Part shown: piece after piece, positions 1-64,000 of the stretch
Layout of the letters: each line of letters starts with the position of its first letter
Numbering within the stretch: position 1 is the first letter of the stretch
From: an uncultured virus (IMG/VR IMGVR_UViG_3300011215_000019)
Lineage: Duplodnaviria > Heunggongvirae > Uroviricota > Caudoviricetes
DNA length: 64,000 nt
IMG/VR virus record: IMGVR_UViG_3300011215_000019
Location: 1-64,000 of that record
Direction: 5' to 3' (one strand)
Notes under the pieces: generated by a model
Databases searched by the model: none
Seen by the model: only the letters and a program-made list of their open reading frames with translations
What the model was told of the DNA's origin: nothing
Program-made: the position numbers and the translations under genes

Positions 1-159
1 GCGGTGGACGCTGCGTTGCTGCTGGGCGCAGGCTCCGTCGGCCTCGGCGTGCTGTACGCGCTGGGCTGCGTCGTGCTCGGCGCGACGGCCAGCTGGTGCG
101 GCATCCTGCTCGGGGCCACGCGCCGCCGCCGCGGAGCCTGCGCGGAGGATGCCCGATGA
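1..159 (+). CDS. crcB: Fluoride channel FluC/CrcB, C-terminal part (truncated by window edge)
   Basis: Frame 1 reads AVDAALLLGAG...LYALGCVVLGATASWCGILL...*; hydrophobic; ATGA overlap with second FluC. Confidence 0.75.
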   Translation, partial: AVDAALLLGAGSVGLGVLYALGCVVLGATASWCGILLGATRRRRGACAEDAR

Positions 160-539
160 CCGCCACGTTATTCATCGTTTTGTGCCTGTGCGGCGGCCTC
201 GGGGCCTGCGCCCGCTACGCGCTGGACGGATTGGTCGCCTCCCGCCTAGCAGGATCCATGCCGTGGGGCACGATCCTCATCAATCTCAGCGGATCGTTCC
301 TGCTGGGCCTGCTCGCGGGCTTGGCCGCCGGCAACCTGCTTCCCGCGGCGTGGCAGCTCGCAGTCGGAACGGGGTTCCTGGGCGGCTACACGACCTTCTC
401 CACCGCCAGCGTCGAGACTGTGCGATTGCTGCAGGCTCGCAAGCCGGTAGCCAGCGCGGCTAATGCCGTCGGCACCATGCTCGGCGCCCTCTCTGCGGCC
501 GGGCTCGGACTGTTGGCCGCCGCATGGCTGTGCTCGTGA
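156..539 (+). CDS. crcB: Fluoride channel FluC/CrcB
   Basis: GGLGACARY, PWGTILINLSGSFLLG and GFLGGYTTFST motifs; start at ATG 156. Confidence 0.95.
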   Translation: MTATLFIVLCLCGGLGACARYALDGLVASRLAGSMPWGTILINLSGSFLLGLLAGLAAGNLLPAAWQLAVGTGFLGGYTTFSTASVETVRLLQARKPVASAANAVGTMLGALSAAGLGLLAAAWLCS

Positions 540-575
540 CCGGACGGACGATTAATAAGCACGATTAAAAGACAT

Positions 576-599
576 GAGCCAGGCCTGTCGGCCTGGCTC
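576..599. terminator. Hairpin between convergent host genes
   Basis: GAGCCAGGCC-tgtc-GGCCTGGCTC. Confidence 0.6.
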
Positions 600-627
600 T
601 ACTGATTGAAAACTTGGGTGGTGCGAC

Positions 628-1134
628 TCAGCGTGCGGCGCGGCGGCCGCGGGCTGGTGCTGGCGACTGCGCGGACTGGGCAGTTCGGGCGCCCACCGGC
701 TGCGGTTGTGGCCGGGGGCTGGGCTGGGGCTTGGTCCGGTCGTGCGGTACTACGTAGCCGCCGGTGGCGAGGATCAGGATCGCGCTCACGCCAGTGAGCA
801 CGAGCATGGCGATGGCCCAGATCTGCGACTGCTCGGTGAACGACCGGTCGATGCTCAACCAGAGCACATAGGAGCCGACCAGGTAGATCAGGTGGATGAG
901 CGTGAGCCTGGTGCGCAGGCGAAGCTTGACGACGGCCTTCGGCGAGAAGAACACCGACCAGAGTGCCAGCAACGGCACCACCACCACGAGGATCGCGGGG
1001 ATCGTCGGCCAGGGCACATAGGCGATGGCGGCAAGTGCCGCGGCGAACAGCAAACCGACCTCCAGCAGGAAGGCGACGGCCGCGTAGAGCGAAGAGAGGA
1101 TGGGTGACACTTTCTGGGTATTGCTCTTGCCCAT
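628..1134 (-). CDS. YrdB/DUF2568-like membrane protein (host)
   Basis: AFLLEV and LWSVFFSPKA motifs, 4 hydrophobic segments; ATG 1134 chosen as start. Confidence 0.7.
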   Translation of the reverse strand: MGKSNTQKVSPILSSLYAAVAFLLEVGLLFAAALAAIAYVPWPTIPAILVVVVPLLALWSVFFSPKAVVKLRLRTRLTLIHLIYLVGSYVLWLSIDRSFTEQSQIWAIAMLVLTGVSAILILATGGYVVPHDRTKPQPSPRPQPQPVGARTAQSAQSPAPARGRRAAR

Positions 1135-1273
1135 GGCTAACTGCCTCACTCTAATTCCGCATGTTTTCGCCCAAGGATGCTCTCGGTATCTACTCAATTC
1201 TATGTGGTAAACAGAACGCCCGCGAGCAGGCTCGCGCGAGAGGTACAGCACCTCCAACCCGATTCCGGGCAGC

Positions 1274-1304
1274 AAAAGGCCCCGGAACCGAAGTTCCGGG
1301 GCCG
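1274..1304 (-). terminator. Intrinsic terminator downstream of the displaced ssrA 3' end
   Basis: GGCCCCGGAAC-loop-GTTCCGGGGCC with a T-run on the minus strand. Confidence 0.8.
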
Positions 1305-1305
1305 T

Positions 1306-1328
1306 TGGTGGAGATGGGGAGAATTGAA
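1306..1328 (-). other. ssrA: att core = 3' end fragment of tmRNA (ssrA)
   Basis: Minus strand TTCAATT-CTCCC-CATCTCC-A-CCA: T-loop, T-stem, acceptor 3' strand with U70 (Ala identity) and CCA; 22 bp repeated at 47492-47513. Confidence 0.85.
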
Positions 1329-1364
1329 CTGCCCTATAGGCCGTTTTTGCCCCATGCGCTCACT

Positions 1365-1440
1365 CTAGGATCGCCGGAATCATGCGGTTTTTGCCTAGGT
1401 TGACTCTAGGTCGTTCTAGGCTTTGATGCTTTAAGCATCA
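1365..1440. repeat. Left att arm: phased CTAGG repeats and TTAAGCATCA sites (likely Int/Xis binding)
   Basis: CTAGG at 1395, 1406, 1416; TGATGCTTTAAGCATCA 1424-1440; matching motifs at 47383-47445. Confidence 0.7.
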
Positions 1441-1475
1441 TAGCAATCTGCCCTTGTAGGGTCACCTCACCGTAT

Positions 1476-1504
1476 TTGCAATGTCCTAATTTAGGGCATA
1501 TACT
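1476..1504 (+). promoter_or_regulatory. SigA-type promoter with palindromic operator in the spacer
   Basis: TTGCAA-17 bp-TATACT; spacer TGTCCTAATTTAGGGCA is a near-perfect inverted repeat. Confidence 0.8.
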
Positions 1505-1511
1505 GAATTCA

Positions 1512-1550
1512 CAAGCAAGGGCAAACAGCCCAGCTCGAACCCAAAAGGGG
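1512..1550 (+). promoter_or_regulatory. Double stem-loop 5' leader, copy 1
   Basis: CAAGCAAGGGC-AAACA-GCCCAGCT-CGAA-CCC-AAAA-GGGG; second copy at 1775-1813. Confidence 0.7.
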
Positions 1551-1555
1551 AAACA

Positions 1556-1732
1556 ATGAACGCCACACAGGAACGCAAGCCAGTCACCATGACCGCCGAG
1601 ACGCTTGCAGCCCGAGCATTCAAGTACGTTGCTCTTCAGCACCCATTCGCCAGCAATCGCGAGCTGAAGGAAATCGCTGGCAAGTACATGCGCCGAATGA
1701 TCGAAACCGGCATGATCATTATCGAAGGCTAG
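1556..1732 (+). CDS. Small unknown protein, 58 aa (not in ORF track); candidate anti-defence protein
   Basis: MNATQERKPVTMTAETLAARAFKYVALQHPFASNRELKEIAGKYMRRMIETGMIIIEG*; AAGGGG RBS; first gene after promoter. Confidence 0.75.
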   Translation: MNATQERKPVTMTAETLAARAFKYVALQHPFASNRELKEIAGKYMRRMIETGMIIIEG

Positions 1733-1774
1733 CCGGCCCGGCGGGGCGCAAGCCCCGCCCAATCAACCAAAAAT

Positions 1775-1813
1775 CAAGCATGGGTCATCGAACCTAGCTT
1801 CAACCCAAAGGGG
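1775..1813 (+). promoter_or_regulatory. Double stem-loop 5' leader, copy 2
   Basis: CAAGCATGGGT-CATCGA-ACCTAGCT-TCAA-CCC-AAA-GGGG. Confidence 0.7.
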
Positions 1814-1820
1814 TAATATC

Positions 1821-2096
1821 ATGGCTTCGAAAGCCACCGCCGAAAAATGGCTGAAGGATCTTGCAGAACTCGCAGCAACGAACGGCTGGCAACAGCTCGA
1901 TGAAATCAAAACTGTGATTCAGTCGCAAGCGATTAGTTTTGTGCGCGAGCCCCTTGGTGTTCGGGAATCCGTCACCTTGTTGACTTACTACAATTGGAGC
2001 ACAGGACAGGTGCAGCGATCTGCTTTCACCACAACCCGAAATAGCAATAGGGACATTACTCTGCGAGACGTTCCCAGGTTGCTTACATTCAAGTAA
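1821..2096 (+). CDS. Small unknown protein, 91 aa; candidate anti-defence protein
   Basis: ORF with AAGGGG RBS inside the repeated leader. Confidence 0.75.
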   Translation: MASKATAEKWLKDLAELAATNGWQQLDEIKTVIQSQAISFVREPLGVRESVTLLTYYNWSTGQVQRSAFTTTRNSNRDITLRDVPRLLTFK

Positions 2097-2105
2097 GGCC
2101 GCTCA

Positions 2106-2426
2106 ATGAACCAAACTGAATTTTCCGCTATCCGTCGATTGGTTGGCCTAACCGCTGAACAATTCGGCGACAAGCTTAGTATCAACCCGCGCACTGTTCG
2201 TCGTTGGGAGTCGGGTGCAACGATTATTTCGGATAGTGCCGCCGCGCTGATCCAGGACTTGCGCGCTACGCATGACCTCGATTTTGAGTCGTGTCTTGCG
2301 ATCGCTGGTCGGGGTGATATTGTCACGTTCCCCGAGGGTGACGGCGACCGGCCGAATAGTTGGTGGCTTGCCGTGGCAGCTCGAATCATCGACCGCATAC
2401 CCGACGCCCGCTTAGCATGGGCCTAA
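2106..2426 (+). CDS. XRE HTH protein, Aca2/YdiL (DUF1870)-like
   Basis: HTH IRRLVGLTAEQFGDKLSINPRTVRRWESG; C-terminal NSWWLAVAAR. Confidence 0.75.
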   Translation: MNQTEFSAIRRLVGLTAEQFGDKLSINPRTVRRWESGATIISDSAAALIQDLRATHDLDFESCLAIAGRGDIVTFPEGDGDRPNSWWLAVAARIIDRIPDARLAWA

Positions 2427-2478
2427 GTGTCCCCCCGTTGCCCGTAGACTCTTTTTAGACAAATTGGAGGAAAAGCCA

Positions 2479-2994
2479 GTGAAGAAAACTATTGCCACTG
2501 CCGCCGTGCTGGCTGCTCTCGCGCTTACCGGGTGCACTTCGGGTAATCAGTCAGCTACGCCGGAACCGACCGCCACTGCCACGCCCAGCGCGTCGGAAGC
2601 TGTATCTGCGCCTGCATCTGCATCTGCATCTGCATCTGCAAGCGAATCGGTCAAGGCTAGCGCTTCGAATGCCGCCAAGCCGGACGCTGGCCAGGTGTGG
2701 GCTGACAAGATGATCAACCTGTTCTTGAATGGCAACAGCAAGTCAAAATTTGCTGACTTCAACGATGAATTGCCACACCACTACATCACCGAGTGGGGTC
2801 AGGACTCCGAAGGCGTTTTGAAGGTCACTGTCAAAGGTTCGAAATGGTCCGAGGATGACCTCAGCCTCCTTGGCCGAACCATCATGAGCACGGCCGGCGA
2901 AGAAACTGAATCTTTGACTCGTGTCGTGGTTGTTGATGACATCAAGAGCACCAAGGGCGAAGCGACTCGCGCAGATATTGGTGACTGGAATTAA
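2479..2994 (+). CDS. Lipoprotein moron
   Basis: GTG start after GGAGG; signal peptide with lipobox LTGC; Ala/Ser/Pro linker. Confidence 0.8.
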   Translation: MKKTIATAAVLAALALTGCTSGNQSATPEPTATATPSASEAVSAPASASASASASESVKASASNAAKPDAGQVWADKMINLFLNGNSKSKFADFNDELPHHYITEWGQDSEGVLKVTVKGSKWSEDDLSLLGRTIMSTAGEETESLTRVVVVDDIKSTKGEATRADIGDWN

Positions 2995-3036
2995 AAGAAA
3001 AAAATGCCCGCGCACTCGAAAGTGCGCGGGCATTTT
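2994..3036. terminator. Bidirectional terminator
   Basis: AAAAATGCCCGCGCAC-tcgaaa-GTGCGCGGGCATTTTT between convergent genes. Confidence 0.85.
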
Positions 3037-3044
3037 TGGCTCTG

Positions 3045-3446
3045 TTACTTGTTGCGGCGGTCGTTCAGGTAGTTCTGCCAGGCGAGGGTGAGGTAGTAAT
3101 CCGGGAAGGTCGACGGGCCGTTGGTGCGGCCGTAGTAGATCTTGTTACCGGTGTAGACGTTCCCTCCGTCTGCCGACAGGAACGAACAGGCAGCAGAAAT
3201 GGTCATCCCCTTGACCAGTCCGTCAATGGCGCCTGTGTACTTTCCGGCGTAGCGGCCCTTGTCGCGAAGGTAGCGCTGCCACGCCTTGATAGTCGCCGGG
3301 CCAAACTTTCCGTCCAACAGGTAGGCGGTGGTGTAGTGGCCGGTCTTCCGGAGCTCCACCTGCAAGGCGTGAGTGGTTTCCGAATACTTGGTCGCGCTGG
3401 CGTTCCAAACGGCGTCTTCCTTGATTGCTGTCGATGGGTATGCCAT
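3045..3446 (-). CDS. Stand-alone peptidoglycan-binding-like protein
   Basis: DGKFGPATIKAWQRYL and YTGAIDG motifs resembling the endolysin repeats; no catalytic domain seen. Confidence 0.65.
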   Translation of the reverse strand: MAYPSTAIKEDAVWNASATKYSETTHALQVELRKTGHYTTAYLLDGKFGPATIKAWQRYLRDKGRYAGKYTGAIDGLVKGMTISAACSFLSADGGNVYTGNKIYYGRTNGPSTFPDYYLTLAWQNYLNDRRNK

Positions 3447-3586
3447 GGTGTTTTCTCATTTCTCCCCCGTTTTGGGGGTGTTTGAATGCCCCGCGCCGTT
3501 TTGACGCGGGGCATGGAAAATCCCCGTCACCGTTTGGCGCGGGGTTGGTTTTTGGAGGTGCGGGTAAGCCGTTGGCTCACCAGCGC

Positions 3587-4015
3587 TTATTCGGTGTCGC
3601 TCGCCGAATCGCTGAACCCGTAGCGGGCGGGGTCGGAGGTCGTGGCCTCATGTGCGGAAGCGACCGGAAAAGCGGTCTTAGCCTCACGGGCCGCACGCTT
3701 CACCAAAGCGTCAAACTCGTGCACTTCCGCGCTGCCGGTCACGTCGGGGTCGTTGCGGTCGCCAGCGGCCAGCCAGGGAGCGAAGCGCTGCAGGAACGCT
3801 TCAACACCGGGGACGGCCATGATGCGGGTCAATGCGCCCGATGCGGCGAGAACGCCCGCGACGGCACCGGTAGCCAGCTCGGGCGACTGCTGTGCGGCCG
3901 CGGCGTAGATCAGCGGGGCCAGCGCGGCCAGCGCGATCACTGCGGTGAACACGGTTCGGATGGTTGCGCGCCACGGGTGTGCGCTCTGAGTGGTTTTGGC
4001 TTCGTGCTTTGCCAT
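3587..4015 (-). CDS. Holin
   Basis: MAKHEAK... HPWRATIRT, two TM segments, ALTRIMAVPGVEAFL; follows endolysin. Confidence 0.8.
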   Translation of the reverse strand: MAKHEAKTTQSAHPWRATIRTVFTAVIALAALAPLIYAAAAQQSPELATGAVAGVLAASGALTRIMAVPGVEAFLQRFAPWLAAGDRNDPDVTGSAEVHEFDALVKRAAREAKTAFPVASAHEATTSDPARYGFSDSASDTE

Positions 4016-4026
4016 GTGTTTGCCTC

Positions 4027-4890
4027 CTAGGCGTTTTGGGTGTTCATGAACTTTTGGAATGCTTTGACGGTCATCGGTCCGAAGTCGCCGTCGATCTTGC
4101 CCGCGTAGAGCTTCTTTCGGACAAGGAAGCGTTGAAGCCCCTTGATGGTGACCTTGCCGGGCTTCCCGTCGATCAGGTAGCCCTTTGGGTAGTGGCCGAC
4201 CTTGCGAAGCCACGACTGCACGGCCTTCCAGGTCAGCGGTCCCGGCTTTCCGTCGACAATGCCGTTGTAGGTTCCGATGGCGCGCATGACGATCTGGACG
4301 GCTTTCCAGGTGGTCGCCCCGGCTTTGCCGTCGATGACCAGATCCTTGAAGTTCGTCGGCTGGGTTTTGGCCGGTGCGCTTGGCTTGGATGGCTTGGCAT
4401 TGCCCGCGGGCTTCACGTTGCCGATTCCTTCCGGTGCGCTGCCGGGGTCGAGGATGTAGCGTTCGAACAGGATGCGCGGGTTGAAGTGGCTGCTGAGCGA
4501 GCCGTTAGACCAGGTTTCGAAGTGCAGGTGCGGGCCGGTCACGGTGCCGGTCTTGCCCACGGTGCCGATGATCTGGCCAGCTTCTACCTTGTCGCCGACC
4601 TGTACGAACACTTCGTCGAGATGCCCGTAATACTGGCGGGCGTTATCGGTGTTTCGAATCAGCCCATGGTTGCCGGACTTTACGCCCTTCCAAAGGTGCG
4701 GATCGCCAGGGTATGAATTGGTTCGAACGGACTCGACGATGCCGCCGAATGCTGCGCGGACAGGGGTCCCCACGGGTGCGGCAATGTCGATGCCCGCGTG
4801 CGAGGTAACTACGCCGGTCACGGGGTGCTTCCGGTTCTTCGACCATTCCGAGGACACTCGGCCAGCGACAGGGCTAACCATTTTGGACAT
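4027..4890 (-). CDS. Endolysin: M23 peptidase plus three PG-binding repeats
   Basis: HAGIDI, YGHL, TGPHLHFE; DGKxGxxT repeats. Confidence 0.93.
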   Translation of the reverse strand: MSKMVSPVAGRVSSEWSKNRKHPVTGVVTSHAGIDIAAPVGTPVRAAFGGIVESVRTNSYPGDPHLWKGVKSGNHGLIRNTDNARQYYGHLDEVFVQVGDKVEAGQIIGTVGKTGTVTGPHLHFETWSNGSLSSHFNPRILFERYILDPGSAPEGIGNVKPAGNAKPSKPSAPAKTQPTNFKDLVIDGKAGATTWKAVQIVMRAIGTYNGIVDGKPGPLTWKAVQSWLRKVGHYPKGYLIDGKPGKVTIKGLQRFLVRKKLYAGKIDGDFGPMTVKAFQKFMNTQNA

Positions 4891-4967
4891 GGAACTACCT
4901 ACTTTCGGGTATAAGAAAGCCCCGGCGCTCGATAGCGTCGGGGCAAAGGAAAAGGACTAGCTGTTTG

Positions 4968-5384
4968 CTAGTCCTTGTGTAGATTTCGTTGTAGCGCTTC
5001 AAGAGTGGGCATCAGCGGTGCTGTTTGTTCGATATGGTCCGCGAACTCTTGTCGCAACGCTTGTGTCTCGCGGCGTCCGGCGCGATCTTCAGCGTGCAGC
5101 ATCCCGATGTCTTTGCGGGTCTCGTAGTGATCTTCGCGAAGCCCACGAACGTCTCGGGCCAGCTCTTTCAGTGCCTTCATCTGTTCGCCGTGGCGTTCGT
5201 CGCCTTCTTCGCGCAAGTTCGTGTCATGGTCGTTTTTGACCTGTTCACGGGCTTCTCTCGCGTCTTTCCCGATCTCCGCTAGTTTTGATCGGAAAGCGAA
5301 GTATGCGGGAATCCCAGCGCCAAGGATCACGCCTGCGGTGATCACAATTTGAACGATCACCGTTTCAGTCATCCATTCGGGCAT
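4968..5384 (-). CDS. Lysis-cassette membrane protein (DUF2746-like)
   Basis: One N-terminal TM, QVKNDHDTNLRE motif, coiled coil. Confidence 0.7.
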   Translation of the reverse strand: MPEWMTETVIVQIVITAGVILGAGIPAYFAFRSKLAEIGKDAREAREQVKNDHDTNLREEGDERHGEQMKALKELARDVRGLREDHYETRKDIGMLHAEDRAGRRETQALRQEFADHIEQTAPLMPTLEALQRNLHKD

Positions 5385-5400
5385 TTTTTACCTTTCAAAT

Positions 5401-7476
5401 CTATTCATCGCCTCGTTTCGTGTTGGTGGGCAATTCGCCGCCTTCTAGGCTTTCCCATGTTCGAATGTCCTCTTGGCCCAGTGACCATAGCGCGATGCCT
5501 TGCAAGCCCCAGTCGAGCACGGCCCGGCCCCGCCAATGCGTGATTGTCGTGGCGTCGGTGAAGTAGACGATTGATGCGCCGTCGCGGTCGAGGATCATGA
5601 GCCGGCCGAGCCATAGGTCATGATCGAGCGGCCGGATTCGAAACGTGGTGTTTGTGCCGGTGGTGATTGGCAGGTCTTTCCAGTGGGCGTAGACCCAATC
5701 GAGTGAGACGCCGGTTTCGCGTGTCGTGGATTCTTCCACGTCGGCGTTCGGTCGGAACCGATTCTTGTCGTCCCAGGTGACCCCGGTGCGTTCAATGCGT
5801 CCGAGCACCTTGGATTGGCCGTTGACAATGATTTCCACGGCTTCGCGAGGCTGATACCACCAGCCGTCGCCAAGGTAGGCGTGATCTATCCAGGCGGTGC
5901 CGGTCGAGGTGAATTCGGTTGGTCCACTGGTCGGCGTTGTGGAGACTTCGAGCTGCAGCGGTATGGACGTTTCAGCGTTGGAGAAATAGACGCGAGCGGA
6001 ATTCTCCCGAACCCTCAACGCGAGCACGCACCGGCCAACCTGCGGCGTTGCCCCGACGACCTGCGCGCCGACTTGTTTCGTGGCCAGCACGGTTGAACCG
6101 CGTAGCAACCTGAGTTCGCCCGCGCTTGAAAGGTCGGCGGTGATGCCTTGCGAGCTGACTCCGAATCGGCCGGCGGTGGCGAACTGGAATCGTGCCATCG
6201 CGTAGAGCGCTTGGTTTCCGAAGTCGTTGCCGAAGCGTAGCGTGCCGGTTCCCCGATACTGCTTGTAGCTCGACGTGACCTGATGGAAAGCCCACGCCCC
6301 GGATGGCTGCGTGTAGACCGCGCTTAGCTGCTGTGTTGACGTTGCATAGTCGTCGATGATGGTTGCCGCGACCGGCTCACGCTGGATAATCTCGGTCGTG
6401 AGCGTGTACCCAACTTTCGGCGAAACCGTGGCGCCGTTCGCCGCGATGACCGGGGCCGCGTTGAACTGGTAATCAACGTAGCTGTTGCCAACCGAGTTGT
6501 CGGCGACTGACCATTGCGGAACGCCTGCGGGCAGACCGTAACGAACCGCGTATTCACGGTTAGCGAAGAGCCCTGAAAACACGCCGTTCGAGTTTTCCCA
6601 TTGGGTCGGTTCTTTCCAGTCGTAGCAGTCGAGGAAACCCCAGGCGCTCATGCTTGATGAATCGCGGTAGGCTACCCAGCCGATCGGATAGTGTGTGCCT
6701 GAGTCTGACCAGGGCCTCGCGCCGACGAAGTATTGCCAGGCGCTGTAGTAGGTTCCTGAGACGCCGCGCCGGGTGGCTCCCCACGATTCGGGGTAGTCGT
6801 GGATCGACCAGAAGTAGGCGTACAGGGGTAAGCCCATGCTGATTTTTGAGGGTGTGATTTGCGAGCTTGCCCAGTCGTAGACCTCTTCAAGCCAGAATCC
6901 CGGCGATACTGGGCCGGGCGCTGAGCCTGACCAAGCGAAGTCGTAGGACATGATCGACACATGATCGAGCATCGCCCCGAGCTGTTTGTATCGCACCCAG
7001 TGTTCGCCACCGACTGAGCCGGTGAAGGTGAGCGCTGGCAAGGCTGCGGATGCTTTGAGTTTGCGGGCGTGGGCGAGGTCGGCAACTTCTTTGAACAAGG
7101 CTTCAGATGCGGCCGCGTTCGATGCTGCGCCACCTTGTTCTAGATCAATGTCGATGCCATAGAGCCAGGGGTGAGCGTCCAGCACACCGTTGAGTTCGGT
7201 CATGAGTCGGGCGCGAGCGATTGCGTCCGTCCGTAGCGCTGTGAAGATGGACCCTACGCCGTCGTTTCGGAAGCATAGCCAGAATCGGAGGTGCGGCCAT
7301 TTCGCCCGATACACGTCCAATAACGACGGGTCAAAGGTCTGTTCCAAGGCGCCGTTCGCTCCGACGCGCCAACCGAAGATCGACACGTCGGTGATGCGGT
7401 CGCCGTAGTTGTCGAGCACCAGGCGGATTCGTTCAGTCCAGCTAAGCCCTACCCATACCCATACGTTCGGTGTCAT
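5401..7476 (-). CDS. GH18 glycoside hydrolase with large internal insertion (probable virion enzyme)
   Basis: GIDIDLE (DxDxE), IMSYDF, KISMGLPLY, C-terminal GLQGIALWSLGQED; start MTPNV at 7476. Confidence 0.85.
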   Translation of the reverse strand: MTPNVWVWVGLSWTERIRLVLDNYGDRITDVSIFGWRVGANGALEQTFDPSLLDVYRAKWPHLRFWLCFRNDGVGSIFTALRTDAIARARLMTELNGVLDAHPWLYGIDIDLEQGGAASNAAASEALFKEVADLAHARKLKASAALPALTFTGSVGGEHWVRYKQLGAMLDHVSIMSYDFAWSGSAPGPVSPGFWLEEVYDWASSQITPSKISMGLPLYAYFWSIHDYPESWGATRRGVSGTYYSAWQYFVGARPWSDSGTHYPIGWVAYRDSSSMSAWGFLDCYDWKEPTQWENSNGVFSGLFANREYAVRYGLPAGVPQWSVADNSVGNSYVDYQFNAAPVIAANGATVSPKVGYTLTTEIIQREPVAATIIDDYATSTQQLSAVYTQPSGAWAFHQVTSSYKQYRGTGTLRFGNDFGNQALYAMARFQFATAGRFGVSSQGITADLSSAGELRLLRGSTVLATKQVGAQVVGATPQVGRCVLALRVRENSARVYFSNAETSIPLQLEVSTTPTSGPTEFTSTGTAWIDHAYLGDGWWYQPREAVEIIVNGQSKVLGRIERTGVTWDDKNRFRPNADVEESTTRETGVSLDWVYAHWKDLPITTGTNTTFRIRPLDHDLWLGRLMILDRDGASIVYFTDATTITHWRGRAVLDWGLQGIALWSLGQEDIRTWESLEGGELPTNTKRGDE

Positions 7477-7949
7477 TCGTAGCCTCTTTCGTTCCAAGCG
7501 AGTCGAAGGTGTAGTCGGCCGGTCGCGAAGGCTTCCATGTTCAGGTTCGACCGTTCGGTGATGGTCGGCGGTCTGCCCCAACCGTGGGTTGCTGAATGCT
7601 CGCGTGCATCGGCCACTGCTGAGCCGTTGAGCTCGCCGAAACGGTATGACCCTACTCGGGTGTCACCCTTGGCGTTGCGGACGCTCATGCGAACTGGGGC
7701 GGCCGCGTCGGCGTTGGAGAGGGCGACTAGGGTCATGCGGTTGTTCACGACCCCGTTGCGGTACTGCGCCCCGCCCTGCGTGGTGCCAACTTCCCGCGGG
7801 TTCGGCACGACACCGGTCGCGAGTTCCCCGGATTGCAGTTGCACATCGGTGATCAGTACGGCCGCGGACTCGGGAACGTCGGTGGCGGTGATCCTAAGCC
7901 GGATGGAGGTCACGCGCTTCTCTGTGTAGAGCGACTGCTGAAGACGCAC
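7473..7949 (-). CDS. Minor tail protein
   Basis: ITDVQLQSG similar to ITDVMFQPG in 9472-10272; overlaps GH18 start. Confidence 0.7.
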   Translation of the reverse strand: MRLQQSLYTEKRVTSIRLRITATDVPESAAVLITDVQLQSGELATGVVPNPREVGTTQGGAQYRNGVVNNRMTLVALSNADAAAPVRMSVRNAKGDTRVGSYRFGELNGSAVADAREHSATHGWGRPPTITERSNLNMEAFATGRLHLRLAWNERGYE

Positions 7950-7967
7950 TAGTCACCCCGTCTGAAA

Positions 7968-7990
7968 TTGTCGCCGCTCACAGGTAAGCT
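7968..7990 (+). promoter_or_regulatory. Possible PafBC-type (RecA-independent DNA-damage) promoter
   Basis: TTGTCGC-N10-TAAGCT versus consensus TGTCGG-N10-TA-N3-T. Confidence 0.45.
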
Positions 7991-8035
7991 GACTGTACTT
8001 CGGAGACGCCGAAGTATTAGAAAAGTAGGTGACCT

Positions 8036-8263
8036 ATGAGTGCTTCTGAAATTGAAATTGAGTCCGAGCTGGCCCCGTTGGCAACAGCGCTTATCCAGCC
8101 TTGGAATGAAAACATGGAACGCGCCAAGAACGTCGAGGGCGAGCTTGAGTTGACGGGCGTTGTAAATGCTCTGTTGGATCAGAATCGCTCACTAATCCTA
8201 ACTATCGGGCAGTTGGAACGCGCCTTGAATCGTCTCGCTGGCGAAGTGGTCACCAACAAGTAA
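8036..8263 (+). CDS. Small counter-oriented moron, coiled-coil, 75 aa
   Basis: Only + strand gene inside the tail module; AGGTG RBS; hairpin 8268-8294 follows. Confidence 0.7.
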   Translation: MSASEIEIESELAPLATALIQPWNENMERAKNVEGELELTGVVNALLDQNRSLILTIGQLERALNRLAGEVVTNK

Positions 8264-8300
8264 GAGGCTGGCTGGCCGAGCAATTCGGCCAGCCACATCT

Positions 8301-8702
8301 TCACGCCGGATACTTTCGCGGGTAACTTCCCGCAAGCGAAAGATACTTACCTTGGTATGCGGCGACCATTGCTTCGTTACTCATGCCGAGACTGTACGCA
8401 GACATTGCCAACTGCCAGCCGCCCCGTGACTCATTTCCTTGCAACTCAACCAAGCACGACGGACCGCCAAGAATGAGCGCCGGTAAAGATATCGGTCGTA
8501 TCGCTTTCAACTTTTCCGGCAATGCACAAATGATGTGTGACGTTCCAATTTGTACTCGCCCGAATAATGTCACTGAGTTTTGCACTGCCATTCCTTGCAG
8601 TGACTGATGAAGTCCGGGAACAGCCCATCCGTTCAGTAGCTCAGGTTCCAAGTCCTGCCACGCTGGCAACCCGGGATATGGCTGATTAGGGATCAGGTTC
8701 AC
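8301..8702 (-). CDS. Tail-tip/receptor-binding-like small protein, paralog 3
   Basis: YP...WQDLEPELLNGW...LPEKLKA...GSYPR. Confidence 0.65.
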   Translation of the reverse strand: MNLIPNQPYPGLPAWQDLEPELLNGWAVPGLHQSLQGMAVQNSVTLFGRVQIGTSHIICALPEKLKAIRPISLPALILGGPSCLVELQGNESRGGWQLAMSAYSLGMSNEAMVAAYQGKYLSLAGSYPRKYPA

Positions 8703-8711
8703 GATGCCCTC

Positions 8712-9098
8712 CTAAGCGGGTGTTCCTCTTGGTGTTACGCCGGTTACGGTCATTTCACCTTTTCGATCCCAGCCTGGGATGACCGCCAACCCGTTAGAGT
8801 CAACGTATAGGCGCCCGGTAGAGCGTTGTGCGATGCAAAATGACGACCCGGCTTTGGTAAAGATCGCAATTGGCAAGTTCTGTGGCGGGCGTAGATTCTC
8901 CGGTATGGCTTCCATGAAAATGTTCGATGTTGAGTCGTCGCCAATGAGCCGCATCGACCAATAAAGCAAGTTTGGCGCCGCCGACAATCCGCATGTCTGG
9001 GTTCCCAATGAACGCCATCCGTTGATTAGGTATGGTCGAAGGTCAAACCATGGTGAGTTGTCGGGGTATGCAGTATTCAGTAACGCTAGTTCTGTCAT
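8712..9098 (-). CDS. Tail-tip/receptor-binding-like small protein, paralog 2
   Basis: YP...WFDLRPYLINGW...IPENLRP...GVTPR. Confidence 0.65.
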   Translation of the reverse strand: MTELALLNTAYPDNSPWFDLRPYLINGWRSLGTQTCGLSAAPNLLYWSMRLIGDDSTSNIFMEAIPENLRPPQNLPIAIFTKAGSSFCIAQRSTGRLYVDSNGLAVIPGWDRKGEMTVTGVTPRGTPA

Positions 9099-9472
9099 GC
9101 TGCCCTCCGCAAGGTTCTTGCTTCAAAACTCAGGGAACCAAAGGCATTGAGATTGACCGCATAGATCTGCATGAAACGGTATGTAGCGTTGAACTGGACC
9201 TGCGCCGCCGCCGCACCGTGCAGAGCCAGCCGGGCTGTTGACACTGGCGGCATCAGTTCCGCTGGCAGGTTCTGGAAGAAGTATCGATTCTCTCGGTCGA
9301 AGACCTGCGAAGTGTTCAACCGAATGTCCCACGACACATGGTTCGGCTCCACTGTGGCTATGACCGAACCTGGCTCGAAGGCTTGCACGCCGTTCACAAG
9401 GAACTGGCTAATGTCGTAGGTCGGATACCGAGCCGGATAACGCGTAGCCAGGATAGGCAGTTCAAGCGCCAT
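9095..9472 (-). CDS. Tail-tip/receptor-binding-like small protein, paralog 1
   Basis: YP...YDISQFLVNGV...LPAELMP...ARTLR. Confidence 0.65.
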   Translation of the reverse strand: MALELPILATRYPARYPTYDISQFLVNGVQAFEPGSVIATVEPNHVSWDIRLNTSQVFDRENRYFFQNLPAELMPPVSTARLALHGAAAAQVQFNATYRFMQIYAVNLNAFGSLSFEARTLRRAA

Positions 9473-10272
9473 TATTGGCTCACCTCCGATTTCGTGCCCA
9501 TCTTCGGGCGAGTCAAGCCGATACGGCCAGACGAAGCCGACGTATTTCCGACGATGACGAATGTTGGCCGGGCCGTGCGGGAAGCAGGAACGATGAAATC
9601 ATGCGCCACGGCATAACCCCACGTCGGCCACGGCGACAAAGTGAGCTCGGCATTAGAGCCTGTCACCGTCGCCCCGTTCATGTAGTCAACCCGCGGTCGA
9701 AGCGCCGTCACGCCCGCCACAGCCTCCGTCAGAACGTCCATTCGCCAGCCATAGGGGCGAGCCGCGGTATGAGTTGGAATGGAGTGCGGGAACGAAAACG
9801 CGACGTCGCCGACCGTTGAAAGCTTGGAAAGATCAATCCAGCTGATCCACCCATAATCAGGATCGAACTCCACCGACACCGCCAAATCATGAGCAGCTAC
9901 TAAGCCAGCCCATTTCTTCGATGCCGTCACGATCGACGCAACCGACGACACCGAAGCCTTACCGGCGAGCGCATCATTCAATCCAACGACCTCGGCCATA
10001 GGGTGCGTGTGCGTCGCAGGTGGGAAAATCATTGGTTTGCCTTCGATGTCTTCCCAACGAACGACCACGCTTCCACCTCCTGAATCCATTTCCGTGACGC
10101 CCGATATCCAAGGCAGTTCCGTGACGTGCGGAAGCCAGCCAGACACCGCCGCGCCAGGCTGAAACATCACATCAGTAATCTCGACGTTGGCAGAGACCGG
10201 TGCGCCTGAGGATTTGATGCGAAGTTTGATCTTCGCCGGGCGAGCATTCACCCGCAACATACCGCTAGGCAC
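9472..10272 (-). CDS. Tail fibre-like protein
   Basis: WEDIEGKP..FPPATHTHPMAEVVGLNDALAGK fibre motif. Confidence 0.75.
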   Translation of the reverse strand: MPSGMLRVNARPAKIKLRIKSSGAPVSANVEITDVMFQPGAAVSGWLPHVTELPWISGVTEMDSGGGSVVVRWEDIEGKPMIFPPATHTHPMAEVVGLNDALAGKASVSSVASIVTASKKWAGLVAAHDLAVSVEFDPDYGWISWIDLSKLSTVGDVAFSFPHSIPTHTAARPYGWRMDVLTEAVAGVTALRPRVDYMNGATVTGSNAELTLSPWPTWGYAVAHDFIVPASRTARPTFVIVGNTSASSGRIGLTRPKMGTKSEVSQ

Positions 10273-10281
10273 ACCAGCCTC

Positions 10282-12933
10282 CTAAACAAGGTCGATCTTG
10301 ATAACCTCAGTCGACCCATCTTCATAAGTGACTTCCGCTTCAGCCGTCACATTCGGAACCCAACCAGCCGGCCCGCCCGATGAAAGGTCGAAACTCAGCG
10401 CGTAAGCCGCCCGGTTATCAGGCTGCACGGTCTGTTCGATCCACCGTTCGCCCGCTCCGCTGAGCGCCACCGCGTAATCACCGGTCACTCCGCCCTCGAC
10501 GTGCTGAGCGCCGAAATGCGCCCAGTGCTCTAGAGCGTTGTCGAAGCGGCCATTCAGCAGCAGGTTGAACGGCACCAGGTCGAACGTTGCCACGCCGGAA
10601 CCCGTGTCCAGGGTGCCGGCATCATTCACATCATCCGACCCAGCTTCGCGCAATGTCGCCGACAACGTGATTTCGGAATCCTGCGGATTCACCACGTCGT
10701 ATTCGAGCCGCACGATACGTTGCGCGGTAGAGATACCCAGCTCGTTATCGACGACCGTCACCACATCGCCCACGCCGAAACGGTCAATTTGCGAGCCGGA
10801 TTGAACCGACAAATCACTGACCTTGACCTCATACGAATACTCGGGCCGGGCGCGCTTCGCCAGCATCACTTTGGCCATGTCGAGCATTGTGAATGGGGTC
10901 GTTCCCGACTTGAATTCGTAGGTTGCGACACGCACTTCATTCGTGAAGCTGAAATCGTCGATGTACGGCTTGCCGCCGTTCGCTGTGGCAATGGTTAGCC
11001 CGTCAGCATTCACGACATGCAAGCGCGTCACAAGAGACGTGGTGTCGGCGATTCGGCGCGCTTCGTTCAGGCCGCGGCCGTAGAAGAAGCCCACGCCCTG
11101 ATTGCGCCCCGACTGAGTAACTAGCGAAACCTTCTTCGCATTGTTGTCGAATACCAAGTCGCCGCCGTGGTTCTGCTGCACAGTGCGCAACAGCTCCAGC
11201 GGGTTCGTTTCGTTATGCTCGTAGGTTCGAAGCGTGGTCACGTTGGCGACGCCGACCGTCCAACCGGTTCCGGTCAGAGCGTGCGTCATGACTTCGCCCG
11301 CGGTGACCTGCTTCCACTCCTTCGCACTGAGCTTGCTGGCCGTCGCCAAATCGTAGAACTGCGCTTCGGCGTAAACGTCCAAGAAAATTTCGCCGCCCGA
11401 GCGTGAGGTTTCCACACGTCGAATCCGGTAGCGCTCCCCCGCCACCCCGATATAACGTTCATTCTGGATGATTGAGGCGTACTGGTGATTCGCTGGAATG
11501 GAGAACTCGAACTTGGATTCGCCGTTCACTTCATCCGTGACCAATGCGTCCGAAGGGTCAATGAGGACCGCTTCAGGCAAGTTCTCGCCCCAAAGGACGA
11601 TCGGCGAATGTGCCAACTCGGCAACGTCCGGTTCATCCCACTGACGCGGGCTCACCGTCACCGTGAACGACCGCGACACCGAACGATTCAGCTCGTCCGA
11701 AAGCGTCACCGTCACCAGGCCAGAACCCGTCTTGAATCCAGCGGCCACCGACATGATGCCATCGGTCACCGTGACGCTGGCCATCGCGGGCGCCTCGACC
11801 TTCCACGTCGGGGCGCTGAACGTGAAGAACTCCAAGGGCACATTCACAATGTCGCCCTGGTCAAGCTCCCGGTCAGCGATCGGCGCCAGCGTCGGCGGCG
11901 GCTCCACCGGCTCGACAACATCGAAACCGGTGAATGGTTGCCCCATGGCGACTGGCACCGTCCAACGCAACAGGCCGGTGAACGGTTCGGGCAGTTGCGC
12001 GCCGGTTTGCCAGGATGACCCGTTATCGGTCGACCAGTACGGAACCGCGCCAGCCGGGGCACCGATGACCACGGGGCGAGCTGTCCACGAGAGGCGCTCA
12101 GCACCCGTCGATAGTTCGCGGTTGGTTCCGTTGGCTGTGATGCCGGATTCGGTGACCGTGAAGTTGGTGCGGTTCGCGTTGAGCTGGCCGTCGGCCCACA
12201 GGCCCAGCGCCATCGAGTCAACGAATGATGCCAGATCGAATGTGCCGGTTGGGTGGGCAACAATCGCTTCGTCGAATACGCCAGTCGTCCAGACATTGCC
12301 GGTCGGCAACGCGTACACATCAAGGTCCGCGGTACAGGCCGCATTCGGAACGCCCGTGAACGTGCGCACCGGCCCCAACCAAGTCGATTTAGTCGCCTGA
12401 TTCACTGAGAACATGCGCGAAGTCTTCGCGGTCATGTCCAATAGCTGGCCCACGAACTGCCAGCCAGCCGTTTGCACCCACGGGTGATCCTCGAACTGAT
12501 CCAGGATCGCCACGCCAGCCGAGTTGTAAACCATGTGGCGGATGCGCCCCGAAGCGGCGGTCGCGAGGTAAGCCAGCGGGGTTCCGCCACGCGACGACAT
12601 GAGCGGGCTGTGCGCCATGACGTAGTTCTGCCGGGTCCACAACCCCATGAGCAGCTTGCCAGACGACGGCCAGAGGCCAGCGAAGTGCGGTAGCTTGAAC
12701 CCGCCCTTGTCGGTGGCCGGGTTCACGCTGTTCAGGCTCATTTGGTAGCCCCAAGCGCCCTGAACGAACCCATCGTTCGCGCCACCGACCACACGCGACC
12801 ACTTACGCGACGGCGTGACGGTATCGCTGTAGGTCAGACCAGAGTCGGGGGTGACGCGCTGCAGCGCCACAGGATTCAGGCCGGGGAATCCCAAAGGGAT
12901 TTCGCCCGACCAGGCGAACCGGTCATCGTACAT
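10282..12933 (-). CDS. Baseplate hub/tail spike (LamG-like and Ig-like N-terminus, prophage-tail endopeptidase-like domain)
   Basis: Follows Dit; DEVNGESKFEFSIP, DTTSLVTRL, GDVVTVVDNELGI; C-terminal NLLLNGRFD. Confidence 0.8.
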   Translation of the reverse strand: MYDDRFAWSGEIPLGFPGLNPVALQRVTPDSGLTYSDTVTPSRKWSRVVGGANDGFVQGAWGYQMSLNSVNPATDKGGFKLPHFAGLWPSSGKLLMGLWTRQNYVMAHSPLMSSRGGTPLAYLATAASGRIRHMVYNSAGVAILDQFEDHPWVQTAGWQFVGQLLDMTAKTSRMFSVNQATKSTWLGPVRTFTGVPNAACTADLDVYALPTGNVWTTGVFDEAIVAHPTGTFDLASFVDSMALGLWADGQLNANRTNFTVTESGITANGTNRELSTGAERLSWTARPVVIGAPAGAVPYWSTDNGSSWQTGAQLPEPFTGLLRWTVPVAMGQPFTGFDVVEPVEPPPTLAPIADRELDQGDIVNVPLEFFTFSAPTWKVEAPAMASVTVTDGIMSVAAGFKTGSGLVTVTLSDELNRSVSRSFTVTVSPRQWDEPDVAELAHSPIVLWGENLPEAVLIDPSDALVTDEVNGESKFEFSIPANHQYASIIQNERYIGVAGERYRIRRVETSRSGGEIFLDVYAEAQFYDLATASKLSAKEWKQVTAGEVMTHALTGTGWTVGVANVTTLRTYEHNETNPLELLRTVQQNHGGDLVFDNNAKKVSLVTQSGRNQGVGFFYGRGLNEARRIADTTSLVTRLHVVNADGLTIATANGGKPYIDDFSFTNEVRVATYEFKSGTTPFTMLDMAKVMLAKRARPEYSYEVKVSDLSVQSGSQIDRFGVGDVVTVVDNELGISTAQRIVRLEYDVVNPQDSEITLSATLREAGSDDVNDAGTLDTGSGVATFDLVPFNLLLNGRFDNALEHWAHFGAQHVEGGVTGDYAVALSGAGERWIEQTVQPDNRAAYALSFDLSSGGPAGWVPNVTAEAEVTYEDGSTEVIKIDLV

Positions 12934-12935
12934 TT

Positions 12936-13724
12936 TTAGACCCTCCGATTGTTCGGATACAGCACCGCGCCAGCAACGCCGACCCCGGACTTCTCAACGC
13001 TGACCGAAGTTGGCGTGCCCTGCATGAGCATGGGGCGGCGATAATGACTCATGAACGGCACCAACGAAGCCACGCGGGCACCGGATGCGTTCAACAGATA
13101 GAACTCGTATGTTTCCCAATCCAGCGATGCCCGCAACCCGCTGGCGATCCCGGCCTTGATTTCGAGCGTGAAGCTTCCGACCTTGACCGTAAACGGTGGC
13201 TGGCCGGCCGCATTCGTCGCCGGGAAAATCAGCTTCGGATAGGCCGACGTGTTGCCCCTGGAAAGAGTGAACAAGGTCGACCCGGTGAACGGCACCGACT
13301 GCGGCGTGACCTCGCGGGCCTCAGGCTTCCCGACCGTTTCGAAACTGACTTCAGCACGAAGATTGAACCCCGAACCACGTTGCCACCCGAAGCGTTCCCA
13401 CTTGATGCCAGAGGCCACCATGACGTTTTCCCACTGCCACAACGTATCGAACTCGACGACCAACGGACGCGGCCCCCGAGACGGATCAAGCAAGCCAACG
13501 AAATTGTCACGCCGCTGCGCAACCTCCGATGCCGAGACACCCGAAATGATCACGTCGAACGTGAATTCGGTGTACTCATTGGTTGCCCCATTAAACGTGC
13601 GTCCACCATGGCCCGGCGTCGTGGCGGTCTGAAGTTCCAGACCGTCGAGCGACGGCCACTCTTTCAAAGTGGCCGTCACCCCGGCGAGGCTAGCGGTATC
13701 AGTCGAACCATATTTGAAACTCAA
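12936..13724 (-). CDS. Distal tail protein (Dit)
   Basis: Directly after tape measure gene; size and MSFKYG...TPGHGG pattern. Confidence 0.8.
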   Translation of the reverse strand: MSFKYGSTDTASLAGVTATLKEWPSLDGLELQTATTPGHGGRTFNGATNEYTEFTFDVIISGVSASEVAQRRDNFVGLLDPSRGPRPLVVEFDTLWQWENVMVASGIKWERFGWQRGSGFNLRAEVSFETVGKPEAREVTPQSVPFTGSTLFTLSRGNTSAYPKLIFPATNAAGQPPFTVKVGSFTLEIKAGIASGLRASLDWETYEFYLLNASGARVASLVPFMSHYRRPMLMQGTPTSVSVEKSGVGVAGAVLYPNNRRV

Positions 13725-16700
13725 CGTGTCACCCCAGCCAACCTTGTTTGCCCCTGAGCTCGTGCGGTACGTGCCCCGCGAGTATGCAACTCCTGCGCGA
13801 GCTGCTTCACACGGCGGTCACTGTCCACAACCATGCGTTCAACAGCCACAAGCGGACCTTGCACCGTGAACCCGTCGCCAGGCGTAGCGCCAGCAACAGC
13901 CGGGGCCGTCGCCAGCGTCTGCGTAGCCGGGGGCGTAGTGTGCACCATCCCAGCCACCCGGTTATCAAGCGCGCCCTGCCCCTGATCAATACCAGCGATC
14001 ACACCAGCCGGAATATACGCGCCAACCTGATCACGGAACACGCGAGACGGCGAGTGAATACCCAGCGCCTTACGCGTAGCCTTGGTCAGCTTCGACGCGA
14101 GATTTTCCGCGGCCTTCTTCAGCTTCTTATCGTCGGATTCAAGCCCCTTGATAATGCCCTGCTGCGCGGCGATGCCCACACCAAAGAATTCTTCGGCGGC
14201 GACAGTGCCGAACCGCTTGGACGCTGATTCGAGGCCCTGCCAATCCTTCGCAAGATTGGACTGTTGCTTCTTCGTTCCCGACAAGATCGCATCGGCAACC
14301 TGGATGCCCTCGGTCGTACCGTATCCGGCGATTTCCTGAATCAGGCCCGGCGGAATGCCAGCCTTACCCAGTGCCGCCAGCTTCGAGGCGAATTGCTTGG
14401 CCTTAGCCGCCAGCGACTTCACACGGGAAGAAACCTCGGCAATGCTGAGTTTCTTTTTCTTCCCGTCCTTGTCCTCGGTCGGTTTCAAGTCCAATTCGCC
14501 CATGATGCGTTCGGCGTTCTGGTTGCGGTAGTCCACCATTTCATCGAGCCGCTTGTTAGCGGATTCGATGCGGTCAGCCATGACTTCGCGAGCTTTCGCC
14601 AAATCGGCCAGGGTTGCCGATCGGGTTTGCTTCGTGGCGTTCCGGGTCCAGTTACCCGCCTTGCTCAGCGAGTTGACCAGACGCTGAACGCCCTTCACAC
14701 CGCCGAACTCCCAAATGCCCGCGGTCGTCTTTGCCTGAGCATTCAACAACTGCTGCGCCTTGGACTGTGCCGCCTGGATCGTCTTGATGTTGCGCTTCGC
14801 GACCCGCTCGGCTTCAGCCTTCGACAGTGTGGGCAGCTTGTCTTTCTTGTTCGCGTTGAACTCGGCTCGCGCCGCCTTCTTCGCCGCTGCCCTCTGCTTT
14901 GGAGTTTTCAGCTTGTCAGCCTTGGCTAGAGCGGCATCGCGTTTCTTGGCCATGGCTTTGTTGTGCTTGGTGATTTCAGCGTTGGCCTTGGTGCGGTTGG
15001 CTTTCGCGTTGGCCGTCTCTTGTTTGACCGCCTTCTCGCCAGCCTTGGCCACGGCCTTGGACAGATCCTCGACCGCTTTCACGGCCTTGCCCTGATCGGC
15101 AGTCACGCCAGCAGCTAAGCCGCGGCTGATCTGCTTGCCAACCTCGTCACGGAAAACACGGGACGGCGAATGGATGCCGAGCAAGCGCTTAGCACCATCA
15201 ATCGCACCCTTGGCAACGCCAGTAATCGAATCGATGACATTCTTGGCCATACCCTTGATGCCGTCGATCATGCCCTGGATCATTTGCCGGCCGACCGTGC
15301 CGAGCTTTCCGGCAAGGCTCGAAAGGGAAGAAACAATCTTGCCCGGTAGTGCCTTGAAGAAGTTCACGACCGCCGAAATGCCTGTCGAAACAGCATTCTT
15401 GATGGCGCTCATGCCGCCCGTCACGATTCCCTTGACGGCATTCCATCCAGCGGAGAAGAAGTTACGGATGGCACCCATCGCGAACTGCACGACGCCGCGC
15501 ATGACAGCCATGGAACCTTGGACAATGGTCTGAATATTTCGCACCACACCGGATACGAATCCCTTGATAGCGCCCCAGACGTTCGTAAAAACGCCCTTGA
15601 TGCTACCGAGAACCGATGTGATGCCCTTCAGCATTTTTCCGACGAACCATAGCTGAATCAGATTCCAGACCGCCTGAACGGCACCGGAAACGATTTGCTT
15701 CAGTGATTCCCAGACCTGCGCCCAGTCGCCACGGAACAGCGCACCAACCAGTGAAATCACGCCAGTAATAACCTTGACGATCCCCTGCACCGCGCCGATC
15801 ACGTTGTTGACGATGCCTTGCACGATGCCAATAACAATCGGCATGAGCACCTGCAGCGCGGGAATCAGGATCGCTAGAATAACGTTCACGACTGGCATGA
15901 TGGCGCTCATGATCGAGGTGAAAGCCTCGGCTAGCAGAGGAAGGACGCTTGTAGCCAGCTGCGCAAAGATCGGGGCCAGCGCCGTTACCAACTGCGCGAC
16001 CAGCGGGGCGAAAGCCGAAACCAGCGTCGTCACTAACTGAATCACCACGGGCAGAACCGTAGAAATTAGCTGCGTGAATACCGGCACAATCGCCGTCATC
16101 AGAGTTTGAGCTAGCGGAAGGACCGCCGCAACGATCTGCCCGAATGCCTGGCCCAGTGTGCCCAGCATGGCCGCGATCTGAGGAAGAACCGGCAGCAGTG
16201 CTTGCATGATGATCGAAATTGGCGAAAACGACGTCGCGAACTCTATGATCTGCGGGATCAGCGGACCGATGACCGCGCCGATCTGAGTGAACACGGGCCC
16301 GAGAGCATCAAAGACTTGCCGAGCTACCAGGCCGATGCGTTCGAATACGCCGGCCAGCCCCGACGACGTTACGTCGTTGCCGCCGTCAGCGAAAGCCGCC
16401 TTCATAGCGGTTATTCCGCCCTGAACTTCGCGGACAGTCTTGCCGACTGCCGCGCCAACAGCCGCCATTGCCGTCACAATCTTGCTGTCGAACTTCGGGG
16501 ATTCACCGTCTGAGAAGGATTTCGTCATCTCAGTGAAGCCCGTGCCGATGTTCTCAAAGATCGGTTTCAACTTGGCGTTCAGGCCGTCGATGATCGGGAT
16601 TAGCTTGTTCGCGCCAACACGTGCCATTTCGAGAAACGGGGTCATGACGGTAGCGCCGATGCGTGAGCCTGCCGCCGACAAGTTCGCCATGGAACCACGG

Positions 16701-17398
16701 AAGGTCTTGCCCATTTCCTCGGCGACCGTTCCCGAAGCCTGGGTCATGGCTGCTTCGAATTCTTTGAATCCGATCTGGCCCTTCGAGGCCATCTTTTCGA
16801 CTTCAGCGCCGGTCTTGCCCAGTTGCTTCGCCAACGTTGCGGTAAGGGGGATGCCCTTTTCGTTGACCTGCGCCAGCACGTCGCCCTGTGCCTTGTTTGA
16901 GGTAGCAACCTTGTTGTAGATCGCACCCATTTCATCCATGCCCACGCCGGCCGAAGCGGCCGAGTTCGCCACGGATTTGAGCATTCGTTCAAGGTCTTGG
17001 CCGGGCTTGATGCCAGCGGCCACGGCACCCGCGGCGGTTGTCGCGGCTTCACCCAAGCCGAACGAAGTTCCGGACACTGACGCAAGCGCGTTATCCATGA
17101 TCTTGGAGACCGTTTTGGAATCGTTGCCCAAACCCTTTAGCTTGGCTTGAGCATCCTCGATATTCAGCGCACGGGCGACACCGCCCTTAGCCGCCAGGCC
17201 GACCGCGACAGCCGCGCCAATCGCACCGGCCTTCTTCACGACACCAGCGAACGCGCCACCGAACTTCTTACCCGAAGACTTGCCAGCCTTATCGCCAGCA
17301 GAATCGGCAGCACCGCCCAAATCGCGGTTGATCTGCTTGCCCATGCCCTGAGTTGAAGCCTGGATTTGCACGTAGGCAGTTGCGAGGTTCGTTGCCAC
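13721..17398 (-). CDS. Tape measure protein, 1225 aa
   Basis: LATAYVQI start, Ala/Gly-rich helical repeats, GIHSPSRVF twice. Confidence 0.95.
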   Translation of the reverse strand: MATNLATAYVQIQASTQGMGKQINRDLGGAADSAGDKAGKSSGKKFGGAFAGVVKKAGAIGAAVAVGLAAKGGVARALNIEDAQAKLKGLGNDSKTVSKIMDNALASVSGTSFGLGEAATTAAGAVAAGIKPGQDLERMLKSVANSAASAGVGMDEMGAIYNKVATSNKAQGDVLAQVNEKGIPLTATLAKQLGKTGAEVEKMASKGQIGFKEFEAAMTQASGTVAEEMGKTFRGSMANLSAAGSRIGATVMTPFLEMARVGANKLIPIIDGLNAKLKPIFENIGTGFTEMTKSFSDGESPKFDSKIVTAMAAVGAAVGKTVREVQGGITAMKAAFADGGNDVTSSGLAGVFERIGLVARQVFDALGPVFTQIGAVIGPLIPQIIEFATSFSPISIIMQALLPVLPQIAAMLGTLGQAFGQIVAAVLPLAQTLMTAIVPVFTQLISTVLPVVIQLVTTLVSAFAPLVAQLVTALAPIFAQLATSVLPLLAEAFTSIMSAIMPVVNVILAILIPALQVLMPIVIGIVQGIVNNVIGAVQGIVKVITGVISLVGALFRGDWAQVWESLKQIVSGAVQAVWNLIQLWFVGKMLKGITSVLGSIKGVFTNVWGAIKGFVSGVVRNIQTIVQGSMAVMRGVVQFAMGAIRNFFSAGWNAVKGIVTGGMSAIKNAVSTGISAVVNFFKALPGKIVSSLSSLAGKLGTVGRQMIQGMIDGIKGMAKNVIDSITGVAKGAIDGAKRLLGIHSPSRVFRDEVGKQISRGLAAGVTADQGKAVKAVEDLSKAVAKAGEKAVKQETANAKANRTKANAEITKHNKAMAKKRDAALAKADKLKTPKQRAAAKKAARAEFNANKKDKLPTLSKAEAERVAKRNIKTIQAAQSKAQQLLNAQAKTTAGIWEFGGVKGVQRLVNSLSKAGNWTRNATKQTRSATLADLAKAREVMADRIESANKRLDEMVDYRNQNAERIMGELDLKPTEDKDGKKKKLSIAEVSSRVKSLAAKAKQFASKLAALGKAGIPPGLIQEIAGYGTTEGIQVADAILSGTKKQQSNLAKDWQGLESASKRFGTVAAEEFFGVGIAAQQGIIKGLESDDKKLKKAAENLASKLTKATRKALGIHSPSRVFRDQVGAYIPAGVIAGIDQGQGALDNRVAGMVHTTPPATQTLATAPAVAGATPGDGFTVQGPLVAVERMVVDSDRRVKQLAQELHTRGARTARAQGQTRLAGVTR

Positions 17399-17482
17399 TC
17401 TTCGCCCCTTCCCGCCCTGATTCCGGGCGCAAAAATGGAGGGACTAGGCAAATCAATGCCCAGCCCCTCCAAGACCAGATAG

Positions 17483-17968
17483 TTAGCGGGAATTGCGGTT
17501 GAAATACGCGGCTTGCTTCGGCGTAACCCGAAGCATCCGACCATCACGCGCCCGATACTCAACAAGGCCGTCATCCGGCTTGCGGGCACGGCGCTCGGCC
17601 ATACGCTTCTGCATTTCCTTGATGGACACCGGCCGAGCCGTGAAGTTCTGCGATGATGTGTCTTCGAACCCAGGGCGCGGAATCGGCTTAGGTGGCTTCT
17701 TGCCCCGTTGCCCATCCTTGGTTTTCTGCCAGATCATCACACGCAGGTCGTCGACCTGCGCGGCGGCAAGCTGATTCGCCAACGTCCAACCGCCAGCAAC
17801 CGCCGTGAGAGTCACCGAGTTCTCCGGAAGGTAAACAACAAGGTCTGTCGCTTCGTTCAGCCCAAGCGCCCGTAGCTCCGCCATGCTCATGCCGTAGAAC
17901 CGGCGCACATCTGCTCTAACCTGCCCGCCATACTCCGACAGGAGATAGGCGAGCTTGGTTAGTTTGGG
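17483..17968 (-). CDS. Tail assembly chaperone, -1 frameshift extension (gpGT-like)
   Basis: -1 frame is open from the slippery site into ORF 17483-17908. Confidence 0.8.
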   Translation of the reverse strand, partial: PKLTKLAYLLSEYGGQVRADVRRFYGMSMAELRALGLNEATDLVVYLPENSVTLTAVAGGWTLANQLAAAQVDDLRVMIWQKTKDGQRGKKPPKPIPRPGFEDTSSQNFTARPVSIKEMQKRMAERRARKPDDGLVEYRARDGRMLRVTPKQAAYFNRNSR

Positions 17969-18309
17969 GTTGCAGCTTCCAGCAGATCCGCGAGCAACTG
18001 GGCGCCGTCCGCTACGTTTACGCGACCAGTCTCTTCGTCGCGAATCTTCTCCAACAGCTCGTCGTACTTGGCCTTACCGACCATGCGGCGCAACAGACGA
18101 CCGGAATAGCCGGGGTTCTCGTCGACGTAGCTCAATTCGTCCAGCAGCTCGAAGTCATCGAACAGTTCTTCGCGGATTCGAAGCTCGACGCCGCGCAATT
18201 CAAGCACGCGGAACCCGTCTTCTACGACGACCTTCTTCTTGCGATCCTGGGGCTTCTTCGCGCCAGCAGGAATCTTCGTCGAATCAGTTACCTTGATTGC
18301 ATCAGCCAC
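17959..18309 (-). CDS. Tail assembly chaperone (gpG-like)
   Basis: GTG start after AGGAG; FDDFELLDEL; lies between major tail and TMP. Confidence 0.85.
   Translation of the reverse strand: MADAIKVTDSTKIPAGAKKPQDRKKKVVVEDGFRVLELRGVELRIREELFDDFELLDELSYVDENPGYSGRLLRRMVGKAKYDELLEKIRDEETGRVNVADGAQLLADLLEAATPN
17962..17968 (-). other. Programmed -1 frameshift heptamer CCCAAAC
   Basis: C CCA AAC TAA at end of chaperone gene, XXXYYYZ pattern in the correct phase. Confidence 0.8.
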
Positions 18310-18409
18310 AGCGGGGCCTCCTAAAAGATCATGAGCAGGGCAAGAAAAGAGCATGGGAACCTGTCGGGCGCGGCCCCGCTAAAGCGCGCCCGACAGGTGG
18401 ATTGGTGGA

Positions 18410-18943
18410 CTAGGCTTCGCCGTCGTCCAAGTAGATGTAGGCCTTCACGCCATCAGCGTCCGGGTAGGCCGTGAAAGTCACGTCGTAGCCGGTCGCTTCC
18501 TCGTTCTGGTAAACGATTTCGCCGCGCTCAGTCACCTGAGCATCAGGCAGCACGATGCGAATCGAATGCTTGTCGTCCAACACGTCGATCACAACGATGT
18601 TGTGCGGCGACTGCGCGCCGGTCACCTTGACCGCCTTCGCGGTCGCGTCCTTGTCGGCGTAGTAGACCTTCAGCGACAGCTCGTTGGTTTCCAACATGAC
18701 AAGCTGAAAAGTCACGTCATGCGAGGTCTGGACCTTGCGCACGGTGTCGCCATTCTGCCACGCTGTAATGTCGGTAACGTCGGTCTCGATCGCCTGAGTG
18801 ACGCCATCCGGTCCGATATAGCCAACGTCCTTGAACGCGGCGATCAGTGCCGTAGTAGCGTCGGCTGGTAGTGCCGTGGCCATCGGTGCCAGCGACACCG
18901 CGCCCGTAGTGGCAACGCGGACGTTCTGAGCAGTGTTCACCAT
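18410..18943 (-). CDS. Major tail protein
   Basis: VGYIGPDGVT, ITAWQNGDTVR, YDVTFTAYPD. Confidence 0.9.
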   Translation of the reverse strand: MVNTAQNVRVATTGAVSLAPMATALPADATTALIAAFKDVGYIGPDGVTQAIETDVTDITAWQNGDTVRKVQTSHDVTFQLVMLETNELSLKVYYADKDATAKAVKVTGAQSPHNIVVIDVLDDKHSIRIVLPDAQVTERGEIVYQNEEATGYDVTFTAYPDADGVKAYIYLDDGEA

Positions 18944-18982
18944 GACTTACCCCTTTCTTTTGGGCATGAAAAAGGGGCGAAG

Positions 18983-19378
18983 CTAAACAGCTTCGCCCCT
19001 CGTCAAGATTTCGAAATTTTGTCTGAAACGTGGAACCTTCGCATCAGGGTCAGGCATCCACACAATCCCGCCACTGGGGCGAGCCTTGTAAATGAGCACG
19101 CCTTTCAGCCGCTCATTTCGAAGCGCTTTCAATTGCGCTTCCACGTCCAATGCCAGATCGAACGCTTCGCTTTCGCTCCCGCCCCACGAATCGACAATCA
19201 TCGACCGCCAGCCGTGAACAACTGATCTGTCAGAACCCCCAGACGGCTCCAAAAGCACGAACTTTTGCGGGCGCGGATTCGGCACCCGAGCAACCGCCAC
19301 GCGCACAGCTAGAACAGCAGCAAAGAACGCCTGAACAGCCGACAGATGATTACCGAATCGGACAACCTCAACCGCCAC
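18983..19378 (-). CDS. Tail terminator
   Basis: RVPNPRP..FV and PDPDAKVPRF motifs; position. Confidence 0.75.
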   Translation of the reverse strand: MAVEVVRFGNHLSAVQAFFAAVLAVRVAVARVPNPRPQKFVLLEPSGGSDRSVVHGWRSMIVDSWGGSESEAFDLALDVEAQLKALRNERLKGVLIYKARPSGGIVWMPDPDAKVPRFRQNFEILTRGEAV

Positions 19379-19613
19379 CAGACACCGCCTTAGACAACGC
19401 CCCACGCTTAGCTTCAGCAATCATCGCTTTGGCAGTCTCCGTGTAAACGTTCGCGATCACACGGGTTCCCATCTGATGCACACCGACCGCAAAGCCCGGC
19501 CCCGCTCGATCAGAAATCTTTTCAGCTTCCGCCACCACCAGCGATTCAACTTCACCGCGCTTACGCAATTCATTGAACCCGTCGATGTTCAGCTTCACTC
19601 TGGTTTTCGCCAT
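19368..19613 (-). CDS. Neck/tail completion protein
   Basis: VKLNIDGFNELR; position. Confidence 0.7.
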   Translation of the reverse strand: MAKTRVKLNIDGFNELRKRGEVESLVVAEAEKISDRAGPGFAVGVHQMGTRVIANVYTETAKAMIAEAKRGALSKAVSGGG

Positions 19614-19615
19614 GG

Positions 19616-19969
19616 TCAGCCCTCCACACGTTTGAGCTTCACCCGGTATCCCGGCGTGAAACCGAACGGCCCATAATTGAAGTCATCCGGGCGACCCTGA
19701 ACGACCAACGGCAACGTCTCATTAGGTAACGTCACCTTGTCCAGGTGCCCGCAAAACGGTTTCGAGCAATACAGGTCAATGTCGTGAGCAAGACCTGAAT
19801 CGGTGTCTCGAATCGGTTCGTCGGCGCTCGGTGGACCCCAGCCGTACACGTTGACTTCCACAGGTTCGGCGAACGAATCCACCGGGTTGCCCCAGTCATC
19901 CTCCGCACCCTCTATCCGAGCTTCATGCGAAACCTTGAAAGGCTCTGGAAAGGTGACCATGCTCAACAC
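19616..19969 (-). CDS. Head-to-tail stopper
   Basis: DDWGNP, VQGRP, VKLKRVEG. Confidence 0.8.
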   Translation of the reverse strand: MLSMVTFPEPFKVSHEARIEGAEDDWGNPVDSFAEPVEVNVYGWGPPSADEPIRDTDSGLAHDIDLYCSKPFCGHLDKVTLPNETLPLVVQGRPDDFNYGPFGFTPGYRVKLKRVEG

Positions 19970-20361
19970 CCCGGAACGATCATGAACGCCTTGCGGTTAC
20001 GTGAACCGCCACCGCCAAGCAACTGCCGATGCAGCTTCGTCAAAAACAATGTCGCCTCGCGAGCACGGAAGGACAGCGACTGAGTGAATGGCCCCGCCGT
20101 GAATGACTGCTGCGAAACGTCGTCGCCTTCGCTCGCATCAAGCTCGCGCTGCAGCGTCGTAGCGACCATCTGGCACACCACGAGTTTCACAACAGCGGAG
20201 TCAAGACGGCCGGCCCGAATGCGAGCGTCAACGTCAGGGTATAGCCCACGAATGATCGTGCTCGCTTCTTCCAACTTGGTTTCAGCGACTTCGCGAAGCT
20301 CGTCGGGCAAATCGGGCCAGTGCTTCACAAGGTCTTCCAGATCAGCGAAAGGCACTGCCAT
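19963..20361 (-). CDS. Head-to-tail adaptor (Gp19/Gp15/Gp42-like)
   Basis: PFADLEDL, VVCQMV, TAGPFTQSLSF. Confidence 0.85.
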   Translation of the reverse strand: MAVPFADLEDLVKHWPDLPDELREVAETKLEEASTIIRGLYPDVDARIRAGRLDSAVVKLVVCQMVATTLQRELDASEGDDVSQQSFTAGPFTQSLSFRAREATLFLTKLHRQLLGGGGSRNRKAFMIVPGC

Positions 20362-20363
20362 GG

Positions 20364-20687
20364 TTACCCCTGGGTCTTGCGAGGACGGCCACGCTTGGCC
20401 GGTGCGGGCTTCGTGAAATCCGGTTCGCCCGATTCCTCGACGGCTTCGGTTTCGTCATTCACCGAGCCTTCTGCGCCCTCTTCGCCGGAATCCTCGGCGG
20501 TCACCGTTTCGTCGAAACGCTCCGACTCCGCGGAATCAGAGCTACCTTCGGATGGCTCAGAATCAGGGCCAGTAGCAACCCGATTGGTCACCTTGCCGAG
20601 CGCCCAATCAGGCACAACATCGCCTGGCGCGAACTCGACCGACTGAACACCGTCGAAAAGGTGCGTGTATTTGGTAAAAGTAGGCAT
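20364..20687 (-). CDS. Capsid-associated hypothetical protein
   Basis: PGDVVPDWA, acidic linker; follows MCP. Confidence 0.65.
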   Translation of the reverse strand: MPTFTKYTHLFDGVQSVEFAPGDVVPDWALGKVTNRVATGPDSEPSEGSSDSAESERFDETVTAEDSGEEGAEGSVNDETEAVEESGEPDFTKPAPAKRGRPRKTQG

Positions 20688-20756
20688 AGCGAAAATTCCT
20701 TTCAGGAACACCACGCGGCGCACGCTCGAAAGTGTGCGCCCCGCAATGCGTCCGGC

Positions 20757-21779
20757 CTAGTTGAGTACGTCCGCCACGAAGGTCAGGTCAGCATTGGACA
20801 GAACCGGCAATGCGATCGCGTCCGAATCGATCCAAGCGTTGTGCGGAACCGACTCGTTCTTGTGCGCTGCAACCACGATGCCCGGTTGCTCTTCGTCGGC
20901 GATGCTGTAGGCGTCGTCCATCGAAGTCAGAGTTCGACCCCAGAACGTCGCACCCAGCTCGGTCGGCTCGTCTGCGGTGGTTTCGCCCGGCTCAGGCAGC
21001 AGAAGCAGCACGTCATTCGGGATCACCAGGCCGCTTGCGGTGCGCCGATCGTAGATTTCGATCGGAGGAAGGCCAGCGCCTTCGATCACCGAATTCACGT
21101 CGTCGGCAGTTGCGCGGCGAGACGAACCATTGGCAAGCACGGTAGCGAATTCGCTACCGTTCGCCAGGGCGCGGAACACGCGCTTGGGCATGAGCACCGT
21201 GCCGGGCTCGCGGCCGTTGGTATCGGCGTACTTGTCGACCCAGGCTTCGAGGTCGGTCAGGCGCGAAACGGAAGGGTCAACCCACGGCGCGGCCGCGGTC
21301 ACGGAGTGCGACGGATCGCGGCCGAAATCGTCTTCCGACTTGAACCGGCGACCGTTGATCGTAGTCTTGCCAGTGGTGAGCGCGATACCGCGCTGACGCT
21401 CAGCAGTCGACACGATGGCCACTGCGACAGCCTTGGCGGTCTTCACGATCAGGTTGCGAAGCTCAGCATCGCCCGCGTTGCGGTTGCGAAGCTGCGCGTA
21501 TTCGCTCATGAATCGCTTCTGGCCAAGCGCGGGCAGCTTGATCAAGAAGCTGTCGCCCTCGTCGCCGCCAGCGGTTTCCGGCTCAGCGTCGTATGCACGA
21601 TACTGAGCTTCTTCGACAAGGCCATTGATGGTCTGAACGACCTCAACAACGATGTCAGCTACTTCCACGTTCGGCAGGAACCGCGCAAGCGAGCCCTTGC
21701 GGGCCTCGGCTGCATCGGCCGCTTCACGTGCTTCGGCGGTCAGTTCGACCGGGTCAATAAGATCATCCCAAAGTGCCAT
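20757..21779 (-). CDS. Major capsid protein (lambda gpE-like family)
   Basis: YRAYDAE, LGATFWG, DAIALPVL; 340 aa. Confidence 0.9.
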   Translation of the reverse strand: MALWDDLIDPVELTAEAREAADAAEARKGSLARFLPNVEVADIVVEVVQTINGLVEEAQYRAYDAEPETAGGDEGDSFLIKLPALGQKRFMSEYAQLRNRNAGDAELRNLIVKTAKAVAVAIVSTAERQRGIALTTGKTTINGRRFKSEDDFGRDPSHSVTAAAPWVDPSVSRLTDLEAWVDKYADTNGREPGTVLMPKRVFRALANGSEFATVLANGSSRRATADDVNSVIEGAGLPPIEIYDRRTASGLVIPNDVLLLLPEPGETTADEPTELGATFWGRTLTSMDDAYSIADEEQPGIVVAAHKNESVPHNAWIDSDAIALPVLSNADLTFVADVLN

Positions 21780-21796
21780 GCTAGGAACGTCCTTTC

Positions 21797-22168
21797 TTAT
21801 TCAAAGATGAAACCCGGCGCAAAGGCCGGGGCGGCGAATTCGCCGGGTACGTTGTCGACGACAATCGAGCCGTGACGCAAGATCGCCGCGGGCATCGCCT
21901 GGCCATTCGAAACCGGCGCATCAGTCAGCAGGAAGCCGAGATTCAGCGCCGGGTCTGTTCCCTCGACAGGTGCCACGTATGGGACAACTGCGGTCAGGTC
22001 GGCCGCGTTGACGGGCGTGCCGGCCGGAATGTAGCCTTTCGGGTAATGGGTTCCTTCGGTGAACGCCGAGATGTTCAGCGTCCCTGTCGGCGCGTTGCCT
22101 GTTCCGTGAGCGGAACCAAGCCAGTTCTGCGAACCGGTGCCATAGTGCTTGCGTTCTAGTCCGGGCAT
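21797..22168 (-). CDS. Head decoration protein
   Basis: WLGSAHG, HYPKGYIPAGTP, GFLLTD. Confidence 0.8.
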   Translation of the reverse strand: MPGLERKHYGTGSQNWLGSAHGTGNAPTGTLNISAFTEGTHYPKGYIPAGTPVNAADLTAVVPYVAPVEGTDPALNLGFLLTDAPVSNGQAMPAAILRHGSIVVDNVPGEFAAPAFAPGFIFE

Positions 22169-22181
22169 GATGCGCCCCTTT

Positions 22182-22796
22182 CTACTTCTTGTTGCGTTCT
22201 GCGATTTGGCGGCGGTGCTCCGAAATTGAGCCGCCGCCCTTGTGGTCATCAGCCGACCCGCCGCCAGACTTGCGAACAACAGAGCTCTTGCTGTTGGACT
22301 TCGCCAGGCGTTCGGCCAATGCTGCGCGCTTCTCTTTCGAAGCATCGCGAATCAGGTCGAGGTCATCCTTCGAGCTCAAACCATGAACCAAGGCCAAGCT
22401 GAGGACCGAAATCTCGGTGTCTCGATCGGCAATCGTCTGGTCACGTTCGGCGATGGTCGCTTCATGAGTCGAAACGGTTTCGGTCAGCGTCGAAATCTGA
22501 GTGTCACGCTCAGTTACTTCGCCCTGCAGCCGCTTGCGTTCGCTGCGTTCCTGAGTCAGATCAGCCATCACGGCATCCTTCGACTCTTTGGACTTGAAGT
22601 CGCCGCTGTCGTTGCCCGAGTCGGCGCCATCGCCCGGCTTGCCTTGACCGTCTGGCTTGCCTTCGTCCCCAGATGCGCCAGAGCCGCTGGCAGCAGAGCC
22701 CGAGCCGTCGTTACCTTCGACAAAGCGTGCCCCAGACAAAGAAAGCTTTGCCATGTAGTCAGGCATCTGCTCGAACAATGGAATGGATTTTGGCAT
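22182..22796 (-). CDS. Scaffolding protein
   Basis: Gly/Asp-rich N-terminus, coiled coil; position before capsid genes. Confidence 0.8.
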   Translation of the reverse strand: MPKSIPLFEQMPDYMAKLSLSGARFVEGNDGSGSAASGSGASGDEGKPDGQGKPGDGADSGNDSGDFKSKESKDAVMADLTQERSERKRLQGEVTERDTQISTLTETVSTHEATIAERDQTIADRDTEISVLSLALVHGLSSKDDLDLIRDASKEKRAALAERLAKSNSKSSVVRKSGGGSADDHKGGGSISEHRRQIAERNKK

Positions 22797-22890
22797 GGAA
22801 TAACCTCCTGGAAAGGGCCGCATCACACGGCAAACCCGGCCTAATCACAAGGCGGGAAAACGAAAACCCGAAAGTCAGGAGACTTTCGGG

Positions 22891-22927
22891 CATGAAAAAA
22901 CCCCGCACGATGAAAGTGCGGGGTTCG
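22891..22927 (-). terminator. Terminator after immunity gene
   Basis: ACCCCGCAC stem with T6 on minus strand. Confidence 0.75.
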
Positions 22928-22939
22928 AAAAGATTGTGG

Positions 22940-23125
22940 TTATGCGGCGGCTAGCAGCTCGGCCGGAATATCAAGCTCATGGTATTTCGCGGCCTGCATT
23001 TCCATGCTGTACGCATCAGCCCACTCTTCGTCCTCGATCACAATATCGAGAAGTTCCAAAGAGTTTTCACTGAGCGCAGGCGCAAGAATTTCGCGAATGC
23101 GCAATACCTTGTCTTCGATAGCCAT
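22940..23125 (-). CDS. Candidate immunity protein (MafI-like), 61 aa
   Basis: Small, acidic; LSENSLELLDIVIEDEEWADA; starts 2 nt after toxin-tipped gene. Confidence 0.6.
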   Translation of the reverse strand: MAIEDKVLRIREILAPALSENSLELLDIVIEDEEWADAYSMEMQAAKYHELDIPAELLAAA

Positions 23126-23127
23126 AC

Positions 23128-24210
23128 TTAGATGATACCTCCACCTTCACTAGGAGGGAACGCGGTAAGAACTTTCCTCGTTCCGTCGCCGCCCAGCTTA
23201 GTTCCAACCGATACTGTCACACCGTCAAATTTCCTCAGGAAATTCAAGACCGTTTCTGGGTACTCCGGATGCGGCTTCGTGTAATCAGGATTTGAAACGG
23301 TATCGCGAATGACCTTGGCAATATCGTAAGGAGTCATATCTTCAGCAAACGTGTCGATAGCTGTGCCGCCCGACAAATGACGCTTCAAAATATGCCGCCA
23401 TGTTCGACCGTTGACCGGCTTCAAGTCAGCCGGCCAACCCTGCGCAGGGTCTTGAAGAATGCTCGGGATTTCGTTACCGTCTTTGAAGTCTTCTGGGAAC
23501 ATGTCGCGCAAGCGTGAGGTGATGGCCTTGTCATCAGGACGAATCCCATCTTCCTGAACTTCATCACGAGCTTTCTGATACTTCGTGAGCATCGCGTCTG
23601 GATCATACCCAGCAAGCTCGGGAGAATCTTCAAACGAAGGAACGATCATGCAACGGTCATCGTTGTGGAACTCGTTGCCTACGCCGCCCGCTGAACGCTC
23701 CGTTGCGTAGACCCAGCCACGCGAAGCAAGCATGAAGCACCAAGCACAACATTCGCCGCCAGACGGCACACGCGCCCAATACGTTCGAGCGTTGTCCCGC
23801 GCCGCGTTCACGTGAACGGTCTCGCGAGCGGTGTACTCAACGAACCGCTGCAGTCGCCCATTGAGGGACGCGATTACCTTCTCAGGATTGCCGTCATCAA
23901 AGTGGCGAGCCGAATAGTCGTAAGCCTTACGAGCTTGTTCGTCAGGAACGTTCGCGGCCAGGATCGACCGAAACCCAGTAGGCGCGGCTGACTGCTCGCG
24001 AATGAGTTCGTAGAACTCGATAGCAGCCGATCCCGCCAGGTTCCCGTACTGGTCACACAGCGCCGAAAACACATCTGCGAGCGCGTCACGACGTTGCCCC
24101 ATGGGCCATTCCGCCATCAACGCATAAGCATCTGCCAGATCCTTTTTAGCTAAGTTCGAGACCGTATCAAGCGCCGCCCGGTAACGGTTCACATCGGCAC
24201 GCTTCACCAT
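23128..24210 (-). CDS. MuF-like minor head protein with C-terminal EndoU-like toxin domain
   Basis: CAWCFMLASRG...HNDDRC core; tip WRHILKRH...TF...GVTVSV...VLTAFP. Confidence 0.75.
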   Translation of the reverse strand: MVKRADVNRYRAALDTVSNLAKKDLADAYALMAEWPMGQRRDALADVFSALCDQYGNLAGSAAIEFYELIREQSAAPTGFRSILAANVPDEQARKAYDYSARHFDDGNPEKVIASLNGRLQRFVEYTARETVHVNAARDNARTYWARVPSGGECCAWCFMLASRGWVYATERSAGGVGNEFHNDDRCMIVPSFEDSPELAGYDPDAMLTKYQKARDEVQEDGIRPDDKAITSRLRDMFPEDFKDGNEIPSILQDPAQGWPADLKPVNGRTWRHILKRHLSGGTAIDTFAEDMTPYDIAKVIRDTVSNPDYTKPHPEYPETVLNFLRKFDGVTVSVGTKLGGDGTRKVLTAFPPSEGGGII

Positions 24211-24226
24211 GGGAACCCCCTAACGA

Positions 24227-25681
24227 CTACGCGCCCACGTTGCCAGGCTCGCTATCCGCCGGCTCAAACGCCGCATCTTCAGAAGCTGACCCATCGGCCA
24301 ACTTGCCAAGCAACAGCGCCTTGCCTTCAGCCATACGCGCATAGGACAAGTTACGTTTGATCTGATCATCGGTAAGCCCATACATCTCCATAGCAACCTC
24401 AGGATCACCGTTAGGGAATGCCTGGTTGTACTTCAACGCCGCGTCAGAACGCGCCTGAATCGTCGGGGTTCCCGGGTCAGCGAATCGAGCCGAAAGACCA
24501 CGCAAATCCTTTGCCATCGACGCATCCCACTTGTTATGGAACACGGCGAGCGCTTTGCGAGCTAGATTGACAGCAGCCAAGCTGTAGCTGATATTGATTT
24601 GGTGTTCGATCAGGGCGATCATGGACGCTTCTTCGGCGCGAATCGCGCCTTCGTTTTGCGGCTGATTGTGCTGGACGCCCAGGTAGCTCACGGGCATCTG
24701 AAGCTCGGATGCTGCGCGAAGCACTATTCCGTTGAACATCTCACTGTGCGGCTGCATCGAAGCCTGTTGCAACTGCTTCAGCTCAGGTCGAACTAGTTTG
24801 CCCTCGTCGTCATCCCACGTATCAGGCAAGCCCCAGATGCCGCCGGTAATGAGCTTCCAGATGTCGATTGGGTTGCCGTCTTTGTCGGTGAAGTGTTCTT
24901 CACTTGCGCCCAGCAAAGATCGTTGCGGTGCGCTGAAGAACTCGGCGGTTACTTCTTGGCGAAGTAGCGTTCGAATTCCTGAAAGAATCGTGCCGATTAG
25001 GGGTCGAGTGATGCGCGATCGTCCGAACGGACGGTCCAAATCCCAATCCCATATGTAGGGCTCGCACAGCACCAAGTCATGCCCCTGCGGCATTTCGTCC
25101 GTGACCAACCATTTGCCGGCTGAGTCCTTGGCTAGTTCCAGAACGATTCCGGGCAGATAAAGCAACGCTTCGTTCTTGCCGACAAGCTCCAGGGCTGCGG
25201 TCACTCCGCCCGTGCGCGGGTTCTGAATGCAGGTTGCTTCCAGGGCCGACTTGGCAGAGAAAATAACCTTCGGTTCGCCTTTGTCGGTGTCTCCGGGAGT
25301 GATGAACATGAATGCGGGACCGTGCTTCATGCTCGACTTTGTTGCGCCAGACTCCACGCGAGTTGCATGCGGGCTATCGAAAATCTCGTCGAGTTCACCA
25401 AGCAAAGTCGACTTCACGGGCAAACGAAACCCCTGGCGAAAAATGCGAGCTGATGGAACTGAAACCGACTTTTCGGCCCAGCCAAGCGGGGTCTGGAAAT
25501 CCACCATATGCGGCGGAACTGAGAACCCAACCTTGTCCAAGCGGTTCTTGGCATCATGAAGGTTTCGGCGAATCTGATTTCGCTTGCTGTGACGATGAAT
25601 CGAGAGGCGCATCTTTTGGAATAGGCTCCGCTCAGATGCTTCCAGCTCGCGGGGAAAAGTCACGGCTACCCCCTTAGTCAA
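24227..25681 (-). CDS. Portal protein (SPP1 gp6-like)
   Basis: RPFGRSRITRP, AEFFSAPQR. Confidence 0.9.
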   Translation of the reverse strand: MTKGVAVTFPRELEASERSLFQKMRLSIHRHSKRNQIRRNLHDAKNRLDKVGFSVPPHMVDFQTPLGWAEKSVSVPSARIFRQGFRLPVKSTLLGELDEIFDSPHATRVESGATKSSMKHGPAFMFITPGDTDKGEPKVIFSAKSALEATCIQNPRTGGVTAALELVGKNEALLYLPGIVLELAKDSAGKWLVTDEMPQGHDLVLCEPYIWDWDLDRPFGRSRITRPLIGTILSGIRTLLRQEVTAEFFSAPQRSLLGASEEHFTDKDGNPIDIWKLITGGIWGLPDTWDDDEGKLVRPELKQLQQASMQPHSEMFNGIVLRAASELQMPVSYLGVQHNQPQNEGAIRAEEASMIALIEHQINISYSLAAVNLARKALAVFHNKWDASMAKDLRGLSARFADPGTPTIQARSDAALKYNQAFPNGDPEVAMEMYGLTDDQIKRNLSYARMAEGKALLLGKLADGSASEDAAFEPADSEPGNVGA

Positions 25682-25682
25682 T

Positions 25683-27215
25683 TCATGCTGCTACGGCATG
25701 ACGCTTTTTCTTGTTGTCGTCAGAAGTGGACCGTGCACGCCGGGCAAACTTCGCTGCCCCAAACAGGGCGCAAGTTGCCGCCATCGTCGGCATCAGGTCA
25801 ACTTCTAAATCAGTACGGTTCCATTTGAAAGAACCAGGTCGATTCTTGATCGGGTCCTTCACCGTCGATTTCAGCGACTCGTAAAGGTGCTCTTGCTCCA
25901 CGAACCAAGTCACTGACTTTTCTCGATGGAACGCGTGATAGAGCTGTGCACAAGCCTGTGTAAATTCGTTGGCGTCAAGTACGCGAACCATCAGACCGCG
26001 CTTCTTCATCGGCGCTTCCAACAGATCGCGAGCCGGGCTATAAGCGTCCAGCACGACAGGAATTCGCCGCTTGCACCGTTCCCAGAACCAATCGACAACC
26101 GCTGAAATAGCGACCGAATCGAACCCAGAGTTCACGGCGAGCTCTAGATGCGTGGAAGCGCCCGAAGGCACAGCCCCACAAATGGAAATCTTCGTTTTCT
26201 CGGGGTTCATGTCCAAGCCGAACGCGGTCGGTGCTGACTCGGAATCGACTTGCTCAGCGTTCAACGCTTGGCGCTTCAAAATCTTCTCCGGGAAGGCCAT
26301 TTCAAGCTTCGCCGCGGGCGACGGGAACATGTTCAATCGCTCACGTGCAAACGAGCGGGCCGACATGCGTTCGCACTCGCCCTCAATGGTCGTCTCTGCG
26401 ATACGCTTGCCCGCGGCCGGGTTGCCATCTGCCCAGTTCTTGCGATCGTTCACGAACGCTTGCAACTCGATTTCGGTCATCTTGTCTAGCTCGCCCTGCG
26501 GCGAATGCTCGACCCACGCCGAACGCTTGGAACGACCAGTAATAGCAGCGGACCGAACGCGAATGAACGGTGCGCCACGCTCGCCATCAGTCTTAGGCGG
26601 CGTGCCCATGTAGACAATGACAGGATCGCCAGATGGCGAAGCCGAAACAGTCGCTTCCAAGGCTTCCTGTTCGTCTTCCTCGTATTCCTGAGCCTCGTCG
26701 ACAATCAGGAAATCAAAGGATGAACCACGACCAGCGCCACCAGTTCGAGCGCCAACCTCGATCAAGCCACCGTTAGACAGCTCGATAGCTTCCTGGCCGT
26801 TCGTCTTACGAATCTCAACGACCATCGCGTTCAGCTCAGGGAACGGGGCGTTCGGATCGTTGACCTTGCGTCCAAAGAATGACATGAGACGCTTGAACGC
26901 CTTGCGAGCCGACGTGAGCAAGTGGGAAGTGTGCAGAATCTTGAAGCCAAGCATGACCATCAGGTACAGCTCAACAGCTTCCAGAGCACCGTTCTTGCCG
27001 TTCTGGCGGGCAACAGAAAGGCCCCACGTAGAAGCACACCAGCGCCCCTCCGGAGTCATCCGAAACCAAATGCGAACCGCGTTTTCTTGCCATTCGTCCA
27101 GAACGAGTCCATATGCGGCCGCAAGCTTGATGCATGCCTCAGCATGAACCATGTTGACGTTCTTGCACTTCGGTGCGATCTGATACCGAGCATTCTGGTT
27201 GCCGACGAACGACAC
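25683..27215 (-). CDS. Terminase large subunit
   Basis: Walker A ARQNGKN, Walker B LIVDEAQ, MGTPP, nuclease FGLDM. Confidence 0.95.
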   Translation of the reverse strand: MSFVGNQNARYQIAPKCKNVNMVHAEACIKLAAAYGLVLDEWQENAVRIWFRMTPEGRWCASTWGLSVARQNGKNGALEAVELYLMVMLGFKILHTSHLLTSARKAFKRLMSFFGRKVNDPNAPFPELNAMVVEIRKTNGQEAIELSNGGLIEVGARTGGAGRGSSFDFLIVDEAQEYEEDEQEALEATVSASPSGDPVIVYMGTPPKTDGERGAPFIRVRSAAITGRSKRSAWVEHSPQGELDKMTEIELQAFVNDRKNWADGNPAAGKRIAETTIEGECERMSARSFARERLNMFPSPAAKLEMAFPEKILKRQALNAEQVDSESAPTAFGLDMNPEKTKISICGAVPSGASTHLELAVNSGFDSVAISAVVDWFWERCKRRIPVVLDAYSPARDLLEAPMKKRGLMVRVLDANEFTQACAQLYHAFHREKSVTWFVEQEHLYESLKSTVKDPIKNRPGSFKWNRTDLEVDLMPTMAATCALFGAAKFARRARSTSDDNKKKRHAVAA

Positions 27216-27229
27216 GACGGCATCACCTG

Positions 27230-27631
27230 CTAACCGGTTCTCTTCGCGACCTCCGCCCGAATCCGGTCAAGGTCAGTAACGCCAGCCGGGACAGGTTTCG
27301 TCTCTCCGCTCTTTGGTGCCGTAGCTGATAGCCCGTAGCGGGCGATCTTTTCAACCAGAGTCGCAAAAGCCGTTTGCTGTTGGCGGGCCTCGCTAAGTAC
27401 GTTCTGGAACTTCACTTCGACAACGAACGGTTCATCATCGCCATCGGGGAAATCAAGGCGGAACTGCATCAGCTCTAGAACGCCCTTACCCTGAATGATG
27501 TTGTCCAGCTCGTTCAAGCGGTCAGCCGTGCGGGCAGCTTCGAGAACCAAGGCATCGCGGGCAATCTCGCCTGTTTTGAGTGCAGTCCAGATTTCTAAGC
27601 CGCGTTCGCCAAGTCCTATAGGGTCATTCAT
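27230..27631 (-). CDS. Terminase small subunit
   Basis: GLGERGLEIW, EAARTADRLNELD, EARQQ; directly upstream of TerL. Confidence 0.85.
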   Translation of the reverse strand: MNDPIGLGERGLEIWTALKTGEIARDALVLEAARTADRLNELDNIIQGKGVLELMQFRLDFPDGDDEPFVVEVKFQNVLSEARQQQTAFATLVEKIARYGLSATAPKSGETKPVPAGVTDLDRIRAEVAKRTG

Positions 27632-27641
27632 TGCGACCCCC

Positions 27642-28175
27642 TTAGAGTTTGAAGCGGTGTCCTGTAACGGCGATGTACCGGCCCGCTGTGTAGCGTTCAA
27701 TGTTTCGGCCGTCGCGAATCTTGCGGCCTGGCCCCTCGGCAGCTTCGACAAAGACGTGAACGCCTTCGGAAGACTGCGACAGTTCAGAGAAAATGACTCG
27801 CTCAGGAATCGCTCGAATCGCGTCAACAGCCCAAGCGGCCAAGTGACCATTCTCGAAGCAATGGTCGAAGTCGTAGCAGCCGATGCCGCCACCGAGAACG
27901 AAGCCCATGCCAGCGCCAACCGATGATTTGCGAGCAGTTTCGAAACTTGCCCAGGTCCGCGAATCAGTCGAGCTAGCTGGACGACCCGAGACCGTCACAG
28001 GCCGCTTAGATTCAGTTCGACGAACCCAACGTTCGCGGGCAGTCATTTCGGCCGGGAAACGCTTCTCAGCGCGGTGTGCGTACACCCGGCATTTCGAGCT
28101 GCAAAAGCGAGCGCCGGCGCGGGGCAAATTCATCGGCCCGCCGCATTCCGAGTACGCGCATCGCTTCTTCTCCAT
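27642..28175 (-). CDS. Zn-finger plus minimal NrS-1-type prim-pol (AEP) domain
   Basis: C..CG...FCSSKCR; TWASF, GFVL, CYDFDHC, ELSQSSEGVHVF, IERYTAGRYIAVTG. Confidence 0.75.
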   Translation of the reverse strand: MEKKRCAYSECGGPMNLPRAGARFCSSKCRVYAHRAEKRFPAEMTARERWVRRTESKRPVTVSGRPASSTDSRTWASFETARKSSVGAGMGFVLGGGIGCYDFDHCFENGHLAAWAVDAIRAIPERVIFSELSQSSEGVHVFVEAAEGPGRKIRDGRNIERYTAGRYIAVTGHRFKL

Positions 28176-28459
28176 GCCCTAATTTTATCATTTGTAACGG
28201 ATAATCAGCGGAATCACGGGGATTATTGACCGGGAACCTAAGCCTGTTCGTAGAACAGCGAAACCATTGATCCCAAAGGAACACATAACACCTAGTCAGG
28301 AGCTATATTTAGGAAAAACGCCCGAATTGAAATGCTCGGGGGGATATTTTCGCTATGGCAGAGGGGGCGAATCGGCGACCCGGGCTGAACCCCTCTCCCC
28401 CTCCCCTGTGGTGGCTCGGCATGTCGTCGCGTTTGTTGCGCGTCGGTTTCGTTTGTTTG

Positions 28460-28765
28460 TCACCATTTGCGGGAGGTTTTGAGGGGTTTGCGTGCCAGGG
28501 TCGTTTTGATTTTGGGTGCGGCGCGGTTGCCTTTGCTGATGTTGCATGTTCTGCAGCAGACGATCAGGTTTGAGGGTGAGTCGCTTCCGCCTTTGGAGTG
28601 CGGTTTGATGTGGTCTACTTGTGCGCCGTTGAATGCTCGTCGGTCTGTGTAGTTCAGTGTGATTCGGCAGTATGGACAGCGTGTTTGATTCGTGTCTTGC
28701 GCGTCTCGTAGGACTTTGCGTGTGACGTTGAGCCATTCAGTTGTGCCGGTTCGTGATGTGGCCAA
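28460..28765 (-). CDS. Packaging-associated HNH endonuclease
   Basis: CPYC, VDHIKPHSKGG, NLIVCCRTCNISKG. Confidence 0.9.
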   Translation of the reverse strand: MATSRTGTTEWLNVTRKVLRDAQDTNQTRCPYCRITLNYTDRRAFNGAQVDHIKPHSKGGSDSPSNLIVCCRTCNISKGNRAAPKIKTTLARKPLKTSRKW

Positions 28766-28769
28766 GGTT

Positions 28770-29204
28770 CACCGCCTTGTGTGTTTGGCTGTGTTGCCTG
28801 AGCTCTGCCGTCGCTGTTGTTGTGGTTGTTCTCGGCAGGGTGTGCGCTCGCTCGTAAGGAGGTAGCGGGTTTGCCTGTTGGCTGCTCACCCTTCGCTCCT
28901 TCCTGATGCTCCCAACAATTCGCGGGGAAGGTGACGTTGACCGAGGGTCTATGCCCCGGGGCTGTTGCCTGGTGGGGTGTCAGGCCCGGGGTGCGCTTTG
29001 GGGGTGGGGTGCAACTTCTATCCAGTGGGTTTGATGACGGCGTAGACTCGGCCCACTCGCATGGATGCTTGGTTGGGGGTCTTACCGTCAAGTGTGTTGG
29101 GGCAGGCCGTGATACCCGTTCGAACTCTTGGAGTTTCGGATCATGTCACGCCTTAGCGCCCGTCATGGCTATTTGAGCCGTGCGGGTTGGCAGGAACCCC
29201 TAAG
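28770..29204 (-). ncRNA. Candidate structured ncRNA in late leader
   Basis: No convincing ORF; several hairpins and a possible pseudoknot (see findings). Confidence 0.45.
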
Positions 29205-29278
29205 TGCCGTTGCAGAGATTCGAACTCTGGACTTCCCGCTTACAAGGCGGGCGCTCTGACCATCTGAGCTACAAGGGC
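29205..29278 (-). tRNA. tRNA-Thr(UGU)
   Basis: GCCCTTG-TAGCTCAG...CCCGC-CTTGTAA-GCGGG...CAGAG-TTCGAAT-CTCTG-CAACGGC-A; one C:C acceptor mismatch; CCA not encoded. Confidence 0.9.
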
Positions 29279-29287
29279 TTAAATGCG

Positions 29288-29331
29288 GATAGCGCCAACT
29301 GAAGGGGTTGAGGCTTTCAGTTGGCGCTATC
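29288..29331. repeat. Perfect 16-bp hairpin just 5' of the tRNA
   Basis: GATAGCGCCAACTGAA ... TTCAGTTGGCGCTATC. Confidence 0.85.
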
Positions 29332-29335
29332 GTGG

Positions 29336-29366
29336 CATGAAAAAAGCCACCGTTTCGGGTGGCTTG
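29336..29366 (-). terminator. Late-leader terminator
   Basis: AAGCCACC-cgaaac-GGTGGCTT-TTTT shortly after a TGATAGATT extended -10-like element near 29397-29405. Confidence 0.75.
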
Positions 29367-29416
29367 GTTGGGGAATACAGTTTTCCCCTGAAAATGAATC
29401 TATCAGATGTTTTAGG

Positions 29417-30172
29417 TCATTGGCGAATCTTCTGGTGTGCGCCTAGTAAATCGACGACGAAGTAGAGTCTCTTGTCCTTTCCGTCGGTCGTGATTCGGTC
29501 GAGCACGTATCGGAGGCGGCGCCTGTTCACCCAGTTCTTGAATGTGATCACCGAGACCTTGACACCGGTCTTGGCTTCAAGTTCTTCGCGTGCTTCGCGT
29601 GGGGGTAGCGGCGATTCTCGGAAGTATCGTGTTCGGGCGTCTCGGAGGGCTTGGAGGTCGATCACTGCTGAGCACCATGGGCATTCGGTAGTTAGAGCGT
29701 CGGGCGCTGCGGTAATTTCCTCCCCGCATTCGACTTCGTGGCCTTCGTCTGTTGTCAGGATGGCTTCGCATTTGCCGTATGCATGTTTTTCCATTGGGTT
29801 ATCAATGGCGCGTTCGGCTTTGGCTAGTAGGCCTTTGAGCATGTCGAGGAAGTTGCCCGCGTATCTGTCCTTCGCCAGCGTTTCGGCGCTGAGCGGTCGG
29901 AGCTCACCTTGGGGCGTGGTTTCGACCCAGATGCGGAGGGCTGAGCGTACTTCGAGGGCTCCGACGCGCACGGGCATGGCGGGTTCGGTGGTCATGCCGT
30001 CGCCGCCTTCGCGGTTGCGTGGGGCTGTTGCGTCGAGTCTAGCCATGGTGGTGAATAGTTCGTCCATCATGTCGGGCACTTTGTTGAGCCAGGCTTGCAG
30101 ATCGGTGATGCATTGGTTGCACAGGTTGAGGGTTGCCGGGTTAGGGCAGTCGTCGGTTGTGCATTCGGTCAA
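29417..30172 (-). CDS. Probable late-gene regulator (Zn ribbon plus C-terminal HTH)
   Basis: LCNQC, GKC...ECG, CPWC, TFKNWVNRRRL; last early gene. Confidence 0.65.
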   Translation of the reverse strand: MTECTTDDCPNPATLNLCNQCITDLQAWLNKVPDMMDELFTTMARLDATAPRNREGGDGMTTEPAMPVRVGALEVRSALRIWVETTPQGELRPLSAETLAKDRYAGNFLDMLKGLLAKAERAIDNPMEKHAYGKCEAILTTDEGHEVECGEEITAAPDALTTECPWCSAVIDLQALRDARTRYFRESPLPPREAREELEAKTGVKVSVITFKNWVNRRRLRYVLDRITTDGKDKRLYFVVDLLGAHQKIRQ

Positions 30173-30375
30173 GGTTTCCTCCGGTGGTTGGTTCCGAAGC
30201 CGATCTTGTATTCGGCTGGTGGCCTGTGGTCGGCGTGCATTTCGGTTGGTTCTTCGCGTCCGTCGAGTTCGGTGGAGGTGAAGTTGTCGCCCTGTGGGTG
30301 TGGTTCGTGTTCTGTTCGTAGGTCTGCGGCGAGCGCTTCAAGGTATTCGCAGGCGGCACGGTAGAGGCGGATCAT
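30169..30375 (-). CDS. Hypothetical phage protein
   Basis: Overlapping start/stop within early operon. Confidence 0.6.
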   Translation of the reverse strand: MIRLYRAACEYLEALAADLRTEHEPHPQGDNFTSTELDGREEPTEMHADHRPPAEYKIGFGTNHRRKP

Positions 30376-30971
30376 TTGGCCTCAACGATCATTACTGAAG
30401 CTTCGGCGCTAATTGCGTTGTGTTCGATGCCGCCGATGGTGAGTGTTGCCCATGTCCGGTATGCGGCCGGACTGTTGTCCCATGTGCGGGTTATGACCTC
30501 GTTCTCGTGCTCGATTTTGTCTAGTTCGCCGGTCACTTTTGACCGCTGGTATTCGATGGTGACGGTTTGGCCAAGGTGTGTGCGGTTGAGGTCGCCCACG
30601 GTCAGGGGCACTGGTTTCAGGTCTCCACGCGCAAACGTGCTTGCCATGCCACTGATTTCGTTGGGTTTCATGCCTGCTGCTGCAATGTCGATGAATGCTT
30701 GCAGGAAATCTTCCTGCGTGAAGGGTGACTGGTTTCCGAGCGCTCCGAGTTGCGCGAAGAACTTTGCTCGGACGGTTTCTCGCTGGATCGCATGGTTGAT
30801 GCTCATGGTGCTGGTGGCTCCGATCAGGATTTTTTGGGGCATGGAATATCGTTCGGTTGTGCTGACTAGAATCACGACTGCACGGCATGAGGCGCATAGC
30901 AAGTGGCCATCTACGCAGTGGCCGGCCGTGTTCATGTGTAGTCCGCATCGTGCGCAGGTGAAGTCGGTCAT
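30372..30971 (-). CDS. Hypothetical phage protein with N-terminal Cys cluster
   Basis: MTDFTCARCG...LCASC; ATGA overlaps. Confidence 0.6.
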   Translation of the reverse strand: MTDFTCARCGLHMNTAGHCVDGHLLCASCRAVVILVSTTERYSMPQKILIGATSTMSINHAIQRETVRAKFFAQLGALGNQSPFTQEDFLQAFIDIAAAGMKPNEISGMASTFARGDLKPVPLTVGDLNRTHLGQTVTIEYQRSKVTGELDKIEHENEVITRTWDNSPAAYRTWATLTIGGIEHNAISAEASVMIVEAK

Positions 30972-31258
30972 GGTGCAACGTCTGCAACGAGTGCATAGTC
31001 GTTCTTCCGGGCAGTTGGTTCGACTGCGCGAGTTAGCGATTCGAAGAGTTGGCCAATTGCGGTGCCGATGGATGCAACCGCTTCGACCATGCCTTCGAAT
31101 GCAGCGCGTATTTGCCGGGCTTGCCATGCGATCGGGTTCAACTTTCGTCGACTCGTTTCGACTTGCAGCATGGCGTTTCGCATGTAGAGTTGCGCGAGGT
31201 TCGGTTGCCCGGTGCTTAGCGCGTGACGTGCTCGACTGATCAGTTCATCGGTTGTCAT
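30968..31258 (-). CDS. Hypothetical phage protein
   Basis: MTTDELISRAR, GAAAGG RBS. Confidence 0.6.
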   Translation of the reverse strand: MTTDELISRARHALSTGQPNLAQLYMRNAMLQVETSRRKLNPIAWQARQIRAAFEGMVEAVASIGTAIGQLFESLTRAVEPTARKNDYALVADVAP

Positions 31259-31498
31259 GGTGTTGCCCTTTCCGAATGCCTTCATTGAATGCTTCGGCGA
31301 GGTCGACTTTCCTCATGGCGTAGATCAGGTGTAGCGAAGGACTATGAAGGATGCTGCCGGGGCGTGGCCTGATCCCTGCTCGGTAAGTGATTTGGCGTAG
31401 CCAGGCGACGACTCTCATTGCTGCGTTTTGAGGTTTCAACGGGTTTCCTTTGTTTTGTGGGATACAAGAAAATAACGTTGTATATTCAACTTTTGGTT

Positions 31499-31840
31499 CT
31501 ACTCGGTAACGCGAAATTCGTAGTCAGCACCAAGGTCGACAACCGGCCAAAGATCGGTGTCAGTGCCCCATCGGATTTCGTAGCAGGGTCGCCCGTTGTG
31601 CAGCGCAACGCCGGTCAGGTCGCCCCATTCGCCGGATTTGTAGGCGTGCAGGGGTTGGCTTCGGATTTGAACTGATGAAAACGTTTCTCCGTCGCGGGTT
31701 GCCTTGATGGATCGCCAGGTAGCCACGGCCACGATGCCGACTAGCCCCGCCGAGGCAAGTGCGACGACAATCGCTAGGGTCCAAAGCATGATGTTTCCAG
31801 GGGTCACGAGAATTCCTTTCGGATGCAGCAATGCCCGCAA
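31499..31840 (-). CDS. Hypothetical membrane protein (start uncertain)
   Basis: One TM segment. Confidence 0.5.
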   Translation of the reverse strand: MRALLHPKGILVTPGNIMLWTLAIVVALASAGLVGIVAVATWRSIKATRDGETFSSVQIRSQPLHAYKSGEWGDLTGVALHNGRPCYEIRWGTDTDLWPVVDLGADYEFRVTE

Positions 31841-31873
31841 CCTGTCTGGATACGGGCATCGGTTGAAGTTTGA

Positions 31874-32272
31874 CTAGCTGAAGATTCCGTAGACTTGGCG
31901 GCCATCTGCGACTCGCGTTAGCTGACGTTTCGGGATGGCCGGGATTGGCTCGGGTAGTCGGGTCAACCATTCGGCTACGGTTGCTGCTAACGCGTAGACG
32001 TCATAGCCGAACATGGCGTTTACGAACTCTTTCGAAGGTGCGAATGCCCAGCTTTCGACCGTTTGGCTGGCGAGGTTTTTCGATGCTTCGTCATGGCGTT
32101 TGAGCGCGTCTTTGAAGTTGGATATGTTGGCGTGGATTTCGATTGATGTTTCGAAGATTTCGGGCTCTTCTATCTGGATTCCGTCCGCGTCGAGCGTGCC
32201 AAGCTCTTGCCAGTTCTCGCCGTCTAGCGGTTCGCCTGGGGGCGCTACATAAACTGTCATCACTTCCCCCAC
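31874..32272 (-). CDS. Hypothetical phage protein
   Basis: VYVAPPG..WQELGTLDADGI. Confidence 0.6.
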   Translation of the reverse strand: MGEVMTVYVAPPGEPLDGENWQELGTLDADGIQIEEPEIFETSIEIHANISNFKDALKRHDEASKNLASQTVESWAFAPSKEFVNAMFGYDVYALAATVAEWLTRLPEPIPAIPKRQLTRVADGRQVYGIFS

Positions 32273-32421
32273 GTCGCAATGATTGCGATTTCGCGGCGCC
32301 CTGCTTCCCGAGGGTCCCTCGGGTCGCCGCGCTGTACTTTGATTTCGATTTCAGCGTCGGCGGGAACTTCGCTTAGGAACTCGCGCATTTCTGTCGCCGT
32401 GAGCGTGGTGCGTGTGGACAT
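32260..32421 (-). CDS. Hypothetical protein, paralog of P2 62136-62330
   Basis: Shared RGDPRDPREAG. Confidence 0.65.
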   Translation of the reverse strand: MSTRTTLTATEMREFLSEVPADAEIEIKVQRGDPRDPREAGRREIAIIATWGK

Positions 32422-32720
32422 TTCGAGGGAGCGTTTCAAATTTGCCATTTGGTAGCAGGTCCTTTCGGTGAAGTGGTCGAGTGATCGCGGTATCGTTGTA
32501 CGCCTGCCGGAAAAGTTCGCGAAGTTCTAAATTTGACCAGCCGATCAACGCCGCACCACCTTGCCGCATGCGAGGTGTGCGCGGAGGATCGCGAAGGCCA
32601 GAGCCCCGCGGTCCACTCGGGCGATGCGGTGCGGTCCGCGCATGATGAACCATTTCTTGCCGAGGCGGAAGCATCGGAACTTGTTGTCCTCAGCGGTCAG
32701 CGCTTCGATCATTAGCTGGC

Positions 32721-32969
32721 TCATTTGGCGGCCTCGTATGTCGCCTCGAAAATGTCAGGCTTGCACGGGTAGAACTCGCCCGCCACGCCTTTGATAATCC
32801 AGTCGCCTAGATTGGCGCGCATTGGGCCTTCGAGGGTTGCTATTACGATGCCTCCGCGAATGTTGGCCAGATCTCCGCCGACAAACTCTTCAACGGCTTC
32901 GAGGTTGAACAGTGTCAGCTGGATAGCTTCGATCACGACGGGCTTCTTGCGGAATTTCTGGGCTTGCAT
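32721..32969 (-). CDS. Conserved phage protein, paralog of P2 55015-55323
   Basis: KFRKKPVVIEA...TLEG...GDWIIKGVAGEFYPCKPDIF. Confidence 0.8.
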   Translation of the reverse strand: MQAQKFRKKPVVIEAIQLTLFNLEAVEEFVGGDLANIRGGIVIATLEGPMRANLGDWIIKGVAGEFYPCKPDIFEATYEAAK

Positions 32970-33061
32970 GATTCCTCTTTTGGGTATGAAAAAAGCCCCT
33001 GTGTGGGGCTTGTGGTTTTTGGGCAAGAAAAAACCGCCCGAAGGCGGTTGGTGCTAGTCAG

Positions 33062-33670
33062 TTACTCATAGCATGGGCCAAGTTCGGTGAGAATTCCCTT
33101 ATGCTCAGGGTTCCTTTCATATTTATAGCCGAGGGCATCCGTGAATGTTATATGCACTAATCCCGCTGGAATTCGTTGACCGGTTTGAGGGCCGTCCGGA
33201 AATTGCTTCGTGAGCTGAATTCCAGTTTCGAACCCTGGAGCGACGATGGGGTACGTGGTCTTCTCTAGAAACAGACCCTCATGATGAATAGTCAGTTCAT
33301 AGAACGTGTCCTCCGCCCCGTTCTTTATGTGGATGATCGGAATCGCCTCAGGCGTCAGGCTGACCCATGCGCTGAGCCTAGATGCCCTGAGATATCTCTC
33401 ATCCTTAAGTTGATTGTCTAGACGCTCTTGTGCGTCGCGCATTCCGTCTTGGGCTATCTTCGCATCGGCACGCGCATTTTTCGTTTGCCAGTACGCCAGC
33501 AGAACAGTCACAATAGTGGCGACGGCAGCAACCGCCTGCCATAGAGTAGCCCACGGAAATCCGTCCGCGGGGATTGTGCACTCGACTGTTGTCGCCCAAT
33601 TCCTGATGAATTCAACGTAGTTTGGCGGATCAACAGTGCTGGTGCATTCAATAGTTTCAGCGGTGATCAT
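33062..33670 (-). CDS. Membrane-anchored accessory protein
   Basis: TM, coiled coil, beta-rich end ITFTDALGYKYER; visibly lower GC. Confidence 0.7.
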   Translation of the reverse strand: MITAETIECTSTVDPPNYVEFIRNWATTVECTIPADGFPWATLWQAVAAVATIVTVLLAYWQTKNARADAKIAQDGMRDAQERLDNQLKDERYLRASRLSAWVSLTPEAIPIIHIKNGAEDTFYELTIHHEGLFLEKTTYPIVAPGFETGIQLTKQFPDGPQTGQRIPAGLVHITFTDALGYKYERNPEHKGILTELGPCYE

Positions 33671-33679
33671 GTTCTGATT

Positions 33680-34102
33680 CTATGGCCACTCCCCTACGCG
33701 TTCGACTTTGATTAGCGCGCCTGGCTTGTCGGCTGCCCAGCGTTTGCGTGCTTGGGTGTCAACGAACCGGGCATCGTCAACGACTAGGCCAGCTTGGGTT
33801 AGTGCGTCTCCGATGGCTCGCAGCAGCTTGTCGGTGTCCGGCGTGCCAAGCGGGTAGTCCGGGTATTTCGTCGTGGTTGGCTTCGTCAGGTAGAAGTCGA
33901 CGGTGAGGCTCAACGGCCCGTCGAGTGGTGCTTGAAGCTTGTGGCGCCGGGCGTACCATGTCACCATTTCCCGCCAAGGCTTCAACGCCTTCGACGACTC
34001 GTAAACGTTGACTTTGCCCGTGTACTTCCCGTTACGTTTTTGTGCGGCCGTGTTCTTCGACCCCTGCGGCGCCGGATCGCCCGGCACGAAAAACTCGATC
34101 AT
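33680..34102 (-). CDS. rusA: RusA-family Holliday junction resolvase
   Basis: PAPQGSK, PDTDKLLRAIGDAL, DDARFV. Confidence 0.9.
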   Translation of the reverse strand: MIEFFVPGDPAPQGSKNTAAQKRNGKYTGKVNVYESSKALKPWREMVTWYARRHKLQAPLDGPLSLTVDFYLTKPTTTKYPDYPLGTPDTDKLLRAIGDALTQAGLVVDDARFVDTQARKRWAADKPGALIKVERVGEWP

Positions 34103-34170
34103 CTGAGACTCCCTTCGAGCATGAAAAAGCCACCGCGCTTTTGGCTACGGGTGGCTTAGTTGGTACGTAT

Positions 34171-34800
34171 ATGGGTATGAATATTGGTTTTCTTGTTCCG
34201 TGGCCGCTGAATGCAGATCTAACGGCCTACTGGGTCTTATGGGCGACGACGGCAACAGCTGTTGGCACGTTCCTGTTGGCGTACTTTGCTTTCAAGGCTT
34301 GGGGATCGGCAAAAGAAACGCTGGAAGGCCAAGAGAAAGCGATGGTTTTTTCTGCTCTTGCGGAATATGTTCGGTCTCTAAACGCCTTGGCCCGCTTGTC
34401 GCACAGCGCGCCAGCTTCTTATCTTCCGGCACCAGATGATGTGTTGAAGGACAGTGCCCGATATGTAGTTGGGTATCGAAACTATGTGAACGAGCTTTGC
34501 CACGAAGTAGAAGTCGCTGGTGCCATGTGGAGGATTCACCATCGCGAGCAAGATAGCTACCATTCCATACTGTTCCTTGCGGAGAAAGCACTTTTGGAAG
34601 CTCAGCGACGCCGAATTAGCGGCAACGAAGGAGATGACGACGAAGACGACAGCAGGTACGATTCAAACTCTCGATTCGCGGACGACATGGTTTTCTGGGT
34701 AAAGCACTACCAAACAAGGGAAACCGACCGCAAGAGTCTTCTGATTTACATAAAGAAGAAAACTGAGAAATTTTCGGACGATAGCGGCCTGACCGATTGA
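34171..34800 (+). CDS. Counter-oriented membrane-anchored moron
   Basis: TM WATTATAVGTFLLAYFAF; lower GC; opposite strand to operon. Confidence 0.7.
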   Translation: MGMNIGFLVPWPLNADLTAYWVLWATTATAVGTFLLAYFAFKAWGSAKETLEGQEKAMVFSALAEYVRSLNALARLSHSAPASYLPAPDDVLKDSARYVVGYRNYVNELCHEVEVAGAMWRIHHREQDSYHSILFLAEKALLEAQRRRISGNEGDDDEDDSRYDSNSRFADDMVFWVKHYQTRETDRKSLLIYIKKKTEKFSDDSGLTD

Positions 34801-34803
34801 ATC

Positions 34804-35280
34804 TTATGATTTCAAGAAAGTAATCCAATGTGTGTTCATTGCTTTGCCTGACATGTGCCCAACGAGTGGCTTGTGGTCAGTCAGCGCCAAGACCTCCCGG
34901 ACTTTGACCTGAGTTTCGTTCCATTTGAAAACCAGTACGCCTTCTGGCTTGAGCACCCGGAAACACTCACGGAACCCTGCGCGCAGATCGTCCTGCCAAG
35001 ACGCTTTATTGAGTCGCCCATACTTGGCTGCGAGCCATGATTTCTGGCCAGCGTTCACGAGGTGCGGCGGGTCAAAGATTACGACTCGGAACGATTCGTC
35101 CGGGAATGGAAGGTCTCGGAAGTCGGTGTAAGCGTCTGGGTTGATGTTCAGGGCACGCCCGTCGCAGAGGACATGTTCTTCACTCCGAATGTCGCCAAAC
35201 AGAACTCGCTCGTCCGTGGGATCAAAATAAAACATTCGACTCCCCGAAGCAGGGTCAAGGATGGGTGGAAGGTGATTCAT
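34804..35280 (-). CDS. SAM-dependent amino-methyltransferase (orphan)
   Basis: ILDPASGSRMF, FDPPH, ECFRVLKPEG. Confidence 0.85.
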   Translation of the reverse strand: MNHLPPILDPASGSRMFYFDPTDERVLFGDIRSEEHVLCDGRALNINPDAYTDFRDLPFPDESFRVVIFDPPHLVNAGQKSWLAAKYGRLNKASWQDDLRAGFRECFRVLKPEGVLVFKWNETQVKVREVLALTDHKPLVGHMSGKAMNTHWITFLKS

Positions 35281-35308
35281 AGTGTCTCCTGGGTAATGGT
35301 GAAGCCGC

Positions 35309-35779
35309 TCAGTGTTGAGCGGCCTGCAGGGTTTTGAGTGCTTGCTTTACGGCTTCAACTCCGGCCGGATTTGCGGGAGTGGCCGGGGTCATCCGTTTGC
35401 CCAACATATTGTCAGGGCGTATTCCGGTTTTTATGTCTGCCCAGCAGCACGGGCATGAATGCGCATCGAAAGTTGAATGCTCTTCGCACGTCGGCATCTT
35501 GGCTTTGGCGTGACTCGAATTGAGAGGGGCCGTTGCATCCCAGTGCTTGCCGGTTTCAACGAAGAGGTTCGGTGTTCGCTTCACATAGCCGCCGTTCGGC
35601 TCGGTCATGGTCGCGTAGTGTGCCGCTGCCCTAAGCGCGTGCTCGAAGTCGTGTGCGGGTATTCCGTCGCCTTGATTGGCCTCCGAAAGAATCTTGTCTA
35701 CGGGGTTGTTCGACCAATCGGGGCGCATGAGTTTGATGATCTGGACTAGTCGTTGCCCCTGTGATCTAGTGAGGATCAT
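35309..35779 (-). CDS. Replication-associated hypothetical protein
   Basis: MRPDW, KRTP, C..H...CPCC; follows ori. Confidence 0.65.
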   Translation of the reverse strand: MILTRSQGQRLVQIIKLMRPDWSNNPVDKILSEANQGDGIPAHDFEHALRAAAHYATMTEPNGGYVKRTPNLFVETGKHWDATAPLNSSHAKAKMPTCEEHSTFDAHSCPCCWADIKTGIRPDNMLGKRMTPATPANPAGVEAVKQALKTLQAAQH

Positions 35780-35924
35780 TTTTGTTTTTCCTCCTATCCG
35801 GGAATTCGGCGGCGTTCGATTTGAAGCCCCGCGTTAAGTACTTGACGATCGCCGCTTTTCTTTATTGGCACATAAAAAAGATGACCCCTACCTACGCAAG
35901 AAAAGAGCGAGACGTAAGTAGTTA

Positions 35925-36025
35925 ATGGTGTTGGTGTTGGTGTTGGTGTTGGTGCGACGTTTTGCGACGGGTTTGCGACCGCAAAACGCTCGCACCTGCG
36001 ACGATGTTGCGACATGCTCTGCGAT
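35925..36025. repeat. Putative P1 replication origin: TGCGAC iterons plus (TGTTGG)n
   Basis: TGCGAC at 35953, 35963, 35974, 35997, 36008; similar cluster at ~36233-36257. Confidence 0.7.
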
Positions 36026-36027
36026 GG

Positions 36028-36468
36028 CTAGGTTGCGTCCGGGTTCTCGCAGTAGCTGCATCCTGCCTTGTGAATGCCCTTTTGCACGTGATGGCGAGTG
36101 TGGTTGCCGAGCGCGCCAGCCGACGACTTGTGCGAACGGTGCTCCAGAATCTCCTTTTTGGACTTCTGGTGCTCCAAATAGTCGTGCATCTCGTATCCGT
36201 CGCTATCACCGTCGCTAGGCTCTCGCACGCCTGTCGCACCTGCGACGGGTTTGCGATAAATCCAGCGAGCGGCCAACAACTGCTCGCGCACCGATTCCGG
36301 GTAGTCTTCAAACACCCAGGAATCAACGTGCCCGTCCGTCATGAACTCGTTGCAATGCACCCAAAGCTCGATCAGCGCACAACGCCCTTCGGGTGATAGT
36401 CGCCTGTATTTCGGATGCCGAACCAACTCGTTCGTGATCACGATATAGGGGCGCGTATCTCTTGCCAC
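36028..36468 (-). CDS. Replication initiator-like protein
   Basis: HPKYRRLS, TDG, YEMHDYLEHQ, H..HH...C..C. Confidence 0.75.
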   Translation of the reverse strand: MARDTRPYIVITNELVRHPKYRRLSPEGRCALIELWVHCNEFMTDGHVDSWVFEDYPESVREQLLAARWIYRKPVAGATGVREPSDGDSDGYEMHDYLEHQKSKKEILEHRSHKSSAGALGNHTRHHVQKGIHKAGCSYCENPDAT

Positions 36469-36485
36469 GGGCGATCCTCCTGATA

Positions 36486-37586
36486 CTAGTTTTGAAGCCG
36501 CACGGGCATGATTAGGTGTTCTGCACGGTCGCCTTGTGCTCCGATATGCATGGGCTTGGTTTCGTGTGGTGACAACACAATTTCGTCGCTGTGCATTGTG
36601 CGTAGAATCTCGAGTAGGAATGTCGGGTTCACACCGAACTTAATGGGTTCGTCCTGGTCAGTTTCAACGTTGACGCTTGAATCGCCGTTCTCGCTGGACG
36701 ACCAAATACGCATTTCACAGTCGGCGTTCTCGAGAATGACCGGCGAATTTTGTTCTAGCATTACAGTCACTGCATCGAGCGCTGAAATAAGTTCATCCCG
36801 GTTTAGCCTGTATGCCTCTTCGGGTGCATGGTTGGTGAATAGTTGCCTAATCTTCGGGTACTCACCTGCGGCCAGTTGGACGCTTGTCGTGTATCCACCG
36901 CTAGTCACGCCGAAGCGGTTCGTAACCCCTTTGTCCGTGGTGCAGACGAAAAGTTCAGTATCGCCCGCAACGGTTTTAGCTACTTCCTTGATCCATTCGC
37001 CGTCGACCGACATTTCGAACGTATCTTCAGAAGATCGATCCCAATCCGCGCTGCCCAGTGACAGGCGGTATCGGTCGGTGCTCATGATCTGCACGTTGTC
37101 TCCGATGACGACATGAACGGCAGTCAGTACGGCTAGCGTGAAGTCTCTCGACGCGGATACGCTGGCCTGTTTGATTAGCTTCGCGAAATCTTCGCCGTTG
37201 ATGCTTCCAATGGGTCGTGCAGCTCCCACGAGATCAGTTGGGTACTCGGCTACGGGCATCCGCGGAATCGTGAATTTGATGCCTCCCTGCGCCAGGGTGA
37301 CGCGCTTTTCTTCAACGGTTACCATCACGTCTTTTTTGGTTTTGAACTTGGCTGCTGACTTGTTGAGGTAGTCGCCGCGCAGAAGTAGTTCGATTGGCTC
37401 GTCAGAGTTGGCGGGCACGGTCAACGTTGAGACTTTGGAGTAGTCTGAACCGCTGGCCGTCATGCGCCCGTTGCCCACGTTTAGCAGGATGCCACCCATG
37501 ATCGGCGATAACGGGTGGTGAGCAATGGCTGTTTGGGCGAAGCGTACGGCTTCTTTGAGGTCGGCTGGGTCGATACTGAACTTCAT
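36486..37586 (-). CDS. dnaN: DNA polymerase III beta-clamp homolog (phage)
   Basis: STDRYRL, GEYPKI, NPTFLLE, LIMPVR; 366 aa. Confidence 0.88.
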   Translation of the reverse strand: MKFSIDPADLKEAVRFAQTAIAHHPLSPIMGGILLNVGNGRMTASGSDYSKVSTLTVPANSDEPIELLLRGDYLNKSAAKFKTKKDVMVTVEEKRVTLAQGGIKFTIPRMPVAEYPTDLVGAARPIGSINGEDFAKLIKQASVSASRDFTLAVLTAVHVVIGDNVQIMSTDRYRLSLGSADWDRSSEDTFEMSVDGEWIKEVAKTVAGDTELFVCTTDKGVTNRFGVTSGGYTTSVQLAAGEYPKIRQLFTNHAPEEAYRLNRDELISALDAVTVMLEQNSPVILENADCEMRIWSSSENGDSSVNVETDQDEPIKFGVNPTFLLEILRTMHSDEIVLSPHETKPMHIGAQGDRAEHLIMPVRLQN

Positions 37587-37882
37587 TACTCGGTCTCCGA
37601 ATCTTCGTCGTCTTCGATTAGGGATGGCACGATCAGCGAGATTGCTACGCCGCCGCACAGTCGGCTTCCTCCGATGCTGCCGACACGGTTTCCGGCGCTG
37701 TCAGTTTCCGCCTCGTAGCACTTTTGGAAGAACTGGTAGGCGGAATCTCGACCTTCGGCGGTGCGGAAGAAAAGGTAGGTGTGCAATGGCAATTCGTGAT
37801 ATTCACGGTCTGGCAGTACATCGGTTTCGATGATGTCTGCGAGTTCCCGCAACGCTTGCGCTTGTTTGGCTGGTGTCGTCAT
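37586..37882 (-). CDS. Hypothetical phage protein
   Basis: Coupled to flanking genes. Confidence 0.6.
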   Translation of the reverse strand: MTTPAKQAQALRELADIIETDVLPDREYHELPLHTYLFFRTAEGRDSAYQFFQKCYEAETDSAGNRVGSIGGSRLCGGVAISLIVPSLIEDDEDSETE

Positions 37883-38051
37883 TTCTTGGCTCCGGTTCTG
37901 CCGATGGCTCGGTTTGCTGTGTGGTCTGCCCAGGGCAGTTTGTTAGGGGTTCGGCGGGCCAGCGCGTCTAGTTCTGCGTGGCAAGCGCACCGCATTTGGT
38001 GTCGGCACACGTAGTACGGCGCGCTTCCCTTGCAGCAGGTTTTGCATTCCA

Positions 38052-38531
38052 TCAGGCGTTGCTCACTTCTGCTTCCCACGCGGCGGCTCGCTTGGCGCGT
38101 CTGGCTCGTTCGTCGGCATTGTGCGCTTCCTTGCAGGGATCGCATTTGGGTTCGCCGAGGCTTTTGTGTTGCCGGTATCCGCGTAGGGTTCCGTGCTCAC
38201 GTGGCAGTATTTGGCGGGGTTTCACTCCTGCCTTTTCGCGTTCAATTCGTTTCTTTTCGCGGTTATAGACGCGGCGTGCTTCGACGCATGGTTCGCAGGG
38301 GGTTTCGCCGTTACGTCGGTGGCGCTGGTAGGCGCCGTTTGTGCCGCATTCGGCGACCTTCCGTGGCGTGGCCGGCGAAGCTTTGACTCGCTTGGCCGCG
38401 GGCGTTTGCTGACCGTTGGGTCCGGTGCTTGTTGCCCCGTTTTTCAGCCATTCTTTGCACACGCGGCAGTCGTCGCCGTCGCGGATATGTTCTTCAACTC
38501 CGCGCTGGGTTCCGCAATAGTTGAAGCTCAT
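38052..38531 (-). CDS. Protein with three tandem C/H-GT..Y..H...C..C Zn fingers
   Basis: CGTQRG..H..CRVC; CGTNGAYQRH..CEPC; HGTLRGYRQH..CDPC. Confidence 0.75.
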   Translation of the reverse strand: MSFNYCGTQRGVEEHIRDGDDCRVCKEWLKNGATSTGPNGQQTPAAKRVKASPATPRKVAECGTNGAYQRHRRNGETPCEPCVEARRVYNREKKRIEREKAGVKPRQILPREHGTLRGYRQHKSLGEPKCDPCKEAHNADERARRAKRAAAWEAEVSNA

Positions 38532-38797
38532 GGGTTGGCCAGTTCGTTGATGTGGGCGGGCTGGAATCCGAACCATTCGTTCAGCATGATGTTGTGTTCG
38601 TCGAATACGGTCACGTAGGGCATGATCGCTGGGGTGCCGAGCTCGTCGGCGCGGGTGCGGACAGCGTCTGCGAGGTCGGCGTATTCCTGCTGGGATACGT
38701 CCACGGTCTTGTATTGAATTCCGGCTTCGTCAAGCTTCCGCTTGGTGGCTCGGCACTGCTGGCAGTTGGTGGTCGTGTGTACGGTGATAGCTGGCAT
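38528..38797 (-). CDS. NrdH-like glutaredoxin
   Basis: CQQC, ATKRKLD, WFGFQP. Confidence 0.85.
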   Translation of the reverse strand: MPAITVHTTTNCQQCRATKRKLDEAGIQYKTVDVSQQEYADLADAVRTRADELGTPAIMPYVTVFDEHNIMLNEWFGFQPAHINELANP

Positions 38798-38886
38798 AGT
38801 GTCTTTCTGTTGGTTTGGGGCCGTGCAACAAAAGCTGCACGGCCCCGTTTTTGGGTATGAAAAACCGCCTCTATGGGCGGTTGGGG

Positions 38887-39285
38887 TTACTGAACGCCGG
38901 TCTGCAATTCGAGTTCAGGGATAAGCGTTTCCGGCTTGATGATGACGCGGGTGTGATAAACACTCACGTCGATTGCTTCAAGCTGTTCTGAGACGTAAAA
39001 CGTGTTGTCCGATAGGCCGATCATGTGCTTGCGGTACTCGTTCGCGCCGTGCTTGCAAGTCACTTCGAGCTGATGCCCTTGGTCGTTCACTGAGCACCGG
39101 CCTACGACCTCGAATTCGTAGCTTCCGGTAATCCCGTTGATGCCAACGATGTGACGTTGCACTTCGAAGTTGTCGGCCGCGGTGGACAGGTTCAGGTTCG
39201 CTTTTTCTGCGTTCGATGTGCATCCTGCGAGCGCTAGCGCGCCGACGGCGAGTGCGGACATGGCGGCGATGGTTTTCTTGTTCAT
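38887..39285 (-). CDS. Conserved phage lipoprotein
   Basis: Lipobox LAGC; NLSTAADNFEVQR.IVGINGIT, GLSDN. Confidence 0.8.
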   Translation of the reverse strand: MNKKTIAAMSALAVGALALAGCTSNAEKANLNLSTAADNFEVQRHIVGINGITGSYEFEVVGRCSVNDQGHQLEVTCKHGANEYRKHMIGLSDNTFYVSEQLEAIDVSVYHTRVIIKPETLIPELELQTGVQ

Positions 39286-39312
39286 GGGTGCCTTTCGAGC
39301 GTTCGATTTGGT

Positions 39313-39489
39313 TTAGCGGAATCCGTGGCGTTTGCGCCAGGCTTCGCGCTCGGTGTCCATTCGGGCGCTGGCCTTCTTGAACTGGGCCTTCGCGATGGCC
39401 GCGAATGCCAGCATGATCAGGAACCACAGAGCGCCAAGCCCTGCAATGCAACCGGCGATAACGAGAATGATCTGAATGATGTTGTCCAT
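39313..39489 (-). CDS. Small membrane protein, 58 aa (not in ORF track)
   Basis: MDNIIQIILVIAGCIAGLGALWFLIMLAFAAIAK... Confidence 0.6.
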   Translation of the reverse strand: MDNIIQIILVIAGCIAGLGALWFLIMLAFAAIAKAQFKKASARMDTEREAWRKRHGFR

Positions 39490-39549
39490 TTGGTTTGTGC
39501 CTTTCGGGCATAGAAAAACCCGCGACGTTCGACGCGGGTAGGTTTGTGG

Positions 39550-40131
39550 TTATTGGCCTTGCCAGCCGTCACCGTTTGGTGTGGCGTTCTGCGACCATGG
39601 ATCGTTTGGAGGTGGCGCGTTCCAACCGCTTCCGCTCTGGGGCTGCTGCTGTTGCTGTGGTGGCTGTTGGCCTTGCTGCAGTGTGCCCCATCCCCCACCC
39701 TGGGGTTGCTGGTTCGCTTGAGGTACGCCGTAAGCTCCGGTCTGATGCTGCTGTGTTTCCGGTGGTTGCTGGCGCGGCTGATGGAAGCGCAGGTCTTTGC
39801 CTACTGACTCGACGCGGATTTCGACGACACTTCGTTTTTCGCCCTGCCGAGTCTCGTAGTTGCGGGGTTCGAGCTCCCCGTAAACAATGACCTTGTCCCC
39901 CTTCTTCAAGCCTTCCGCGACGTTCTCAGCTAGGGCGAGCTTGCCTTGGTTCCAAGCGATGCAATCCCAGAAGCGGGTCGGCTTGTCTTCCCATTCGTTC
40001 GACTGCCTGTTGAACTTGCGGGCAGTCACGGCGACAGTGAATTTTGCTACGCCCGTGCCGCTCGGCGTGAACCTCAATTCGGGGTCAGCCGTTAGCCGGC
40101 CCATGACCGGCAGGTACGTTTCGTTAGCCAT
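39550..40131 (-). CDS. ssb: Single-stranded DNA-binding protein
   Basis: GRLTADPELRFTPSG; Gln/Gly tail. Confidence 0.95.
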   Translation of the reverse strand: MANETYLPVMGRLTADPELRFTPSGTGVAKFTVAVTARKFNRQSNEWEDKPTRFWDCIAWNQGKLALAENVAEGLKKGDKVIVYGELEPRNYETRQGEKRSVVEIRVESVGKDLRFHQPRQQPPETQQHQTGAYGVPQANQQPQGGGWGTLQQGQQPPQQQQQPQSGSGWNAPPPNDPWSQNATPNGDGWQGQ

Positions 40132-40708
40132 TCGTCACGGCTCCGATCTTCTCCATGATCAATGCGTGTTCGTGCAACGTGATTTCGTGCGGACCGGCGA
40201 GCGCACGGCCAGCGACTTCGGCGGCGAACTGTGCCGAGTTTTCGATGCCAGCAGCCGACGCGGCCGTGTTGATTTCATCCCACTGGGCTTGGCTGATTGT
40301 TGGCTCAGCGTTCACGGCGGCGACGGTCAGTGGTTCGATGATCACGCGTCGGTATTTCCCTCGGCTCGCGGGCAACACGATGGTTTTCGTCTTCTCCACG
40401 CCCGTCATATGCGAGATTTCGATGCCGCCGGTTTTCTCTGCTCCGAACGTGATTTCGGGGTTGCGGAACAGGGTGAGTTGGTGGCCGATGAACTGCAGGG
40501 GGTCTTTGCCCCAAACTGTCACCATTACACGGCGCATCGACTTGGACGGGCGATAGGCTCGCCCTGGCACTTCGCGAAGGTGAAAATTGAACGGCTGTTC
40601 GCGGTTGCCCTTGGTAACGTTCTCAATCGTGAACGTGCGTGGCCCTGTCAGCAGGTCAGCGGCGTTGAGCTGATCAGATTTCGGGGCGATGCTTTCGGTC
40701 ATGTCCAT
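40124..40708 (-). CDS. Probable single-strand annealing protein
   Basis: KSDQLNA motif; between exonuclease and SSB; paralog of 53535-54128. Confidence 0.6.
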   Translation of the reverse strand: MDMTESIAPKSDQLNAADLLTGPRTFTIENVTKGNREQPFNFHLREVPGRAYRPSKSMRRVMVTVWGKDPLQFIGHQLTLFRNPEITFGAEKTGGIEISHMTGVEKTKTIVLPASRGKYRRVIIEPLTVAAVNAEPTISQAQWDEINTAASAAGIENSAQFAAEVAGRALAGPHEITLHEHALIMEKIGAVTNG

Positions 40709-40711
40709 GGG

Positions 40712-41542
40712 TTACCAAACCTCCATGTCTGCGAAGTGGTCGATGCGTTTTGTGAGCGGAAGGCCGGCGGTCTTTTCGAGGTATGCGCTGGCCATGTTGG
40801 TTGCGAGCGATTCGAATCGTCCTGCAGCTTGGATGATGACTTTTTGCCAGGCCGGGTCAGGGTAGACGCGCTTCACGAACAGGGGCATTCCTCCGCAATA
40901 GCTCACGTAGTCGATCCATGCCCGGCCGCTAGCCAGCAATCCAGCTTGTAGCTGGGCCATGTTCTCGACTGGCACTTCATCGGTAAGGAATGCTTCAAGC
41001 TGTTTCTTCTGGCTCCGCGACTTGATTTCGATCAGTCCGTCTTCGCCAACTAGGCCGTCTGGGGAATAGCCGAGCGTGAAGCCTTTGAAGGTTCGGGTCA
41101 TGAATCCGATTTCGGCAACTGGCGTGTAGTGCTCGGCGTAGTGTTCCCGTGCGAACGGTTCGTCTAGGGTGCCGCGCTCCATCGCTCGGCTTGTTGGTGA
41201 CGGTTCCACGTGGCCGGTGATGCGTTCCGCGGTTAATGCCTTGGTGAGCGACATGGCGGTGTCTCCGAAGGCGGGCACGAGAACTTGCTTGGCGTGTTCG
41301 CGGGCAACCTCGGCGCGGGCGGTATGCATGGTTTTGAGGTCGCGGGTCTCACCGTCTTTGTTCGGCTTGGACTGGCACGCGAAACCGGTCTGGCCGTCGC
41401 AGTCGGGGCAGTCGTATTCGATGGCGCCCAGGGTGCGGGTGCTGATCAGCAAGCCGACCGTTGATGCGGTGACAAGGCCAGCGCGGGCCTGTAGCCATTC
41501 GTCGGAACCCTGTTCCAGTTCCTTGTAAATCTTGATGCTCAT
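40712..41542 (-). CDS. YqaJ/lambda-exonuclease family protein with Zn-finger insert
   Basis: QGSDEWLQAR, YSPDGLV, LIEIK, Q.Q..L. Confidence 0.9.
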   Translation of the reverse strand: MSIKIYKELEQGSDEWLQARAGLVTASTVGLLISTRTLGAIEYDCPDCDGQTGFACQSKPNKDGETRDLKTMHTARAEVAREHAKQVLVPAFGDTAMSLTKALTAERITGHVEPSPTSRAMERGTLDEPFAREHYAEHYTPVAEIGFMTRTFKGFTLGYSPDGLVGEDGLIEIKSRSQKKQLEAFLTDEVPVENMAQLQAGLLASGRAWIDYVSYCGGMPLFVKRVYPDPAWQKVIIQAAGRFESLATNMASAYLEKTAGLPLTKRIDHFADMEVW

Positions 41543-41811
41543 TCTTTGGTCTCCTTGGTTTCTGGTACAGCGAAGGCCCCCACAATTTTGCGAGGGCCGT
41601 GAATGTGTTCGTTTGCTTTGCCACGTATCCAAGATGCTGTGAATCGGTCGTGCATTTGGTTGGCTACGTCGTTGAGTGCTTGGGCTTTGGCTTTCTGCAC
41701 TTCGATTCGAAGCGTCTGCTCGAATTCTTCGTTGCGCCGTACGAGCATGTTCGCGAGTCTCTGGTTACGTTCAACGAGCTCTTCGTATGTGGGTGGTGTC
41801 TGCTCAGTCAT
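41539..41811 (-). CDS. Hypothetical protein, C-terminus shared with P2 51881-52144
   Basis: KAQALNDVA.QMHDRFTASWIRGKA. Confidence 0.7.
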   Translation of the reverse strand: MTEQTPPTYEELVERNQRLANMLVRRNEEFEQTLRIEVQKAKAQALNDVANQMHDRFTASWIRGKANEHIHGPRKIVGAFAVPETKETKE

Positions 41812-41975
41812 CGTGTTCTCCTAGTTCGATTCGATCGGCGAGGGCGATCATTTTGCTGAGCCCGTACGCGAGGCCCACGGATACGGCTAGCCATCCGCCA
41901 GCGATGATTGCTATAGCCATGAGTGCATCCAGTGGTACCAGTATTCGTAGAGCGCGAGGATCAGGGCGATAAGGT

Positions 41976-42320
41976 TCACGGCTTCACCTTCGGGCGGTGC
42001 AGCACACGGGCTGGGAGGAATAGCTCAGCAACAAGGGACTTCGGGTGCGTCTCGCCTGAGTCCGGGAAGTGCACGCTGTTTTTGCGTACCTTGCCAAGAT
42101 CACCCATATTGTCGAGGATCAGGCTTCCTGCCGGGAGGGTGTCCAGCTGCGCCAGGTTGGTCACGACCTGGTATACGGCAAGGTAAGCGGACACGGCACG
42201 CCTTGCGATGTGCCGCTGCCGGCCTAGAGATTCGTTCGTGTGCATCTCCCGCTCGGCTAAAGATACTGCGTGCGTTGCCGCCTCGAGCGCGTCCTGGTGG
42301 AGGGTGATCTGGTCGGTCAT
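41976..42320 (-). CDS. Hypothetical phage protein
   Basis: LDTLPAGS...RVLHRP, similar to C-terminus of 51258-51665. Confidence 0.65.
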   Translation of the reverse strand: MTDQITLHQDALEAATHAVSLAEREMHTNESLGRQRHIARRAVSAYLAVYQVVTNLAQLDTLPAGSLILDNMGDLGKVRKNSVHFPDSGETHPKSLVAELFLPARVLHRPKVKP

Positions 42321-42692
42321 CGTCGGTTCCTGTCTCGGTTGTGGCCCATGTATCCACAGGCGTCCAGGTGTTTGGTCGTGCAGTCCGGGCAGCGGCGCAA
42401 GGGCTCAGGGTCGTGCTTGCAGTGGATGAACTTGAACTTCATTAGCACGAGAATTTCAGGCGTTTCAAGCGCGCCGCAGTCCTGGCATTGCAGCGTAGTC
42501 CGCTTGCCGTCGACGTCGACAACACCGTTCGCATACCCCACCAGAGTGGGTTGGAGCTCGGTCAAGCTGCACCACCTGAAATCCATACAAGCCCGAAAAA
42601 CAGGGCTACCAGCACCGCAATAAACCCGGTACCCATGCCAAGCACAATCGCACCAACCCAAGCCCAAGCCGCCGGGGTCATAGTTTCGTCAT

Positions 42693-42992
42693 TCATGCCC
42701 TATCCCCCTTCTTGGGAACCCAAATAGCGATCACGCCACTATTCCGTGACGGTGTAGTTGATTCTCGATAACCCGACTTCTTGATCAGGCCTTGCCGAGC
42801 TGCCATGTTGAACGCCAGCCCCGGCCACTTCGACGAACGCGGTTCGGTCGCCATGCGGGCGCGGAAGTCGTCAGCCGTGAACGGTCGGCCCTCGTTGACC
42901 AGCTCAACAATCACCAGATCAGCCGCGGCGAAATACTCTTCCTTCGACGACTCAAAAAGCATCGCGACAGGCAAGCCCTTCGACTCAGCCAT
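42693..42992 (-). CDS. Winged-helix-like phage protein, paralog of 49484-49777
   Basis: FTADD, GLI..GY..S...SR. Confidence 0.7.
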   Translation of the reverse strand: MAESKGLPVAMLFESSKEEYFAAADLVIVELVNEGRPFTADDFRARMATEPRSSKWPGLAFNMAARQGLIKKSGYRESTTPSRNSGVIAIWVPKKGDRA

Positions 42993-43263
42993 AAAGAGTC
43001 ACCCGCTTCTCGAAAGCCTTCAGCCCGTCATTGAACTTCGCCCACACGAGTTTGAGTGCCCTCGCCTTGGCGATCTCCAACTGTTTATGCCGGTAGATAG
43101 TCCCGCCGATACCGGTGCGACTCTCTGAAACGTAGTAGTAACGTCCCGAGTCGATGACGTAGAGAACGATTTCCGGTTCATGCCGATTCACGTGGGCGCG
43201 GGCAGTGATTTCCAGGAAGGTGCCGGTGCGCTTCTCGGCGATGTACGGGCTAAGCGTCGGCAT
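42985..43263 (-). CDS. Hypothetical phage protein
   Basis: Coupled ORF in early operon. Confidence 0.55.
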   Translation of the reverse strand: MPTLSPYIAEKRTGTFLEITARAHVNRHEPEIVLYVIDSGRYYYVSESRTGIGGTIYRHKQLEIAKARALKLVWAKFNDGLKAFEKRVTLYG

Positions 43264-43651
43264 CTTCGCCCCCCGCTTCAAGCTCGGCGTGGATTTCCTT
43301 TGCCTCGGCGTCGACTTCCGCAGCTAACGCCTCCGCCGTGGCTAAGACCTGTTCGCCAGCCAAACGGCGCATATTCGCGATAGTGCGTTCCAGCTGCGCG
43401 CTAGTGGTGATGTGCCAGTCATGAACCGGCATGTTAGGCCGACTTGGAATCTGGGCAGCGTTACGGTCATAGTGCACGCTGATCCCTACGTGCCATGGGT
43501 CGGCGTATTCCTTGTCACCGAGCGTGACCGTGATCGACAGACGCCAAGCGCCATCGACCCGCTCCACCATCGGCCGGGCCAGACGCTCAGCGCGGCGGGC
43601 CAGCAGGAAGGTCGTCTTAGCGTCCTTGCAAGTGATTGGTAAGCTATTCAT
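43250..43651 (-). CDS. Hypothetical phage protein
   Basis: GAAAGGA RBS after terminator. Confidence 0.6.
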   Translation of the reverse strand: MNSLPITCKDAKTTFLLARRAERLARPMVERVDGAWRLSITVTLGDKEYADPWHVGISVHYDRNAAQIPSRPNMPVHDWHITTSAQLERTIANMRRLAGEQVLATAEALAAEVDAEAKEIHAELEAGGEDADA

Positions 43652-43707
43652 GATGTTTTATTCCTTTCGGGAATGACAAAGCCCCGACCGTTCGCCCGGT
43701 CGGGGCT

Positions 43708-44121
43708 TCAATTCGTTGCGATGCGGACAGGATTCAAAACGTCCGCGATGTGTTTGTTTACCAGGAACCCGCGCCGTAACTTCCGGTCGGTTCCCGAGCG
43801 TTTCAATAGATGCCGCTCCCATGCTTCATCTGAACTGAACAGCGCGGTTACGATGTTGCGTCTACGGCCTTGCACCATAACCGCCAGGGTCAGATCGCCT
43901 AGCACGACCCATTTGGATTTGTACGCGTAACGACTACTGTTAGGCGGGTCTATCCATCGCCCATGCGCTAAGACGTGTCCAACCAAGTTAACTGCCCCCT
44001 TCCCGCCCATCTCAATAAGGCGCTGTTGGGCGTGCTCAGTGAGTAGGTAGCGAGCGCCGTCGTGATCCCAGGCAGGCATACCCCGATCAACGTCAAACAA
44101 GCGCTTCGGCGCGGCGCTCAT
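43708..44121 (-). CDS. Possible BECR/RelE-fold (DUF4258-like) nuclease
   Basis: LTEHAQQR...VLAHG...IVTAL. Confidence 0.5.
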   Translation of the reverse strand: MSAAPKRLFDVDRGMPAWDHDGARYLLTEHAQQRLIEMGGKGAVNLVGHVLAHGRWIDPPNSSRYAYKSKWVVLGDLTLAVMVQGRRRNIVTALFSSDEAWERHLLKRSGTDRKLRRGFLVNKHIADVLNPVRIATN

Positions 44122-44306
44122 ACTGCACCGCCGCCGATATTCGGGACGGCTTCAATCCACGCGGTAACGTCGGTGCGGAACTTCTCAGACTCCTGCGCGA
44201 ACGTGATCAGCGCGTCAAGCTCGCCCATCGTGATAGGCCCGCGCCCAGTGTCGAACCGTTTTCGCAAGCCGTCCAGGTATTCCTTGCTAATGTGTGCCGT
44301 GCTCAT
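44118..44306 (-). CDS. Hypothetical phage protein
   Basis: ATGA-coupled; similar position to 49244-49417 in P2. Confidence 0.55.
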   Translation of the reverse strand: MSTAHISKEYLDGLRKRFDTGRGPITMGELDALITFAQESEKFRTDVTAWIEAVPNIGGGAV

Positions 44307-44524
44307 GCTGCTGCTCCCACGTTCTTTACAGCATCCCGGGCTGTCGGGTCGCTGATCACACCAAGGATGCGCAAGCCCTCGTAGAAATCGAATTCGATCA
44401 TTTGCGATTCGAGGCGGCGCGCAAGCCGGATGCCGATCTTCGCGGCCTGACCCTTGCTAATCTCGATGCCCAGCGACGGGGCTTCATCCAACAAACGATT
44501 CTTGAAACCTGAGGCGGTTACCAC
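44303..44524 (-). CDS. Hypothetical protein, paralog of 48978-49247
   Basis: DPT..AV..GAAA ending. Confidence 0.65.
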   Translation of the reverse strand: MVTASGFKNRLLDEAPSLGIEISKGQAAKIGIRLARRLESQMIEFDFYEGLRILGVISDPTARDAVKNVGAAA

Positions 44525-44651
44525 TGTTTCCTCCTGATTTTGGGGTCGCCAAAAGACGCGATTTCTGCGCCAGTGTGCGGAACTCTGGTCGGGGTAATGC
44601 GGGGGAAGATGCCCAGACTTGGGCTAATGCTCGAACGAGCGGGGAGACCGT

Positions 44652-44879
44652 CTAGAACGGGTCTACGTCGCCGGTTTCTTTGAGAATGACCGGTTGCGAA
44701 TTCTGCTCCTTGACATACGCAATGATTGCGTCGATGTTGTCCTGGTCGAGCATGATTCGGTTGTTGCTAAGCCGTGTGCAGTGCTCCGGCTTGATTCGGC
44801 AGTAGCGTCGAAGCTCAGTCTTCGACATTCCCAGTTCCGGCGCTACTGCTTCGGGGGTTCGAAAGTGTGGCTGGCTCAT
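44652..44879 (-). CDS. Excisionase-like HTH protein
   Basis: PHFRTPEAVAPELGM..ELRRYCR; follows cro. Confidence 0.7.
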   Translation of the reverse strand: MSQPHFRTPEAVAPELGMSKTELRRYCRIKPEHCTRLSNNRIMLDQDNIDAIIAYVKEQNSQPVILKETGDVDPF

Positions 44880-45118
44880 GCAGCCGCTTTCGTGGTTGTG
44901 AGCTGGTCGGGGAAGAAGCTGGTGAACGGGATTCGGAAGAATTCTGCGATCCTGGCTACTTCAGTTGCTGTCCAGTCTTTCCCGCCGTTGCGCTTGCGGT
45001 TGAACTGGGTGAGTGACATTCCTGCACTTTCTGCAATCGCGCCGTACGACGTGCGGAACCGGTCTTTCTGTTCTTCGATCTTGCGAGTGATCGCGGCGTT
45101 GATGTTTTCCATACTCAC
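44876..45118 (-). CDS. Cro-like HTH protein
   Basis: IAESAGMS..RKRNG..WTATEVARIAEFF; divergent from repressor. Confidence 0.85.
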   Translation of the reverse strand: MSMENINAAITRKIEEQKDRFRTSYGAIAESAGMSLTQFNRKRNGGKDWTATEVARIAEFFRIPFTSFFPDQLTTTKAAA

Positions 45119-45122
45119 AGTC

Positions 45123-45136
45123 TAACCATATGGTTA
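45123..45136. promoter_or_regulatory. P1 operator palindrome
   Basis: TAACCATATGGTTA perfect; related half-sites up to 45190. Confidence 0.75.
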
Positions 45137-45188
45137 TTTAGAAAGCAAACGGTTAGCTATATGGAAGTAATGGTTATTTCTAACCAAG

Positions 45189-45443
45189 ATGATGTATGCT
45201 GTAGTCATGACCAAGAATGTCGATGAAATCACAGCGAGAATCGCGACTGAACTTCGCGTCAAGATCGCAAGGATGGCAACCCCGCCAACCAATGCAGAGA
45301 TTGCGGCTCGCGCCGGAATCTCCGCAATGGCCGTGGGTCGCTACCTAAAGGGCGAGCGAGCAATTCCAGTGCCCGTCTACGTGGCAATCTGCAGTGCTCT
45401 TGGCGTTGACCCGGGAGAACTAATGGCCGAAGCCATGAAGTAG
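45189..45443 (+). CDS. P1 immunity repressor (HTH only, no S24 peptidase)
   Basis: EIAARAGIS..RYLKGER..ICSALGVDP; real start may be ATG 45207. Confidence 0.85.
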   Translation: MMYAVVMTKNVDEITARIATELRVKIARMATPPTNAEIAARAGISAMAVGRYLKGERAIPVPVYVAICSALGVDPGELMAEAMK

Positions 45444-45566
45444 TACCCTCGGGTCAACATTGGCGGTGCTCGAAATGATAAATAGGTCGGTCGCCGTCAG
45501 CTTAGAAAGCGTCATCGCAATTGCGGTGGCGCTTTCGTTGTTCATATCGTCGGTGCTTACGGGCAC
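45420..45566 (-). CDS. 48-aa ORF (not in track), candidate SOS-induced antirepressor
   Basis: GTG start 8 nt after AGGAGA; LexA-like box upstream; ends ...LFIISSTANVDPRVLLHGFGH*. Confidence 0.6.
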   Translation of the reverse strand: MPVSTDDMNNESATAIAMTLSKLTATDLFIISSTANVDPRVLLHGFGH

Positions 45567-45586
45567 TACTGCATTCTCCTGTTAGT

Positions 45587-45602
45587 TCGAAGATTTGTTC
45601 GA
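45587..45602 (-). promoter_or_regulatory. LexA (SOS) box
   Basis: TCGAAC-AAAT-CTTCGA, one mismatch to actinobacterial TCGAAC-N4-GTTCGA. Confidence 0.65.
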
Positions 45603-45640
45603 ATGAGAGGTTGGCACCAGCCTACACCCAGCGATGGACG

Positions 45641-45673
45641 AAAAGAAAAACCCCGACCCAATGGGTCGGGGTT
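45641..45673 (-). terminator. Terminator after ltp
   Basis: AACCCCGACCCA stem plus T-run. Confidence 0.8.
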
Positions 45674-45689
45674 GGACTAGGCCGAAGGA

Positions 45690-46151
45690 CTAGTCGAGAT
45701 TCTTTACCGCGTAATCCGCCTGAGCCTTGGTGAACTTTCCACCATATTCGCTCGTCAACTGATCGCGGATAGCTTCAGGAGACATGCTCATGCTCTCCTG
45801 GTAGGTCTTAGCCGATTCCAGCGCGTTCTTGTTCCAGTCAGCTTCGATGTTGTCGATAGCGTACTGCGCGGCCTTCTTCGAGAACTTATCTCCAGCATCG
45901 CTGATCAACTGGTCATAGATGGCATCCTTGCTCATGTGCATCATCTCAGAGTAAGTTTCTGCGCTATTCAACGCCGACTTGTACTCAGTCGGAACTTCTT
46001 TTTCTGCCTTCTCTTCGGAACCGCTATCAGCGGACTTCTGCGAAGACGATGCCGCCGGGCTTTCCTTCGGGGCATCCGCCGAAACGTCAGAGCAAGCGGT
46101 CATGCCCAGAGCCACCGCCGAGATAATTGCAAGTGATGCAAGCTTTTTCAT
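45690..46151 (-). CDS. ltp: Ltp-family superinfection-exclusion lipoprotein
   Basis: Lipobox MTAC; two repeats AL.SA.TY...MS..AI.DQL.S..G.KF....A.YA..N. Confidence 0.9.
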   Translation of the reverse strand: MKKLASLAIISAVALGMTACSDVSADAPKESPAASSSQKSADSGSEEKAEKEVPTEYKSALNSAETYSEMMHMSKDAIYDQLISDAGDKFSKKAAQYAIDNIEADWNKNALESAKTYQESMSMSPEAIRDQLTSEYGGKFTKAQADYAVKNLD

Positions 46152-46206
46152 TTCAAACTTCCTACGAGTGATGATCAAACATTTTGATAATAACCAATTA
46201 AGTTGT

Positions 46207-46241
46207 TAAAAAGAAAAAGACCCCGACTTTCGTCGGGGTCA
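46207..46241 (-). terminator. Terminator after integrase
   Basis: GACCCCGAC-gaaa-GTCGGGGTC plus T-run. Confidence 0.85.
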
Positions 46242-46245
46242 ACTC

Positions 46246-47376
46246 TTAATCCAGAGCGTCAGCTGCATTCTGATCATCATCATTGGCGAGCTGCGCGTAA
46301 ATGTTTAGCGTCGTCTGCGGCTTCTCATGCCCCAACCTAGCTTGAACAACGTGCACCGGCACGCCGGCCTGCAGTAGGTGCGTTGTATGTGCCTTGCGGA
46401 TTTCATGAATCCACGGTTTATCGTCCAAATCACCGTTCTTCACAAGGTCGTTGATGATTGGTTGCCAAGTTTCCTTATGGAAGTAGCTATTACGAAGGTA
46501 CGTTCCATCTGGTCGCGTGAAAATCAGTTCGCCTGGACGCATATCCCGCATATGCTCGATCAGGTCGGCCGATAGTTCCAAACCACATGTCACGTTTCGC
46601 TTAGCCTTCTTCGACTTCGGAGGGCCGATTTCTTCGCCATCGTCAGTAGCTTTCCAAGCGCGAGTAATCATCAACGTGCAGCGCTTGTCCGAAACGCGAA
46701 TATCTCGTTTGCGAAGTGCTGTTGCTTCGGAGTAGCGGATTCCGGTCTTAGACAGCACGCGAATAAATAGCTTGTAACGCTCTGGCACCGCGTCCTCGAT
46801 GATTTGCAGGTCGTCCTTGGACAAATACACCGGTTCGCGCCCGTCGTTCGTGTCTGGGTCTCCTACGCCCTTTGCGACGTTCTTGGTCATGCGACCTTCG
46901 TCGACGGCGGTGTTGAAGGCGCTCGATAACAGTGCGTGCACTTCGCCCTTGGTGCGGTAAGAGAGCTCTGTGCCCACGGCGATGTTGGCGCCTTTGGCCG
47001 AGCGTAAACCGTCCATCCATTCCATGACGTGTTCCTTGGTCACTTTGTCGATGGCCATGTTGCCGAGCTTTGAGCCTTCAATGTGAAACTTTGCGCGGCT
47101 CCGATATTTCTTGACCGTGCCCGACTGAACTTTGGTCAGCAGGTCGATATGCCTGGTGACGATCTCTTGGACTTTGGGCACGCGCTTGTCGTGCATCCGT
47201 TTCACTTCGGCTGCAGCTTTCAAGCTGTTGCCGTTCGCATCCAAGAATTCCTTGAAGGTGGTCGCCCTATCTTCGTCGTCGAAGATGCGCGATGACATCT
47301 TGCCGGTGTCCTTGTTTCGGTAGACGACCCGGTAGCCCGTGCCTTTACGTCGCTCGATTGTCTGAATCGTTGCCAC
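46246..47376 (-). CDS. int: Tyrosine integrase of P1
   Basis: TGIRYSE (R), KSKK (K), HEIR (HxxR), LGH, IYA (Y). Confidence 0.95.
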   Translation of the reverse strand: MATIQTIERRKGTGYRVVYRNKDTGKMSSRIFDDEDRATTFKEFLDANGNSLKAAAEVKRMHDKRVPKVQEIVTRHIDLLTKVQSGTVKKYRSRAKFHIEGSKLGNMAIDKVTKEHVMEWMDGLRSAKGANIAVGTELSYRTKGEVHALLSSAFNTAVDEGRMTKNVAKGVGDPDTNDGREPVYLSKDDLQIIEDAVPERYKLFIRVLSKTGIRYSEATALRKRDIRVSDKRCTLMITRAWKATDDGEEIGPPKSKKAKRNVTCGLELSADLIEHMRDMRPGELIFTRPDGTYLRNSYFHKETWQPIINDLVKNGDLDDKPWIHEIRKAHTTHLLQAGVPVHVVQARLGHEKPQTTLNIYAQLANDDDQNAADALD

Positions 47377-47382
47377 TTTGCC

Positions 47383-47445
47383 CTATGCCTTGTCTATGTT
47401 GTTCTATGTTGCGGTTAAGCATCATTTAGGCTGTTTTAAGCATCA
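47383..47445. repeat. Right att arm repeats
   Basis: CTATG at 47383, 47394, 47404; TTAAGCATCA at 47415 and 47436. Confidence 0.7.
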
Positions 47446-47448
47446 TGC

Positions 47449-47486
47449 AAAAAACGAAGCCCGGAATCATGCCGATTCCGGGCTTC
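47449..47486 (-). terminator. Phage-supplied terminator next to att
   Basis: GAAGCCCGGAATC stem plus T-run on minus strand. Confidence 0.8.
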
Positions 47487-47491
47487 TATAG

Positions 47492-47513
47492 GGTGGAGAT
47501 GGGGAGAATTGAA
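47492..47513 (-). other. att core at P1/P2 junction (ssrA 3' fragment)
   Basis: GGTGGAGATGGGGAGAATTGAA identical to 1307-1328. Confidence 0.9.
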
Positions 47514-47590
47514 TTTCCCATATCGCCCTATTGGGCGCATCACCTAAAGCTGGCTTCCGCTAGATCTCGCGGATCTTACTTGACCTACCT

Positions 47591-47977
47591 CTAACCCGTT
47601 CCGACCCTTGTTGCCATTGGTAACACGTTATTCATGCGCCAGTACGCCTCGACTGCCCTTATCGGAAGATCCAGCTCCTGCGCGATGTAAAGCGGGTCCT
47701 CGCACACCGTTTCGGCATTCATGTAGTCATCGTCTTTGATGAGTAGTCTTGCCGCGAACTCGTCTGCCTTCATCTCGTTACTGGGGGTGCTTTCCCTATG
47801 ACCGTGATGTGCATGCCCCAGTTCATGCGCGAGGGTGAACTTCTCCATTGCTGGCGGTAGCGACTGTTCGATGATGATCAGCTTGAGATCGTCGTAGTAC
47901 ACGCCGTTGCGTCCATCCAGGCTTCCATAAAGAACTCTGATGCCGTAGCTGTCGGCTACTCTCAGCAGTTTCTCCAC
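47591..47977 (-). CDS. ImmA/IrrE metallopeptidase (antirepressor)
   Basis: FTLAHELGH, E..ADEFAARLLI. Confidence 0.9.
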   Translation of the reverse strand: MEKLLRVADSYGIRVLYGSLDGRNGVYYDDLKLIIIEQSLPPAMEKFTLAHELGHAHHGHRESTPSNEMKADEFAARLLIKDDDYMNAETVCEDPLYIAQELDLPIRAVEAYWRMNNVLPMATRVGTG

Positions 47978-47985
47978 TTCACTCC

Positions 47986-48318
47986 TTATGGGGCTTCCTG
48001 CGAGCCCTCCTGCTTTCGGTCTGTTTCTTCGGTGCGACCATCAGCCGCAAGACCATAGATAGCAGACGGGTCAGACACTAGTTGGCTTTCTGCGGTCATG
48101 ATGACCCAGCTAAGGTTCAGCCCGAGTTCGGATGCGAATGCTTCCAGTTCTCCGATGGAGAATTTGGTGTCGCCCCGCAGTTTCGAGCTTAGGGACGGCT
48201 GTGAGATGCCGAGTTTAGCTGCGAAGCTGTTTGCGCTCAGGCGTCGCTTTGCCATTTCTCCGCGGACTACGGAGGCAATTGCCAGTTCGATATCTGAGAG
48301 CTTCTTACTAGTGGTCAT
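47986..48318 (-). CDS. P2 immunity repressor
   Basis: XRE HTH AAKLGISQPSLSSKLRG; tail with YGLAA. Confidence 0.85.
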   Translation of the reverse strand: MTTSKKLSDIELAIASVVRGEMAKRRLSANSFAAKLGISQPSLSSKLRGDTKFSIGELEAFASELGLNLSWVIMTAESQLVSDPSAIYGLAADGRTEETDRKQEGSQEAP

Positions 48319-48329
48319 GGGTTTTAGTT

Positions 48330-48390
48330 TAGAACAATTTCGACAGAACGCAAAGTGCGGGTTGCTTAACTAAAAGAAAACTTCTAGATT
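48330..48390. promoter_or_regulatory. P2 divergent promoter/operator region
   Basis: TTGCTT-17 bp-TAGATT (48362-48390); AGAA-N4-TTC inverted motifs. Confidence 0.55.
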
Positions 48391-48396
48391 GAATGC

Positions 48397-48651
48397 ATGG
48401 CAACTAAGAACATGCACGACGCGCTTGTTTCGGAGATCCGAGCCGAGATGGGTCGCCAGCGTAAAACCCAAACCGAACTGTCCAATATCATCCACCTCTC
48501 ACAGCGTGCCACGAGCTACCGACTGAATGGCGAACGAACCATCAGCTGGGACGAAGCTTTCCAAGCAGCACAGTGGCTAGGCATCAGCCTTACCGAACTT
48601 GTCCGGCGAGCAGAGAGCAACCGCTACCACGAGGAAGCGCTGGCAGGATGA
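48397..48651 (+). CDS. Cro-like HTH protein
   Basis: IRAEMGRQRKTQTELS..RLNGER. Confidence 0.85.
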   Translation: MATKNMHDALVSEIRAEMGRQRKTQTELSNIIHLSQRATSYRLNGERTISWDEAFQAAQWLGISLTELVRRAESNRYHEEALAG

Positions 48652-48887
48652 CAGACCAGAAACTCCCCCACTTCCGAACTCCCGAAGCAGTCGCCCCGGA
48701 ACTGGGGATGACCCCAACAGAACTTCGACGCTACTGCCGAATCTCAACTGACCATTGCACTCGACTTAGCCGGCACAAGATCATGCTGGACGAAGAGAAC
48801 GTAGACGCAATCAAGGCCTACATCAAGAAGATGCAGGCAGAACCGGTTACCGATCCGGAAACCGGCAAGATCGACCCTTTCGCATGA
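48648..48887 (+). CDS. Excisionase-like protein, paralog of 44652-44879
   Basis: PHFRTPEAVAPELGM. Confidence 0.7.
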   Translation: MTDQKLPHFRTPEAVAPELGMTPTELRRYCRISTDHCTRLSRHKIMLDEENVDAIKAYIKKMQAEPVTDPETGKIDPFA

Positions 48888-48977
48888 TCAGGCACCCTCG
48901 CCCCTTTGTCTGGGCAATCATTCCAATTTTGTTTCGCTTCCCCTTGGGTTCGTCCCTCGGAGTAAGGATTATTTGTC

Positions 48978-49247
48978 ATGCCGAAAATCAGTTTGGCTTT
49001 CATGGAGAACAAGGCTCGTGAGGCTGTCCCAGAGCTTCCCCGCAGCGCTTATAAAAAGCTCGGCAAGGTCGCTTTCAAGCGGTTCCAGGGCTTCACTCGC
49101 GAGCCAACCGAACAAGAGGTCTTGGAGATGTTCAAGACCATCGTTTACGGGGATCCTACTGGCGATACAGCGGTACGGCACCTCATGAACCCCACCGAAT
49201 GCGACCACCACACATCAGTAACCCGACGACTAGGAGCAGCAGCATGA
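48978..49247 (+). CDS. Hypothetical phage protein
   Basis: DPTGDTAVR; paralog of 44303-44524. Confidence 0.65.
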   Translation: MPKISLAFMENKAREAVPELPRSAYKKLGKVAFKRFQGFTREPTEQEVLEMFKTIVYGDPTGDTAVRHLMNPTECDHHTSVTRRLGAAA

Positions 49248-49483
49248 GTAAGCACGTTGATATTGATCAGTTGGAACACGATATGGGTGATGCGTCGAGT
49301 GAGTACGTCAACATCCACTACACGGATCTCATCAACTTGATCGAGCGTGTGCGGGCTGGTGAACAGCTTCGTAGCGAGATCGCTGAGGTTGCAAAGAATT
49401 TCTGCTTCGTCAGCTAACCAAACAAAAAACGAAACCCACTCGTCCGAACCGAGTGGGTTTCTCATTTCCTGAGGAGGAACGAT

Positions 49484-49777
49484 ATGGAAAGCGTATCAAA
49501 ACCGCTGCCGATTCCTGCGGTGTTGAACAATCACGACGAGTGGGATGAAGCTGCCCGGGCTGCTATGAACGGTTTCATTGCTCGTGGTGTTTCTTTTACT
49601 GCTGATGACCTCCGTGATGTTACTCCGGTTCCTAAGCATGCGAATTGGGTTGGCCCGTTGTTTGGTGAGTTTCAGGCTAAGGGTTTGATCCGGTATGTGG
49701 GGCATGAGCGGTCTCGTGCTGCGTCTCGTCGTGGTGGTGCTTTGGCGCGTTGGGTTGGGGTGAGCCGTCGTGGATGA
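49484..49777 (+). CDS. Winged-helix-like phage protein
   Basis: FTADDLR; GAGGAGG RBS. Confidence 0.7.
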   Translation: MESVSKPLPIPAVLNNHDEWDEAARAAMNGFIARGVSFTADDLRDVTPVPKHANWVGPLFGEFQAKGLIRYVGHERSRAASRRGGALARWVGVSRRG

Positions 49778-50082
49778 ACCGATGTCAACCCGCGACAACA
49801 TATGCGTTGTTGGTATCGGTCTTGTTGGGGTCGGTGTACTTATAGCCTCGGTCTATTTGGTCGGGGCTTTACTCATGCTCACAGTATGGAAAATCTGATG
49901 ACTGACATGCGTGCTGCTTTGGTAGCGATCCAAGAACTGCACCCCAAGGAATACGCATCGGTTGGGGATGAAGTATATGAACTCAACCCACTATGCGGAA
50001 ACTGTGGCACCGCATTCCCTTGCCCGACCCGCCGCCTGGCTGACGACGCGCTGACCGCCCGCACCACCAAGAACGGAGACGC

Positions 50083-50331
50083 GTGATGATTCCCCGCGGA
50101 CTGCTGCCCGGCACGCCAATCCGGTTCGAAGACGTGCAAGAGGGCGACGTGATCGACACCTACAGCCCAGACGGATCAACTCGAAACCGATTCCACAAGC
50201 GCATGAATCAGACCGTCCAGCAGAACGGGGTCTACTCCTGCGATCTCTACACCGACTACGACATGATCTGCCGGAACCTCGGGCTGTGGATACAGCTACG
50301 ACATCGGCCCAAGAACGGAGACAACAAATGA
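50083..50331 (+). CDS. Hypothetical phage protein
   Basis: GGAG RBS, coupled. Confidence 0.6.
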   Translation: MMIPRGLLPGTPIRFEDVQEGDVIDTYSPDGSTRNRFHKRMNQTVQQNGVYSCDLYTDYDMICRNLGLWIQLRHRPKNGDNK

Positions 50332-50576
50332 GCAACCTACCCGGCAACCCGCACGCGGAACTAGCCGAAGATGACGTCGAATACCCAGGCGCTTGGAACG
50401 AGCTAGAAGCCGTTACCGCCTTGTTGCAGACTAGCGCCCGAGCCACCTTGGCTCTCGCGTACGAACAGCGCACCGCCAACCTGATCGCGTACATCGAAAC
50501 GTTCGGTGGCGGGATTGACTACGACGATATTTGGCACGATGTCAGCACCCGACTCGGACTAGGAGACAACAAATGA
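50328..50576 (+). CDS. Hypothetical phage protein
   Basis: ATLALAYEQRTANLIAY; GGAG RBS. Confidence 0.65.
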   Translation: MSNLPGNPHAELAEDDVEYPGAWNELEAVTALLQTSARATLALAYEQRTANLIAYIETFGGGIDYDDIWHDVSTRLGLGDNK

Positions 50577-51022
50577 GTAAGACTTTCAAGAACCGGGTGT
50601 CAGTTCGAGATTCGGAAAGCGTCTTGGAAATCACTGATACGCCCGCAGGCATCAGGATCACAGTTGGGGAGGAAGACCGCATCGTTAGCGGCTGGTTCAA
50701 TCCGGTTCAAGGCGCGGGCATATCCCTGGCAATCCTCGAAGCGGCGGGGTATGGGGAAGAGGTTGTCACTGATGGTTCACCTGACGGACACATTCAGGTG
50801 GCTAAGTATTACCTGCATGAGGGTGTTAAAGCCCAGGAACGCGCTACCGCCGAAGCCAGGGAGCGGGCGGAGTTGGAAGCCGAAGCGCTGGAACTGTGCA
50901 ACGCCGCGATAAGGCAAGAGGATGGTGCGATTTACGATTCGTTTAGCCAAATCCCCACCCCGGATTTGTGGCTCGCTGTTGCCCATCGTGCACGTGAGAT
51001 CGCTAAGGAGGCCACCAAGTGA
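50573..51022 (+). CDS. Hypothetical phage protein
   Basis: AGGAG RBS, coupled. Confidence 0.65.
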   Translation: MSKTFKNRVSVRDSESVLEITDTPAGIRITVGEEDRIVSGWFNPVQGAGISLAILEAAGYGEEVVTDGSPDGHIQVAKYYLHEGVKAQERATAEARERAELEAEALELCNAAIRQEDGAIYDSFSQIPTPDLWLAVAHRAREIAKEATK

Positions 51023-51261
51023 AGCCACAGCCCGCAACCCATGCCGGTGTGACCGTGAACCGCCACGAAACAGGGAAAGAATGCGTCGAAGCCGCTACCC
51101 GGCGCGCCAACAACACAACCATCGTCATCGGCGTGGACAGGATCGGCGGAACCCTCGCAATCGACATCGACACCCAAGGCGAAGTGCACCTGCAGGACAC
51201 CGACTTGGCCAAAGACCTACGGATGATCGCCGAAGCAATCGAAATGAGCGCAGAGAAGTGA
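51019..51261 (+). CDS. Hypothetical phage protein
   Basis: AAGGAGG RBS. Confidence 0.6.
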   Translation: MKPQPATHAGVTVNRHETGKECVEAATRRANNTTIVIGVDRIGGTLAIDIDTQGEVHLQDTDLAKDLRMIAEAIEMSAEK

Positions 51262-51665
51262 ACCAGCCCCCGCTAAACCCGGACGCCATTCGTGAGCTCA
51301 CCGAAGCCATTCGACTGACCGTGGAGTACGTCGGCACCGGGATGCTACCGGCAATCCCCGGCTGGTCTTGGTACGACGCCATGGTCAAGTACGCGCCTAA
51401 TGATGCTGAAGTGTTGAGAGCGATGGAGCCACTCCCCGAGGCATCCGCCGCGTTGTCGGAAGTGAACACGGTGGAAGAACTCGACCAGCTGCCGGCGGGA
51501 ACCATCTTGCGCGATTACGTTGGCCTCGCACTAAATAAACGAGCAACCGGTAACTGGTGGGCGACCAATGGTGACAAAGAATTGACCAGCATTGATCTGG
51601 CCGAGGAAATCGCAGACACCGCACACACTTACCGTGTGCTTTACCTGCCTGGTGAGGGGTCATGA
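51258..51665 (+). CDS. Hypothetical phage protein
   Basis: IRLTVEYVG..LPAIPGWSW; LDQLPAG. Confidence 0.65.
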   Translation: MNQPPLNPDAIRELTEAIRLTVEYVGTGMLPAIPGWSWYDAMVKYAPNDAEVLRAMEPLPEASAALSEVNTVEELDQLPAGTILRDYVGLALNKRATGNWWATNGDKELTSIDLAEEIADTAHTYRVLYLPGEGS

Positions 51666-51880
51666 TCGGTTCTTGGTTTTGGGAGTTCATATACACCGCT
51701 TACACGCATTGGATGCACTCATGGCTATAGGAGGCCAACAATGACTGGTAAAACCCGTTCGTTTGAGCGACCAACCCTACCCGTGTTCCAAGCATCCTGT
51801 GGTGCTTGTGGATGGACAGGCCGCCAATGGTCGTTTGAAGCCATCGTCAGGGAAGAACAACAGGAACACAGGTGCGAACA

Positions 51881-52144
51881 ATGAGCGACTACACGCCAAC
51901 CACCGAGCAGGTACGTGAGCATTGGGAAAACGTTGGATTCGCTGGAACTGGCGAAGAGTTCGACCGCTGGTTAGCAACAGTGAAAGCCCAAGCGCTAAAC
52001 GATGTTGCTGACCAGATGCACGACCGATTCACAGCATCATGGATCCGCGGCAAAGCACGAGAACACACGCACGGCCCTCACAAAATTGTGGGGGCCTTCG
52101 CTTTACCAGAAACCAAGGAGGCTGATCGTGGCGATCAAGGCTAA
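51881..52144 (+). CDS. Hypothetical phage protein
   Basis: YTPTTEQVR, FDRWL; C-terminus shared with P1. Confidence 0.65.
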   Translation: MSDYTPTTEQVREHWENVGFAGTGEEFDRWLATVKAQALNDVADQMHDRFTASWIRGKAREHTHGPHKIVGAFALPETKEADRGDQG

Positions 52145-52712
52145 CTGTTCAATCGACGGTTGCGAAAAGCCGCAAATCGCTCGCGGATGGTGCCATACGC
52201 ATTACAAGCGGTGGAGTTCTCACGGGTCTGATGCGGAAATGGGCGCATCACTGCAACGCGACTATGACCCCGAAAAAGCGTTTCTTTCGAGGATTGCCCA
52301 AACCGTTTCGTGCACAAACTGGACAGGATGGATATCCCCGAGCGGTTACGGGAAGTTCAAAACTGGGGGCAAGTCAATCTTCGCTCACAGATACGCGTGG
52401 GAAAGAGCGAACGGACCAATCCCTGAAGGTATGGTCATCGACCACGCTTGCCATAACACTGCATGCGTCAACGTCGATCACCTCCGCCTGGCCACTCAGA
52501 CAGAGAACACGCGAAATCTTGCTGGTCCTAAATCAACCAACAAGCATAGCGGTGTTCGAAATGTCGGCCGGATGGGAGATCGGTGGCGCGTTCGAATTAC
52601 CAAAGATGGAACAGTTCACCATTTCGGCTGCTTCGACAATATCGAGCAGGCCAGCAAGGTCGCAGAAGCTGGTCGAAAGAAACTATTCGGTGAGTTCGCT
52701 GGAAGGGGATAA
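52128..52712 (+). CDS. Free-standing HNH homing-type endonuclease with AP2-like C-terminus
   Basis: CSIDGC..RGWCHTHY; AHRYAW, DHACHNTACVN.DHL; SGVRNV..WRVRI..GCFD. Confidence 0.9.
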   Translation: MAIKANCSIDGCEKPQIARGWCHTHYKRWSSHGSDAEMGASLQRDYDPEKAFLSRIAQTVSCTNWTGWISPSGYGKFKTGGKSIFAHRYAWERANGPIPEGMVIDHACHNTACVNVDHLRLATQTENTRNLAGPKSTNKHSGVRNVGRMGDRWRVRITKDGTVHHFGCFDNIEQASKVAEAGRKKLFGEFAGRG

Positions 52713-52716
52713 GGAA

Positions 52717-53535
52717 ATGGGAATCAAGATATACGAGGATCTGCCGCAGGGCGAACAGGAATGGTTGGAAGCGCGTGCAGGCTTAGTTACCGCCTCCACC
52801 GTAGGGAACCTAATCGCAACCGCAACAGCTTCAGCAATCGAATACCGTTGCCCCAAATGCGACGCACTTCACGGCACCCCCTGCTACGGAGTCAAGGGCG
52901 ACCCAATCAAGACCATTCACCCGGAACGCTCCGAGTATGCTCGAAACAACCCCGTGACCCGACTAGTGCCATCGACCGGGGACACAGCGAAAACACTCAT
53001 GGACACGCTGATCGCTGAACGGATCACCGGCCACGTAGAGCCCCTACCCATGAACAAGGCCATGGAACGCGGCGTCCTCGACGAACCCTACGCCCGAGCA
53101 ATCTACGCTGACACCCACGCGCCAGTGACAGAAGTCGGGTTCATCACCGAAGACAAGCACGGGTTCATCTTGGGCTACTCACCGGATGGTCTTGTTGGTG
53201 ATGATGGCTTGATTGAGATCAAGTCACGCGATCAGAAATCGCAGCTGCGAGTATTCCTGCGCGATGAGGTGCCAGCTGCGAACATGGCGCAGTTGCAGTG
53301 CGGCCTACTCGTTACGGGACGCAAATGGATTGACTACGTTTCCTACTGCGGCGGAATGCCACTCTACGTGAAGCGTGTCCAACCAGACCCTGAATGGTTC
53401 GCAGTGATCCTCGAAGCAGTTAGCGCTTTCGAGAAGACAGCGACCGAAACAATCAGCCGATACCTCGATGCGGTAGCGAACAGACCCGCTACCGAACGCA
53501 TCGACCACTTCCCAGAAACGGAGTTCACGTTCTAA
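52717..53535 (+). CDS. YqaJ/lambda-exonuclease family protein
   Basis: YSPDGLV, LIEIK; paralog of 40712-41542. Confidence 0.9.
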   Translation: MGIKIYEDLPQGEQEWLEARAGLVTASTVGNLIATATASAIEYRCPKCDALHGTPCYGVKGDPIKTIHPERSEYARNNPVTRLVPSTGDTAKTLMDTLIAERITGHVEPLPMNKAMERGVLDEPYARAIYADTHAPVTEVGFITEDKHGFILGYSPDGLVGDDGLIEIKSRDQKSQLRVFLRDEVPAANMAQLQCGLLVTGRKWIDYVSYCGGMPLYVKRVQPDPEWFAVILEAVSAFEKTATETISRYLDAVANRPATERIDHFPETEFTF

Positions 53536-54128
53536 TGGACATTTCAGCAGCACTCGTTGCCAAGAGTGACCAGCTCAACGCTTCAGACCTGACCGGCGCG
53601 CCAGTCGTTGCCACCATCAAGAATGTTCGACCAGGCGACCGAAACAAGCCGGTCATCATCGACCTAGCCGGCATGGACGGCAGGCCGTGGAAACCATCCA
53701 AGGGCATGCTAAGGGTGCTGTCCTACCGTTGGGGCACTGAAACAGATGCGTGGATTGGCCGGCTCGTGAAGCTCGTCAACAACCCTGAAGTTATTTATGC
53801 CGGCGAAAAGGTTGGCGGTGTTGAAGTCGTCGCCATGTCGCACATTGACGCGCCGTTCACCATCCCGGTTCGGATCAGTCAGAAGAAGGTCAGGCAGCAT
53901 CATGTTGATGTGTTGTCTGAGCCGGTGACTGAGCCGTGGGTGGCGCAGTGGCAGGCGATCAGCAACGCGTTGGCGCAGGCCGGCTATCAGGGTGATGGTC
54001 CGGCGATGCTGGCACATGCTGGGCAGATTGTTGGTGCTCAGTGGGATCATCCGAACAAGATCAGCGCTGAGGACGCGCAAAAGATCCTCGCAACCGTACG
54101 AGAAGACAACAACGAAGAAGGTAAGTAA
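53535..54128 (+). CDS. Probable single-strand annealing protein
   Basis: KSDQLNASDL. Confidence 0.6.
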   Translation: MDISAALVAKSDQLNASDLTGAPVVATIKNVRPGDRNKPVIIDLAGMDGRPWKPSKGMLRVLSYRWGTETDAWIGRLVKLVNNPEVIYAGEKVGGVEVVAMSHIDAPFTIPVRISQKKVRQHHVDVLSEPVTEPWVAQWQAISNALAQAGYQGDGPAMLAHAGQIVGAQWDHPNKISAEDAQKILATVREDNNEEGK

Positions 54129-54647
54129 ATGGGTCAGACAGCTTTTCACGGGAACCTTGGCAAGATTCACGGCCTGAAGTTCTCTAACGACGGCAAGCCA
54201 CGCATCAGCTTCTCAGTTGGTGAGGGGCACTCGAAGTTCAACAAGCAGACCAACCAGTGGGATAAGACGGGCACTACTTGGCGCAACGTCACCGTGTTTG
54301 GTAAGCGCGCCGAGGCGTTGGCTGAGGTTCTTCAGGAGGGCGCTAAGCAGCAGTTGGTTGTGATTGGTCGTGAGGAGACTCGCGAGTATGAGCACAACGG
54401 TGAAAAGCGAGAAAGCCTGGATTGTATTGCGGACATTGTTGGCATCGTTCCTAGCGCACAGCAGAGCGCCGGTAATGGTTTCCAGGCACCACCGCAGCAG
54501 GTTACTCCGCAGCCGAATGGTGGGGGTTCTTGGGCTGGTACTCCGGCGCAGGATCCTTGGGGTACTCAGTCGCAGCAGAACCCGGCTCAGGGCAACGGTG
54601 GCGGCTGGGGCAACCCGGGCGATGACCAGTCCCGTCCGCCTTTCTAG
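54129..54647 (+). CDS. ssb: Single-stranded DNA-binding protein
   Basis: OB-fold pattern, WRNVTVFG, C-terminal PPF. Confidence 0.9.
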   Translation: MGQTAFHGNLGKIHGLKFSNDGKPRISFSVGEGHSKFNKQTNQWDKTGTTWRNVTVFGKRAEALAEVLQEGAKQQLVVIGREETREYEHNGEKRESLDCIADIVGIVPSAQQSAGNGFQAPPQQVTPQPNGGGSWAGTPAQDPWGTQSQQNPAQGNGGGWGNPGDDQSRPPF

Positions 54648-54725
54648 CCGTTATCCACACCTAATCAACAAGCGCTAACCCAAACCGGGTAAGCGCTATT
54701 TCTATGCCCAGAAAGGCAAATCATC

Positions 54726-54965
54726 ATGGCTGAAAACTACATCAAAGCCGAGATCGTAACCCCACCAAACGACGCCGCAGGCTGGGTCGGCAAGGTGTTC
54801 ACTGCGTTCTTCTTGCTGGCGTTCCGAACCCTCATCCTGTGGTGGTTCTTCGCAGCATGGTTCCCACAGTTCGGACTCACTTACTGGCAGCTCGTACTGC
54901 CGGTGTACGCCGCACGCTGCATCTTCGGAAATCCCGGCATCATTCCGCGAGTGCTGAAGAAGTAA
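54726..54965 (+). CDS. Small membrane protein
   Basis: Two hydrophobic segments, LTYWQ. Confidence 0.65.
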   Translation: MAENYIKAEIVTPPNDAAGWVGKVFTAFFLLAFRTLILWWFFAAWFPQFGLTYWQLVLPVYAARCIFGNPGIIPRVLKK

Positions 54966-55014
54966 GCCGATCTAAAACAGGTCGGATTCTCTGATTCCTA
55001 GAAAGGGATTAACC

Positions 55015-55323
55015 ATGGCATTACAACTGAAGTTCCGTAAGAAACCAGTGACCATCGAAGCGCAGCATTGGGACGGCAAGCCTGAATCGGCAACCCTGAT
55101 TATCAATTGGATCCTATCGAACGGCGGGTCGGCCCACTTTGCCTGCTCACAGCCGGACTCTGGGCCTTGCAAGCCTGAGAAGCCTCACACGATAGCAATC
55201 TCCACGTTAGAAGGCTCAATGCACGCGAGCCCTGGCGACTGGATCATTCGTGGTGTGCAGGGCGAGTTCTACCCGTGCAAGCCGGACATCTTCGAGGCTA
55301 CTTACGAGTCAGCCAACGAGTAA
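55015..55323 (+). CDS. Conserved phage protein
   Basis: KFRKKPVTIEA...GEFYPCKPDIFEATYE. Confidence 0.8.
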   Translation: MALQLKFRKKPVTIEAQHWDGKPESATLIINWILSNGGSAHFACSQPDSGPCKPEKPHTIAISTLEGSMHASPGDWIIRGVQGEFYPCKPDIFEATYESANE

Positions 55324-55430
55324 CACCTAAGCCCCATCATCGGGGCTTTTTTCATGCACCAAACACGGGGCTGGTTTCACATCTTGGGGGTGAGGAACCA
55401 GTCCCAAACCACAACCAAAGGACACACATC

Positions 55431-55697
55431 TTGAACGCGATCACCGTACACACCACCACCAACTGCCAGCAGTGCCGAGCCACCAAACGAAAGCTCGACC
55501 AAGCAGGCATCCAATACAACACCATCGACGTATCCCAGCAGGAATACTCCGACCTCGCAGACGCAATCCGGGCACGCGCCGACGAACTGGGCACCGCACC
55601 GATCATGCCCTACGTGACCATCTACGACCCACACAACAAACTCATCTCCGAATGGTTCGGATTCAACCCAACCAAGATCAACGAGGCGGTGAACTAA
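55431..55697 (+). CDS. NrdH-like glutaredoxin
   Basis: TTG start; CQQC; close paralog of 38528-38797. Confidence 0.8.
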   Translation: MNAITVHTTTNCQQCRATKRKLDQAGIQYNTIDVSQQEYSDLADAIRARADELGTAPIMPYVTIYDPHNKLISEWFGFNPTKINEAVN

Positions 55698-55699
55698 CC

Positions 55700-56005
55700 A
55701 TGGCCGAATACAAAGGCAGAGAACGAACCCACTGCGCATCATGCGCCCGACCATTCCGCAGCCGAACCCAAACAGTCAAAGACAAACCAGGAAGCGCTCT
55801 CTACGGCGCGCATGGGCTTTGCAAAAACTGTCACAGGCGAGTGCGAAAAGAACAGCGAGCATACAACACGCCAATGCCCACCGCCGAACAGCTAGAGGGC
55901 AAAGCGCGAGAAGACAAGAAAAACCTTGACTCGTTCCTATCCCGGATACGTGCGCAAGGCCAGAAAAATCAGCGTCAGGCACGTCAGCGGATGGTGATCC
56001 GATGA
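55700..56005 (+). CDS. Zn-finger hypothetical protein
   Basis: CASC...HGLCKNC. Confidence 0.65.
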   Translation: MAEYKGRERTHCASCARPFRSRTQTVKDKPGSALYGAHGLCKNCHRRVRKEQRAYNTPMPTAEQLEGKAREDKKNLDSFLSRIRAQGQKNQRQARQRMVIR

Positions 56006-56165
56006 ACGAGTGTTGCGCTGATTGCCGAGGATCCGCACCCTATTTCGTCTGCAGACGACGGAGTAGCTGCACCTGCCACGACTGGCTAACCACCCTCGCC
56101 AAACAAACCCCAAACAACCTCCCATGGGCTGATCACACAGCCAACACAGCAATAGGAAGAACCAA

Positions 56166-56384
56166 ATGAGCGACCCAGTAAACCACCCGGCACACTACGG
56201 CGGCGACACCACGTACGAGGCCATCAAAGTCATCACCGCCTGGGGTCTCGGTTTCGACCTCGGCAACGTCACCAAATACGTTGCACGCGCCGGCAAAAAG
56301 GATCCCACCAAAGAGTTGGAAGACCTCCGCAAAGCACGCTTCTACCTCGAACACCGAATCAACGAACTGGAGCAGAAAAAATGA
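56166..56384 (+). CDS. DUF3310-family protein
   Basis: DPVNHPAHY, GNVTKYVARAGKK, EDLRKARFYL. Confidence 0.9.
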   Translation: MSDPVNHPAHYGGDTTYEAIKVITAWGLGFDLGNVTKYVARAGKKDPTKELEDLRKARFYLEHRINELEQKK

Positions 56385-56647
56385 CCACCGAATACACGCC
56401 AAACCTGGAAGAAGTTCGGGAGAACTACGGATGGAACGGACACGATTCCTACATCGAATCCAACCGAGAAGCCTCCAAAGCCAAGTTCGACCGATTCATC
56501 AATCAATACCGCGCCGAAACGAAAGTTGAAGCGCTCGAAGAAGCTGCTGTCGACGCATTCAACGACAAGAAAATCAAAGGCCTTCAACGCGTGTTGATCG
56601 GCAACTGGCTCCGTAATCGCGCTGCCCAGCTGAAAGAGAGCAAGTAA
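56381..56647 (+). CDS. Hypothetical phage protein
   Basis: YTPNLEEVR, ALEEAA, WLRNRA. Confidence 0.65.
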   Translation: MTTEYTPNLEEVRENYGWNGHDSYIESNREASKAKFDRFINQYRAETKVEALEEAAVDAFNDKKIKGLQRVLIGNWLRNRAAQLKESK

Positions 56648-56991
56648 TGAACCGGTATCAGGAAGCTTTGAAGCGTGACCATGACGGTGCTGTAGAGGCT
56701 CTCATGGATGCGTATCACGCTTACGGGCAGTACCCGAACAATGAGGAACGATTCCTCATCAACACCATCGTCACAACCTACATCGGCGCACCACTGTCCT
56801 GCGCGCAGATCACCGAGGCGTTGGCGACCTGCCATGACATCCACTACCGGCGCACGACCAAGCCCAACCTCATGTATCACGGGAACGAGGTCATGCCAGA
56901 AGACGAACTGTATTCGGACGCTCTAGCCGACTACGAACACGACAACGAACTCACGTTGTACCGAATCATCCAACAAGCAACCAAGGAGTAA
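56647..56991 (+). CDS. Hypothetical phage protein
   Basis: TAATG-coupled. Confidence 0.6.
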   Translation: MNRYQEALKRDHDGAVEALMDAYHAYGQYPNNEERFLINTIVTTYIGAPLSCAQITEALATCHDIHYRRTTKPNLMYHGNEVMPEDELYSDALADYEHDNELTLYRIIQQATKE

Positions 56992-56996
56992 AGCCC

Positions 56997-57896
56997 ATGG
57001 CACGCGACAGGGCGAACATCAACACCAACATCTGGACTGATACACACTGGCGCTCACTCACCCGAGATCAGCACTGGCTCTACGTCATGCTCCTAACCCA
57101 CACCGAACTTTCCTACGCAGGAGTTACGGACTGGCGGCCAGGGCGACTAATGCAGTTCGCAGCAGGAACCTCGAAGGCTGACATTGAACGTCTCGGACAA
57201 GAGCTACAAGCGGAACGGTTCATCTTCATCGATGAAGACACCGAAGAAGTCATGATCCGGTCATTCATCCGGCACGACGGGCTTCTGAAGAACCCGAAGA
57301 TCACCGTTTCGATGGTCAACGCATACGGTGCAATTGCTTCGAACAAGATCCGGGAAGTGTTCGTTCACGAGCTGAAGCGCTTGCATGATGAACAGCCAGA
57401 TTTGAAGGCCTTCGAAAACACGAAAGTGATCGCGCTGTTGAAGAATCCAGCTCGCCCAATGCAGGAGTTTACCCAAGGGTTTACCCCAAGCATTTTGGAC
57501 GATTTACCCCAAGCTTTACCCCAAGGTTTAGGGGAAGGTTTACCCCAAACGCAGGGCAAGGCCTTCCCCCTGCCTACTACTACAGCTACTACTACATCTT
57601 CTAAAGAAGATAGAGAGGGCTCGCACGCTTCGCCCGCCCCTCCCAAAAAGCGGGGATCAAGGATCACTGAAGGATGGATGCCGAAACCAGAAACAGTCTC
57701 GGCTCTCGGCAAAGAATTCCCTCACATCGACCAAAAACTCGAACACCGGAAATTCATTGATCACTGGATAGCCGAATCAGGATCCAAAGCATCAAAGCTC
57801 GACTGGGAAGCAACCTACCGAAACTGGATCCGACGAGCAGCCGAATACAACCCAGCACCACAAACCAACCAGCCACTCAAAGGCTTCGACTTCTAG
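56997..57896 (+). CDS. Replication initiator
   Basis: IWTD.HWRSLT, LSYAGV, KFIDHW..KLDWEATYRNW; internal iterons; precedes helicase. Confidence 0.85.
   Translation: MARDRANINTNIWTDTHWRSLTRDQHWLYVMLLTHTELSYAGVTDWRPGRLMQFAAGTSKADIERLGQELQAERFIFIDEDTEEVMIRSFIRHDGLLKNPKITVSMVNAYGAIASNKIREVFVHELKRLHDEQPDLKAFENTKVIALLKNPARPMQEFTQGFTPSILDDLPQALPQGLGEGLPQTQGKAFPLPTTTATTTSSKEDREGSHASPAPPKKRGSRITEGWMPKPETVSALGKEFPHIDQKLEHRKFIDHWIAESGSKASKLDWEATYRNWIRRAAEYNPAPQTNQPLKGFDF
57468..57549. repeat. Putative P2 origin iterons TTTACCC(C)AA
   Basis: Five copies inside the initiator gene. Confidence 0.75.
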
Positions 57897-57911
57897 GAAG
57901 GAGACCAAACC

Positions 57912-59159
57912 TTGGAACACACCCACACAGTCGAACGATCAATCATCGGAATGATCATCAACACCCGCGGCGGAATCATCTCCCAGATGACACTCGACCC
58001 CGCAGACTACGCCTCGAAACAATACGAGGTCATCCACCGGGCAGCGTTGACGATGTACAACGAACGCAGGGGCATCAGCCAGCTCACGCTAGAGAACGAG
58101 CTGCGAGGCAACGAGTTCAGGGTGGATCCGCTAACCATTCGTGAAGCAGCACAAGAACTACCCGACTACGACAACATCGAAGTCCTCGAAAACATTGTTT
58201 CGGAAGCAGCTACACGTCGCAGGCTCATGGCAGTGTTCCAAGGCGCACAGCAAGCCATCGCATCACCAGTGGACATCGGCGACACCGTAGAAGAAACACG
58301 GCTCAGGATCACCGACGCGGTGGCAGGCTCCAAAGGCCCCAAAGTGTCATTCCTTGCTGACGATGTAGACGAGATCATCGCCAGCCTGGATGAGGTACAC
58401 AATTACCCGGCAACACCCTGGGCAGACCTCGACGACATCATCGGAGGACTACGCCCCGGAAACGTGTACGTCGTCGGCGCACGACCCGGCGTAGGCAAAT
58501 CAGTCCTCGGCATGCAATTCGCGCAAGCCATGGAAGCCAACGGCGCAGTACCATTCATCAGCCTCGAAATGGGCAAAACCGAAATCGGCAAACGGCTCAT
58601 CGCCAACGAAACCGAAATCAGTCTCTCCCGCGTCGACTCAGGCAACCTCCACGACCGCGAACGCAACATCATCGCAGAATGGCGGGCACGACGAATCGAA
58701 CAAGGGCGCATCGCGATCCTCAACGAATCACTCACCATGTCGCAAATCAAAAAGTTCATTCACAACGTCAACCGCAGGCAGAAAATCAGCGGCATCGTCA
58801 TCGACTACCTGCAACTAATCAACTCACCATCCGGTGACCGCCGGCCACGGCACGAACTGATCGCTGAAGCATCCAGGCAGGCGAAAATGCTCGCCGTTGA
58901 CTACGGGGTTCCGCTCATCCTGTTGTCGCAGGTGAACCGAAACAGCACCCAAAACGACGACCCACCCAAGATGAGCGACCTGCGCGAATCCGGTGCCATC
59001 GAACAAGACGCATCAGTGGTAATCCTCCTGCACCGGGCAATCAACGGGCAGGACGAAGAAGCAAAAACGAAACTCATGGTCGGAGTCGCCAAGAACCGTC
59101 ACGGCCGCACAGGATCGTTCGAGCTCGAATTCAAGGGTCATTATCAGAAAGCGGTGTAA
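57912..59159 (+). CDS. dnaB: DnaB-like replicative helicase
   Basis: GARPGVGKS, SLEM, IDYLQL, SQVNR, DLRESGAIEQDA, KNRHG. Confidence 0.95.
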   Translation: MEHTHTVERSIIGMIINTRGGIISQMTLDPADYASKQYEVIHRAALTMYNERRGISQLTLENELRGNEFRVDPLTIREAAQELPDYDNIEVLENIVSEAATRRRLMAVFQGAQQAIASPVDIGDTVEETRLRITDAVAGSKGPKVSFLADDVDEIIASLDEVHNYPATPWADLDDIIGGLRPGNVYVVGARPGVGKSVLGMQFAQAMEANGAVPFISLEMGKTEIGKRLIANETEISLSRVDSGNLHDRERNIIAEWRARRIEQGRIAILNESLTMSQIKKFIHNVNRRQKISGIVIDYLQLINSPSGDRRPRHELIAEASRQAKMLAVDYGVPLILLSQVNRNSTQNDDPPKMSDLRESGAIEQDASVVILLHRAINGQDEEAKTKLMVGVAKNRHGRTGSFELEFKGHYQKAV

Positions 59160-59162
59160 ACC

Positions 59163-59507
59163 ATGATCACCATCGAACAAGTGCAAGGCATGGGACGCGA
59201 ACAAGCCCGTGAGTTGATCCCGCGGTTGCATGAGCAGCACGACTACATCGCGTGGTCTGAGCGGAAAGAGTTCTTCCAGCCGTTCGCGTACAGCCCATCG
59301 AAACCAATCCCACCAAAGTTCGGCTGGCCAGACCTGCCAACCGACAAACACCAAATCGACGTGATGCTGATCGTCTGCCTCGAAAAAGTCGGATCCGATG
59401 TAGTGCACATCAGTCAGGTCATGGACGAATACCTAGACCACCTAGAACACCAAGCCACTCTCAACGAGGGTGGCCATTCTTTTGCCACAAACCAGGAGGA
59501 CCAGTGA
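59163..59507 (+). CDS. Hypothetical phage protein
   Basis: Operonic ORF. Confidence 0.55.
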   Translation: MITIEQVQGMGREQARELIPRLHEQHDYIAWSERKEFFQPFAYSPSKPIPPKFGWPDLPTDKHQIDVMLIVCLEKVGSDVVHISQVMDEYLDHLEHQATLNEGGHSFATNQEDQ

Positions 59508-59884
59508 CCGAGATTTATGTGAAAGCGCCCGCTGAGTTCATCAGCGCGAACAAGCGTTACCACCGCATGGTCAAGGCGAACCTGACGAAGCAATGGCGTC
59601 TAGCTGGTTTCGTTGCAGCTCGCAGCATGGAACCGATGCCAACGCCGGTCCGCATCGTGGCACACATTTTCAAGCCACGACGAGGCCGGTTCGACCCGAA
59701 CAACCTGGCCGACACGACGAAGGCTGTCGTGGACGGGTTCGTGGAGGCTGGATTGCTGGTCGATGACAGCTTCGACCACGTGCAAGGACCCGATCACAGG
59801 TACGGCGGGAAAGGCGAACCAGGGATCGTGTTCGCGTTCGAACCGATGGAAGCCGTCTGGGAACGCCTACGCAACGCCCTGTAG
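59504..59884 (+). CDS. rusA: RusA-like resolvase
   Basis: DPNNLADTTKAVVDG, LVDDS. Confidence 0.8.
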   Translation: MTEIYVKAPAEFISANKRYHRMVKANLTKQWRLAGFVAARSMEPMPTPVRIVAHIFKPRRGRFDPNNLADTTKAVVDGFVEAGLLVDDSFDHVQGPDHRYGGKGEPGIVFAFEPMEAVWERLRNAL

Positions 59885-59969
59885 CGCCTAGCTGCCCAGC
59901 AGCGGGCAAATACTCGTCCAACACTTTTCCAGCGCCTCCAAGGGCGCTTTATTCATTCCAGGAGCAAAC

Positions 59970-60431
59970 ATGCCCGACGAACTGAACTTCAACGTGCCAA
60001 TCCGGCTGAACTCATTCGGGGAAACCATCCGACGCATCGAAGCCGAACGCATGGCCGAAGCCGAGAAAGCCGTGGCGAACGGCTGGACAGAACAAGACCA
60101 CCCCGCTAAGTGTTGCCCAACCGAAAAGACCACCCAACCGAAACGTGGTGGCCGGCCAATAGAAGAACTCCACCGCCTCCACGGCAGGGCACAAGAGAAC
60201 GCATCCTACTGGGCTGATCGTGCGCGCCTATTGCAGGAAGAACTAGAACGCATCGACAGAGACCGCCCCAAGTTCGACCACGGAACCATGCAGGTCGCAC
60301 TCAAGACCCGGCAAAAAGGCATGAACCGAGAAACCCAACTATGGAAAAACACCGTACACGCGAAAGAACGCGCCGCACACTACCAGCGACTCACCAAGAA
60401 ATACCAAGACCAGATCACCAAGCGCTCCTAA
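59970..60431 (+). CDS. Hypothetical phage protein
   Basis: AGGAG RBS; coiled coil. Confidence 0.6.
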   Translation: MPDELNFNVPIRLNSFGETIRRIEAERMAEAEKAVANGWTEQDHPAKCCPTEKTTQPKRGGRPIEELHRLHGRAQENASYWADRARLLQEELERIDRDRPKFDHGTMQVALKTRQKGMNRETQLWKNTVHAKERAAHYQRLTKKYQDQITKRS

Positions 60432-60465
60432 CCGGGCGCTATTTTCATACCCGAAAGGCAACACC

Positions 60466-60804
60466 ATGAGCAATTGGAAACTAGGCGACCGAGTAAAAAT
60501 CAGCCACCGCCTGAACAAGCAGACCTGGGACCCGGAGACGTACGAGAGATTCACTGTCGAGCCAACTCGTCGATCCAGTGATCCGATCTCGGGTCGCACG
60601 GAGAAACGCTGGGTGCCAAATCCGTTTGAGGCTGAGGGCGTGATCGTTGGTCATCGAACCGTCCAAAACAACTGGGTCGACAGCGCCGGCGAATACCTGA
60701 ACTACGCCGTCCCGACCAAGTACATCAGCGCCTACCTCGTCGCCTACGACCTCCGCAAAAACCCCGTCTACGTCCTCCCCGGGCACATGGAGCGCACCCC
60801 ATGA
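60466..60804 (+). CDS. Hypothetical phage protein
   Basis: GAAAGG RBS; GVIVGHRT, AYLVAYDLRKNP. Confidence 0.65.
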   Translation: MSNWKLGDRVKISHRLNKQTWDPETYERFTVEPTRRSSDPISGRTEKRWVPNPFEAEGVIVGHRTVQNNWVDSAGEYLNYAVPTKYISAYLVAYDLRKNPVYVLPGHMERTP

Positions 60805-61064
60805 CCCGCCGTCCGCAAGGCCACCCAGCCCGCACCAACCGGGACGAACTCACCGTCGAAATCGAACGTCTCGCAACACGCGTAACCAAACTAGTCCCAC
60901 AAATCATCCGCAGCGCCACCTACGACCCAGAAGACGTAGTGGTAGCAAAAGCCGCATCCATCGGCCTACTTCACCTACTAGCAGTGGCATCAGGCAAGCC
61001 AACTCCCGCCGAAATCTACGGCCACGGCAAACACGGATACCACCAAGCAAAGGAAACACCATGA
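60801..61064 (+). CDS. Hypothetical phage protein
   Basis: ATGA-coupled. Confidence 0.55.
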   Translation: MTRRPQGHPARTNRDELTVEIERLATRVTKLVPQIIRSATYDPEDVVVAKAASIGLLHLLAVASGKPTPAEIYGHGKHGYHQAKETP

Positions 61065-61558
61065 CCGCACGAGCAATGGGATCGCACCACTCCGCACGAG
61101 CCGAAACAACGACATGGCTAACCCCGCCACACATCACACAAGCCCTCGGACACTTCGACCTAGACCCATGCGCAGCCCCCAACTGGCCAACCGCAAAACG
61201 TCACATCATCCTTCCTGAAGATGGATACGAAGCCGAATGGAACGGGCGCGTATGGCTCAACCCGCCCTACGGAATGGAAGCGTGGAAATGGCTGGACAAA
61301 CTCGCCGCACACGGTCAAGGAACCGCCTTGATCTTCGCCCGCACCGAAACGGCCGGGTTCGTCGAACAAGTCTGGAACAAAGCAACAGCAGTCAAATTCC
61401 TGCATGGCCGGCTCCACTTCCACAAGCCAGACGGAACACGCGCAAAAGCGAACAGTGGAGCGCCATCAGTCCTCGTTGCCTACGGATTAGCCGACGCAGT
61501 GCAACTCGCATCTTCCGACATCCCAGGCACTTACTTGCAGCTGCGGAGCGATCGATGA
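61061..61558 (+). CDS. Phage N6-adenine DNA methyltransferase
   Basis: WLTP, FDLDPCA, VWLNPPY, FARTET, GRL.F. Confidence 0.9.
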   Translation: MTARAMGSHHSARAETTTWLTPPHITQALGHFDLDPCAAPNWPTAKRHIILPEDGYEAEWNGRVWLNPPYGMEAWKWLDKLAAHGQGTALIFARTETAGFVEQVWNKATAVKFLHGRLHFHKPDGTRAKANSGAPSVLVAYGLADAVQLASSDIPGTYLQLRSDR

Positions 61559-61899
61559 GCCACTACACGATCACCGAGCACCTTGGCACCCACTGCCTCA
61601 TGCTTGGTACCCAACTCATCGCACAAGCCACAGACCGGGCAACACTCGAACGAATCCGCGCCGGCCTCGAACACCGCCACCCAGACAGGAAAAACAATGC
61701 CACGTAAGAAGTCCTTCAACATCAAAATGATCGGCCGCGAATACGGCGGACAAGACGACGTACCCCGCAGCTACACCCAGTCCATGGTCAAGTTCCGCCA
61801 GCACCCAGACGGGCGGATCGTTCGCATGGTCAACCGCGACCATCCATACATGCGCCTAGACCAAGGCAAACCCCTCATCCACCACGGAAAGGCCAAACG

Positions 61900-62139
61900 A
61901 TGAAAGCAATCGGCGAATTCAGCATCATTCTCGGATGCCTATACGGCTTCTACCTACTCATCGGCAAAGAGCCGAACGTCGAAGGCTGGTGGATACATAT
62001 CGGCCTCGGAGCAATCGCTTACAGCATCGGAGCATCGTTCGAAAACCGGCAAAAGCACCAGCGCGAACAAAAAGCCCTAAAAGACATGCAAGCCGTAGTC
62101 GATAGGCACGAAAAGTGGAGAAAGGAACGAGGACTATGA
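61900..62139 (+). CDS. Small membrane protein
   Basis: Two hydrophobic segments. Confidence 0.55.
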   Translation: MKAIGEFSIILGCLYGFYLLIGKEPNVEGWWIHIGLGAIAYSIGASFENRQKHQREQKALKDMQAVVDRHEKWRKERGL

Positions 62140-62330
62140 CCACCAGGAAATTGTGCGACTCAATCAGCACCCAAGGAACTTTCACCACCGCCGAACTACG
62201 AGCGGTACTCGAAGGCAAACCAGACAACGCCAAAGTCAACATCGAGACATTTCGCGGCGACCCACGCGACCCCCGCGAGGCCGGATACAAGAAAACAGTT
62301 ATCACCGTCGAATGGGAAGTGGAGATATGA
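62136..62330 (+). CDS. Hypothetical protein, paralog of 32260-32421
   Basis: RGDPRDPREAG. Confidence 0.65.
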   Translation: MTTRKLCDSISTQGTFTTAELRAVLEGKPDNAKVNIETFRGDPRDPREAGYKKTVITVEWEVEI

Positions 62331-62653
62331 GCCAACGATTCACTGACGCAGAACTCGCCGCAGAGTTCTGGTTCGCAACAGGTGAATTCAACGCCGGAAC
62401 CGAAGGACTAAACGCCGAATGGTTCGGAGGCGAAACCCGATTCACCCGCAACGACGAACTACGAGCACAAGCTCAAGTTGAAACCTTGAAACGCTTCGCC
62501 ATGCTCCCACACGCGCAGGATGAACCGGGATCGCATGTCTTCCAATGCAAGAACTGTGCCGAACGCTGGGAAACAGACGACGAGAAAAGGTTGAACATTT
62601 TCGCCCGAAACCACCAATACCTCGCGCACGACTACTGGAAGGAAAACCAGTGA
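62327..62653 (+). CDS. Hypothetical phage protein
   Basis: GGAG RBS; CKNC. Confidence 0.55.
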   Translation: MSQRFTDAELAAEFWFATGEFNAGTEGLNAEWFGGETRFTRNDELRAQAQVETLKRFAMLPHAQDEPGSHVFQCKNCAERWETDDEKRLNIFARNHQYLAHDYWKENQ

Positions 62654-62777
62654 TCCTCGCTATCGTCGGATGCCTCATCGCCACACTCGCCATCATCACC
62701 GCACTACTCGCCATCGCCTGCGTCCAACCCGAACCCACCAAACCAAAACCTTGTGAAAACAAGTACAAGGACAAACC

Positions 62778-63119
62778 ATGAACCAACGCCGCGGAGGATG
62801 CCCAACCACCGGCAAAGCAATGTTCTGGACCCGCGACCAAGCCAAACAATTCAAACGCCGCCACGAATACCGCAACCTCACCATATTCAAATGTGCTGAC
62901 TGCGGATACTTCCACCTCGGCGGCAACCACGGCGAACAATCCAGACACGCACACCGCAACGGAATCGGCATGACACCAATCCCCGAAGCCGCACGAATGC
63001 TCGCCGTCTCCCAACAAGTCATCCGCCTCATCATCCAATCAGGCAAAGCACACGGAGACAGCGACAACATCCGAACCACAGACCTAACCCAACTACAAGA
63101 AGCGATGTACCGAACATGA
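62778..63119 (+). CDS. Zn-finger plus HTH protein
   Basis: CPTTGK, CADCGYFHL, PEAARMLAVS. Confidence 0.65.
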   Translation: MNQRRGGCPTTGKAMFWTRDQAKQFKRRHEYRNLTIFKCADCGYFHLGGNHGEQSRHAHRNGIGMTPIPEAARMLAVSQQVIRLIIQSGKAHGDSDNIRTTDLTQLQEAMYRT

Positions 63120-63316
63120 ACATCACCGCAAAAGAACTCTACGGAAAACCAGCGCGTGACTACAGGTCGCTATACGAAGCAGCAAAAGTGATCTTAGAAA
63201 TCCGCGAACACGAACTGATCCAAGCTTTAGGCCACTGCGACAACTCCAAGTGCAACCTGCATCGGAGACATGTTGGACAGTGCAACACCCCAATCACCAT
63301 CCAGGAGGGGCAGTGA
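63116..63316 (+). CDS. Hypothetical phage protein
   Basis: C...C.LH..H.G.C. Confidence 0.55.
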   Translation: MNITAKELYGKPARDYRSLYEAAKVILEIREHELIQALGHCDNSKCNLHRRHVGQCNTPITIQEGQ

Positions 63317-63549
63317 GCAAGACGCGCACCACAGCAGGCGAACTCATCGCCATGCTCAGCGAACTAGAACCAAACACACACGTCTACGTCGACATCGGCT
63401 CCCACGACTGGGAAGAATCAGACGCAATCGAACTCCGCACCACACAAGGGAGCGTCTACGGTAACAAGCGCAACGGCGACGTGCACCTCGCCGGACTAAC
63501 AGCCGAAGACGTGGAATGGCGCAACACCATCGAAGGAGAAGCGCTGTGA
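63313..63549 (+). CDS. Hypothetical phage protein
   Basis: TAGELIAMLSELEP; GGAGG RBS. Confidence 0.6.
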   Translation: MSKTRTTAGELIAMLSELEPNTHVYVDIGSHDWEESDAIELRTTQGSVYGNKRNGDVHLAGLTAEDVEWRNTIEGEAL

Positions 63550-64000
63550 CCCTACGTTCTCTCGCGCAAGAACTATGCGAACCGCACCTAACCATGATCG
63601 GTGAACGCATCGGCAAAGTACCTGGACTCATCGCCGAACTCAGGGAAGCAGTTAGTGGGTCATCGGACACCGGAAGCGGTGGCAGCAGTTCCAAGGCACG
63701 CATCCTCGTAGACGCATCAGCCCTAGACCTACTCAACGACATCACCGACGAAGTCCGCATCGCCTACGCCAACCGATACCAAGATGCAGCACCAAACCTC
63801 GAACAATGCATCACCAAAATCAGTCAGGACACACACGAACCAGACTGGGAAACAACACTCGAAGGAATACTGAAATGGGCTAAGGATGAGATCGATACAT
63901 ACCTTCGCCCAAAGAAACTACGCAGACTCGACGGCGTAACCTGCCCCTCCTGCGGACAAGCAACCTACAGCGAAGACCGACTCACCGCACTCTACGTAGA
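63546..64000 (+). CDS. Probable P2 late-gene regulator (partial, not in ORF track)
   Basis: GTG start; PGLIAELREAV..GSGG..ALDLL..CPSCG; same position as 29417-30172 in P1. Confidence 0.55.
   Translation, partial: MTLRSLAQELCEPHLTMIGERIGKVPGLIAELREAVSGSSDTGSGGSSSKARILVDASALDLLNDITDEVRIAYANRYQDAAPNLEQCITKISQDTHEPDWETTLEGILKWAKDEIDTYLRPKKLRRLDGVTCPSCGQATYSEDRLTALYV

Follow-up and report, generated by a model that had tools for sequence, protein, structure and literature searches.

The closest described system is the acrIF8-aca2 operon of Pectobacterium phage ZF40 (PDB 7B5J, 7VJO-Q), for which dual control at the DNA and the RNA level has been published (PMC13551039; PMC6765145). According to PMC13551039, Aca2 binds an inverted repeat in the promoter as well as hairpins in the 5' UTR, RNA motifs also occur between genes, and Aca proteins control many non-acr genes. 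The same paper describes an "actino-motif" class (Birkholz et al. 2024 Nature, cited in Feussner et al. 2026, PMC13551039), in which the DNA motif overlaps the promoter, transcription starts 10-15 nt further on with the RNA motif immediately behind the start site, and the position of the start codon is conserved. Two structurally characterised proteins, YdiL of Salmonella (PDB 1S4K) and SO3848 of Shewanella (PDB 2OX6), are given in Usher 2021 as chromosomal, located outside mobile elements and of unknown function, whereas the gene studied here lies in what we read as a prophage accessory operon. Among phages, gp69 of Microbacterium phage Min1 and gp48 of Mycobacterium phage Typha (annotated as HTH DNA-binding) are full-length homologues of our regulator, with 38.7% and 28.2% identity. 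Min1 has the same layout of promoter, inverted repeat and leader and carries it beyond the lysis genes, as in our case, and Typha gp48 lies near the integrase. The neighbours of Min1 gp69 differ, the next protein being judged MucR-like from its CxxC...H...H pattern.

We analysed a window of 64,000 nt from an uncultured virus of the Caudoviricetes (IMG/VR record IMGVR_UViG_3300011215_000019). Close to one end of it we found an operon in which a promoter with a repeat (1476-1504) is followed by three ORFs (58, 91 and 106 aa) and a lipoprotein gene, with a terminator at the end. The features are as follows.

1307-1334, minus strand: att core, a 28-nt repeat and remnant of the tmRNA 3' end, prophage border
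1420-1444, no strand assigned: inverted repeat GCTTTGATGCTTtAAGCATCATAGC with 12-nt arms, 92% complementary; possible integrase arm-type site
1476-1504, plus strand: promoter TTGCAA-17-TATACT, its spacer taken up by an operator-like inverted repeat (1481-1499), recognised from sequence and from 13 other loci
1505-1555, plus strand: 51-nt leader, recognised from folding energy (MFE), covariation and a covariance model
1556-1732, plus strand: ORF58, first cargo gene (58 aa, pI 9.7), ATG start
1737-1820, plus strand: ORF58-ORF91 intergenic region with a hairpin, a direct repeat and a weak match to the leader model R1
1821-2096, plus strand: ORF91, second cargo gene (91 aa, pI 9.6), ATG start
2106-2426, plus strand: predicted Aca2/YdiL-fold HTH regulator (106 aa), ATG start, containing SWWLAVAARIID; fold from an AF2 model
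2479-2994, plus strand: lipoprotein gene, lipobox LTGC, GTG start, co-oriented and with no terminator before it
3000-3037, no strand assigned: bidirectional intrinsic terminator, a 17-pair stem flanked by T and A runs

The promoter, the repeat in its spacer and the three small ORFs had been proposed in an earlier, sequence-only reading of this DNA, and all were found where it had placed them. The attachment site directly beside the operon, the leader hairpin, the lipoprotein gene as a fourth co-oriented gene and the terminator behind it are additions to that reading. The four genes are presumably co-transcribed. A freshwater metagenome contig covers 1301-2491 with 11 changed letters and 1 gap; it possibly comes from the source sample and does not count as independent support. 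Joints at 1561>2436 and 1440>2326 might reflect variants in which something else lies between the leader and the lipoprotein gene.

The operon lies at the end of a prophage. A second copy of the 28-nt att repeat, 93% identical, was found at 47492-47519 beside an integrase ORF (46246-47376), and in the related genome G387 the same host flank is abutted by a complete tmRNA. The inverted repeat at 1420-1444 is possibly an arm-type site of the integrase, judging from its sequence and position; TTAAGCATCAT-like copies are also present at 47415-47445, adjoining the integrase end. The tRNA-Thr at 29204-29278 was also considered as attachment site and was dropped, as its 3' end does not fit the repeat. 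The best explanation of these features includes a prophage of about 46 kb whose integration site is the tmRNA gene of its host, a member of the Micrococcaceae related to Arthrobacter or Glutamicibacter.

In comparison with ZF40, the locus is alike in the N-terminal register and the DNA-binding arginine of the regulator, in having a small gene upstream of the regulator, and in an inverted repeat between -35-like and -10-like hexamers that is followed by a hairpin (as read from the ZF40 sequence, where the hexamers are putative). It differs in the low identity of the two regulators (~18-22%, with a Pfam score just under the cut-off), in a leader that at 51 nt is far longer than that of ZF40, in carrying two cargo genes with no relation to AcrIF8 and, after the regulator, a lipoprotein gene, and in the host, a Gram-positive actinobacterium of a genus rarely carrying Cas1. 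The order of elements in the actino-motif class, its intergenic motifs and its use of one regulator for several operons are all matched in the window or in related loci, as compared by the published description. We interpret the locus, with a probability of about 0.6, as an Aca2-type autoregulated accessory operon with small cargo at the attachment-site end of the tmRNA-integrated prophage.

Regulator, promoter and leader

The AF2 model of the 106-aa HTH protein (pLDDT 95.9) shows a two-domain fold, with an N-terminal HTH and a C-terminal beta-alpha-beta dimerisation domain. When the model was compared with the PDB by Foldseek, the best 10 matches were all Aca2, YdiL or SO3848 (TMq 0.68-0.74 over 114-133 columns), and in the ESM Atlas its structural neighbour had a TM of 0.84 to a cluster with PF08965 in 60%. 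As modelled, the protein is structurally a two-domain regulator of the Aca2/YdiL type. The assignment made in the sequence-only reading is thus borne out by the predicted structure, the Pfam score being 0.2 bits short: Aca2_YdiL (PF08965, DUF1870) gave 23.6 bits against a cut-off of 23.8, and residues 1-57 only, that is the HTH half, were covered. Similarly, hhalign aligned just 52 N-terminal columns with ZF40 Aca2. The cut-off was reached by 4 of 20 scanned relatives (L020 with 41.3, L022 with 38.3, L015 with 32.3 and L018 with 23.8), which cover model positions 1-108 of 112, whereas 6 relatives were listed below it and 10 were not listed. R29 of the HTH protein aligns with R30 of Aca2, which is needed for DNA binding (Usher 2021), and is invariant in a nine-sequence family alignment.

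Upstream, the -35 hexamer TTGCAA (1476-1481) and the -10 hexamer TATACT (1499-1504) are separated by a 17-nt spacer, TGTCCTAAtTTAGGGCA, that forms an inverted repeat of the type 8-1-8, pairing at 7 of 8 positions; in the longer version ATGTCCTAAtTTAGGGCAT, 8 of 9 positions pair. Taken alone, promoter matches of 9/12 are unremarkable (3 in 2.5 kb, 1.2 expected), and the 19-nt repeat pattern, which occurs once in the 64 kb, was derived from the site 1481-1499 itself. The real support for promoter and repeat is comparative, because the same layout of promoter, repeat and leader precedes HTH relatives in 13 other loci. Together with these related actinobacterial loci the window gives 14 loci with 16 promoter units, all sharing a -35, an inverted repeat of 16-19 nt, a -10 and a leader of 51-57 nt with a covarying bipartite hairpin. 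The halves of the operator repeat covary, with compensatory changes in 5 of 6 pairs, and across the loci the repeat sequence varies together with the HTH protein. The promoter palindrome pointed out earlier is in this way a conserved feature that varies along with its regulator. Aca2 operons are known for an inverted-repeat DNA motif that overlaps the promoter from which the regulator's own operon is read; such a motif is present here, with 1481-1499 as the candidate operator. In L026 and L025 a second promoter with the same operator was found just after the HTH gene. By eye, the layout was absent from seven other loci with HTH relatives (L014, L016, L018-L021, L029). No further loci were obtained by searching metagenome contigs with profile A1, metagenome and viral contigs with the ORF91 alignment A5, or viral contigs with the lipoprotein alone; a search by the PG-binding neighbour returned the same IMG/VR record only, and ORF91 gave chance-level matches only against phage genomes.

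The 51-nt leader contains a bipartite hairpin, AGC-aa-GGGC-aaaca-GCCC-a-GCT, at 1514-1535, and a small hairpin, CCC-AAAA-GGG, at 1540-1549 that takes in the ribosome-binding site. Its minimum free energy is -13.5 kcal/mol (z -3.56 versus shuffles). Over 8 sequences, 87.5% of the cells of the bipartite hairpin were paired as compared to 71% in shuffles, with 0 of 500 shuffles as high; the covariation score was 0.469 as compared to 0.172 in shuffles (0 of 500 as high) and at most 0.112 in slid controls. A covariance model of the leader, R1, scored 39.9 bits at the window leader, which is itself a training copy. Non-training copies were detected before other small genes in L026 (31.6 and 30.0 bits) and on the minus strand of L039 (20.6 bits). 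At E <= 1 the main leaders of L025 and L017, both outside the training set, and those of L037 and L038 were not detected by R1, and Rfam 15 had no family for the leader. The start codon of ORF58 stands 51 nt from the -10, a distance conserved in several other loci. The covariation-supported hairpin at 1514-1535 provides a candidate for the RNA feature of Aca2 operons, and its likeness to the actino-motif is one of description only.

The region between ORF58 and ORF91 may hold a degenerate internal copy of the leader motif (1737-1820). Here we found a GC hairpin, GGCGGGGC-gcaa-GCCCCGCC, at 1740-1759 and, at 1793-1816, a 24-nt copy of the RBS-adjacent sequence 1529-1552 with 79% identity. R1 matched weakly at 1737-1783 (10.9 bits, E 0.024 within 1.8 kb). 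L026 and L025 clearly show such an arrangement upstream of an internal gene, with the motif coming after a strong hairpin. A GGGT/ACCT stem around 1782-1794 was considered as a clear second hairpin copy and was rejected, R1 scoring only 1.6 bits at 1790-1821.

The regulation of the operon belongs to a known kind, since it agrees with what has been published for Aca2, namely control through a DNA operator and a 5' UTR RNA motif. Most likely the HTH protein would bind as a dimer to the 8-1-8 repeat between -35 and -10, and would in this way shut off its own promoter. By analogy with this scheme it probably also binds the hairpin of the leader, which would limit translation of the first cargo gene.

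Cargo genes and lipoprotein gene

ORF58 and ORF91 are near-orphans without a known family or fold. For ORF58 a single related protein was found, 95% identical. For ORF91 an exhaustive search of 1.84 billion representatives gave P0010 (95% identity), P0013 (94 aa, 38% over the full length) and a repetitive 925-aa protein; the last match was judged compositional, which leaves two real relatives. The AF2 model of ORF91 has one helix on a 5-stranded antiparallel sheet (pLDDT 75.2). It had no significant PDB match, and the ESM Atlas gave sub-threshold neighbours only. Searches of Pfam, PHROGs, NCBIfam and PADLOC matched neither protein to a known model for Acr, anti-defence or defence.

The genes in the corresponding position of the other loci were highly variable, as the sequence-only reading had suggested should be looked for: at least 14 families are represented among the 20 cargo proteins of the 14 loci. 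Among 15 cargo proteins of the other loci, Pfam matched none and PHROGs 2, both PHROGs of unknown function. Many of the cargo proteins of other loci are acidic, unlike ORF58 and ORF91, which are basic. This variability bears on the idea that ORF58 serves as excisionase or recombination directionality factor, with the HTH protein as an ordinary early regulator. At 58 aa and with a pI of 9.7, ORF58 would suit such a role, and its gene is some 220 nt away from the att core, adjoining the putative arm-type repeats. It had no Xis or HTH_17-type Pfam match at E <= 1, and at the other loci this promoter and leader stand before genes for unrelated proteins, most of them acidic, which argues for exchangeable cargo and not for a core recombination function. 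We regard a part in the phage life cycle of this kind as very unlikely.

An ordinary toxin-antitoxin pair, which the sequence-only reading had named as an outcome that would refute it, found no support: the pair was not conserved and the HTH fold is predicted to be Aca2/YdiL. ORF91 would here be the toxin and the HTH protein the antitoxin in a HigB-HigA-like order, and both the order and the sizes fit (91 aa, then a 106-aa Xre-type HTH protein); the HTH half also resembles the HTH domains of HigA2 and MqsA. Against this stand the full-length fold of the regulator, which is not that of an antitoxin, the absence of any ORF91 relative among the cargo of the 13 other loci, the mere two real relatives of ORF91 beside a widespread HTH family, and the lack of a toxin Pfam family for ORF91 at E <= 1. 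Such a pair is highly improbable.

Downstream of the regulator, the lipoprotein is 52% identical to the product of the gene that follows a 64%-identical HTH homologue in L011, and a TAGACT motif upstream of the gene is common to the window and L011. In L011 the provirus border cuts off the genes upstream of the HTH homologue. Family searches with the lipoprotein gave weak lipoprotein-type matches only. The gene probably closes the unit, or may instead be read from its own weak promoter. The terminator at 3000-3037 is the first one after the operon and separates it from the converging lysis genes.

The lipoprotein gene and the position of the operon also bring up a protective or conversion cassette expressed in the lysogen, the products of which, including the lipoprotein, would guard the lysogen against superinfecting phages (defence, not counter-defence). 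The location at the prophage end by the attachment site and outside the lysis cassette, the vicinity of several related loci to a tRNA gene and the conservation of the lipoprotein with the regulator in L011 are consistent with such a cassette, as are faint matches of the lipoprotein to the Cor and TrbK exclusion families (E 0.04). These matches are far below any threshold, however, no PADLOC defence model was matched, and the tight repression that the literature describes for Aca2-type regulators fits genes required at an early stage of infection. Altogether, we find a lysogen cassette unlikely.

In the strict form of the anti-CRISPR proposal, ORF58, ORF91 or both would inhibit the CRISPR-Cas system of the host and the HTH protein would be their Aca. 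The Aca2 fold and the acr-aca-like architecture, the variation of cargo between loci, the presence of Cas1 in 5 of 10 other genomes carrying such loci and an HTH relative in L014 directly beside a CRISPR array all point in this direction. However, of 27 genomes from the host genus, taken as that of the nearest relative G387, just 1 has Cas1, which makes an anti-CRISPR role specifically doubtful. Cas1 was also absent from G404, G452 and G537, the Micrococcaceae genomes with the closest homologues, the two proteins have no similarity to any known family, and, according to PMC13551039, many Aca-regulated genes are not acr. We therefore consider anti-CRISPR activity in the strict sense quite improbable. 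The earlier proposal of new anti-CRISPR or other anti-defence proteins stands as far as ORF58 and ORF91 are reasonable anti-defence candidates, but nothing ties them to CRISPR-Cas and no family match was obtained.

Meaning of the operon

Within the preferred reading of an autoregulated accessory operon, ORF58 and ORF91 would be lineage-specific small proteins acting in infection or lysogeny. Our best guess is that they most likely have a counter-defence or other conflict-related accessory function, rather than an anti-CRISPR function specifically. A more far-reaching possibility, which we put forward tentatively, is that they found two new families of Micrococcaceae phage counter-defence proteins directed against non-CRISPR immunity, each under Aca2-type translational control through a leader-like RNA (strong before ORF58, degenerate before ORF91), and that ORF91 is an inhibitor whose alpha+beta fold has not been seen before.

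Aca-type regulators lead to anti-defence proteins more productively than any other signpost, and phages of Actinobacteria have, to our knowledge, yielded few such proteins. As the regulatory principle has already been published, the value of the locus lies in its candidates and not in a new mechanism. It offers two anti-defence candidates, of 58 and 91 aa, and a simple signature in which an 8-1-8 repeat in the promoter, a bipartite hairpin in a leader of 51-57 nt and a gene for an Aca2-fold protein occur together. Small proteins of at least 14 unrelated, unannotated families are marked by it in the 14 loci, and this collection can be taken straight into screens for defence and counter-defence in Arthrobacter, Glutamicibacter and Microbacterium.

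Fold of the regulator and layout of the operon

On sequence, the 106-aa regulator was recognized as a generic Xre-type HTH protein only. It scored 28.1 bits with Pfam HTH_3 and 23.6 bits with Pfam Aca2_YdiL, the latter 0.2 bits under the cut-off and over residues 1-57 only. A PDB profile search ranked MBF1, HigA2, Aca2 and YdiL together, all matching in the HTH half, and hhalign against ZF40 Aca2 gave 90.7% probability over 52 N-terminal columns. The AF2 model of the regulator (pLDDT 95.9) has three short helices and a long helix (43-68), followed by a strand, a helix and a strand. Its ten best Foldseek matches in the PDB were all Aca2, YdiL or SO3848, named by Usher et al. (2021) as the only proteins matching both Aca2 domains. 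The Pfam Aca2_YdiL cut-off was passed by 4 of 20 scanned relatives of the regulator, with almost the whole model covered, and in the ESM Atlas the regulator reached a TM of 0.84 to a cluster with PF08965 in 60%. The likeness to Aca2/YdiL proposed in the sequence-only reading was thus upheld by the predicted two-domain fold; the modelled structure settles the question, and the transitive sequence evidence agrees.

The other elements of that reading, namely the promoter, its palindromic spacer and the three ATG ORFs of 58, 91 and 106 aa, were all present. The ribosome-binding sites were clear for the first two ORFs, and the operon probably extends beyond the regulator.

Features of the operon
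1476-1504 (+), promoter: TTGCAA from 1476, 17-nt spacer TGTCCTAAtTTAGGGCA forming an 8-1-8 inverted repeat, TATACT to 1504
1556-1732 (+), ORF58, 58 aa
1821-2096 (+), ORF91, 91 aa
2106-2426 (+), regulator, 106 aa
2479-2994, lipoprotein gene with GTG start and lipobox LTGC
3000-3037, bidirectional 17-pair terminator, end of the operon

From the promoter up to 3000-3037, no site resembling a terminator was detected. The Ser/Ala-rich linker of the lipoprotein (2560-2650) is encoded by a short tandem repeat of GCATCT, and in a metagenome contig its length differs by 12 nt. A higher-depth contig from a freshwater metagenome (run X1) matched the leader region (1485-1561) with 10 changed letters and then jumped to 2436-2460 before the lipoprotein, which hints at a related prophage carrying other cargo between leader and lipoprotein.

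Operator repeats and leader hairpins in related loci

Relatives of the regulator were detected in 16 of 401 Actinomycetales genomes (E <= 1e-5), in 3/401 for the host family at E <= 1e-12, and in one of the 27 host-genus genomes, which had two loci; one more genome locus (L003) was also found. Among phage genomes, Min1 gp69 (38.7% identity) and Typha gp48 (28.2%) were related. The window and 13 loci shared the same start of the regulator operon, with a -35 box like TTGACA, an inverted repeat of 16-19 nt filling the spacer and a -10 box TAnnnT. The leader to the first start codon was 51-57 nt in the 13 of 16 promoter units measured, with similar lengths in the other three. By eye, this layout was absent in seven loci with more distant regulator relatives. 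In one of the distant loci (L014, 1-1500 and 1495-1821) a CRISPR array (61-bp period, repeat ATGCTCCCCGCGCAGGCGGGGATGAGCC) has its final repeat about 40 nt before the start of the relative.

The operator sequence varied by locus, being GCACCCTATtTTAGGGTGC in loci L015 and L039, and compensatory changes were seen in 5/6 aligned repeat pairs, as expected of operators that would co-evolve with a dimeric repressor. The paralogous loci L037 and L038 of one genome (G404) had different operators, GGTCATAAtTTATGACC versus CGTCGTAAatTACGACG. Their 109-aa cargo genes were 94% identical and their regulators differed (108 versus 103 aa), which looks like a switch in specificity.

Every sequence folded had a bipartite hairpin about 10 nt into the leader (AGC-aa-GGGC-aaaca-GCCC-a-GCT at 1514-1535 in the window), and a second, small hairpin included the ribosome-binding site. 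In an alignment of eight sequences, 87.5% of cells were paired versus 71% in shuffles, and the covariation score was 0.469 versus 0.172 (0/500 shuffles as high in either case), a contrast that is somewhat inflated because the structure was derived from the same eight sequences. Slid controls gave covariation of at most 0.112. A covariance model made from the eight leaders (R1) found further, non-training copies: two in locus L026 (31.6 and 30.0 bits), each extending to another small gene's start codon, and one on the other strand of L039 (20.6 bits), whose promoter TTGCAATGTCCTCTTTAGTGACATAGACT is strikingly similar to that of the window. At E <= 1, R1 missed the main leaders of L025, L017, L037 and L038. 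Both L026 and L025 had three leader-motif copies (oriented coordinates 560-2300): one promoter lies before the regulator gene, a second with the same operator directly after it, and the third copy is promoter-less with a strong GC hairpin ahead. This arrangement suggests that one regulator controls several small-gene operons. The ORF58-ORF91 spacer scored weakly with R1 (10.9 bits, E 0.024 within 1.8 kb). It contains a GC hairpin (1740-1759), and the 24 nt ahead of the ribosome-binding site recur in it at 79% identity; it looks like a degenerate internal leader copy, an assignment that is not secure.

According to Feussner et al. (2026, PMC13551039), transcription is repressed by Aca2 at an inverted repeat that overlaps the promoter, and translation through its binding to 5'UTR hairpins; the RNA motifs form two classes, "proteo" and "actino". 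The start site is placed 10-15 nt past the DNA motif, the RNA motif right behind it and the start codon at a conserved position; RNA motifs also occur between operon genes, and neighbouring operons are often under one Aca protein (PMC13551039). The window and the related loci agreed with these parts of the description point by point. In the upstream region of ZF40 acrIF8, too, TTGCTT and TATAAT flank a 16-nt repeat, with a hairpin behind it. No family for the leader hairpin was found in Rfam 15; the hairpin is a likely candidate for the published actino-motif. The window holds a real, well-formed Aca2-type operon.

Position in the prophage and host

The window is part of an 89,486-base IMG/VR provirus record. 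Bases 1-1300 are host DNA (68% G+C) with crcB-like ORFs and a DUF2568 membrane protein gene. A 28-nt sequence at 1307-1334 is repeated at 47492-47519 (93% identity) beside an integrase-sized ORF, and in G387, which belongs to the same genus and is 84% identical across the 1300-base flank, a complete tmRNA gene abuts that flank. We therefore place the predicted prophage at about 1307-47519, with the tmRNA 3' end as its integration site. The regulator's closest named relatives are those of Arthrobacter sp. S41 and Glutamicibacter arilaitensis, so we predict a host within the Micrococcaceae. An actinobacterial prophage origin, as first supposed, was in line with both results. The operon sits at the prophage end away from the integrase, past converging lysis genes.

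Other features of the prophage
3045-3446, PG-binding protein (lysis gene, converging)
4027-4890, peptidase-type endolysin (lysis gene, converging)
29204-29278 (-), tRNA-Thr (TGT) gene, rejected as attachment site
46246-47376, integrase-sized ORF adjoining the repeat copy at 47492-47519

Like the first, the second att copy (47492-47519) is only a 3' fragment of tmRNA, and a complete tmRNA was not detected in any part of the 89-kb record. To the right of 47519, the prophage is probably followed by another integrated element in tandem. Repeats like TTAAGCATCAT near both prophage ends (1420-1444 and 47415-47445) may be arm-type binding sites of the integrase. In four related loci (L022, L024, L026, L021) a tRNA gene lies within about 0.1-1 kb of the Aca2-type operon; as in the window, the operon appears to come first within an integrated element.

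Cargo genes and their possible roles

ORF58 (pI 9.7) and ORF91 (pI 9.6) had no match in Pfam, PHROG, NCBIfam or PADLOC, and one 95%-identical relative each among 5.8 billion clusters. Among all 1.84 billion representatives ORF91 had one further real homologue (P0013, 94 aa, 38% identity), with shared MASKAxAEKW and RSAFTT, and also matched a repetitive 925-aa protein. The ORF91 model (pLDDT 75.2) is a five-stranded sheet with one helix and had no convincing match in the PDB. That ORF91 and the regulator form an ordinary toxin-antitoxin pair is unlikely: ORF91 belongs to a tiny family with no member beside the other regulators, no toxin family matched it, and the full fold of the regulator is Aca2-like. 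An excisionase role for ORF58 is a minor possibility.

Variable small genes were also found upstream of the regulator homologues, as had been anticipated for such an operon: the 20 cargo proteins of 14 loci fell into at least 14 families, many of them very acidic (pI 4.1). None of 15 scanned cargo proteins had a Pfam family, and two matched PHROGs of unknown function. In locus L031, from Microbacterium phage Min1, the stretch 3160-3430 includes the start (3242) of an acidic ORF without annotation, upstream of gp69. This ORF follows a promoter with inverted repeat and a leader motif, shares 33% identity with the L022 cargo (E 2e-5), and has no in-frame stop ahead of a terminator-like hairpin.

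A specifically anti-CRISPR role of the cargo is improbable, as Cas1 was present in only 1/27 genomes of the host genus and was not found in the three Micrococcaceae genomes whose regulator homologues are closest; the ten other genomes with such loci were evenly divided (5 with and 5 without Cas1). A cassette protecting the lysogen is a plausible but still rather unlikely alternative, with which the terminal location in the prophage and the conservation of the lipoprotein both agree. Aca-regulated genes are described in PMC13551039 as mostly unannotated, many of them not acr. Anti-defence loci are classically marked by such variable cargo beside a regulator that is conserved, a pattern that does not indicate the targeted defence. 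Aca2-type regulation is of an already known kind, and the novelty lies in the two unannotated cargo genes, ORF58 and ORF91, as new candidates.

Follow-up and report, generated by a model that had tools for sequence, protein, structure and literature searches.

As described by Feussner et al. (NAR 2026, PMC13551039), a dimer of the regulator Aca2 binds two hairpins in the 5'-UTR and blocks the ribosome site, and two Aca2 RNA motifs, a proteo-motif and an actino-motif, are defined. In the aca2 operons of that account, a DNA motif overlaps the promoter, the start point lies 10-15 nt downstream, and the RNA motif follows directly after the start. Copies of the RNA motifs are also placed there between adjacent genes, inside operons. 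The initial annotation of the DNA considered here had stated that Aca2 represses translation through tandem stem-loops over the ribosome-binding site, and on this point it agrees with the published account.

The window (the whole stretch of DNA that was analyzed, 64,000 nucleotides) lies within a provirus record 89,486 bases long, and it carries two small genes that are each headed by a leader of two hairpins (units 1 and 2, with hairpins H1 and H2). We consider it probable that both units are copies of a structured 5'-leader that accompanies Aca2-type regulators in actinobacterial phages and prophages, and that the HTH protein encoded at 2106-2426 represses through both DNA and RNA. The initial annotation had proposed that each gene would be a cassette with its own translational operator for the HTH protein; the analysis supports this proposal, which is the best-supported of the readings weighed.

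The locus resembles that of ZF40 Aca2 (from a Pectobacterium phage; Birkholz et al., Nature 2024), as the latter is presented in PMC13551039, in several respects: an HTH protein of Aca2/YdiL fold is encoded last, behind small variable genes; the promoter contains an inverted repeat; and two 5'-UTR hairpins that involve the ribosome site come right after the start. It differs from ZF40 in that the window protein is ∼20% identical to the solved Aca2 chains and falls just under the Pfam cut-off, the host is actinobacterial, the genes upstream are no known anti-CRISPRs, and DNA and RNA binding are here predicted.

The leader region is located at the prophage end, in a short operon on the plus strand. 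Positions 1306-1329 hold a 24-nt string, terminated by CCA, that is repeated at 47491-47514 with 2 mismatches; this pair looks like an attachment-site repeat, which would delimit a prophage of ∼46 kb, and host-like genes (crcB-like frames and a DUF2568 membrane protein) lie to the left of the putative repeat. The order of the operon is promoter (1476-1504), unit 1, gene 1, a GC-rich hairpin, unit 2, gene 2, the HTH gene, a lipoprotein gene (plus strand, ending at 2994) and a two-way terminator called at 3000-3037 by a terminator scan. When positions 1300-3050 were compared with phages by blastn, the sole match was 88 nt near the attachment site, and a DNA pattern for the promoter and start region had 0 matches in viral contigs.

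The promoter is of the sigma-70 type, with a -35 element TTGCAA at 1476-1481, a 17-nt spacer and a -10 element TATACT at 1499-1504, all on the plus strand. It was graded strong and is the sole plus-strand site that a consensus scan of 1200-3100 returned (in 2 overlapping registers). Unit 1 begins ∼6 nt downstream of the -10 element, and the transcript is predicted to start at ∼1510-1512. Between the -35 and -10 elements lies an inverted repeat, ATGTCCTAA-T-TTAGGGCAT (1481-1499), in which 8 of 9 arm positions are complementary. We presume that this repeat is a candidate DNA operator of the HTH protein, and an inverted repeat overlapping the regulator's own promoter, a trait of the Aca2/YdiL family, is present in its form. 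A second copy of the repeat is absent from the window when up to 3 mismatches are allowed. In related loci, the promoter holds the same position relative to the leader, and for most of the 18 promoters the best-scoring inverted repeat is found in the promoter spacer; it lies outside the spacer in L016, L020, L025, L026, L040b, and L046.

Unit 1 (1510-1555, plus strand) makes up the entire 5' UTR of gene 1 if the transcript starts where predicted. The hairpins begin 10 nt past the end of the -10 box, i.e. just after the predicted start. H1 of this unit (1514-1535, plus strand; AGC-AA-GGGC-AAACA-GCCC-A-GCT) has a 3-bp outer stem, an AA/A internal loop, a 4-bp inner stem, and the loop AAACA, and H2 (1540-1549, plus strand) is CCC-AAAA-GGG, with a Shine-Dalgarno run GGGG at 1547-1550. 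Unit 2 (1773-1820, plus strand) is intergenic and has no promoter of its own; the consensus scan of 1200-3100 found no promoter-like site upstream of it. Its H1 (1776-1800, plus strand) reads AAGC-A-UGGGU-CAUCGA-ACCUA-GCUU and its H2 (1803-1814, plus strand) ACCC-AAAG-GGGU, with a Shine-Dalgarno run GGGG at 1810-1813. In each unit, no purine run other than this GGGG is positioned as a Shine-Dalgarno sequence; it precedes the ATG by 5 nt in unit 1 and by 7 nt in unit 2.

The sequences that the initial annotation had quoted at 1512-1550 and 1775-1813 are present exactly in the window, and its description of them was borne out. The ribosome-binding site was said to be contained in the second hairpin, and the GGGG is indeed the 3' arm of H2 in both units. 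The stems were said to be kept while the loops differ, and the four inner H1 pairs show a two-sided change from C-G to U-A and a one-sided change from G-C to G-U. Relative to unit 1, an A-to-U change in unit 2 also closes the internal loop. Since the two units alone give only one compensatory event, the claim of covariation rests on the relatives that are described below.

In a global alignment, units 1 and 2 are identical in 30 of 40 columns. Their local alignment score of 27 was reached by 2 of 2000 dinucleotide shuffles (13.8 ± 2.4), and the best of 367 control stretches taken upstream of the other ORFs of the window reached 21 with unit 1 and 23 with unit 2, both below 27. A degenerate pattern for H1 has 2 sites in the 64 kb, namely the two units, with 0 expected (100 shuffles). 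The similarity begins at the presumed start point and runs up to the start codon, and the coding sequences downstream are unrelated. With RNAfold, units 1 and 2 adopt a common fold of two hairpins at -13.3 kcal/mol each, with z-scores for units 1 and 2 of -2.5 and -1.8, respectively, as reported by the tool and of -2.9 and -2.8 from 300 shuffles of the leaders without the ATG. In a comparison with Rfam, no part of the window reached a gathering score, and for 1300-2600 the matches at E ≤ 10 were limited to two rows, both at chance level.

The space between the units contains the GCAA-tetraloop hairpin that the initial annotation had reported there, and both sequence and fold are as stated. It lies at 1740-1759 on the plus strand, directly 3' of gene 1 (GGCGGGGC-GCAA-GCCCCGCC; 8 G-C-rich pairs). 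No U tract follows it (the tail is CAATCAACC), and the terminator scan passes over 1740-1759 and makes its call at 3000-3037. An intrinsic terminator was considered for this position and set aside, as the stem is present and the U tract is missing; the hairpin is presumed to be an attenuator or a 3'-end stabilizer. An equivalent strong hairpin is found between the small gene and the HTH gene in related loci (L001, L013, L014, L016, L018, L020, L024, L025, L027, L045, L048, and L050) and in Microbacterium phage Min1.

The presumed regulator is a 106-aa HTH protein of Aca2/YdiL fold, whose gene (2106-2426, plus strand) begins 10 nt downstream of gene 2 and lacks a separate leader. It matches Pfam HTH_3 at 2e-6 and Pfam Aca2_YdiL (PF08965) at 23.6 bits, 0.2 under the cut-off of 23.8 and over residues 1-57 only. 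When an AlphaFold2 model of the protein (pLDDT 95.9) was compared with the PDB by Foldseek, ranks 1-10 were taken exclusively by Aca2 (7ezy, 7b5j, 7vjp, 7vjo, and 7vjq), YdiL (1s4k), and SO3848 (2ox6); HTH-only proteins rank lower than these chains. For the top ten, TMq is 0.68-0.74 over 114-133 columns (best, 0.74 over 118), with E-values of only 1e-3 to 2e-2. In the model, the protein has the Aca2 fold over its whole length, with an N-terminal HTH and a C-terminal dimerization part of the Aca2 type. No other gene of the Aca2-fold type is found in the window. When the HTH proteins of the window and 19 related loci were scanned with Aca2_YdiL (20 proteins), 5 scored above the cut-off and 14 had E ≤ 0.01; the five that pass do so at 27.6-38.7 bits over nearly the full profile, and their operons carry the regular leader.

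Close relatives of the HTH protein are rare (9 clusters). A metagenome scan with alignment A1 found no relative, and neither did scans of viral contigs with the HTH, 91-aa, and 58-aa proteins as single queries. Loci were gathered with profiles A1 and A2 from genomes of the species, family, and order, from IMG/VR, and from cultured phages. A match was present in 5 of 401 genomes of the family of a Microbacterium hit and in 26 of 401 genomes of the order of that hit; IMG/VR contributed 26 loci, and the cultured phages contributed Min1 and Typha-like phages. After removal of duplicates and of loci without upstream DNA, 28 loci (the window included) encode a full-length HTH relative. Dropped from this count were L009 and L047 (no upstream DNA), L012 and L017 (equal to L001), and L044 (equal to L024), and partial HTH matches were left out (L002-L008, L030, L032-L039, L041, L042, L049, L051, L052, and L054-L072).

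A common layout recurs among these relatives: a promoter whose spacer usually contains an inverted repeat is followed by H1, H2, a small gene, a GC hairpin, and the HTH gene. H1 begins a few nt past the -10 element, its commonest form being GGUC-A-GGGG-AACAG-CCCC-A-GACC, and H2 has a variable sequence and carries the ribosome site. The small gene behind the leader differs from locus to locus, without relation between them.

Three covariance models were made from these leaders. The first (R1) was drawn from 7 regular look-alike leaders with the window left out; with this model unit 1 scores 19 bits (E 0.068 in 265 kb), as compared with an E-value of 4e-6 for the leader of L026, and unit 2 is missed. 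R1 was set aside as too narrow on these grounds. The second (R2) was made from 18 leaders, with both window units in the seed, where unit 1 scores 40.3 bits and unit 2 scores 30.1 bits. This model, of the kind that the initial annotation had proposed as a check, returned leaders from 19 of the 28 loci, including Microbacterium phage Min1 and Mycobacterium phage Typha, with 24 leaders in total at E ≤ 0.002. Six of the 24 matches are from outside the seed (Typha, 2; L040, 3; L031, 1), and in each of these the end of the match coincides with the start codon of an additional gene in the same locus. Extra leader copies are thus present in L040 (4), in Typha (L011; 2 at E ≤ 0.002 and 2 weaker), and in L031. 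At E ≤ 0.002, R2 gave no match in 9 of the 28 loci (L013, L015, L019, L021, L022, L023, L028, L029, and L043); L013 looks similar by eye despite the lack of a match. The third model (R3) was made from 22 leaders outside the window, and with it unit 1 is the top-ranked site of the 64-kb window (23.1 bits, E 7e-5), and unit 2 gives only a partial match that is out of register (13.5 bits, E 0.074).

The modest scores of unit 2 bear on the view that it is a decaying remnant of a duplication or cassette insertion, functionless, with unit 1 as the sole working operator. Besides the weaker match (30.1 bits with R2, none with R1, and a partial one with R3), the H1 loop of unit 2, CAUCGA, departs from the A-rich loop ending in AG of most copies. 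Yet both of its hairpins are intact, and one H1 pair is preserved by a two-sided change. Contigs of four runs contain relatives at ∼99% and ∼95% that keep both units, and among the differences listed for these relatives the stems of unit 2 are unchanged (26 further differences are not part of that list). Inner copies occur in other loci as well, and such copies are also described in PMC13551039. On this evidence, a functionless unit 2 is highly improbable, and we treat both units as copies of one leader.

Covariation was assessed on an alignment of 24 rows (A8), 18 of which are R2 seeds, that was fitted to the structure. In A8, 76.3% of the H1 cells are paired, compared with 64.1 ± 1.8% after shuffling, a level that 0 of 500 shuffles reach; this paired fraction is, if anything, too low, since register errors from MAFFT remain in the alignment. 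The initial annotation had named a lack of covariation in homologs as something that would speak against its reading; across the 24 leaders, H1 covaries, with a score of 0.199 compared with 0.083 for the shuffled alignments (0 of 500 reach it), in a comparison that leans toward structure because the alignment was fitted to the model. Controls in which the pairing was slid along A8 had at most 58% of cells paired and a covariation score of at most 0.091. The number of H1 pairs with a two-sided change (4 of 8) was unremarkable, as 77 of 500 shuffles reach it. Alignments A3, A4, A5, and A9, which were also made with MAFFT, were discarded, as the arms of the window-type H1 were one column off and H2 could not be aligned. 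Because these alignments fail on H2, the pairs of H2 were parsed fold by fold, without a count of columns.

All 24 leaders fold to exactly two hairpins, with a mean z-score of -2.85. The z-score is below -2 in 20 of them and above -2 in L014, L046, and two of the L040 copies. H2 has a constant location, 0-9 nt before the start codon, and holds or abuts the ribosome site throughout; in the 22 copies other than the window units, the purine run occupies either the H2 loop or the 3' arm of that hairpin. Its stems are built from at least a dozen different sequences (CCC/GGG, CGACU/AGUCG, GUCC/GGAC, CGGC/GCCG, GAGC/GCUC, CGGA/UCCG, CGAUC/GAUCG, and others), and H2 is reduced to 2 pairs in three of the L040 copies.

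The same folds could arise if H1 acts as DNA, in which case it would be a second palindromic operator for the HTH dimer (past the start point in unit 1) and the RNA fold would be a by-product. H1 is near-palindromic as DNA too, G-U makes up only 4 of the 293 predicted pairs, and neither strand, sense or antisense, folds better overall (12 of 24 each way). Because G-U pairs are so rare and the two strands fold alike, thermodynamics does not tell an RNA structure apart from a DNA palindrome. ZF40 Aca2, moreover, has a second inverted repeat that is reportedly used at both levels. Other features of the leaders, however, fit poorly with a DNA operator. Unit 2 and the inner copies of L040 and L011 have no promoter to block; all copies are oriented with the gene and lie at a fixed distance from the start codon; and the internal loop (A/A or AA/A) is asymmetric and conserved on one strand, a feature that a symmetric dimer site would lose. 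In addition, H1 is unlike the promoter inverted repeat of its own locus, and H2 is conserved alongside H1 although it is not palindromic with it. The case for RNA over DNA rests on this orientation and distance, on the strand-specific internal loop, on the ribosome site in H2, and on the promoterless copies, and with these in hand we regard action of H1 as DNA as very unlikely.

As the loci were collected through the HTH protein, the association of motif and protein is partly built in. The specificity of R2 was checked over 151 genomes of the order, in which it gave 14 hits in 11 genomes. Four of these, at 31-51 bits, are the known HTH-linked leaders. The other 10 score 26-31 bits and stand before ordinary genes, and none (0 of 10) has an HTH relative within 1.5 kb. 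These 10 were rejected as leaders and read as look-alikes made of a terminator plus a ribosome site, given the ordinary genes behind them and the lack of an HTH gene nearby, and one of the low-scoring hits (L089) may be genuine. Because the 10 hits have no HTH relative nearby, R2 is unspecific below ∼32 bits, and the standing of unit 2, at 30.1 bits, therefore comes from its resemblance to unit 1 and from where it stands in the operon. In the window itself, weak R2 or R3 matches at 61022-63, 31256-31317, and 38795-849 were judged to be ribosome-site look-alikes, and a further weak match lies at 55383-55433.

The look-alikes are what would be expected if the leader were independent of the HTH protein, H1 being a 5' stabilizer against 5'-end-dependent decay, H2 a brake on ribosome binding, and the leader as a whole a portable junction at which cargo is swapped. 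Arrangements of a hairpin and a ribosome site do occur at 26-31 bits before ordinary genes without an HTH gene, and the leader is followed by unrelated genes in different loci. An abundant contig of run X1 matches positions 1485-1561 only and diverges 5 nt into gene 1, a weak point, as the likeness is under 95 and the sides are short. The strong matches (31-54 bits), on the other hand, all fall within operons that contain an Aca2-like gene; the A/A or AA/A internal loop and, in most copies, a loop ending in AG are more than stability needs; and promoter operators co-occur with the leader. A role in stability and ribosome braking is also compatible with protein binding and does not exclude it. 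We therefore judge a leader that works without the HTH protein to be unlikely and retain a leader that accompanies, and would be bound by, an Aca2-type regulator.

Short repeated elements ahead of variable phage genes are known from the T4-type PeSL cassettes, in which a stem-loop element heads several small variable genes and coincides with swap points; every copy of these cassettes has its own promoter, and they are interpreted as sites of recombination. The window shares with PeSL a repeated stem-loop element at the head of small variable genes. It differs from PeSL in that unit 2 is promoterless and in that the element includes the ribosome site and is accompanied by a dedicated regulator.

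A nearer likeness is to the actino-motif, which is described as an RNA motif upstream of aca2 operons in Actinobacteria (PMC13551039). As far as that description goes, the leaders share with it a DNA motif in the promoter, an RNA motif after the start point, and copies between the genes of the operon. On a comparison by description, the leader family is likely to be this published actino-motif, with the window as a divergent member that has a second, inner copy; the assignment is likely because the HTH proteins of five leader operons pass the Aca2_YdiL cut-off over nearly the full profile. The divergence of the window is seen in H1, in which AGC-AA-GGGC departs from the commonest form in the loci collected here, GGUC-A-GGGG. 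The 5'-UTR hairpin of Aca1, as presented in the same source (PMC13551039), is also similar to H1 in its build: it is a bulged hairpin, located immediately downstream of the start point, in which the lower stem is conserved, some bases are unpaired, and the upper stem covaries. Unlike the leaders of the window, the Aca1 motif is a single hairpin that ends ∼20 nt before the start codon, translational silencing was not observed for it in that account, and Aca1 belongs to another protein family.

A separate, undescribed subclass, distinct from the published actino-motif, could also be drawn around the window-type leader on the basis of four marks: an H1 of the build AGC-AA-GGGN, which is common to the window, Min1, L001, and L031; a sliding H2; the GC hairpin; and a portable cassette. 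If this doubtful possibility were true, the Shine-Dalgarno run would slide between the 3' arm and the loop of H2 across copies, the conserved GC hairpin would set the ratio of cargo protein to regulator, and the leader would be a portable translational-operator cassette whose ends are exchange points for orphan cargo.

Based on the above comparisons, we propose a working scheme in which the single promoter at 1476-1504 would drive the operon, with the inverted repeat in its spacer as the putative operator. A transcript from ∼1510 would open with the bulged H1, after which H2 would occlude the ribosome site of gene 1. The GC hairpin after gene 1 would most likely lower or stabilize transcription without ending it, the second copy of the leader would head gene 2, and the regulator gene would come directly behind. 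By analogy with ZF40 Aca2, the protein encoded at 2106-2426 would, as a dimer, bind to the DNA operator and turn transcription off, and the same product would bind H1 and H2 in the mRNA and block the ribosome at gene 1 and gene 2 separately. Both orphan proteins, as candidate anti-defense factors, would be made in a short burst and then silenced.

Gene 1 (1556-1732; 58 aa) and gene 2 (1821-2096; 91 aa), both on the plus strand and taken from the list of ORFs, are orphans that match no Pfam or PHROG family. Each is represented by one protein cluster at 95% identity, for gene 1 among 5.8 billion proteins. In the ∼95% relative, 7 of the 11 differences listed for gene 2 fall in third codon positions. 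Pfam and PHROG matching of genes 1 and 2 identified no known anti-CRISPR gene upstream of the HTH gene; without a known anti-CRISPR neighbor the name Aca is weakened, and the assignment to the fold family is unaffected.

From these results, we conclude that the repeat and the leader are real and that the type of control is one already described, with Aca2 binding to DNA and to leader hairpins and with intergenic copies (PMC13551039). As the idea is already in print in that paper, the gain is one of annotation and material and not a new principle. The leaders mark the 58-aa and 91-aa orphans as candidate anti-defense genes under a tight control of burst and then silence, and guilt by association with Aca-type regulators is a way of finding such genes. 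The 19 loci, which include the cultured phages Min1 (Microbacterium) and Typha (Mycobacterium smegmatis), are material for testing RNA binding of the Aca2 type outside Proteobacteria. The main use of the finding is thus that two orphans are flagged as candidate anti-defense cargo and that cultured actinophages are at hand for RNA-binding tests.

The gene behind the leader, the 5' mRNA element of two hairpins of which the second contains the ribosome site, belongs to a single acidic family in six of the collected loci (L014, L016, L018, L026, L027, and L031). The products, of about 65-75 aa, share the core ...EFDIDAIADEV..., and those of L014 (gene at 1238-1453) and L018 (1169-1375) match PHROG 27679, a family with no known function. 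This acidic family is a recurrent cargo of leader-bearing operons.

A strong, GC-rich hairpin, often closed by a tetraloop and with no U tract behind it, was found in at least 13 loci downstream of the small gene and upstream of the Aca2-like gene. In the window it occupies 1740-1759, which is 3' of gene 1 (1556-1732) and not immediately 5' of the HTH gene (2106-2426, encoding the presumed Aca2-like regulator). The hairpin separates the small gene from the HTH gene at 2957-2980 of L001, at about 2428-2465 of L010, and in L013, L014, L016, L018, L020, L024, L025, L027, L045, L048, and L050. This hairpin looks like a conserved attenuator or 3'-end stabilizer within the operon, and it could determine how much cargo protein is made relative to the regulator.

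The product of the next gene after the HTH gene in the window (2464-2994) is a lipoprotein; it has a signal peptide and a lipobox (LTGC), together with a linker rich in Ala and Ser. Its PHROG matches are weak and include a Cor-type superinfection-exclusion family (E 0.003), and at 2612, where the gene codes for repeats, one contig differs in length by 12 nt. A repeat of 24 nt whose 3' end resembles that of a tRNA (…TCCACCA) lies upstream of the operon at 1306-1329 and recurs at 47491-47514, and this pair probably represents the attachment sites of a prophage of ∼46 kb. For both copies, ARAGORN and Rfam called no tRNA and no tmRNA; the sole tmRNA-like match near the repeat scored 12.7 bits (1300-1422).

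A third, weak match to the leader was found outside the 1306-47514 element, at 55383-55433 on the + strand, where it scored 19 bits with the covariance model built from 18 leaders including both window units (R2) and 16.5 bits with the model built from 22 leaders outside the window (R3). It is downstream of a terminator at about 55333-55356, and its 3' end is a TTG in frame with an ORF at 55275-55697. No operator-like repeat or Aca2-like gene was found near this match; the small + strand genes that surround it (54-62 kb) form a series resembling a further phage early region. At L089 (G503:C16), positions 1501-1543 of the oriented locus contain a leader-like hairpin (GGUCCGGGA-ACAAG-UCCCGGACC) and a ribosome site, with a TTGACG box upstream, a 69-aa low-complexity ORF downstream, and no Aca2-like gene within 1.5 kb. 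This hairpin may be either a real orphan copy of the leader that is regulated in trans or a look-alike.

In both L040 (425-472, 750-797, 1861-1906, and 2222-2266) and Mycobacterium phage Typha (L011; 828-883, 3224-3273 and, as weaker matches, 1202-1239 and 1919-1967), the leader is present in several copies within one locus. In these two loci each copy has its 3' end at the initiation codon of a small gene, those of Typha being annotated genes 46 and 51. Because these copies flank the HTH gene on both sides and each ends at a small-gene start, a whole block of small genes may be under the control of one regulator.
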